Shown: one piece after another, positions 1-6,498 of the stretch | How the letters are laid out: every line of letters begins with the position of its first letter | Position numbering within the stretch: the first letter of the stretch is position 1 | Source: a virus | Taxonomy: Duplodnaviria > Heunggongvirae > Uroviricota > Caudoviricetes | Strand: one strand, 5' to 3' | Length of the DNA stretch: 6,498 nucleotides | IMG/VR virus record: IMGVR_UViG_2681813233_000001 | Notes under the pieces: model-generated | What the model was told of the DNA's origin: nothing | What the model saw: only the letters and a program-made list of their open reading frames with translations | Database searches by the model: none | Translations under genes and position numbers: made by a program

Positions 1-63
1 GCATTTGAATCCGGGCTGCGACAATCAACAGAGGAGGAGAAGAGTGACAGCAGAGCTGCGTAA
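1..63 (+). CDS. B: Portal protein gpB, C-terminal fragment (CDS starts upstream of the window)
   Basis: Frame 1 is open from the window edge to TAA at 61-63 (AFESGLRQSTEEEKSDSRAA*). It overlaps the C start at 44 by 20 nt, as at the lambda B/C junction. Only 20 codons are visible, so the identity rests on synteny and memory of lambda. Confidence 0.55.
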   Translation, partial: AFESGLRQSTEEEKSDSRAA

Positions 64-1363
64 TCTCCCGCATATTGCCAGCATGGCCTTTAATGAGCCG
101 CTGATGCTTGAACCCGCCTATGCGCGGGTTTTCTTTTGTGCGCTTGCAGGCCAGCTTGGGATCAGCCGCCTGACGGATGCGGTGTCCGGCGACAGCCTGA
201 CTGCCCAGGAGGCACCCGCGACGCTGGCATTATCCGGTGATGATGACGGACCACGACAGGCCCGCAGTTATCAGGTCATGAACGGCATCGCCGTGCTGCC
301 GGTGTCCGGCACGCTGGTCAGCCGGACGCGGGCGCTGCAGCCGTATTCGGGAATGACCGGTTACAACGGCATTATCGCCCGTCTGCAACAGGCTGCCAGC
401 GATCCGATGGTGGACGGCATTCTGCTCGATATGGACACACCGGGCGGGATGGTGGCGGGAGCATTTGACTGCGCTGACATCATCGCCCGTGTGCGTGACA
501 TAAAACCGGTATGGGCGCTGGCCAACGACATGAACTGCAGTGCAGGTCAGCTGCTTGCCAGCGCCGCCTCCCGGCGTCTGGTCACGCAGACCGCCCGGAC
601 AGGCTCCATCGGCGTCATGATGGCTCACAGTAATTACGGTGCTGCGCTGGAGAAACAGGGCGTGGAAATCACGCTGATTTACAGCGGCAGCCATAAGGTG
701 GATGGCAACCCCTACAGCCATCTACCGGATGACGTCCGGGAAACACTGCAGTCCCGGATGGATGCAACCCGCCGGATGTTTGCGCAGAAGGTGTCGGCAT
801 ATACCGGCCTGTCCGTGCAGGCTGTGCTGGATACCGAGGCTGCAGTGTACAGCGGTCAGGAGGCCATTGATGCCGGACTGGCTGATGAACTTGTCAACAG
901 CACCGATGCGATCACCGTTATGCGTGATGCACTGGATGCACGTAAATCCCGTCTCTCAGGAGGGCGAATGACCAAAGAGACTCAATCAACAACTGTTTCA
1001 GCCACTGCTTCGCAGGCTGACGTTACTGACGTGGTGCCAGCGACGGAGGGCGAAAACGCCAGCGCGGCGCAGCCGGACGTGAACGCGCAGATCACCGCTG
1101 CGGTTGCGGCAGAAAACAGCCGCATTATGGGGATCCTCAACTGTGAGGAGGCTCACGGACGCGAAGAACAGGCCCGCGTGCTGGCAGAAACCCCCGGTAT
1201 GACCGTGGAAACGGCCCGCCGCATTCTGGCCGCAGCACCACAGAGTGCACAGGCGCGCAGTGACACTGCGCTGGATCGTCTGATGCAGGGGGCACCGGCA
1301 CCGCTGGCTGCAGGTAACCCGGCATCTGATGCCGTTAACGATTTGCTGAACACACCAGTGTAA
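44..1363 (+). CDS. C: Head maturation protease / minor capsid protein gpC (S49/ClpP-like serine protease), 439 aa
   Basis: GTG start at 44 preceded by GAGGAGGAG (31-39); 439-codon ORF ending TAA 1361-1363. Translation VTAELRNLPHIASMAFNEPLMLEPAYARV... matches lambda gpC as I remember it. Candidate catalytic Ser166 (codon AGT 539-541) lies in an NCSAGQ motif. The ORF-track start at 5 (TTG) lies inside the B reading region and has no ribosome-binding site. Confidence 0.9.
   Translation: MTAELRNLPHIASMAFNEPLMLEPAYARVFFCALAGQLGISRLTDAVSGDSLTAQEAPATLALSGDDDGPRQARSYQVMNGIAVLPVSGTLVSRTRALQPYSGMTGYNGIIARLQQAASDPMVDGILLDMDTPGGMVAGAFDCADIIARVRDIKPVWALANDMNCSAGQLLASAASRRLVTQTARTGSIGVMMAHSNYGAALEKQGVEITLIYSGSHKVDGNPYSHLPDDVRETLQSRMDATRRMFAQKVSAYTGLSVQAVLDTEAAVYSGQEAIDAGLADELVNSTDAITVMRDALDARKSRLSGGRMTKETQSTTVSATASQADVTDVVPATEGENASAAQPDVNAQITAAVAAENSRIMGILNCEEAHGREEQARVLAETPGMTVETARRILAAAPQSAQARSDTALDRLMQGAPAPLAAGNPASDAVNDLLNTPV
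968..1363 (+). CDS. Nu3: Capsid scaffolding protein Nu3, nested in-frame in the 3' third of C (131 aa from ATG 968; alternative in-frame ATG at 758 gives 201 aa)
   Basis: In-frame ATG at 968 preceded by AGGAGGG (958-964), same frame and stop as C. The product (MTKETQSTTVSATASQADV...) is Ala/Gln/Glu-rich and low-complexity, typical of a scaffold. The lambda database entry places the start at the ATG equivalent to 758, which has no obvious ribosome-binding site here. The end coordinate is certain; the start is ambiguous. Confidence 0.6.
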   Translation: MTKETQSTTVSATASQADVTDVVPATEGENASAAQPDVNAQITAAVAAENSRIMGILNCEEAHGREEQARVLAETPGMTVETARRILAAAPQSAQARSDTALDRLMQGAPAPLAAGNPASDAVNDLLNTPV

Positions 1364-1372
1364 GGGATGTTT

Positions 1373-1705
1373 ATGACGAGCAAAGAAACCTTTACCCATT
1401 ACCAGCCGCTGGGCAACAGTGACCCGGCTCATACCGCAACCGCGCCCGGCGGATTGAGTGCGAAAGCGCCTGCAATGACCCCGCTGATGCTGGACACCTC
1501 CACCCGTAAGCTGGTTGCGTGGGATGGCACCACCGACGGTGCTGCCGTTGGCATTCTTGCGGTTGCTGCTGACCAGACCAGCACCACACTGACGTTCTAC
1601 AAGTCCGGCACGTTCCGTTATGAGGATGTGCTCTGGCCGGAGGCTGCCAGCGACGAGACGAAAAAACGGACCGCGTTTGCCGGAACGGCAATCAGCATCG
1701 TTTAA
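1373..1705 (+). CDS. D: Head decoration protein gpD, 110 aa
   Basis: ATG 1373 with AAGGGA (1362-1367) 5 nt upstream; stop TAA 1703-1705. Translation [27 protein letters not shown]... matches lambda gpD. The ATG at 1367 is in frame but overlaps the ribosome-binding site. Confidence 0.9.
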
Positions 1706-1726
1706 CCTTACCCTTCATCACTAAAG

Positions 1727-1747
1727 GCCGCCTGTGCGGCTTTTTTT
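1727..1747 (+). terminator. Intrinsic-terminator-like hairpin between D and E: GCCGC-CTGT-GCGGC followed by TTTTTTT
   Basis: Perfect 5-bp GC stem 1727-1731 / 1736-1740 with a 4-nt loop, extendable by A:U pairs, followed by a T7 run at 1741-1747 and a second T7 run at 1754-1760 directly before the E start codon. Confidence 0.4.
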
Positions 1748-1760
1748 ACGGGATTTTTTT

Positions 1761-2786
1761 ATGTCGATGTACACAACCGCCCAGCTGCTGGCGGCAAATG
1801 AGCAGAAATTTAAGTTTGATCCGCTGTTTCTGCGTCTCTTTTTCCGTGAGAGCTATCCCTTCACCACGGAGAAAGTCTATCTCTCACAAATTCCGGGACT
1901 GGTAAACATGGCGCTGTACGTTTCGCCGATTGTTTCCGGTGAGGTTATCCGTTCCCGTGGCGGCTCCACCTCTGAATTTACGCCGGGATATGTCAAGCCG
2001 AAGCATGAGGTGAATCCGCAGATGACCCTGCGTCGCCTGCCGGATGAAGATCCGCAGAATCTGGCGGACCCGGCTTACCGCCGCCGTCGCATCATCCTGC
2101 AGAACATGCGTGACGAAGAGCTGGCCATTGCTCAGGTCGAAGAGATGCAGGCAGTTTCTGCCGTGCTTAAGGGCAAATACACCATGACCGGTGAAGCCTT
2201 CGATCCGGTTGAGGTGGATATGGGCCGCAGTGCGGCGAACAACATCACGCAGTCCGGCGGCACGGAGTGGAGCAAGCGTGACAAGTCCACGTATGACCCG
2301 ACCGACGATATCGAAGCCTATGCGCTGAACGCCAGCGGAGTGGTGAATATCATCGTGTTTGATCCGAAAGGCTGGGCGCTGTTCCGTTCCTTCAAAGCCG
2401 TCAAGGAGAAGCTGGATACCCGTCGCGGCTCTAATTCCGAGCTGGAGACAGCGGTAAAAGACCTGGGCAAAGCGGTGTCCTATAAGGGGATGTATGGCGA
2501 TACGGCGATCGTCGTGTATTCCGGACAGTACGTGGAAAACGACGTCAAAAAGAACTTCCTGCCGGACAACACGATGGTGCTGGGGAACACTCAGGCACGC
2601 GGTCTGCGCACCTATGGCTGCATTCAGGATGCGGACGCACAGCGCGAAGGCATTAACGCCTCTGCCCGTTACCCGAAAAACTGGGTGACCACCGGCGATC
2701 CGGCGCGTGAGTTCACCATGATTCAGTCAGCACCGCTGATGCTGCTGGCTGACCCTGATGCGTTCGTGTCCGTACAACTGGCGTAA
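1761..2786 (+). CDS. E: Major capsid protein gpE, 341 aa
   Basis: ATG 1761, stop TAA 2784-2786. Translation MSMYTTAQLLAANEQKFKFDPLFLRLFFRESYPFTTEKVYL... matches lambda gpE. The ORF-track start at 1734 would place the start codon inside the upstream hairpin and T-run. Confidence 0.95.
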   Translation: MSMYTTAQLLAANEQKFKFDPLFLRLFFRESYPFTTEKVYLSQIPGLVNMALYVSPIVSGEVIRSRGGSTSEFTPGYVKPKHEVNPQMTLRRLPDEDPQNLADPAYRRRRIILQNMRDEELAIAQVEEMQAVSAVLKGKYTMTGEAFDPVEVDMGRSAANNITQSGGTEWSKRDKSTYDPTDDIEAYALNASGVVNIIVFDPKGWALFRSFKAVKEKLDTRRGSNSELETAVKDLGKAVSYKGMYGDTAIVVYSGQYVENDVKKNFLPDNTMVLGNTQARGLRTYGCIQDADAQREGINASARYPKNWVTTGDPAREFTMIQSAPLMLLADPDAFVSVQLA

Positions 2787-2788
2787 TC

Positions 2789-2815
2789 ATGGCCCTTCGG
2801 GGCCATTTTCTCTCT
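2789..2815 (+). terminator. Hairpin with UUCG-type tetraloop plus T-rich tail immediately 3' of E (ATGGCCC-TTCG-GGGCCAT-TTTCTCTCT)
   Basis: Perfect 7-bp stem 2789-2795 / 2800-2806 with loop TTCG 2796-2799, followed by the T-rich tract 2807-2815. It begins 3 nt after the E stop and sits just upstream of the FI ribosome-binding site. Confidence 0.4.
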
Positions 2816-2846
2816 GTGGAGGAGTCCATGACGAAAGATGAACTGA

Positions 2847-3224
2847 TTGCCCGTCTTCAGGTCGCTGGGTGAGCAACTGAACCGTGATGTCAGCCTGACG
2901 GGGACGAAAGAAGAACTGGTGCTCCGTGTGGCAGAGCTGGAAGAGGAGCTTGATGACACGGATGACGCTGCCGGTCAGGACACATCTGTCAGCCCGGAAA
3001 ATGCGCTGACCGGACATGAAAATGAGGTGGTATCAGCGCAGCCGGATACCGTGATTGATACGGCTGCTCTGGTCACGGTCGTGGCACTGGTGACGCTGCA
3101 TACTGATGCACTTCACGCCACGCGGGATGAGCCTGTGGCATTTGTGCTGCCGGGAACGGCGTTTCGTGTCTCTGCCGGTGTGGCAGCCGAAATGACAGAA
3201 CGCGGCCTGGCCAGAATGCAATAA
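2847..3224 (+). CDS. FI: gpFI-like DNA-packaging / head assembly protein, 5' end frameshifted relative to its native ATG at 2828 (possible pseudogene or sequencing error)
   Basis: The ORF 2847-3224 encodes ...SLGEQLNRDVSLTGTKEEL...DEPVAFVLPGTAFRVSAGVAAEMTERGLARMQ, matching lambda gpFI. The native-looking start ATG 2828 (GGAGGAG at 2818-2824) reads MTKDELIARLQVAG and stops at TGA 2870-2872 in a different frame. The long frame has only TTG 2847 as a start and no in-frame ATG until near its 3' end. Confidence 0.6.
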   Translation: MPVFRSLGEQLNRDVSLTGTKEELVLRVAELEEELDDTDDAAGQDTSVSPENALTGHENEVVSAQPDTVIDTAALVTVVALVTLHTDALHATRDEPVAFVLPGTAFRVSAGVAAEMTERGLARMQ

Positions 3225-3235
3225 CGGGAGGCGCT

Positions 3236-3589
3236 GTGGCTGATTTCGATAACCTGTTCGATGCTGCCATTGCCCGCGCCGATGAAACGATACGCGGGTA
3301 CATGGGAACGTCAGCCACCATGACATCCGGTGAGCAGTCCGGCGCAGTAATACGTGGTGTTTTTGATGATCCTGAAAATATCAGCTATGCCGGACAGGGC
3401 GTACGCGTTGAAGGCTCCAGCCCGTCCCTGTTTGTCCGGACTGATGATGTGCGGCAGCTGCGGCGCGGCGACACGCTGACCATCGGTGAGGAAAACTTCT
3501 GGATAGACCGGATTTCGCCGGATGATGGCGGAAGCTGTCATCTCTGGCTTGGGCGGGGCGTACCGCCTGCCGTTAACCGTCGCCGCTGA
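3236..3589 (+). CDS. FII: Head-tail joining protein gpFII, 117 aa
   Basis: GTG 3236 with GGGAGG (3226-3231) 4 nt upstream; stop TGA 3587-3589. Translation (V)ADFDNLFDAAIARADETIRGYMGTSAT... matches lambda gpFII. Confidence 0.9.
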   Translation: MADFDNLFDAAIARADETIRGYMGTSATMTSGEQSGAVIRGVFDDPENISYAGQGVRVEGSSPSLFVRTDDVRQLRRGDTLTIGEENFWIDRISPDDGGSCHLWLGRGVPPAVNRRR

Positions 3590-3600
3590 AAGGGGGATGT

Positions 3601-4179
3601 ATGGCCATAAAAGGTCTTGAGCAGGCCGTTGAAAACCTCAGCCGTATCAGCAGAACGGCGGTGCCCGGTGCCGCCGCAATGGCCATTAACCGCGTTGCTT
3701 CATCCGCGATATCGCAGTCGGCGTCACAGGTTGCCCGTGAGACAAAGGTACGCCGGAAACTGGTAAAGGAAAGGGCCAGGCTGAAAAGGGCCACGGTCAA
3801 AAATCCGCAGGCCAGAATCAGGGTTAACCGGGGGGATTTGCCCGTAATAAAGCTGGGTAACGCGCGGATTGTCCTGTCCCGACGCAGGCGTCGTAAAAAG
3901 GGGCAGCGTTCAGCCCTGAAAGGTGGCGGCAGCGTGCTTGTGGTGGGAAACCGTCGTATTCCCGGCGCGTTTATTCAGCAACTGAAAAATGGCCGCTGGC
4001 ATGTCATGCAGCGTGTGGCCGGGAAAAACCGTTACCCCATTGATGTGGTGAAAATCCCGATGGCGGTGCCGCTGACCACGGCGTTTAAACAGAATATTGA
4101 GCGGATACGGCGTGAGCGTCTTCCGAAAGAGCTGGGCTATGCGCTGCAGCATCAACTGAGGATGGTAATAAAGCGATGA
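3601..4179 (+). CDS. Z: Tail completion protein gpZ, 192 aa
   Basis: ATG 3601 with AAGGGGGA (3589-3596) upstream; stop TGA 4177-4179. Translation MAIKGLEQAVENLSRISRTAVPGAAAMAINRV... matches lambda gpZ. Confidence 0.9.
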   Translation: MAIKGLEQAVENLSRISRTAVPGAAAMAINRVASSAISQSASQVARETKVRRKLVKERARLKRATVKNPQARIRVNRGDLPVIKLGNARIVLSRRRRRKKGQRSALKGGGSVLVVGNRRIPGAFIQQLKNGRWHVMQRVAGKNRYPIDVVKIPMAVPLTTAFKQNIERIRRERLPKELGYALQHQLRMVIKR

Positions 4180-4571
4180 AACATACTGAACTCCGTGCAG
4201 CCGTACTGGATGCACTGGAGAAGCATGACACCGGGGCGACGTTTTTTGATGGTCGCCCCGCTGTTTTTGATGAGGCGGATTTTCCGGCAGTTGCCGTTTA
4301 TCTCACCGGCGCTGAATACACGGGCGAAGAGCTGGACAGCGATACATGGCAGGCGGAGCTGCATATCGAAGTTTTCCTGCCTGCTCAGGTGCCGGATTCA
4401 GAGCTGGATGCGTGGATGGAGTCCCGGATTTATCCGGTGATGAGTGATATCCCGGCACTGTCAGATTTGATCACCAGTATGGTGGCCAGCGGCTATGACT
4501 ACCGGCGCGACGATGATGCGGGCCTGTGGAGTTCAGCCGATCTGACTTATGTCATTACCTATGAAATGTGA
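4176..4571 (+). CDS. U: Tail terminator protein gpU, 131 aa
   Basis: ATG 4176 overlaps the Z stop (ATGA at 4176-4179); stop TGA 4569-4571. Translation [43 protein letters not shown]... matches lambda gpU. Confidence 0.9.
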
Positions 4572-4578
4572 GGACGCT

Positions 4579-5319
4579 ATGCCTGTACCAAATCCTCTGG
4601 CACCGGTGAAAGGGGCCGGGACCACCCTGTGGGTTTATAAGGGGAGCGGTGACCCTTATGCAAACCCGCTTTCAGACGATGACTGGTCGCGTCTGGCAAA
4701 AGTTAAAGACCTGACGCCCGGCGAACTGACCGCTGAGTCCTATGACGACAGCTATCTCGATGATGAAGATGCAGACTGGACTGCGACCGGGCAGGGGCAG
4801 AAATCTGCCGGAGATACCAGCTTCACGCTGGCGTGGATGCCCGGAGAGCAGGGGCAGCAGGCGCTGCTGGCGTGGTTTAATGAAGGTGATACCCGTGCCT
4901 ATAAAATCCGCTTCCCGAACGGCACGGTCGATGTGTTCCGTGGCTGGGTCAGCAGTATCGGTAAGGCGGTGACGGCGAAGGAAGTGATCACCCGCACGGT
5001 GAAAGTCACCAACGTAGGACGTCCGTCGATGGCAGAAGATCGCAGCACGGTAACAGCGGCAACCGGCATGACCGTGACGCCAGCCAGCGCTTCCGTAGTG
5101 AAAGGGCAGAGCACCACGCTGACCGTGGCATTCCAGCCGGAGGGCGCAACTGACAAGAGCTTCCGTGCGGTGTCAGCGGATAAAACAAAAGCCACCGTGT
5201 CGGTCAGTGGTATGACCATCACCGTGAAAGGTGTTGCTGCAGGCAAGGTCAACATTCCGGTTGTATCCGGTAATGGTGAACTTGCTGTGGTTGCAGAAAT
5301 CACCGTCACCGACAGTTAA
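4579..5319 (+). CDS. V: Major tail tube protein gpV, 246 aa, with C-terminal Ig-like (Big_2-type) domain
   Basis: ATG 4579 with GAGGA (4570-4574) upstream; stop TAA 5317-5319. Translation [42 protein letters not shown]... matches lambda gpV. The ORF-track start at 4549 overlaps U and has no ribosome-binding site. Confidence 0.9.
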
Positions 5320-5334
5320 TCCGGAGAGTCAGCG

Positions 5335-5757
5335 ATGTTCCTGAAAACCGAATCATTTGAACATAACGGTGTGACCGTCACGCTTTCTGAACTGTCAGCC
5401 CTGCAGCGTATTGAGCATCTCGCCCTGATGAAACGGCAGGCAGAACAGGCGGAGTCAGACAGCAACCGGAAGTTTACTGTGGAAGACGCCATCAGAACCG
5501 GCGCGTTTCTGGTGGCGATGTCCCTGTGGCATAACCATCCGCAGAAGACAAAGATGCCGTCCATGAATGAAGCCGTTAAACAAATTGAGCAGGAAGTGCT
5601 TACCACCTGGCCCACAGAGGCAATTTCTCATGCTGAAAACGTGGTAATGCGTCTGTCCGGTATGTATGAGTTTGTGGTGAATGATGCCCCTGAACAGGCA
5701 GAGGACGCCGGGCCTGCAGAGCCTGTTTCTGCGGGAAAGTGTTCGACGGTGAGCTGA
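5335..5757 (+). CDS. G: Tail assembly chaperone gpG, 140 aa
   Basis: ATG 5335 with GGAGAG (5323-5328) upstream; stop TGA 5755-5757. Translation MFLKTESFEHNGVTVTLSELSALQRIEHLALMKRQAEQ... matches lambda gpG. Confidence 0.9.
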   Translation: MFLKTESFEHNGVTVTLSELSALQRIEHLALMKRQAEQAESDSNRKFTVEDAIRTGAFLVAMSLWHNHPQKTKMPSMNEAVKQIEQEVLTTWPTEAISHAENVVMRLSGMYEFVVNDAPEQAEDAGPAEPVSAGKCSTVS

Positions 5758-6173
5758 GTTTTGCCCTGAAACTGGCGCGTGAGATGGGGCGACCCGACTG
5801 GCGTGCCATGCTTGCCGGGATGTCATCCACGGAGTATGCCGACTGGCACCGCTTTTACAGTACCCATTATTTTCATGATGTTCTGCTGGATATGCACTTT
5901 TCCGGGCTGACGTACACCGTGCTCAGCCTGTTTTTCAGCGATCCGGAGATGCATCCGCTGGATTTCAGTCTGCTGAACCGGCGCGAGGCTGACGAAGAGC
6001 CTGAAGATGATGTGCTGATGCAGAAAGCGGCAGGGCTTGCCGGAGGCGTTCGTTTTGGCCCGGACGGGAATGAAGTTATCCCCGCTTCCCCGGATGTGGC
6101 GGACATGACGGAGGATGACGTAATGCTGATGACAGTATCAGAAGGGATCGCAGGAGGAGTCCGGTATGGCTGA
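5335..6173 (+). CDS. T: Tail assembly chaperone G-T fusion made by programmed -1 ribosomal frameshift at 5733-5739; the T-frame portion is 5739-6173
   Basis: Slippery heptamer G_GGA_AAG at 5733-5739 in the G zero frame, 6 codons before the G stop. The -1 frame continues open from 5739 (VFDGELSFALKLAREMGRPDWRAMLAGMSSTEYADWH...) to TGA 6171-6173 and matches lambda gpT. The T frame has no ribosome-binding site or ATG of its own. Confidence 0.8.
5733..5739 (+). promoter_or_regulatory. -1 programmed ribosomal frameshift slippery site GGGAAAG (recoding signal for G-T)
   Basis: Heptamer of X_XXY_YYZ form, with GGA at 5734-5736 and AAG at 5737-5739 as zero-frame codons of G; the position matches the known lambda G/T frameshift site. 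Confidence 0.8.
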
Positions 6174-6498
6174 ACCGGTAGGCGATCTGGTCGTTGATTT
6201 AAGTCTGGATGCGGCCAGATTTGACGAGCAGATGGCCAGAGTCAGGCGTCATTTTTCCGGTACGGAAACTGATGCGAAAAAAACAGCGGCAGTCGTTGAA
6301 CAGTCGCTGAGCCGACAGGCGCTGGCTGCACAGAAAGCGGGGATTTCCGTCGGGCAGTATAAAGCCGCCATGCGTATGCTGCCTGCACAGTTCACCGACG
6401 TGGCCACGCAGCTTGCAGGCGGGCAAAGTCCGTGGCTGATCCTGCTGCAACAGGGTGGTCAGGTTAAGGACTCCTTCGGCGGGATGATCCCCATGTTC
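6166..6498 (+). CDS. H: Tail tape measure protein gpH, N-terminal 111 codons (CDS continues past the window end)
   Basis: ATG 6166 with GGAGGAG (6151-6157) 8 nt upstream; it overlaps the T stop (ATGGCTGA at 6166-6173). The frame is open to the window end; translation MAEPVGDLVVDLSLDAARFDEQMARVRRHFSGTETDAKKTAAVVEQSL... matches the lambda gpH N-terminus. Confidence 0.9.
   Translation, partial: MAEPVGDLVVDLSLDAARFDEQMARVRRHFSGTETDAKKTAAVVEQSLSRQALAAQKAGISVGQYKAAMRMLPAQFTDVATQLAGGQSPWLILLQQGGQVKDSFGGMIPMF

Follow-up and report, generated by a model that had tools for sequence, protein, structure and literature searches.

Introduction

The scaffold and protease roles considered here come from established lambda genetics and biochemistry. 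In phage Mu, where the genes are named I and Z, translation of the scaffold begins at an in-frame codon within the 3' part of the head protease gene, and the two proteins share their C-terminus. Protease and scaffold are likewise in frame and co-terminal in the herpesviruses, as UL26 / UL26.5 of HSV-1 and UL80 / UL80.5 of CMV. There, the common C-terminus brings the protease into the procapsid together with excess scaffold. Protease-scaffold fusions that work without a nested gene also exist, an example being gpO of phage P2. For lambda itself, Nu3 is reported to have a scaffold role (PMC3224144) and is scored as essential (PMC10695390), and genetic work placed it in overlap with gene C (Shaw and Murialdo 1980, cited in PMC8508860).

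The window, which is the whole stretch of 6498 bases analysed here, is a late-gene block of lambda type, as seen from its open reading frames and the lambda record. Over its first 1400 bases, nucleotide identity is 98.4% with lambda J02459 4375-5774 and reaches 99.0% with other lambdoid phages. A lambda coordinate equals the window position plus 4374. The sequence and its comparison across a family of homologues make it very probable that region 44-1363 is translated from two in-frame starts, and that Nu3 is the 131-aa, 13.4-kDa product of 968-1363.

The gene block

The gene order in the window is B-C/Nu3-D-E-FI-FII-Z-U-V-G/T-start of H, as in lambda. This includes the order portal, protease/scaffold, decorator and major capsid protein, which is also present in phages D2, ev017, phiARM81ld, Salvo, JS26, UF_RH7, iEPS5 and RcExplorer. 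The genes around the locus are:

1..63, plus strand: 3' end of portal gene B (lambda B end 4437 = window 63), with its TAA at 61-63 and a 20-nt overlap with the start of C
31..39, plus strand: Shine-Dalgarno (SD) of gene C (GAGGAGGAG), anti-SD duplex of -12.0 kcal/mol for GTG 44
44..1363, plus strand: gene C (lambda C 4418-5737), starting at GTG and encoding a head maturation protease of 439 aa whose C-terminal part is the scaffold
1373..1705, plus strand: gene D, head decoration (lambda D 5747-6079), the next gene after C
1761-2786: gene E, at the position of the major capsid protein in the gene order

Several features of the neighbouring genes were seen in passing. Gene D has adjacent in-frame ATGs at 1367 and 1373, of which lambda uses 1373; phage PhiR70_1 annotates D from the equivalent of 1367, and the AAGGGA at 1362-1367 fits 1373 (region 1367-1375). 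Directly 3' of D lies a GC-rich hairpin followed by a T run (1723-1747, stem 1723-1731/1736-1744), and another lies directly 3' of E (2789-2812; ATGGCCCTTCGGGGCCAT followed by TTTTCTCT). Both look like terminators within the late operon. Gene FI is apparently frameshifted: its ATG 2828 meets TGA 2870-2872 after 14 codons (region 2828-2872). The cause is one additional C at 2863, as judged against phiSTEC1575-Stx2k, whose intact FI is the closest; the remainder of FI is in the next frame (2847-3224). This is either a sequencing error or the mark of a defective prophage. Finally, the slippery heptamer GGGAAAG at 5733-5739, which is the known -1 frameshift site of lambda G/G-T, is found at the end of G (5335-5757), and the T frame is open from 5739 to 6173.

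Gene C and its protease fold

The product of gene C matches PHROG 53, "head maturation protease", with E = 6.6e-187, and a C protein identical to that of the window occurs in many E. coli prophages. Its N-terminal side carries a serine protease domain of the S49 (SppA/ClpP-clan) type with a Ser/Lys dyad. Pfam PF01343 (Peptidase_S49) lies on residues 150-297 (E = 5.9e-44), and the dyad consists of Ser166 (codon 539-541) and Lys218 (codon 695-697), both of which are invariant columns in the protein alignment. Ser166 is aligned within the MxxSxG motif in the alignment to the SppA structure 3RST. A sequence search for solved structures found none of C or Nu3 themselves. The extent of the fold is:

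284..937, plus strand: S49/SppA-type serine protease fold, C residues 81-298, from the phmmer alignment to SppA structures 3RST/4KWB

The tail of C after residue 298 is 141 aa. The initial annotation had described a scaffold nested in, and co-terminal with, the protease gene, and this agrees with an S49 domain that is followed by a tail matching scaffold PHROG families. It had also called the C-terminal part rich in Ala, Gln and Glu. This holds only approximately: residues 309-439 are indeed rich in Ala (21.4%), with Thr next (9.9%), then Glu (7.6%), Val (7.6%) and Gln (6.1%), and Gln and Glu are not particularly abundant.

Candidate starts for Nu3 in the window

Three in-frame starts have been annotated for Nu3 or follow from the sequence. 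They share the stop TAA 1361-1363, at which the 201- and 131-aa products both end.

662..664, plus strand: GTG start of the 233-aa "capsid assembly protein" of the lambda imm21 record, SD -6.4 kcal/mol, within the protease fold
758..760, plus strand: ATG for Met239, the GenBank-conventional Nu3 start (201 aa), SD -3.8 kcal/mol, within the protease fold
958..964, plus strand: internal Shine-Dalgarno AGGAGGG, -10.8 kcal/mol, encoded by Ser-Gly-Gly codons, with a 4-nt spacer after AGGAGG
968..1363, plus strand: Nu3 scaffold gene as judged here, with its ATG at 968-970; 131 aa, 13,395 Da, pI 4.35, sharing both frame and stop with C
930..1033, plus strand: least-structured stretch of the C mRNA, of low GC, around and just past ATG 968

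The positions of both ATGs and of AGGAGGG 958-964, and the product sizes of 201 and 131 aa, had been given before and stand as read from the sequence. The same is true of the correspondence between ATG 758 and the conventional lambda start: it falls at lambda 5132, where J02459 begins "nu3 (capsid assembly;201)".

SD strength was scored for every in-frame ATG, GTG and TTG of C (n=37) as the duplex between 16S rRNA, at its 3' end, and the bases from -20 to -4. The strongest is that of GTG 44 (-12.0 kcal/mol), followed by ATG 968 (-10.8) and then, well behind, by GTG 662 (-6.4), making ATG 968 the sole internal start codon of C among the 37 with a strong SD. The initial annotation was therefore right that ATG 968 has a strong SD, second only to that of GTG 44, and that ATG 758 is without an obvious ribosome-binding site, as its duplex of -3.8 kcal/mol is background. 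The only purine run near ATG 758, GGGAAA at 738-743, is 15-20 nt upstream.

On its own, the SD at 968 is only suggestive. The gene is rich in purines, and 60 of 1000 dinucleotide shuffles of C produced an SD of at least this strength before some internal ATG in frame (P about 0.06); an out-of-frame AGGAGG/ATG pair also occurs nearby, at 858-870. What we regard as decisive for ATG 968 is the position of the SD-ATG pair together with its conservation.

Position is given by the fold. As the S49/SppA alignment spans C residues 81-298, Met309 (ATG 968) is 10 residues beyond the end of the fold and Met239 (ATG 758) is inside it. An in-frame start with its SD, AGGAGGG 958-964 plus ATG 968, is thus found at the boundary between protease and scaffold. 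The mRNA is also open at this point. When folding was computed for 439 sliding windows of 70 nt, the 8 least-folded were every one centred at 965-998, and the GC content in the first 36 nt after ATG 968 is 0.42 vs 0.61 for the C gene. The local folding energy at ATG 758 is average, ranking 163 of 439.

These results bear on the conventional view that Nu3 starts at ATG 758 and is a protein of 201 aa and 20.8 kDa, as annotated in J02459, HK630 and phage 434 and represented by PHROG 8940. Such a product would carry the final 59 residues of Peptidase_S49, and so would open with residues torn from the protease fold, and its start would be served by a background SD in mRNA of average structure. We consider this start highly unlikely. 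The record of phage 434 (GenBank OL657226) itself bears a remark beginning "real Nu3 start ...".

The out-of-frame pair noted above opens a small reading frame, from ATG 870 to TGA 969-971 (33 codons), and a separate AGGAGG lies ahead of it at 858-863. At its 3' end, the TGA and the ATG of Nu3 share bases as ATGA, the kind of overlap that is typical of termination-reinitiation coupling. One could imagine that this frame, in the lambda clade only, feeds ribosomes to Nu3 initiation or tunes it, and so helps to set the ratio of scaffold to protease. We give this very little credence. An SD-led frame in an alternative register that ends at the boundary start was found in only 3 of 55 homologues (see below), and within the lambda clade the encoded peptide varies freely and has an internal stop in 3 loci. 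It was rejected as a coupling device and is probably due to chance.

Comparison across homologues

A tblastn search of phage genomes gave 772 records with a relative of C. When viral contigs were scanned with the C protein itself, all copies obtained were 98-100% identical and uninformative on conservation, and a diverse alignment led by a distant member was used instead. The sample comprised the annotated regions of 12 diverse phages plus 80 loci from the viral-contig scan with that alignment. Clustering at 85% identity left 58 representatives. In 55 of these, the S49 fold is followed by a long tail (115 aa or more), which measures 115-207 aa.

All 55 long-tail homologues have an in-frame start codon 0-45 residues past the end of the fold (52 ATG, 2 GTG and 1 TTG). 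This boundary start is the internal in-frame start with the best SD in 35 of the 55, where 4.7 are expected by chance. Under a null model in which the best SD falls at a random internal start codon, 35 was reached in none of 200,000 simulations. A dG of -6 or below was found for 69% of boundary starts vs 4.7% of 1049 other internal starts (Mann-Whitney P about 1e-30). In 7 of the 55, the boundary ATG has a weak SD (-3.2 to -5.4). Among these long-tail homologues there was no comparative signal for an internal start other than the boundary start.

The protein alignment of the representatives separates the candidate starts. The Met309 column is Met in 48 of the 58, and the Met239 column is Val, Ile or Leu in 56 and Met in only one, which is the window's own lambda clade. 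Outside that clade the Met239 codon is missing from every homologue, including one with 83% domain identity. A functional start at the equivalent of lambda 5132 is therefore not what was found: its SD is -3.8, it is inside the S49 fold and its Met is present in 1/58. In 76 distinct close relatives, ATG 758, ATG 968 and AGGAGG are all invariant, so that these do not tell the starts apart; the constancy of ATG 758 there, which might be taken in its favour, carries no weight at such low divergence.

A GGAG-type motif is found at the matching place in distant homologues despite different overlapping amino acids. The residues under the motif are Gly-Gly in lambda and D2, Arg-Ser in Salvo, Lys-Glu in JS26, Leu-Glu in UF_RH7 and Gln-Glu in RcExplorer. 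Retention of the motif over differing amino acids is what one expects of a translation signal and not of a protein constraint. The record of the Xylella phage Salvo annotates the nested boundary start and its ribosome-binding site.

This pattern also bears on whether there is internal initiation at all. Most genome annotations give one gene here, and with P2 gpO as a precedent it could be supposed that full-length C is the only product and that free scaffold is released from it by autoproteolysis. Against this, the linker is variable and of low complexity, and yet 48 of 58 homologues have Met at this point in it, preceded by an SD that persists over differing amino acids. Such a pattern is difficult to account for unless translation starts there. 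In addition, lambda genetics established that Nu3 and C are overlapping genes (Shaw and Murialdo 1980, as cited in PMC8508860). Of all the readings weighed, autoproteolysis alone appears the least probable, its chance being next to negligible.

A further possibility is that ATG 758 and/or GTG 662 are used besides ATG 968, giving a major 131-aa scaffold and minor longer isoforms with a separate role. Weak, leaky initiation is compatible with the sequence, and GTG 662 has a modest SD (-6.4) and is the annotated start in lambda imm21. Both codons are within the protease fold, in normally structured mRNA, and a start is conserved at neither, since most homologues have Ile, Val or Leu there (49 of 58 at GTG 662). 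With the comparative signal confined to the boundary start, longer isoforms seem very improbable. As the start of Nu3 in its own right, GTG 662 (233 aa) was rejected, as was ATG 920 (147 aa), SD and conservation lacking in each.

Some members of the family have almost no tail. In three S49 homologues (L092, L094 and L095) only 28, 23 and 21 aa follow the fold. Two short-tail genes are annotated, in Burkholderia vB_E173 and Marinobacter AS1, and are 310-322 aa long. In each case a long gene for a "major capsid head protein" follows, and a decorator gene between the two is lacking. The existence of tail-less S49 homologues fits a tail that is a separable scaffold module, and suggests that in these phages the scaffold function is elsewhere, as in the HK97 layout.

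The scaffold part and its product

PHROG 8399, "head scaffolding protein", covers the 131-aa Nu3 from end to end (1-131 of 131), and PHROG 1999 (135 aa) is co-linear with it within 5 residues. The tail of C also matches PHROG 8940, "capsid assembly protein", of 201 aa. Gene calls on 522 contigs include the exact 131-aa frame of the window, and those on 165 contigs include the version found in lambda. Within the tail, the alignment shows one well-conserved block only, which extends from lambda to Rhodobacter and Xylella phages:

1097..1243, plus strand: conserved core within the scaffold part, at about residues 44-92 of Nu3 (AAVAAENSRIMGILNCEEAHGREEQARVLAETPGMTVETARRILAAAPQ), with PHROG 1999 and 17040 matches

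The nested scaffold part of phages D2 (L085 1816-2418) and ev017 (L086 1798-2400) is larger, at 200 aa. It contains three tandem copies of a "CEEAxGRExLA...MTVExARxILAA" module, of which lambda has one.

The Catalano laboratory reportedly treats gpNu3 as a 13.4-kDa protein, and the computed mass of 13,395 Da agrees with this value. Purified gpNu3 was reportedly also sequenced from its N-terminus, by Ziegelhoffer et al. in 1992 (J Biol Chem). This N-terminal sequencing and the 13.4-kDa mass would already have settled the Nu3 start.

How the region may be translated

The SD, the open mRNA, the fold boundary and conservation in the family all point to ATG 968, and it is on these grounds that Nu3 is proposed to start there. 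Ribosomes initiating at GTG 44, a start with a strong SD and a weaker codon that lies within the end of B, would make the 439-aa gpC, consisting of the S49 Ser/Lys protease fold (81-298), a linker and the scaffold tail. Separate ribosome binding at AGGAGGG 958-964, with initiation at ATG 968, would yield Nu3, predicted to be an acidic, Ala-rich protein identical to the last 131 residues of gpC. ATG 758 would then be an ordinary Met239 codon in the protease fold and not a start.

Since Nu3 has an ATG where C has a GTG, and this ATG follows a strong SD in unfolded mRNA, more Nu3 than protease would plausibly be made. As the tail is common to both proteins, few protease copies could co-assemble with many scaffold copies in the procapsid. 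The scaffold would be degraded later.

Annotation of the nested gene

Databases do disagree on the start, and to this extent the ambiguity seen in the initial annotation stands; it does not extend to the evidence, since SD, mRNA accessibility, domain boundary and family conservation all favour 968. Nu3 is given as 201 aa from ATG 758 in the J02459, HK630 and phage 434 records, the record of lambda imm21 starts it at GTG 662 and so makes it 233 aa, and PHROG contains both a 131-aa family (8399) and a 201-aa family (8940). Many phage records have a single gene here and leave the nested gene unannotated. Copies of window 700-1400 with at least 90% identity are present in 3229 of 5426 complete E. 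coli genomes, at up to 6 places per genome. In RefSeq E. coli, "S49 family peptidase" is the sole annotation and the nested gene is absent in 12 of the 12 records listed.

The ambiguity between 201 and 131 aa is an old error of database annotation and not new biology. The nested arrangement of protease and scaffold was already known from lambda, and the sole value of the present result is the correction of an annotation. It matters chiefly for that reason, and new biology does not follow from it. Where the 201-aa sequence is used, in cloning, two-hybrid work, structure prediction or PHROG 8940, the scaffold is extended by 70 residues of a broken protease domain. The rule for the family as a whole is to seek an SD-ATG within about 45 residues past the S49 fold.

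Comparison with known systems

Lambda C/Nu3 (J02459 4418-5737) is essentially the same locus, with 98.4% nucleotide identity in the C region. The two have in common the GTG at which C starts, the AGGAGGG-ATG within it and the stop. They differ by a few substitutions, and FI is frameshifted in the window. In the MTV(E/K)TARR stretch of the scaffold, the window has Glu, where we take lambda to have Lys.

Phage Mu gene I / Z has a different head module. The herpesvirus systems differ in that a separate promoter and transcript, instead of an internal ribosome-binding site, give rise to the shorter product, and in that the assemblin fold is unrelated to S49.

One gene of phage P2, encoding gpO, gives protease and scaffold functions, as C does (cited in PMC8508860). 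There, the scaffold form is produced by autoproteolysis, and a separate nested product is not reported. In HK97-type heads, the head protease is upstream of the capsid gene, as here, whereas the scaffold "delta domain" is fused to the capsid protein and is not in the protease gene, with no nested gene present (PMC8508860). Among the homologues of C, it is the short-tail members (L092, L094 and L095), two of which precede a long capsid gene without a decorator, that resemble this HK97-type layout.

Follow-up and report, generated by a model that had tools for sequence, protein, structure and literature searches.

The non-coding spacer that separates the head-decoration gene D from E, the gene of the major capsid protein, in this lambda-like sequence holds a GC-rich hairpin followed immediately by a run of seven T, and comparison with related loci indicates that this stretch (1723-1747) is a genuine, selectively maintained Rho-independent terminator motif, at which transcription would be expected to end. 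The comparison establishes its anatomy, its enrichment at this position, the pattern of its conservation and the T-specificity of its tail. As for its role, we tentatively put first that of a fail-safe or insulating terminator, i.e. one that would stop transcription by polymerase lacking Q, would be read through by Q-modified polymerase and would in this way benefit the phage.

The element is of a known kind and has already been annotated at the same site in relatives. The homologous hairpin is recorded as a rho-independent terminator in HK629 (5911-5931), 434B (6100-6120, with the ribosome-binding site of E annotated at the GGGA), N15 (5980-6004) and HK225; the original lambda record has no terminator feature between D and E. 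Taken by itself the element is ordinary and would not surprise a specialist, while the comparative signal is strong.

Gene map and anatomy of the D-E spacer

The whole stretch of DNA analysed here, referred to as the window, is 6498 nt long and is, by homology, a head/tail region of the lambda family. Its positions 1300-2200 share 99.2 % identity with phage lambda (accession number J02459, 5674-6574) and 99.4 % identity with several Stx1a-converting phages. The genes and the elements of the spacer are located as follows, with the basis of each assignment in brackets.

5-1363: C/Nu3 (open reading frame list and homology to the lambda annotation)
1367-1705, + strand: head-decoration gene D, stop codon TAA at 1703-1705 (homology to lambda D)
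1706-1760, + strand: non-coding D-E spacer, 55 nt (sequence)
1706-1722, + strand: variable part of the spacer, from the D stop codon to the putative terminator (length and sequence poorly conserved)
1723-1726, + strand: A-rich 5' flank AAAG (can pair with U 1-4 of the tail, which lengthens the stem)
1727-1740, + strand: core hairpin, i.e. GCCGC (1727-1731), loop CTGT (1732-1735) and GCGGC (1736-1740)
1741-1747, + strand: first T7 run, U-tract of the putative terminator (sequence and T-specificity)
1748-1753, + strand: ACGGGA (sequence)
1750-1753, + strand: weak Shine-Dalgarno (SD) sequence GGGA of E (predicted anti-SD pairing; ribosome-binding site annotated at the same place in 434B)
1754-1760, + strand: second T7 run, A/U-rich spacer between the SD and the ATG of E (sequence and relatives)
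1761-2786, + strand: major capsid protein gene E, ATG at 1761-1763 (homology to lambda)
2789-2816, + strand: hairpin just past the E stop codon, ATGGCCC-TTCG-GGGCCAT at 2789-2806, with the T-rich tail TTTCTCTCTG
After E, in order: FI, FII, Z, U, V (start at 4579), G and T (open reading frame list and homology to lambda)

Among the nine gene junctions in the window, the largest non-coding gaps are those between D and E (55 nt) and between E and FI (41 nt), the remaining junctions ranging from overlaps to gaps of 15 nt. The lambda late operon is transcribed from pR' by Q-modified RNA polymerase. Both Q and pR' lie outside the window, and the placement in the late operon follows from the 99.2 % identity to lambda together with established lambda biology; by this homology the D-E site lies within the Q-antiterminated late operon, in agreement with the original prediction.

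Two features of the coding regions were noted in passing. The FI frame read from the lambda-type ATG (2828) meets a TGA at 2870 (window 2828-2872), and the FI region contains one extra base (CTTCAGGTCGCTGGG) that is missing in about 100 related loci, the nearest variant being CTTCAGGTGCTGGG, present in 39 loci; this reflects either a frameshifted FI gene or a sequencing error. In addition, a terminator-like hairpin is found inside the coding region of C/Nu3 at 110-141 on the + strand (GAACCCGC-CTATGC-GCGGGTTT, then TCTTTTGTGC).

Within the D-E spacer, the hairpin and both T7 runs were present exactly where they had been described, correct to the base. The hairpin begins 21 nt past the D stop codon on the coding strand, is co-oriented with the operon and has a U-tract that ends two bases 5' of the weak SD of E; the reverse strand of the hairpin carries no comparable T tract. 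Five GC pairs closed by a tetraloop make up the core stem (-7.7 kcal/mol), to which one G.U and three A-U pairs can be added, giving 9 bp when extended. With this extension the 31-nt hairpin reaches -12.2 kcal/mol (z = -3.5, one of 200 shuffles being as good). Folding of the region bore out the predicted hairpin as the dominant structure, since it is the sole helix in the centroid of the 81-nt context, the stability of which is ordinary as a whole (z = -0.6). T7 runs are themselves scarce, with three observed versus 0.34 expected on both strands of the window, and two of the three are located 6 nt apart in the D-E spacer. The GC stem, the tetraloop, the abutting T7 run and the A-rich flank together give the shape of an intrinsic terminator, as had been proposed for the hairpin and the first run.

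No Rfam covariance model, REP included, matched positions 1700-1780, even at E <= 1. A consensus terminator scan of the whole window (1-6498) did not list the D-E site. We attribute this omission to an artefact, i.e. greedy extension of the stem by A-U and G-U pairs, which consumes the T tract; it was therefore rejected as evidence against a terminator between D and E. The scan misses terminators with an upstream A-tract.

Recurrence of hairpins around the capsid gene

Loci with an E homologue were drawn from a phage collection, from a set of one genome per species and from viral contigs. The 235 loci with an identifiable E start and at least 120 nt of upstream sequence reduced to 77 distinct 80-nt upstream sequences. 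These were screened with a simple terminator classifier, which demands an uninterrupted stem of 4 or more pairs, no fewer than 3 of them GC, with a dG not above -5 kcal/mol and 5 or more T among the 8 nt that follow. Both the GC hairpin and such a T-rich tail were present before E in 59 of the 77 sequences; in 12 the hairpin stood alone and in 6 it was lacking, so that a hairpin of either class was present in 71 of 77. The background was determined with the same classifier on the same loci, making the comparison like for like: in other 100-nt windows, the terminator-like motif occurred at a rate of 2.6 % on the + strand and 2.4 % on the - strand, and any comparable hairpin in about 22 %. The terminator-like motif is enriched about 30-fold over background 5' of E.

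Of the six sequences without a hairpin, three have variants of the phage-21 hairpin with a single mismatch and one comes from a lambda contaminant of low coverage. The Providencia-type group, whose five loci have one upstream sequence in common, and the alphaproteobacterial sequence L267 were also scored without an upstream hairpin.

At least 17 distinct stems were found at this position, e.g. GCCGC/GCGGC, GGGTCGC/GCGGCCC, GGCCAC/GTGGCC, CCGCC/GGCGG, GGCTGCC/GGCGGCC, CGGGTCGC/GCGGCCCG, GCCGCG/CGCGGC, CCTCCGGC/GCCGGAGG and TCAGGCCAC/GTGGCCTGA. In the phage-21-like family, the leader TTTCTGAATGAAAGGAAC...ATG is kept while the hairpin before it has been swapped among at least four unrelated sequences; the large phage-21 group carries a 9-bp hairpin of -13 to -17 kcal/mol with a degenerate T tract (CTGATTTC). 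An eighteenth stem was found in Methylorubrum-type alphaproteobacterial prophages (L089, L090, L260, L263 and L268), with only 32 % capsid identity. Here, GGGCGCC-TCG-GGCGCCC, TTCTCTTTT, GGAG and the start codon follow one another, the layout occupying about 60 to 25 nt before the capsid start.

Among the 25 sequences that could be aligned with one another, all 123 of 123 pair-cells form standard pairs. In the stem, C has changed to U five times, each time leaving a U.G pair, and a GC pair has once given way to AU by compensatory change, while the loop columns vary freely and the T-tract columns T22-T26 are invariant. RNAalifold returned the same single helix for this set, leaving the leader from the T tract to the ATG unpaired. 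Formal covariation in the alignable set is modest to weak, as 21 of 500 shuffles reach the observed score, and the repeated replacement by unrelated hairpins is the stronger argument for conservation.

The distance from the end of the stem to the ATG is 22.5 +/- 3.7 nt (range 18-33), versus 24.4 +/- 10.9 nt (range 2-81) from the upstream stop codon to the stem. The tight spacing on one side and the loose spacing on the other mean that the terminator is packed against the initiation region of E, with the stretch behind the D stop codon free to vary. The D-E spacer is least conserved upstream of the hairpin, its conserved parts being the hairpin and the T tract.

A second hairpin is found on the other side of the gene. 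Past the end of E, a terminator-like hairpin is present in 58 of 78 distinct sequences and a hairpin without such a tail in a further 15, many of the stems again being unrelated, so that the position just after the E stop codon is occupied in 73 of 78. With hairpins both before and after E, the capsid gene is bracketed. The terminator before and the hairpin after the capsid gene are among the most persistently kept non-coding features of lambda-type head modules.

The survey also brought up lambda head DNA of about 98 % identity on short, mostly low-coverage contigs of unrelated species-representative genomes, i.e. Chromatium, Neobacillus, Kitasatospora, Paenibacillus, Bradyrhizobium, Shewanella, Pseudomonas, an Akkermansia MAG and others (loci L016-L031, L043, L049, L053, L056, L064, L066-L074, L076-L078, L080-L084, L086 and L087). 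This is almost certainly contamination with lambda control DNA.

The two T runs and the initiation region of E

Base composition was compared using one representative for each of 18 stem types. T and A make up 24 % and 46 %, respectively, of the 8 nt before the stem, 74 % and 10 % of the 8 nt behind it, and 46 % and 31 % of the final 8 nt ahead of the start codon. An A-rich flank, a GC hairpin and a U-specific tail are together the signature expected of an intrinsic terminator. Since the termination mechanism requires U directly beside the stem, which an A/U-rich leader does not, the T-specific tail favours a terminator.

The second run behaves differently from the first. A T7 run at this place is specific to lambda proper: AAAAATCT replaces it in the N15/phi80 group and AATAATTT in Perceval and PhiR47_2. 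The latter two phages have a hairpin and a first T7 run identical to those of lambda but GGAAATAATTT before the ATG, and the N15/phi80/Kluyvera/Citrobacter group has GGGAAAAATCT before the ATG. A T-rich spacer between SD and ATG recurs in Erwinia (L046) and in L063. Judged by these relatives, the second T7 run lies outside the terminator and forms the A/U-rich stretch between the SD and the ATG of E. The original prediction had treated the two runs as a double T7. Both runs do exist, but they are not one element, the first being conserved and T-specific and the second freely varying and A/U-rich; a single unit was rejected because A-rich spacers replace the second run in close and distant relatives alike.

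The lengths of the two runs (1741-1747 and 1754-1760) vary between 6 and 8 T among phages of more than 98 % identity (L107, L109, L114, L118, L147, L157, L170 and L015), owing either to real homopolymer slippage or to assembly error. Slippage, if real, would change both the strength of the terminator and the SD-to-ATG spacing.

The ribosome-binding site of E had been described as weak and partly inside this region. It does lie inside the region, and the predicted energies bear out its weakness: the pairing of GGGA with the anti-SD sequence amounts to -4.1 kcal/mol, the weakest of the eight late genes in the window. The leader of E is 80 % A/U, the most A/U-rich of the eight, and its opening energy is among the three lowest, together with those of U and V. 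The suggestion that the hairpin might modulate the initiation of E found no support in silico. In the predicted fold the hairpin makes no contact with the SD or AUG of E, and the initiation region becomes easier to open when either arm is flipped in silico, at 5.6-6.5 instead of 8.5 kcal/mol. On the same grounds, we rejected the idea of the hairpin as an insulator that keeps the ribosome site of E open.

Possible roles and related systems

In the scheme that we tentatively favour, polymerase without Q would form the hairpin in its exit channel and be released at the U-tract. Such polymerase may have leaked past tR', have initiated at spurious internal sites or have shed its Q, and the capsid gene would thereby be insulated from transcription outside the late programme. 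Q-modified polymerase would pass the terminator, leaving the hairpin in the polycistronic late mRNA, where it may form an exonuclease barrier together with the hairpin after E. The second T7 run would serve as the A/U-rich spacer of an unstructured initiation region with a weak SD. This fail-safe role is ranked first because U-specificity beside the stem is needed by the termination mechanism alone. Several points speak against it. A site roughly 10 kb downstream of pR' and tR' is an odd place for such a terminator, the two hairpins around E suggest a function that concerns the E cistron in particular, the phage-21 group retains its hairpin with a degenerate T tract, and the Providencia-type lineage has no upstream hairpin.

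The closest counterparts are those intra-operon terminators in the late operons of lambdoid phages which Q-type antitermination overrides. These have the same GC stem, short loop, abutting U-tract and A-rich 5' flank, and the D-E element is likewise intergenic and co-oriented, with homologues annotated in HK629, 434, N15 and HK225; nor does it differ structurally from Rho-independent terminators in general. The D-E element is notable for its constant position immediately before the SD of E and for the partner hairpin behind that gene. Intra-operon terminators of late operons are not unique to the P22-like phage L and their roles were described as not known in 2020, with partial termination and the halting of non-antiterminated transcription having been proposed for those of lambdoid phages (PMC8022706). 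Our literature search found no long-read or Term-seq transcriptomes of lambda, key lambda papers being outside its reach. The re-creation of a hairpin at the same spot many times by unrelated sequences argues for a real function of intra-operon terminators in late operons under antitermination, and the D-E element offers a clean, well-defined site in the best-studied phage for testing it.

It is possible, if on balance unlikely, that the hairpin acts chiefly as a stabiliser of mRNA segments. In a read-through transcript it would block 3'-to-5' exonucleases after cleavage further downstream, protecting D and the upstream message, and it may also hinder the 5'-end-dependent access of RNase E to E; together with the hairpin after E, it would let the D and E cistrons outlast the rest of the late mRNA, termination being incidental. 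An RNA processing or stability element had been suggested originally, and the second hairpin behind E and the lineages with a hairpin but no clean T tract lend this indirect support. This role is ranked second because E is bracketed and because the phage-21 group combines a strong hairpin with a degenerate T tract, which argues that the hairpin has a value apart from efficient termination. The two largest of the nine junction gaps being those on either side of E, and the swapping of unrelated hairpins before one conserved leader, are also in its favour. Intercistronic stabilising hairpins are moreover an established mechanism. Those of the malE-malF REP and puf operons, like the D-E hairpin, are stable stem-loops between cistrons of unequal demand, and the hairpins before and after E follow the genes of the two most abundant head proteins, D and E, respectively. 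In contrast to the D-E element, however, the malE-malF and puf hairpins have no U-tract, and the D-E hairpin is short and resembles neither REP nor any other Rfam family. A U-tract would be superfluous in a pure exonuclease barrier, but the tail is strongly T-specific and abuts the stem in most lineages, and the five GC pairs of the lambda core stem would make a modest block unless the A-U extension forms. Protection of the message and fail-safe termination are not mutually exclusive.

More doubtful is a role as translation enhancer, in which the U-rich tracts flanking the weak SD would stay unstructured, offer ribosomal protein S1 a place to bind or stand by and drive a very high rate of initiation of E, the hairpin being secondary. 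The A/U content, weak SD and low opening energy of the E leader, as well as the constrained distance from stem to ATG compared with that from stop codon to stem, would fit this, and A/U-rich sequences 5' of the SD are known to enhance initiation via S1; the effect is reported to be small with short SDs, however (PMC2176067). Such enhancers accept A as well as U, whereas the tract beside the stem is T-specific. Serratia-type relatives keep the terminator alongside a strong AAGGAGG SD, the hairpin is unneeded for accessibility in silico, and D is needed in similar numbers yet lacks such a leader. A similar arrangement is known from the rnd leader of E. coli, where, as Zhang and Deutscher are said to have reported in 1992, a stem-loop followed by U8 upstream of the SD is required for translation. 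Both cases have a terminator-like hairpin and a U-run directly 5' of a weak initiation region. The rnd element reportedly lies in a 5' leader just after the promoter, and there the U-run matters, not the hairpin; in the D-E element, by contrast, the hairpin is the most conserved part, and an effect on translation would be hypothetical.

D and E are used in similar copy number in the lambda capsid, and Q-modified complexes are highly resistant to terminators. Both facts make it improbable that the element is a leaky attenuator, at which Q-modified polymerase would end at low frequency, as it would after E, the resulting step-downs tuning the ratio of head to tail proteins: a step-down before E would cut the most-needed late protein relative to D. 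The idea is in line with partial termination as one of the two roles proposed for lambdoid intra-operon terminators (PMC8022706) and with phiX174, in which terminators after capsid genes pass 0.59-0.80 of transcription and read-through at T_J, T_F and T_G gives overlapping mRNAs (bioRxiv 10.1101/2020.03.05.979765). The phiX174 terminators are likewise intrinsic and located at capsid-gene boundaries within a longer transcription unit. However, phiX174 has no antiterminator and its graded termination is documented, whereas near-complete read-through would be expected from Q at the D-E site; its terminators also follow capsid genes, whereas the D-E terminator precedes the most-needed gene.

Capsid proteins are among the phage proteins recognised by bacterial abortive-infection sensors. 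It is tempting to speculate that the paired terminators around the major capsid gene keep the capsid protein fully silent in lysogens, a proposal that we consider quite improbable. If it were true, slight leaky expression of the capsid gene from a prophage could kill the host, and selection would act to fence the gene with strong terminators that only the Q-modified polymerase of the lytic programme can pass.

The phi80 record (accession number FN582354; locus L006) annotates a -35 and a -10 element and a transcription start site at 922-956 in the homologous spacer, with the start in the hairpin. That the spacer holds a promoter for the capsid gene is extremely improbable, and this candidate was rejected: the annotated hexamers are only 13-14 nt apart, versus the 16-18 nt spacing of sigma-70 promoters, no sigma-70-like site exists on the + strand anywhere in the window, and the part of the spacer upstream of the hairpin is the least conserved, as opposed to the hairpin and the T tract. 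Chance, or a neutral leftover without function, would fit the modest z-score of the 81-nt context but is effectively refuted by the sequence comparisons, i.e. the enrichment over background, the repeated replacement of one unrelated hairpin by another, the preservation of pairing by every stem change in the alignable set and the presence of the same architecture at 32 % capsid identity.

The hairpin also contains an in-frame GTG (1734-1736, formed by the last two bases of the loop and the first base of the 3' arm), which serves as the capsid start in the open reading frame list and in accession number OM418626, adding 9 residues to the protein. A start of E at this GTG was rejected, as the codon lies within the hairpin and is missing from N15-type loops (CTGC). 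As a capsid start, this GTG is therefore most likely an annotation error.

Follow-up and report, generated by a model that had tools for sequence, protein, structure and literature searches.

Stem-loops standing directly after the major capsid gene are an already known kind of element, and the one that follows gene E in the lambda-type locus studied here belongs with those annotated in the GenBank records of its relatives. The N15 record (AF064539) carries stem_loops labelled 'putative rho-indep. transcription terminator', one separating its D and E homologues and one immediately following its major head gene, the HK225 record (JQ086371) marks both positions as 'rho-independent terminator', and the HK97 record (NC_002167) places putative terminators after the major head gene and on either side of the major tail gene. 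In P22 (NC_002371), a stem_loop after coat gene 5 is described as 'putative; similar in location to stem-loops in phage HK97 and phage lambda'; it reads AGGGGC-UGCG-GCCCCU, is followed by UUCUUUAU and GGAG, and has the same architecture as that of lambda. The literature searched yielded no experimental basis for the N15, HK225, HK97 and P22 annotations. Strong hairpins also fold at both HK97 positions flanking the major tail gene (L269; 3193-3220 and 3944-3963).

Late transcription in lambda starts from PR' and is carried out by a polymerase that Q has made terminator-resistant (PMC7547250). In phage L, a predicted terminator ends the procapsid module inside a late operon with a single promoter, and the 2020 paper that describes it states that the roles of intra-late-operon terminators 'are not known', giving as possibilities partial termination or the stopping of spurious, non-antiterminated transcription (PMC8022706).

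Hairpins that directly follow an abundantly needed structural gene, with read-through downstream, occur in other phages as well. The phiX174 terminators TJ, TF and TG lie after structural genes and each block 20-40% of transcription (bioRxiv 10.1101/2020.03.05.979765). In SPP1, a predicted terminator (8775-8815) starts at the stop of major capsid gene 13 (end 8777). T7 has the leaky terminator Tphi after gene 10. None of these three phages transcribes its structural genes with a host polymerase that is processively antiterminated, so that partial termination is plausibly real in them, whereas in lambda Q should largely cancel it.

Stem-loops are also known to protect 3' ends, among them the REP elements in malE-malF, the puf operon hairpins, and tI and sib of lambda. 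Like the element described here, these are stable hairpins between a highly expressed upstream and a weakly expressed downstream cistron. Terminator hairpins have been reported to raise the stability of upstream mRNA against RNases, and point mutations in lambda tI are cited as affecting termination and RNA stability alike (PMC11696848).

The stretch of DNA analysed (the window, 6,498 bases in all) covers the head and proximal tail region of a late operon of the lambda type, as judged from lambda annotation and the list of open reading frames. Its identity over positions 2400-3300 is 96.5% with lambda (J02459) and 99.1% with phage phiSTEC1575-Stx2k, which is among the best matches. The gene upstream of the hairpin, taken for the major capsid gene in an earlier note made from the sequence alone, is E; its product shares 98.2% protein identity with lambda E, and the annotation agrees. 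The E-FI region (window 2300-3400) is found at an identity of at least 80% in 3,314 of 5,426 complete E. coli genomes, where it is prophage-borne and reaches up to five copies per genome; the E capsid module with its hairpin is among the commonest prophage segments in E. coli. Genes are placed by lambda annotation and the open reading frame list, and the features of the window are as follows.

5-1363: genes C/Nu3
1367-1705: gene D
1724-1743 (1724..1747 with the T run), + strand: D-E intercistronic terminator-like hairpin, AAGGCCGC-CUGU-GCGGCUUU
1761..2786, + strand: gene E, major capsid protein, 341 aa
2784-2786: E stop codon TAA, followed by TC at 2787-2788
2789..2806, + strand: E-FI hairpin, 7-bp stem ATGGCCC/GGGCCAT with a C(UUCG)G tetraloop, -12.3 kcal/mol
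2789-2795: 5' arm of the hairpin, ATGGCCC
2796-2799: loop of the hairpin, TTCG
2800-2806: 3' arm of the hairpin, GGGCCAT
2807..2815, + strand: pyrimidine-rich tail TTTCTCTCT, an imperfect U-tract directly after the hairpin
2816..2830, + strand: FI translation start region, consisting of GT, then the Shine-Dalgarno, TCC and ATG
2818-2824: FI Shine-Dalgarno, GGAGGAG
2828-2830: FI start codon ATG
From 2828: gene FI
After FI, in this order: genes FII, Z, U, V, G and T

Two nucleotides separate the E stop codon from the hairpin, whose stem consists of seven perfect pairs, five of them G-C, closed by an extra-stable C(UUCG)G tetraloop (C2795, UUCG 2796-2799, G2800). In isolation it folds with a free energy of -12.3 kcal/mol; it appears in the MFE and centroid folds alike in a 91-nt context, and its pair probabilities are 0.60-0.99 in a 300-nt context. 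Sequence and folds thus bear out exactly, coordinates included, the perfect 7-bp UUCG hairpin that the earlier note had described directly after the major capsid gene. The stem lies within the range of intrinsic terminators (G+C-rich, about 5-14 bp, loop of 3-8 nt), and a simple terminator scan for a stem plus T-run detects the element under a lenient rule of 5 T in 8.

The hairpin of lambda itself is identical, and the tail alone differs, reading TGTTTCTCT in this position. Together with the last U of the stem, the tail of the window reads UUUU and then CUCUCU. Intrinsic terminators have an uninterrupted or nearly uninterrupted U-tract of about 7-9 nt directly behind the stem. The U-tracts here, UUUCUCUCU in the window and UGUUUCUCU in lambda, are both broken by C or G, that of lambda more so, and the window tail passes the lenient 5-T-in-8 rule. 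The pyrimidine tail is confined to the plus strand; the reverse strand presents the same stem with a CGAA loop and without a T-rich tail, on which ground a minus-strand function was rejected.

The ribosome-binding site of FI starts about 10 nt past the stem. The FI Shine-Dalgarno, with the initial two bases of the ATG, lies within a weak hairpin, GUGGA-GGAG-UCCAU (2816-2829; -4.2 kcal/mol, pair probability about 0.6), and C-to-T variants in relatives (GTCTATG, GTTCATG) turn its G-C pairs into G.U wobbles, leaving it unbroken. This small hairpin may dampen FI translation.

An Rfam scan of positions 1600-3000 gave no significant match, the best one overlapping the E-FI hairpin being PhotoRC-I (14.2 bits, E = 1.3; gathering score 45). 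RNase III requires a stem of roughly 20 bp, and an RNase III site was rejected because the 7-bp stem is much shorter; in this the element differs from sib, which is an RNase III site. A REP element was rejected on sequence, the E-FI hairpin being an 18-nt tetraloop hairpin that is single-copy in the window and unlike the REP consensus, a repeat of about 35 nt. Full-text searching of the literature did not find the exact sequence GGCCCTTCGGGGCC, nor did the literature searched contain transcript 3' ends, half-lives or mutant phenotypes for the E-FI hairpin.

The D-E hairpin, which the earlier note had also proposed, is likewise real: it runs into seven T, its pair probabilities exceed 0.95, and its shape is that of a far more canonical terminator than the E-FI hairpin. 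It forms the upstream bracket of gene E, so that the two structures do stand on either side of 1761-2786 as had been claimed, and the homologous position is annotated as a putative rho-independent terminator in N15 and HK225. No hairpin follows the major tail gene V in the window, where the V-G junction (5317-5335) is only 15 nt long and hairpin-free. Gene V is also highly expressed, and a rule that a hairpin follows an abundantly expressed gene is, in lambda, true of E and not of V. A second terminator-like hairpin, GAACCCGC-CTATGC-GCGGGTTT and then TCTTTTGTGC, lies at 110-140 within the coding sequence of gene C and was found by terminator, hairpin and inverted-repeat scans.

The elements of N15, HK225, HK97 and P22 resemble that of lambda in lying directly after the major capsid gene within a single late operon, and in their anatomy of a 6-7-bp G+C-rich stem, a tetraloop, a pyrimidine-rich tail and the next Shine-Dalgarno. 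Those of N15 and HK225 share a GGCCC/GGGCC core with lambda's and are its true homologues, whereas the stems of HK97 and P22 are unrelated to it in sequence. The loops differ throughout (UUCG in lambda, AUUC in N15, UGUC in HK225, GAAA in HK97 and UGCG in P22).

Conservation was examined first in a close set of 83 sequences, comprising the window and 82 relatives. The 18-nt hairpin is invariant in all of them, except for an A-to-G change at the first base in three loci that retains a G.U pair, and variation in the gap falls mostly in the tail and the FI leader. A broader sample took 20 representatives of E-family lineages, the more distant ones from GenBank and IMG/VR; HK97 and P22, for which the phage search with E listed no capsid gene, brought it to 22. 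A strong hairpin stands in the post-capsid gap in all 20 sampled E-family lineages, and in 22 of 22 when HK97 and P22 are counted, always in the first gap after the capsid gene and in the orientation of the late operon. Variants that illustrate its range are:

N15: GUGGCCC-AUUC-GGGCCAC
HK225: loop UGUC
L126: GGCCC-UGCG-GGGCC
L165: loop UCCG
L160: GGCCC-UUCG-GGGCC, then UUUUUUAU
D2 type: CGGGGGC-GAAAU-GCCCCCG, then UGUCUUUU
569R10 type: AAGAGCC-GAAA-GGCUCUU, then UUUU
L259: GGGAGCC-GCCG-GGCUCCC
Alteromonas P24: AGGCGGG-UUUAU-CCCGCCU

The last four have unrelated stems, as do Suzuki, Vibrio K243, Serratia Smarc1, the Chi-like Salmonella phage 35, Phobos and Rhodobacter RcMcLean, six phages that have the hairpin and whose capsid proteins are 27-34% identical to E. 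In a hand-registered alignment of 19 tetraloop variants, which was cut by hand around the predicted hairpins and is biased towards structure, pairing reaches 95.5% of cells, compared with 82.6% in shuffles and no more than 59% after sliding the partners, and four of the seven stem pairs are altered on both sides. Two variants with 5-nt loops were left out of the pair count because MAFFT placed the gap at the end and not in the loop.

Nucleotide diversity in 78 N15-like loci provided a test independent of that alignment. It is about 0-0.2 in stem columns and about 0 at the GGCCC/GGGCC core, compared with 0.33 at third positions in the final 100 codons of E and about 0.5-0.6 for most of the spacer positions that adjoin the hairpin; the loop varies (0.1-0.6). 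The stem, less diverse than synonymous sites and spacer, is under purifying selection, and the E-FI hairpin is conserved in structure over sequence, as are other members of the post-capsid stem-loop class.

UNCG loops are present in 11 of the 22 representatives (UUCG in seven, UGCG in two, UCCG and UACG in one each) and GNRA loops in three, giving 14 of 22 with one or the other. Suzuki, Smarc1, Phobos and P22 carry UNCG on unrelated stems. As UNCG is expected in 1.6% of random tetraloops, the excess is large and indicates selection for fast-folding, stable hairpins; a bias towards stable tetraloops is likewise known for E. coli terminators. The earlier emphasis on UUCG was therefore sound in so far as UNCG and GNRA loops are enriched across lineages, but it does not carry over to the nearest other clade, N15/HK225, where UUCG is not conserved and the ordinary loops are AUUC, UGUC, UGUU, UUUC and UGAU.

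The sequence beyond the stem is less constant. A U-rich tail (at least 5 U in the next 8 nt) follows the hairpin in 12 of 22 representatives, with clear U6-U7 runs in the L160 and 569R10 types, and seven of 22 have three U or fewer. The next start codon lies within about 25 nt of the hairpin end in 18 of 22 (21 nt in the window) and 37-51 nt away in Suzuki, Smarc1, Phobos and RcMcLean.

The structure of the E-FI hairpin by itself is not improbable. Perfect hairpins of 7 bp or more number three in the window and 3.0 on average in its dinucleotide shuffles; at least one such hairpin with a free energy of -12.3 kcal/mol or better arises in 47% of whole-window dinucleotide shuffles, and an argument from rarity in the whole window was given up on that account in favour of position and conservation. 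Within the 41-nt E-FI gap, one of 100 composition-matched shuffles folds equally well, and in the gaps of other lineages the shuffles that equal the lineage's own hairpin number 0-10 of 100 in a first set and 0-2 of 60 in a second. What is non-random about the E-FI hairpin is its place and its persistence, not its structure alone.

With high confidence, then, we regard the E-FI element as a terminator-like RNA hairpin that is under selection and belongs to the known, widespread class standing after phage capsid genes. Since the hairpin is under selection, a function at the RNA level, on the plus strand, is very likely on the comparative sequence evidence. The lambda late operon yields protein ratios spanning orders of magnitude from one antiterminated transcript, and the conserved hairpins on either side of its most abundant gene readily suggest themselves as contributors to that control. 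The comparative pattern of a universal hairpin, a selected stem, enriched tetraloops and a dispensable U-tract narrows the options for what such hairpins do, and involves no new kind of element.

Our tentative reading of the mechanism, held with slightly less than even confidence, is that the element is a leaky hairpin of the terminator type which Q-modified polymerase mostly reads through and which serves chiefly as a 3' decay barrier for E mRNA. Folding and the selection on the stem show that the hairpin is very likely to form as soon as the ribosome that finishes at the E stop has departed. Given its imperfect U-tract it would be at best a weak intrinsic terminator, and the terminator-resistant polymerase would mostly continue into FI and the tail genes, so that the main effect would be post-transcriptional. 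The trigger might be an endonucleolytic cut in the single-stranded AUUUUCUCUCU just downstream or, alternatively, decay that arrives from remote parts of a transcript of about 25 kb. In either case the hairpin would block 3'-to-5' exonucleases, and the E segment (D and E with the D-E hairpin) would outlive the FI-and-tail segment and so contribute to the large output of E. Secondarily, the hairpin may halt polymerase that has not been modified by Q. That the hairpin is never missing, whereas the U-rich tail is missing in about a third of lineages, favours stability over a reading by termination only.

Two observations run counter to a decay barrier: a U-rich tail, kept in most enterobacterial versions, is needless for blocking exonucleases and points to some termination function, and V has no downstream hairpin in this window. 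Sampson, Hendrix, Huang and Casjens (PNAS 1988) reportedly concluded that the relative yields of lambda late proteins are governed by the rates of translation initiation and not by how much mRNA there is or how stable it is; in that case a contribution from stability would be modest.

A stronger version, possible but on the whole unlikely, is that in Q-antiterminated operons the hairpin is no terminator at all but a dedicated decay barrier which, aided by the D-E hairpin and by an AU/pyrimidine stretch directly downstream that RNase E would attack, would carve a discrete, long-lived E or D-E mRNA out of the 25-kb transcript. Were this true, mRNA stability would contribute measurably to the several-hundred-fold excess of E, and the view that translation initiation alone sets lambda late-protein ratios would need revision. 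It would also answer the question, put in the phage L paper (PMC8022706), of what intra-late-operon 'terminators' do.

The earlier note had offered both partial termination and 3'-end stabilisation, and from the comparisons made here termination appears the less likely of the two. A working partial intrinsic terminator would stop some polymerase at about 2810-2815 during lytic growth, leaving fewer transcripts from FI onward than of E and tuning stoichiometry at the level of transcription in the manner of the leaky phiX174 TJ, TF and TG, which block 20-40% each (bioRxiv 10.1101/2020.03.05.979765). The element passes the scan for a stem plus T-run, 12 of 22 representatives have a U-rich tail and the L160 and 569R10 types have U6-U7 runs, homologous or analogous elements are named putative terminators in the N15, HK225 and HK97 records, and partial termination is among the possibilities given for phage L (PMC8022706). 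We nevertheless consider it unlikely. It fits poorly with established lambda biology because the late polymerase from PR' is Q-antiterminated (PMC7547250), and Q modification should largely cancel termination. The window has an interrupted U-tract (UUUCUCUCU), lambda a more interrupted one (UGUUUCUCU) and seven of 22 lineages none at all, whereas the hairpin is universal. The stem, 2 nt past the stop, lies within the footprint of a ribosome terminating there, and coupled translation would be expected to hinder its folding behind the polymerase. Finally, the much better D-E terminator upstream, if effective, would lower E relative to D and so work against E. On these four grounds a decay barrier is preferred to genuine partial termination, and the preference is only moderate because most enterobacterial versions retain the U-rich tail.

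It is doubtful that the hairpin is solely an insulator against non-antiterminated transcription, from spurious promoters or Q-less read-in such as occurs in a prophage, with no role on the lytic Q-modified transcript. The phage L paper names this possibility explicitly for intra-late-operon terminators (PMC8022706), the anatomy is terminator-like, and costs in the silent state could matter for a region that is prophage-borne in the 3,314 E. coli genomes counted above. Insulation, however, does not account for placement after the major capsid gene in unrelated families, including the virulent Casjensviridae, nor for retention of the hairpin in lineages without a U-tract.

Slightly less probable still is a translational role, in which the hairpin would uncouple the heavy ribosome traffic at the E stop from FI initiation and set the 5' edge of the FI ribosome-binding site, the U/C-rich stretch being a single-stranded standby or S1-binding site for FI and not a terminator tail. 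FI protein is needed in small amounts only. The close spacing seen in 18 of 22 representatives (within about 25 nt, 21 nt in the window) would suit such a role, as would the pyrimidine stretch leading straight into the FI Shine-Dalgarno and the small hairpin around that site and the start codon, whose pairs natural variants retain as wobbles. The next start is nevertheless 37-51 nt away in Suzuki, Smarc1, Phobos and RcMcLean, and the class is equally present where the genes that follow the capsid gene are of quite another sort.

It is very improbable, and effectively ruled out by the comparisons, that the palindrome is due to chance or serves at the DNA level, for instance by binding a protein, and lacks an RNA function. 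Although about half of shuffled windows hold an equally strong hairpin somewhere and the arms are an exact palindrome as DNA, the position is conserved in all sampled lineages despite differing stems, the stem is under purifying selection relative to synonymous sites, pairs show compensatory changes, stable tetraloops (relevant to RNA or single strands only) are enriched, and the tail is strand-specific.

In the D2 record (L005, OM475427, 2229-2300; also L168-type loci), FI is annotated to start at an ATG in the loop of the post-capsid hairpin, 18 nt past the E stop, and a conserved Shine-Dalgarno AGGGGG with a ATGGCAACGAAAGA start lies about 50 nt after that stop; the FI start in this record looks mis-called. 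In the window, FI is frameshifted at 2860-2872 by an extra C at about 2863 (GGTCGCTGG, where relatives have GGTGCTGG or CTCGCTGG), which brings a TGA at 2870-2872 into frame after 14 codons, and the remainder of FI runs on in an open reading frame at 2847-3224. The insertion is absent from all 83 close relatives compared, so that the window holds a defective prophage copy, or else the extra C is a sequencing error or was introduced.

What the first reader, a model, noticed from the sequence alone, without database searches (positions are those of the whole stretch)
2828..3224. The FI homolog is out of frame with its own start codon and ribosome-binding site
A strong ribosome-binding site (GGAGGAG at 2818-2824) and ATG 2828 encode the expected gpFI N-terminus MTKDELIARL, but this frame then reads QVAG and hits TGA at 2870-2872. 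The rest of gpFI (SLGEQLNRDVSLTGTKEEL... to ARMQ) continues in the +1 frame from about 2859. That frame has only a TTG at 2847 as a start, no ribosome-binding site, and no in-frame ATG until near its 3' end. The pattern fits a 1-nt insertion in a short divergent patch around 2855-2862, compared with the lambda sequence as I recall it. It could be a sequencing or assembly error, a real inactivating mutation in a defective prophage (FI is not strictly essential in lambda), or less likely a +1 recoding event.
Basis: partly seen in the sequence, partly recalled or inferred. Interest (0 to 1): 0.55.

Follow-up and report, generated by a model that had tools for sequence, protein, structure and literature searches.

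The report
One-base insertion breaks phage FI gene
A lambda-type prophage's DNA-packaging helper gene FI carries one extra C, found in no other public sequence searched, that knocks it out of frame after 12 codons; this is an ordinary private mutation or a draft-assembly error, not a new coding mechanism.

Summary
ATG 2828, behind GGAGGAG 2818-2824, reads MTKDELIARLQVAG and stops at TGA 2870-2872. The rest of FI continues in the +1 frame to TAA 3222-3224.

The cause is one extra C at 2863. It is the only real indel in the 6.5 kb window against several close relatives. With it removed, the gene encodes a full-length FI protein (Pfam PF14000, 1-131 of 131), identical to the FI product of E. coli NT1N31.

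The insertion allele was found in none of five public collections. The same stretch without the C occurs in 1071 of 5426 complete E. coli genomes. The window is an entire 6498-bp contig of a draft assembly (LOOX01000082.1). Every neighbouring head and tail gene is intact.

Nothing supports programmed recoding: no conservation, no good Shine-Dalgarno-like stimulator, no RNA structure and no Rfam match.

Two refinements:
- The inserted C recreates a string native to a second common FI allele. This hints at a templated origin, either gene conversion or allele mixing during assembly.
- The premature stop forms GGG_UGA, where a spontaneous +1 slip would give full-length FI with one substitution (L13A), so the allele may be leaky.

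Whether it is a real mutation or an error needs the reads. Interest is low.

The parts
2818..2824 (+). Shine-Dalgarno sequence GGAGGAG of FI, 3 nt before the ATG
   Evidence: Read directly from the sequence. It is identical in the intact relatives (alignment A1).
2828..2872 (+). Truncated FI reading frame: ATG, 14 codons (MTKDELIARLQVAG), then TGA
   Evidence: Translation. Relatives annotate FI from the same ATG.
2863..2863 (+). The extra C that shifts the frame. It is the only real indel in the window.
   Evidence: Alignment A1. Whole-window comparisons with L001, L004, L005, L006, L010 and L012. The insertion allele is absent from five collections. The allele without the C is in 1071 genomes.
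2867..2872 (+). GGG_TGA: the last sense codon plus the premature stop. This is a possible incidental 'shifty stop', where a +1 slip (GGG to GGU) re-enters the FI frame.
   Evidence: Sequence. The simulated slip product is full-length FI with the single change L13A. The shifty-stop principle comes from PMC3082878. Its efficiency here is unknown.
2865..3224 (+). The remaining 119 codons of FI plus TAA, in the +1 frame. They are undamaged.
   Evidence: Translation. After repair the protein is identical to that of L005, with 1 synonymous nucleotide difference. Residues 72-131 match PDB 2LSM, the lambda gpFI C-terminal domain.
2847..3224 (+). Mechanical ORF from TTG 2847 (125 aa) covering the FI remainder. 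No ribosome-binding site precedes it.
   Evidence: the ORF listing. Neither this product nor any other is on record for 2787-3235 of the source contig.

Best explanation
A standard lambdoid FI gene (DNA-packaging chaperone gpFI) carries one extra C at 2863, 35 bases into the coding sequence. Ribosomes that start at the normal ATG 2828 therefore terminate at TGA 2870-2872 after 14 residues. The remaining 119 codons have no proper start, so normal gpFI is not made.

I take the lesion to be a genuine, very recent, non-programmed mutation private to this strain's prophage. It is probably templated by a second FI allele, through heteroduplex or gene-conversion repair at a patch where two natural alleles differ by what amounts to a -A/+C pair of indels. 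At most it is phenotypically leaky, through spontaneous +1 slippage at GGG_UGA.

Shown: the insertion, its uniqueness, the intact state of everything else, and the allele resemblance. Inferred: that it is real rather than an assembly error, the templated origin, and any leakiness.
For: - Single insertion C2863 against three phage FI genes.
- It is the only real indel across the 6.5 kb window against L001, L004 and L005, and also against contigs that share the identical capsid protein.
- The repaired gene is full-length PF14000. Its protein is identical to the FI of E. coli NT1N31 (WP_000158876.1), with a single synonymous difference. So there has been no decay since the lesion arose.
- All ten neighbouring genes are full length.
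- The base sits in a T-C-G context, not a homopolymer, which is atypical of the usual platform indel errors.
- The insertion allele gives 0 hits in E. coli complete genomes, phages, GTDB species genomes, IMG/VR or JGI metagenomes. The control without the C gives 1071 genomes.
- Of 1162 possible single-base insertions in the repaired gene, the observed one is the only one that recreates 4 nt, out of register, of another natural allele (CGG TCG CTG). That allele is present in about 429 genomes.
Against: - The window is a short contig (6498 bp) of a draft assembly whose two ends lie inside phage genes. Repeated prophage regions are where assemblies go wrong.
- No reads and no second independent sequence with the insertion could be found.
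- The 'samples_with_this_contig 2' entry cannot be interpreted.
- The resemblance to a second allele fits equally well with reads of two prophages being mixed in a consensus step.
Confidence: 0.57

Rival explanations
1. Sequencing or assembly artefact. The real prophage has an intact FI gene, and the extra C arose in consensus building or polishing of a draft assembly. One route is cross-aligned reads of a second co-resident lambdoid prophage carrying the CGG TCG allele, which align to this allele as a mismatch plus a 1-nt deletion plus a 1-nt insertion.
For: - The window is an entire 6498-bp draft contig that ends inside phage genes.
- The insertion is seen nowhere else.
- The gene is otherwise pristine.
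- The inserted base reproduces the other allele's sequence exactly.
- E. coli genomes carry up to 5 FI copies.
Against: - It is not in a homopolymer.
- There is no other indel in 6.5 kb.
- A mixed pile-up should also mix the neighbouring discriminating sites. Yet the window is purely the LQVLG allele type at FI nt 23, 30, 32 and 92 onward.
- De Bruijn assemblers do not join paths through a 3-nt overlap (inference).
Confidence: 0.33
2. Utilised +1 ribosomal frameshifting. Full-length FI is made by a programmed slip of tRNA-Gly from GGG to GGU at the UGA stop (2867-2872), as in prfB or at CCC_UGA sites.
For: - A P-site codon whose first two bases re-pair in the +1 frame sits directly before UGA.
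- The slip product is a full-length FI that differs from the intact protein by only L13A.
- Shifty stops are an established phenomenon (PMC3082878; PMC5009743).
Against: - No homologue shares the interrupted frame: 0 in five collections, against more than 1000 intact copies of the parent allele.
- Upstream there is only a 4-nt AGGU, 4 nt before GGG, not the AGGGGG with a 3-nt spacer seen in prfB.
- The stop context is UGA-G, not UGA-C (PMC12421855).
- There is no stable local RNA structure (z = +0.86) and no Rfam family.
- The GGG_UGA arrangement is simply the first out-of-frame stop created by the insertion.
Confidence: 0.04
3. Re-initiation. Ribosomes that terminate at TGA 2870-2872 restart at TTG 2847 or at GTG 2919/2928 in the FI frame. 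This would make an N-terminally altered or truncated FI that retains the head-binding C-terminal domain.
For: - The TTG 2847 ORF covers profile positions 9-131 of PF14000.
- The C-terminal domain (PDB 2LSM) is intact.
Against: - No ribosome-binding site precedes TTG 2847 or the GTG codons.
- TTG 2847 lies 23 nt upstream of the stop and GTG 2919 lies 47 nt downstream.
- The product would lack or alter the first helix of the N-terminal domain.
- No such product is on record.
Confidence: 0.04

Closest known systems
Bacteriophage lambda gpFI (DNA-packaging chaperone; Pfam PF14000 Packaging_FI; C-terminal domain PDB 2LSM)
   Same: - Same gene position between the major capsid gene E and FII.
- Same ribosome-binding site and ATG.
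- The repaired product matches the whole Pfam profile, and its residues 72-131 match 2LSM.
- Its protein is identical to FI of many E. coli prophages.
   Different: The reading frame is broken by one inserted C after codon 12. As written, the gene gives a 14-residue peptide rather than the 131-residue protein.
prfB (release factor 2) programmed +1 frameshift, and incidental CCC_UGA 'shifty stops' such as E. coli pheL
   Same: A UGA stop sits early in the gene, directly after a codon whose tRNA can partly re-pair one base downstream. The +1 frame carries the rest of the protein (PMC3082878; PMC12421855).
   Different: - The shift codon is GGG, not CUU or CCC.
- There is no AGGGGG stimulator at the 3-nt spacing.
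- The stop context is UGA-G, not UGA-C.
- The arrangement is not conserved in any relative.
- It is a by-product of an insertion, not a selected signal.
Compensatory low-level frameshifting at indel mutations (for example the G-run indels of herpes simplex thymidine kinase, reviewed in PMC5009743)
   Same: An indel inactivates a gene, but a nearby shift-prone sequence could restore a small amount of near-native product. Here the product would carry L13A.
   Different: No expression data exist for this locus, and nothing indicates any benefit from the lesion.
Lambda G-T programmed -1 frameshift (G_GGA_AAG)
   Same: It is present in the same window at 5733-5739. It shows what a conserved, utilised recoding site in this module looks like.
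   Different: The G-T site is a conserved slippery heptamer shared by the relatives. The FI interruption is private and has no recoding signal.

Membership tests
gpFI / Pfam PF14000 Packaging_FI | Sequence match to the family profile over its full length | tested here: met
   Repaired reading: E = 8.5e-51, 172 bits (cut-off 27), profile positions 1-131 of 131. The TTG ORF alone covers profile positions 9-131.
gpFI / Pfam PF14000 Packaging_FI | C-terminal head-binding domain as in the solved lambda structure | tested here: met
   Residues 72-131 match PDB 2LSM chain A at E = 8e-29. This is a sequence match only; no structure was modelled.
gpFI / Pfam PF14000 Packaging_FI | Position between major capsid gene E and head-tail joining gene FII in a lambda-type head module | tested here: met
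   ORF order C, D, E, FI, FII, Z, U, V, G, T, H, as annotated in the relatives and in the source contig.
gpFI / Pfam PF14000 Packaging_FI | One uninterrupted reading frame from the ATG behind the ribosome-binding site | tested here: not met
   The frame stops at 2870-2872 after 14 codons, caused by the extra C2863. It is an FI gene by descent but not an intact one.
Programmed +1 frameshift of the prfB / shifty-stop kind | P-site codon able to re-pair in the +1 frame, next to a slowly decoded stop | tested here: inconclusive
   GGG_UGA: after the slip to GGU the first two pairs are kept and the third is mismatched (sequence). No published efficiency for GGG_UGA was found.
Programmed +1 frameshift of the prfB / shifty-stop kind | Shine-Dalgarno-like stimulator (AGGGGG) 3 nt upstream of the shift codon, and a weak UGA-C stop | tested here: not met
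   Only AGGU at 2859-2862, 4 nt before GGG, and the stop is UGA-G. The prfB features are described in PMC12421855.
Programmed +1 frameshift of the prfB / shifty-stop kind | The interrupted frame is conserved among homologues | tested here: not met
   0 matches for the insertion allele in five collections. The parent allele is intact in 1071 genomes. All 10 sampled loci that share the Z protein have a 131-aa FI.
Programmed +1 frameshift of the prfB / shifty-stop kind | Full-length trans-frame protein actually made | not testable with these tools
   This needs a reporter assay or mass spectrometry. The diagnostic tryptic peptide is LQVAGEQLNR.
Sequencing or assembly artefact | Error-prone context (homopolymer) or other indels nearby | tested here: not met
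   The context is T-C-G. There is no other real indel in 6498 bases against three relatives or against contigs that share the identical capsid protein.
Sequencing or assembly artefact | Comes from a fragmented draft assembly in a repeated region | tested here: met
   The window equals the whole contig LOOX01000082.1 (6498 bp) of GCA_001576375.1. Both contig ends lie inside phage genes.
Sequencing or assembly artefact | The reads do not support the base | not testable with these tools
   No read data are available. No Logan contig of the same strain was found; the five Logan contigs that share the capsid protein differ by 14-40 substitutions.
Decaying (defective) prophage pseudogene | Further lesions in the same gene or in neighbouring genes | tested here: not met
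   The FI remainder has no stop and 0 amino-acid changes against WP_000158876.1. The ten neighbouring genes have the same lengths as in the intact relatives.

The most novel reading that the evidence does not exclude
The window catches a live intermediate between two natural FI allele classes. LQVLG (CAG GTG CTG) and LRSLG (CGG TCG CTG) can be related by a compensating -A/+C indel pair, and this copy carries only the +C half. The intermediate would stay partly functional because the frameshift is immediately followed by GGG_UGA. Spontaneous +1 slippage there would yield full-length gpFI(L13A), giving a path by which compensated frameshifts could remodel a phage protein's N-terminus.
Probability: 0.05. 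Interest if true: 0.45.

Novelty: already known. Interest (0 to 1): 0.1.

Why it matters
It matters little beyond annotation. The locus should be labelled an FI pseudogene (frameshifted) or corrected if the reads disagree; it should not be read as a recoding site.

If the mutation is real, this prophage probably packages DNA poorly, which bears on whether it can be induced to give infectious particles.

The one mildly instructive point is that two common FI alleles differ at a patch equivalent to compensating indels. Mixing those alleles, whether in the cell or in an assembler, yields exactly this frameshift. That makes it a useful caution for calling pseudogenes in genomes that carry several lambdoid prophages.

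Tried and rejected
- **Insertion allele elsewhere.** I searched with a 47-mer whose flanks are too short to seed a match without the insertion, against E. coli complete genomes and phages. I also searched an exact 24-mer in GTDB species genomes, IMG/VR and JGI metagenomes. All gave 0. The control without the C gave 1071 genomes, so the method works.
- **G duplication in a hypothetical CAG TCG allele.** This was my first reading from memory of lambda. That allele does not exist in E. coli complete genomes, so I rejected it.
- **Lambda's own allele as parent.** It needs 1 indel plus 3 substitutions in the patch (L008), against 1 indel for the LQVLG allele. Rejected.
- **The 125-aa TTG ORF as a recorded protein.** It is not on record.
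- **A second sample of the same strain.** I used exact capsid and Z proteins. The capsid look-up found the source contig but only non-identical relatives. The Z protein is too common to help.
- **RNA evidence for recoding.** Rfam gave 0 matches. The local fold is no more stable than shuffled sequence.
- **A local template for the insertion.** There is no second exact copy of GGTCGCTGG in the window and no inverted repeat nearby.
- **Literature on GGG_UGA +1 frameshifting.** Nothing usable was found, and Curran 1993 is not held.
- **A paper on the source assembly.** None was found.

Full report
**What is there**

The window is the head and tail-shaft part of a lambda-type prophage. The genes run in the lambda order: C/Nu3 (44-1363), D (1373-1705), E (1761-2786), FI, FII (3236-3589), Z (3601-4179), U (4176-4571), V (4579-5319), G (5335-5757), T (5739-6173) and the start of H. 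This follows from the ORF list and from the annotation of close relatives.

The finding concerns FI. The sequence shows GGAGGAG at 2818-2824 and ATG at 2828. That frame reads MTKDELIARLQVAG and stops at TGA 2870-2872. The +1 frame carries the rest of FI without interruption to TAA 3222-3224. The only mechanical start in that frame before the body of the protein is TTG 2847, which has no ribosome-binding site.

**Where the frame breaks**

I aligned 2800-2920 with the FI genes of three sequenced phages (phiSTEC1575-Stx2k, PhiR34_1 and Kati). The alignment shows a single extra base, C2863: GGT-C-GCTGGG in the window against GGTGCTGGG in the relatives.

- Whole-window global alignments against three relatives find this C as the only real indel in 6.5 kb. 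The +G/-A pair near 5450-5461 against one relative lies inside a divergent patch of gene G and cancels out.
- The same single indel appears against contigs that encode the identical major capsid protein.
- With the C removed, the gene is 396 nt and encodes a 131-residue protein. Its FI gene differs from that of E. coli NT1N31 (annotated product WP_000158876.1) by one synonymous base and gives an identical protein.
- The repaired protein matches Pfam PF14000 (Packaging_FI) over the whole profile, with E = 8.5e-51.
- Its residues 72-131 match the solved C-terminal domain of lambda gpFI, PDB 2LSM.

So this is an FI gene by descent, undamaged apart from one base.

**How widespread the insertion is**

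I used a 47-base query centred on the insertion, whose flanks are too short to seed a megablast hit unless the insertion itself is matched. It finds nothing in 5426 complete E. coli genomes or in 50,697 phage records. An exact 24-mer finds nothing in GTDB species genomes, IMG/VR or JGI metagenome contigs. The control, the same stretch without the C, is present in 1071 of 5426 E. coli genomes. Ten loci sampled because they share the identical Z protein all have a 131-residue FI. The insertion is private to this sequence.

**Source**

An exact-protein look-up with the capsid protein identified the window as the entire 6498-bp contig LOOX01000082.1 of the draft assembly GCA_001576375.1. The locus is identical base for base. 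No protein is on record between E and FII in that record. Both contig ends lie inside phage genes. That is what happens when a genome carries more than one lambdoid prophage and the assembler cannot pass the shared sequence; this is an inference. E. coli genomes with any FI hit have up to five copies.

**Is it recoding?**

The insertion places GGG directly before TGA. A +1 slip of the P-site tRNA-Gly from GGG to GGU would re-enter the FI frame and give a full-length protein that differs from the intact one only by L13A.

A stop codon after a codon that can re-pair one base downstream is the 'shifty stop' arrangement. It is known from prfB (CUU_UGA_C) and from incidental CCC_UGA sites such as pheL (PMC3082878; PMC12421855). 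P-site identity changes its efficiency about 1000-fold (PMC2377451, citing Curran 1993).

None of the features of a utilised site is present:

- No relative shares the interruption.
- The only Shine-Dalgarno-like element upstream is AGGU, 4 nt away, rather than AGGGGG at 3 nt.
- The stop context is UGA-G.
- The local RNA folds no better than shuffled sequence (z = +0.86).
- Rfam finds nothing.

The GGG_UGA is simply the first out-of-frame stop exposed by the insertion. Some leakiness is plausible. I found no published value for GGG_UGA. Compensatory low-level frameshifting at indels is an established category (PMC5009743).

For contrast, the window does hold a genuine recoding site: the G_GGA_AAG heptamer at 5733-5739 at the G/T overlap.

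**An unexpected detail about the origin**

E. coli prophages carry at least three alleles of this patch:

- CTT CAG GTG CTG GGT (LQVLG), the window's parent type, in 1071 genomes.
- CTC CGG TCG CTG GGT (LRSLG), matched at 95% identity or more in about 429 genomes.
- Lambda's own CTC CGC TCG CTG GGT.

The first two can be aligned as one substitution plus a compensating -A/+C pair of indels four bases apart. The window has both the A and the C, hence the net +1.

I enumerated all 1162 distinct single-base insertions in the repaired gene. The observed one is the only one that recreates four bases of another natural allele out of register. This is a post-hoc observation. It still suggests the extra C was templated by a second allele rather than inserted at random.

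The templating could have happened in the cell, through patchy repair of a heteroduplex between two lambdoid prophages. It could also have happened in the computer, through reads of two prophages being mixed in a consensus step. Against the second route, every other site that discriminates the two alleles is purely of the parent type (FI nt 23, 30, 32, 92 and onward).

A simpler idea, a G duplication in a CAG TCG allele, fails because no such allele exists.

**Consequence if real**

FI is listed as essential for lambda plaque formation in a CRISPRi survey, with an efficiency of plating of 2e-5, although knock-down in the late operon can be polar (PMC10695390). From my own knowledge, FI mutants are somewhat leaky and can be bypassed by fin mutations. 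I did not verify this here.

A prophage with this allele would be expected to package DNA poorly. Because the rest of the gene and all its neighbours are pristine, the lesion is either very recent or not real.

**Verdict**

This is an ordinary one-base frameshift in a well-known gene. It is confined to one draft contig and carries no evidence of programmed recoding. My rough weights:

| Explanation | Weight |
|---|---|
| Real private mutation | 0.57 |
| Assembly or sequencing artefact | 0.33 |
| Utilised recoding | 0.04 |
| Productive re-initiation | 0.04 |

The reads of the isolate would settle it.

Noticed in passing
window 5733-5739 (G 5335-5757; T frame 5739-6173): The slippery heptamer G_GGA_AAG lies at the overlap of the tail assembly chaperone genes G and T. 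This is the classical lambda G-T programmed -1 frameshift site. It is present and intact.
   Followed up: partly
window 2856-2873; L020 and L022 2250-2275; L008 4090-4115: There are three natural allele classes of FI codons 10-13: LQVLG, LRSLG via CGG TCG, and lambda's LRSLG via CGC TCG. The first two differ by what can be read as compensating -A/+C indels four bases apart.
   Followed up: yes
window 1-6498: The window is an entire contig (LOOX01000082.1, GCA_001576375.1) of a draft assembly. Both ends fall inside genes: the portal/C overlap on the left and H on the right. This implies further lambdoid prophage copies in the same genome.
   Followed up: partly
window 2789-2806: A terminator-like hairpin, ATGGCCC-TTCG-GGGCCAT, followed by a T-rich tail lies in the 41-nt gap between E and FI. 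It is also present in the relatives aligned from 2800 onward.
   Followed up: no
window 2830-2854 and 2903-2927: There is an internal direct repeat (80% identity over 25 nt) inside the FI N-terminal coding region, encoding TKDELIARL and TKEELVLRV. A weak, sub-threshold SAP-motif hit covers FI residues 19-37.
   Followed up: no
window about 5250-5750 (gene G): Substitutions against the otherwise closest relative (L004) are clustered: 20 in one 250-nt bin, against 0-4 in most other bins. A cancelling +G/-A alignment pair lies at 5450-5461. This looks like a mosaic recombination patch.
   Followed up: no
L017 3979-4824: In one related genome (GCA_000352825.1) the tail tube gene V is called as two pieces of 141 and 136 aa instead of one of 246 aa. 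This is another apparently broken structural gene in a lambdoid prophage.
   Followed up: no

What the first reader, a model, noticed from the sequence alone, without database searches (positions are those of the whole stretch)
5733..5739. G-T programmed -1 frameshift site is intact
The G ORF (5335-5757) contains the slippery heptamer G_GGA_AAG six codons before its stop. The -1 frame is open from 5739 to 6173, has no start signal of its own, and encodes a gpT-like sequence. This is the conserved tail assembly chaperone frameshift of lambdoid and many other long-tailed phages, which yields G and G-T at a fixed ratio. It is not novel, but an automated annotation would show it as two separate ORFs and miss the fusion.
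Basis: partly seen in the sequence, partly recalled or inferred. Interest (0 to 1): 0.4.

Follow-up and report, generated by a model that had tools for sequence, protein, structure and literature searches.

The report
Lambda-type G-T tail chaperone frameshift site
This is the well-known programmed -1 ribosomal frameshift site of phage lambda's tail assembly genes G and T, present unchanged in a lambda-like phage copy, so it is real but ordinary.

Summary
The window is a lambda-like late operon (C/Nu3 to the start of H), about 98% identical to lambda and 434. GGGAAAG lies at 5733-5739 in register G_GGA_AAG within G (5335-5757), five sense codons before G's stop. The -1 frame encodes a T homologue ending at 6173. 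A 232-nt stretch around the site is identical to lambda, where this frameshift has been shown experimentally.

Two corrections are small. The -1 frame is open from 5694, not 5739. There is a GTG at 5739, which GenBank and PGAP use as the start of T, but it has no usable Shine-Dalgarno sequence.

In 75 homologous loci from Enterobacterales the same aligned position always carries an A_AAG or A_AAA slip motif. No start-like codon lies upstream of it in the -1 frame. The G stop follows within 0-5 codons, and conserved T sequence begins at the junction.

The predicted fusion is 279 aa (...VSAGK|VFDGELSF...). It matches TIGR01674, TIGR01715 and a PHROG family that spans the whole fusion.

A predicted downstream mRNA structure (5747-5817) is not conserved across the family, so its role is unresolved. 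The FI gene carries a private 1-nt insertion at 2863. Verdict: already known, low interest.

The parts
5323..5328 (+). Shine-Dalgarno sequence (GGAGAG) serving the G start codon
   Evidence: Anti-SD duplex -6.6 kcal/mol with 7-nt spacing to ATG 5335; sequence.
5335..5757 (+). Gene G: tail assembly chaperone, 140 aa, the zero-frame product
   Evidence: ORF. Pfam PF06894 E = 4.7e-60 and TIGR01674 equivalog at 213.9 bits against a cut-off of 74.45. Four aa differences from lambda gpG.
5733..5739 (+). Slippery heptamer G_GGA_AAG, where the tRNA-Gly/tRNA-Lys pair re-pairs to GGG_AAA
   Evidence: Register confirmed. Identical to lambda. Kept in 79 of 80 close IMG/VR relatives. The same aligned position carries a slip motif in all 75 homologous loci.
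5694..5738 (+). Part of the -1 frame that is open upstream of the first -1 codon; it holds no ATG, GTG or TTG
   Evidence: The preceding -1-frame stop is TGA 5691-5693.
5739..6173 (+). T reading frame: 144 codons decoded after the shift, then TGA. GT fusion = join(5335..5739, 5739..6173), 279 aa
   Evidence: Pfam PF06223 E = 2e-14. TIGR01715 equivalog at 186.1 bits against a cut-off of 77.35, and phrog_32165 covering fusion residues 1-278, E = 2.8e-125. One aa difference from lambda T.
5755..5757 (+). Zero-frame stop codon of G, bypassed by shifted ribosomes
5747..5817 (+). Predicted mRNA structure starting 7 nt 3' of the heptamer (outer helix 5747-5754 with 5810-5817; inner hairpin 5774-5788 with 5793-5807). 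Its role is not established
   Evidence: MFE -36.4 kcal/mol, z = -4.15 against dinucleotide shuffles. Kept in the lambda, N15 and phi80 groups. Only 68% of cells paired and no RNAalifold consensus across 61 sequences. z = -1.8 against synonymous recoding.
4579..5319 (+). Gene V, the major tail tube protein (upstream context); the T domain of GT is reported to bind it
   Evidence: Pfam PF16461 E = 1.1e-70 plus a Big_2 domain. Binding role from PMC5009743.
6166..6498 (+). Start of gene H, the tape measure protein (downstream context). Its ATG overlaps the end of T (ATGGCTGA); the gene runs off the window
   Evidence: Pfam PF06791 E = 1.2e-26. SD AGGAGGAG with -10.3 kcal/mol at 7-nt spacing.

Best explanation
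This is the lambda G-T programmed -1 ribosomal frameshift. Ribosomes start at the G ATG (5335). Most of them read through G_GGA_AAG in frame and stop at TGA 5755-5757, giving gpG (140 aa). A small fraction slip back one base while tRNA-Gly sits on GGA and tRNA-Lys on AAG, so the tRNAs re-pair with GGG and AAA. Those ribosomes read GTG at 5739 as valine and continue to TGA 6171-6173, giving the 279-aa fusion gpGT.

In lambda the ratio is about 30 gpG to 1 gpGT. Both proteins bind the tape measure protein H through the G part. The T part recruits the tail tube protein V. Neither protein ends up in the virion.

Shown here: the sequence anatomy, the homology, identity to lambda at the site, the lack of an independent start signal for T, and conservation of the site across the family. 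Taken from the literature on lambda and inferred for this copy: the slip itself, its rate, and the roles in assembly.
For: - Register, ORFs and junction.
- The window is about 98% identical to lambda and 434, and 5716-5947 is identical to lambda.
- G and T family matches above the curated cut-offs, and a PHROG family that spans the whole fusion.
- GTG 5739 has an anti-SD duplex of only -4.3 kcal/mol at 1-nt spacing. G has -6.6 and H has -10.3, both at 7 nt.
- In 75 homologous loci (61 distinct sequences) the aligned position carries GGAAAAG (46), GGGAAAG (5), GGTAAAG (3), AAAAAAG (2), AGAAAAG (2), GGCAAAA (2) or GGGAAAA (1).
- In those loci no start-like codon lies in the -1 frame upstream of the site. 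In 72 of 75 the first one lies 15-69 nt downstream, inside conserved T sequence. The G stop follows after 0-5 codons.
- 79 of 80 close IMG/VR relatives keep GGGAAAG.
- Codon shuffles of G place a strong slip motif in the last 21 codons in 0.3% of cases.
- Literature: -1 frameshifting at G_GGA_AAG in lambda, a 30:1 ratio that is crucial for tail assembly, and the roles of the G and T parts (PMC5009743). About 4% shifting, sensitive to tRNA-Lys U34 thiolation (PMC3296357; PMC7618472).
Against: Nothing in the sequence argues against it. Three caveats apply. No expression data exist for this copy. The same window has a private 1-nt insertion that breaks FI, so this phage copy may be defective or the sequence may contain errors. 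The bare heptamer alone is expected 0.8 times by chance in a window of this size, so the case rests on register, context and homology rather than on the motif.
Confidence: 0.95

Rival explanations
1. T is made as a separate 144-aa protein. Translation would start at GTG 5739 as GenBank J02459 and PGAP annotate it, either directly or by re-initiation of ribosomes that terminate at the G stop 16 nt downstream.
For: A GTG is present at 5739 and is the first start-like codon of the -1 ORF. Several database records annotate T from it. The G stop lies close by, so termination-reinitiation is conceivable.
Against: The only anti-SD match is -4.3 kcal/mol at 1-nt spacing, near the window's background of -3.3. 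The GTG is confined to the closest lambda relatives (3 of 75 loci). Stx2a phages with the same heptamer have GTC, and N15 and phi80 have GCC, while the slip motif and the conserved T residues that begin at the junction are kept. The reviews read here describe two products from this region in lambda, gpG and gpGT (PMC5009743; PMC3296357).
Confidence: 0.03
2. The frame change happens in the mRNA. RNA polymerase slips on the A run and makes transcripts with one fewer or two extra bases, and the ribosome then reads them normally.
For: Transcriptional slippage does produce fusions in some bacterial and phage genes (PMC5009743). Two relatives carry A6 (A_AAA_AAG) at this position.
Against: The A run here is only three bases (GGGAAAG). 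By established knowledge that is far shorter than the runs of about 7 or more that support polymerase slippage. In lambda the frameshift rate responds to tRNA-Lys anticodon modification, which points to the ribosome (PMC3296357).
Confidence: 0.01
3. The site is intact in sequence, but this copy of the phage is defective or cryptic, so the frameshift currently has no biological consequence.
For: FI carries a 1-nt insertion at 2863 that stops its frame after 14 codons. The inserted version was found in none of the 3204 matching records from complete E. coli genomes and in no IMG/VR contig.
Against: All other genes in the window are intact, and G and T differ from lambda by only 4 and 1 residues. 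A single private indel could equally be a sequencing or assembly error. The window does not show the rest of the genome.
Confidence: 0.15

Closest known systems
Phage lambda G/GT tail assembly chaperone -1 programmed frameshift (Levin, Hendrix and Casjens 1993, as cited in PMC5009743 and PMC3296357)
   Same: Same heptamer, same register, same distance to the G stop and same junction. 232 nt around the site are identical. Gene order V-G-T-H. G is 97% and T 99% identical in protein.
   Different: Four substitutions in G (Q73K, Y105M, N117D, T122A) and one in T (D70E), none within 40 nt of the site. This copy sits next to a broken FI gene.
Conserved tail assembly chaperone frameshift of long-tailed dsDNA phages (Xu, Hendrix and Duda 2004, as cited in PMC5009743, PMC10885494 and PMC8785237)
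   Same: Two overlapping ORFs between the major tail gene and the tape measure gene. A slip motif lies near the end of the first ORF. The second ORF has no start of its own.
   Different: Most enterobacterial homologues found here use G_GAA_AAG, which is not a strict X_XXY_YYZ motif. The window has the canonical lambda form G_GGA_AAG, which is the minority (5 of 61 distinct sequences).
E. coli dnaX -1 frameshift (A_AAA_AAG with an upstream SD-like stimulator and a downstream stem-loop). The comparison rests on established knowledge and was not looked up here.
   Same: A -1 slip of tRNA-Lys on A_AAG in E. coli. The window also has a predicted stable structure starting 7 nt downstream of the heptamer.
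   Different: No SD-like sequence lies 10-14 nt upstream; the nearest, AGAGGA at 5700-5705, is 28 nt away. The downstream structure is not conserved across the family. The efficiency reported for lambda is about 4% (PMC3296357), whereas dnaX is high by established knowledge.

Membership tests
Lambda-type G/GT tail assembly chaperone frameshift | Two overlapping ORFs located between the major tail (tube) gene and the tape measure gene | tested here: met
   V 4579-5319, G 5335-5757, T frame to 6173, H from 6166.
Lambda-type G/GT tail assembly chaperone frameshift | The upstream ORF is a gpG homologue | tested here: met
   PF06894 E = 4.7e-60. TIGR01674 at 213.9 bits against a cut-off of 74.45.
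Lambda-type G/GT tail assembly chaperone frameshift | The -1 frame ORF is a T homologue | tested here: met
   PF06223 at 54.2 bits against a cut-off of 25.9. TIGR01715 at 186.1 bits against 77.35. phrog_32165 spans the fusion.
Lambda-type G/GT tail assembly chaperone frameshift | A slippery heptamer in the zero-frame register X_XXY_YYZ inside the overlap, shortly before the stop of the first ORF | tested here: met
   G_GGA_AAG at 5733-5739, five sense codons before TGA.
Lambda-type G/GT tail assembly chaperone frameshift | The second ORF lacks its own translation start signal | tested here: met
   No start-like codon at 5694-5738. GTG 5739 has a -4.3 kcal/mol anti-SD match at 1-nt spacing. The GTG is absent from 72 of 75 homologues. 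This is sequence-level evidence only.
Lambda-type G/GT tail assembly chaperone frameshift | The position of the slip site is conserved among homologues | tested here: met
   All 75 loci carry an A_AAG or A_AAA motif at the same aligned codon, 4 residues before the conserved EL.F...LARE.GRPDWR sequence.
Lambda-type G/GT tail assembly chaperone frameshift | A fusion protein is actually made at a low fixed rate (about 3-4%) | not testable with these tools
   Known for lambda (PMC5009743; PMC3296357). Inferred here from sequence identity around the site.
Lambda-type G/GT tail assembly chaperone frameshift | Both products are needed for tail assembly and are absent from virions | not testable with these tools
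   Taken from the literature on lambda only (PMC5009743).
Stimulated -1 frameshift signals (dnaX or IS911 type) | An SD-like stimulator about 10-14 nt upstream of the heptamer | tested here: not met
   5713-5732 reads CCTGCAGAGCCTGTTTCTGC, with no GGAG or GAGG. The nearest SD-like sequence is AGAGGA at 5700-5705.
Stimulated -1 frameshift signals (dnaX or IS911 type) | A conserved stem-loop or pseudoknot 5-9 nt downstream | tested here: inconclusive
   A stable structure is predicted at 5747-5817, z = -4.15 against dinucleotide shuffles. It has some compensatory pairs among 15 sequences. Across 61 sequences only 68% of cells pair and no consensus emerges. Against synonymous recoding the window's z is -1.8.

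The most novel reading that the evidence does not exclude
An mRNA structure beginning 7 nt downstream of the heptamer (5747-5817 here) helps set the gpG:gpGT ratio in lambda, N15, phi80 and many related prophages. I do not know of such a stimulator being described for the lambda site. Support is partial. The first 96 nt of T fold more stably than synonymous recodings in about half of the family: mean z = -1.05, with 18 of 61 below -2. The last 96 nt of G give mean z = +0.27, with none of 61 below -2. The pairs are not homologous across clades, however, and the window's own z is only -1.8.
Probability: 0.15. Interest if true: 0.35.

Novelty: already known. Interest (0 to 1): 0.07.

Why it matters
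It matters mainly for correct annotation. The window should carry a joined CDS, join(5335..5739, 5739..6173), marked as ribosomal slippage, rather than a free-standing T gene starting at GTG 5739. The gpG:gpGT ratio set by this site is needed for lambda tail assembly (PMC5009743) and depends on host tRNA-Lys modification (PMC3296357). An intact site is therefore one requirement for this phage copy to build tails. No new biology follows from finding it here.

Tried and rejected
- **Downstream stimulatory structure.** The fold at 5747-5817 looked promising: z = -2.55 and -4.15 against dinucleotide shuffles, with covarying pairs such as 5748:5816 in a 15-sequence alignment. It did not survive a wider alignment of 61 distinct sequences. 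Only 68% of cells paired, the pair-type measures were no better than shuffles, and RNAalifold found no consensus. Against a synonymous-recoding null the window scores z = -1.8. I left it as inconclusive.
- **Rfam.** A scan of the whole window at E <= 1 gave only two sub-threshold chance hits, and nothing at the site.
- **Solved structures.** The fusion has no sequence relative in the PDB.
- **Promoters and terminators.** No promoter-like site lies in 5200-6498, so there is no sign of a separate T transcript.
- **Independent T start.** Rejected on SD energy and on comparative grounds.
- **Upstream SD-like stimulator.** None at the right distance.
- **Literature.** Xu et al. 2013 (PMC3762263) is not held, and Levin et al. 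1993 is not in the library. What those papers say about flanking sequence requirements could not be checked. Statements about lambda rest on PMC5009743, PMC3296357 and PMC7618472.
- **Polymorphism near the site.** The lack of variation at 5716-5757 among close relatives was not pursued as evidence. The sample is too closely related and lambdoid genomes are mosaic.

Full report
**What the window is.** The 6498-nt window is the left-arm late operon of a lambda-like phage. It carries the genes for C/Nu3 (S49 peptidase/scaffold), D, E, FI, FII, Z, U, V, G and T, and the first 111 codons of H. It is 97.8-98.0% identical to phiSTEC1575-Stx2k, 434 and other lambdoid phages, and up to 98.8% identical to E. 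coli prophages. Across the G-T region, window coordinate + 4376 gives the lambda J02459 coordinate.

**The observation.** GGGAAAG sits at 5733-5739 and occurs once in the window.
- Gene G starts at ATG 5335 behind a GGAGAG Shine-Dalgarno sequence and ends at TGA 5755-5757.
- Base 5733 is a third codon position, so the register is GCG_GGA_AAG, the canonical X_XXY_YYZ form.
- Five sense codons (CSTVS) and the stop follow the heptamer.
- The -1 frame is open from 5694, after TGA 5691-5693, to TGA 6171-6173.

**Is it more than chance?**
- The heptamer alone is not: shuffles of the window contain it 0.8 times on average.
- Its placement is. In codon shuffles of G, an in-frame X_XXY_YYZ in the last 21 codons appears in 4% of shuffles.
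- One of the motifs listed as highly shift-prone in E. coli (A_AAA_AAG, C_CCA_AAG, G_GGA_AAG; PMC5009743) appears there in 0.3%.
- Of the four in-frame heptamers in the window's genes, only this one is followed by a long -1 ORF (144 codons).

**Homology.**
- G matches Pfam PF06894 (E = 4.7e-60) and the NCBIfam equivalog TIGR01674.
- The -1 ORF matches PF06223 and TIGR01715, all above the curated cut-offs.
- The conceptual fusion matches phrog_32165 over residues 1-278 at E = 2.8e-125, so that family is built from full-length fusions.
- Compared with lambda, G has four substitutions and T has one.
- The 232 nt at 5716-5947, which hold the heptamer and everything near it, are identical to lambda.

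**Does T have its own start?** A GTG lies at 5739-5741, formed by the last base of the heptamer. J02459, HK630, the PhiR phages and PGAP use it as the T start.
- Its best anti-SD pairing is -4.3 kcal/mol at 1-nt spacing, against a window background of -3.3 +/- 2.6. G has -6.6 and H has -10.3, both at 7-nt spacing.
- No ATG, GTG or TTG lies in the -1 frame between 5694 and 5738.
- No promoter-like site lies in 5200-6498.

**Comparative evidence.** I collected G-T regions from 14 divergent phages (G identity 28-89%) and about 60 prophages of Enterobacterales species. Over 75 loci, 61 of them distinct:
- The same aligned position carries GGAAAAG (46), GGGAAAG (5), GGTAAAG (3), AAAAAAG (2), AGAAAAG (2), GGCAAAA (2) or GGGAAAA (1).
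- The A_AAG or A_AAA tetramer read by tRNA-Lys is therefore universal, while the P-site codon varies.
- The zero-frame stop follows after 0, 1 or 5 sense codons.
- No locus has a start-like codon in the -1 frame upstream of the site.
- Only the three closest lambda relatives have GTG at the first -1 codon. Stx2a phages with the same heptamer have GTC, and N15 and phi80 have GCC.
- In the other 72 loci the first start-like codon lies 15-69 nt downstream, inside the conserved sequence ..EL.F...LARE.GRPDWR.ML, which begins right at the junction.
- Among 80 close IMG/VR relatives, 79 keep GGGAAAG.

This is the pattern expected if T is reached only by a shift from G.

**Mechanism.** The steps below come from work on lambda and are inferred for this copy from sequence identity.
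- Low-level -1 frameshifting at G_GGA_AAG links the synthesis of gpG and gpGT at a molar ratio of about 30:1, and this ratio is crucial for tail assembly.
- The G part of both proteins binds the tape measure protein.
- The T part binds the major tail protein and recruits it.
- Neither protein is in the virion (PMC5009743).
- The zero frame is kept about 96% of the time, and under-thiolated tRNA-Lys(UUU) raises the shift rate and lowers phage yield (PMC3296357; PMC7618472).

**Rival explanations.**
- Independent initiation of T is unlikely, for the reasons given above.
- Transcriptional slippage is unlikely because the A run is only three bases, and the lambda rate depends on tRNA modification.
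- A third caveat concerns function rather than mechanism: this copy may be defective (see FI below).

**A possible downstream stimulator.** The 76 nt at 5745-5820 fold into a branched structure. It has an outer helix (5747-5754 with 5810-5817) and an inner hairpin (5774-5788 with 5793-5807), and it starts 7 nt after the heptamer.
- Its MFE is -36.4 kcal/mol, z = -4.15 against dinucleotide shuffles.
- N15 and Stx1 phages fold alike, and a Proteus prophage has a strong hairpin in a different register.
- In a 15-sequence alignment the structure is 84% paired with a few compensatory pairs.
- In the 61-sequence alignment it is 68% paired, the pair-type measures do not exceed shuffles, and RNAalifold finds no consensus.
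- Against a null that recodes the same protein with synonymous codons, the window scores z = -1.8.
- Under that null the family mean for the first 96 nt of T is -1.05 (18 of 61 below -2). It is -0.40 for the next 96 nt and +0.27 for the last 96 nt of G.

So excess structure just after the site is a tendency in part of the family, not a conserved element, and it is not significant for the window itself. I could not check what the original lambda papers found about flanking sequences.

**Annotation.** Most records list G and T as separate CDSs, with T starts at the GTG or at internal ATGs 15-69 nt downstream. The 434 record uses a join, and N15 marks the slippery sequence. Published work makes the same complaint about missing joins (PMC10885494; PMC8785237).

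**Verdict.** The feature is already known, and interest is low.

Noticed in passing
window 2828-3224 (insertion at 2863): Gene FI is broken. From ATG 2828 it reads MTKDELIARLQVAG and then TGA at 2870-2872; the rest of FI continues in the +1 frame. The cause is one extra C at 2863 relative to the nearest relatives. It is the only indel against an E. coli prophage that is 98.8% identical. The inserted version occurs in no IMG/VR contig and in none of the 3204 matching records from complete E. coli genomes. It is not in a homopolymer run. It is either a private inactivating mutation or a sequence error.
   Followed up: yes
window 2789-2816: Terminator-like hairpin ATGGCCC-TTCG-GGGCCAT followed by TTTTCTCTCT, in the gap between the major capsid gene E and FI. 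N15, HK225 and Ayreon records annotate a comparable hairpin after the major tail gene. It may attenuate transcription or stabilise the mRNA after a highly expressed structural gene.
   Followed up: no
L054 (IMG/VR UViG_2703718809_000019), position equivalent to window 5733: One of 80 close relatives has AGGAAAG (GCA_GGA_AAG) instead of GGGAAAG. The change is synonymous in G but removes the GGG codon that the P-site tRNA would re-pair with. G and T are otherwise intact. It could be a natural low-frameshift variant or a sequencing error.
   Followed up: partly
L088-L097 and L116-L179, the aligned slip site: Most enterobacterial G-T homologues use G_GAA_AAG (46 of 61 distinct sequences), which is not a strict X_XXY_YYZ heptamer. 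Others use G_GTA_AAG, A_GAA_AAG or G_GCA_AAA. Only the A_AAG or A_AAA part is universal. This suggests that slippage of the A-site tRNA-Lys is the core event, and that simple heptamer-pattern searches would miss most of the family.
   Followed up: partly
L101-L115, L130, L134, L157 (genome-contig hits): Contigs 98-99% identical to lambda T turn up in assemblies labelled Neobacillus, Oceanobacillus, Kitasatospora, Pseudomonas, Chromatium, Shewanella, Paenibacillus, Enterococcus and others. Many have coverage around 1x in the contig name. These look like lambda DNA contamination of the assemblies rather than real prophages.
   Followed up: no
MW057783.1 (hit H21): A record named Campylobacter phage CJLB-4 (48,361 bp) is 97.9% identical to the query over the G-T region, the same as the lambda records, and carries lambda-style gene names. 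It is probably lambda, or a lambda contaminant, filed under another host.
   Followed up: no
window 6033-6059 and 6144-6170 (T residues 99-107 and 136-144): The T part ends with two copies of the motif G[LI]AGGVR[FY]G. N15, phi80, Tritos and Gifsy-1 T proteins stop after the first copy (113-115 aa), while lambda, Stx2a and some Stx1 phages have the roughly 35-residue extension that carries the second copy.
   Followed up: no
window 3897-3903 and 3945-3951 (gene Z): Two more in-frame X_XXY_YYZ heptamers, A_AAG_GGG and G_GGA_AAC. The -1 frame stays open for 46 and 30 codons after them. There is no homology or conservation evidence, so they are probably chance.
   Followed up: no
window 6166-6173: The H start codon overlaps the end of T (ATGGCTGA: ATG 6166-6168, T stop TGA 6171-6173) and follows a strong SD, AGGAGGAG. 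This arrangement is typical of translational coupling, although only the few ribosomes that shifted frame would arrive by that route.
   Followed up: no
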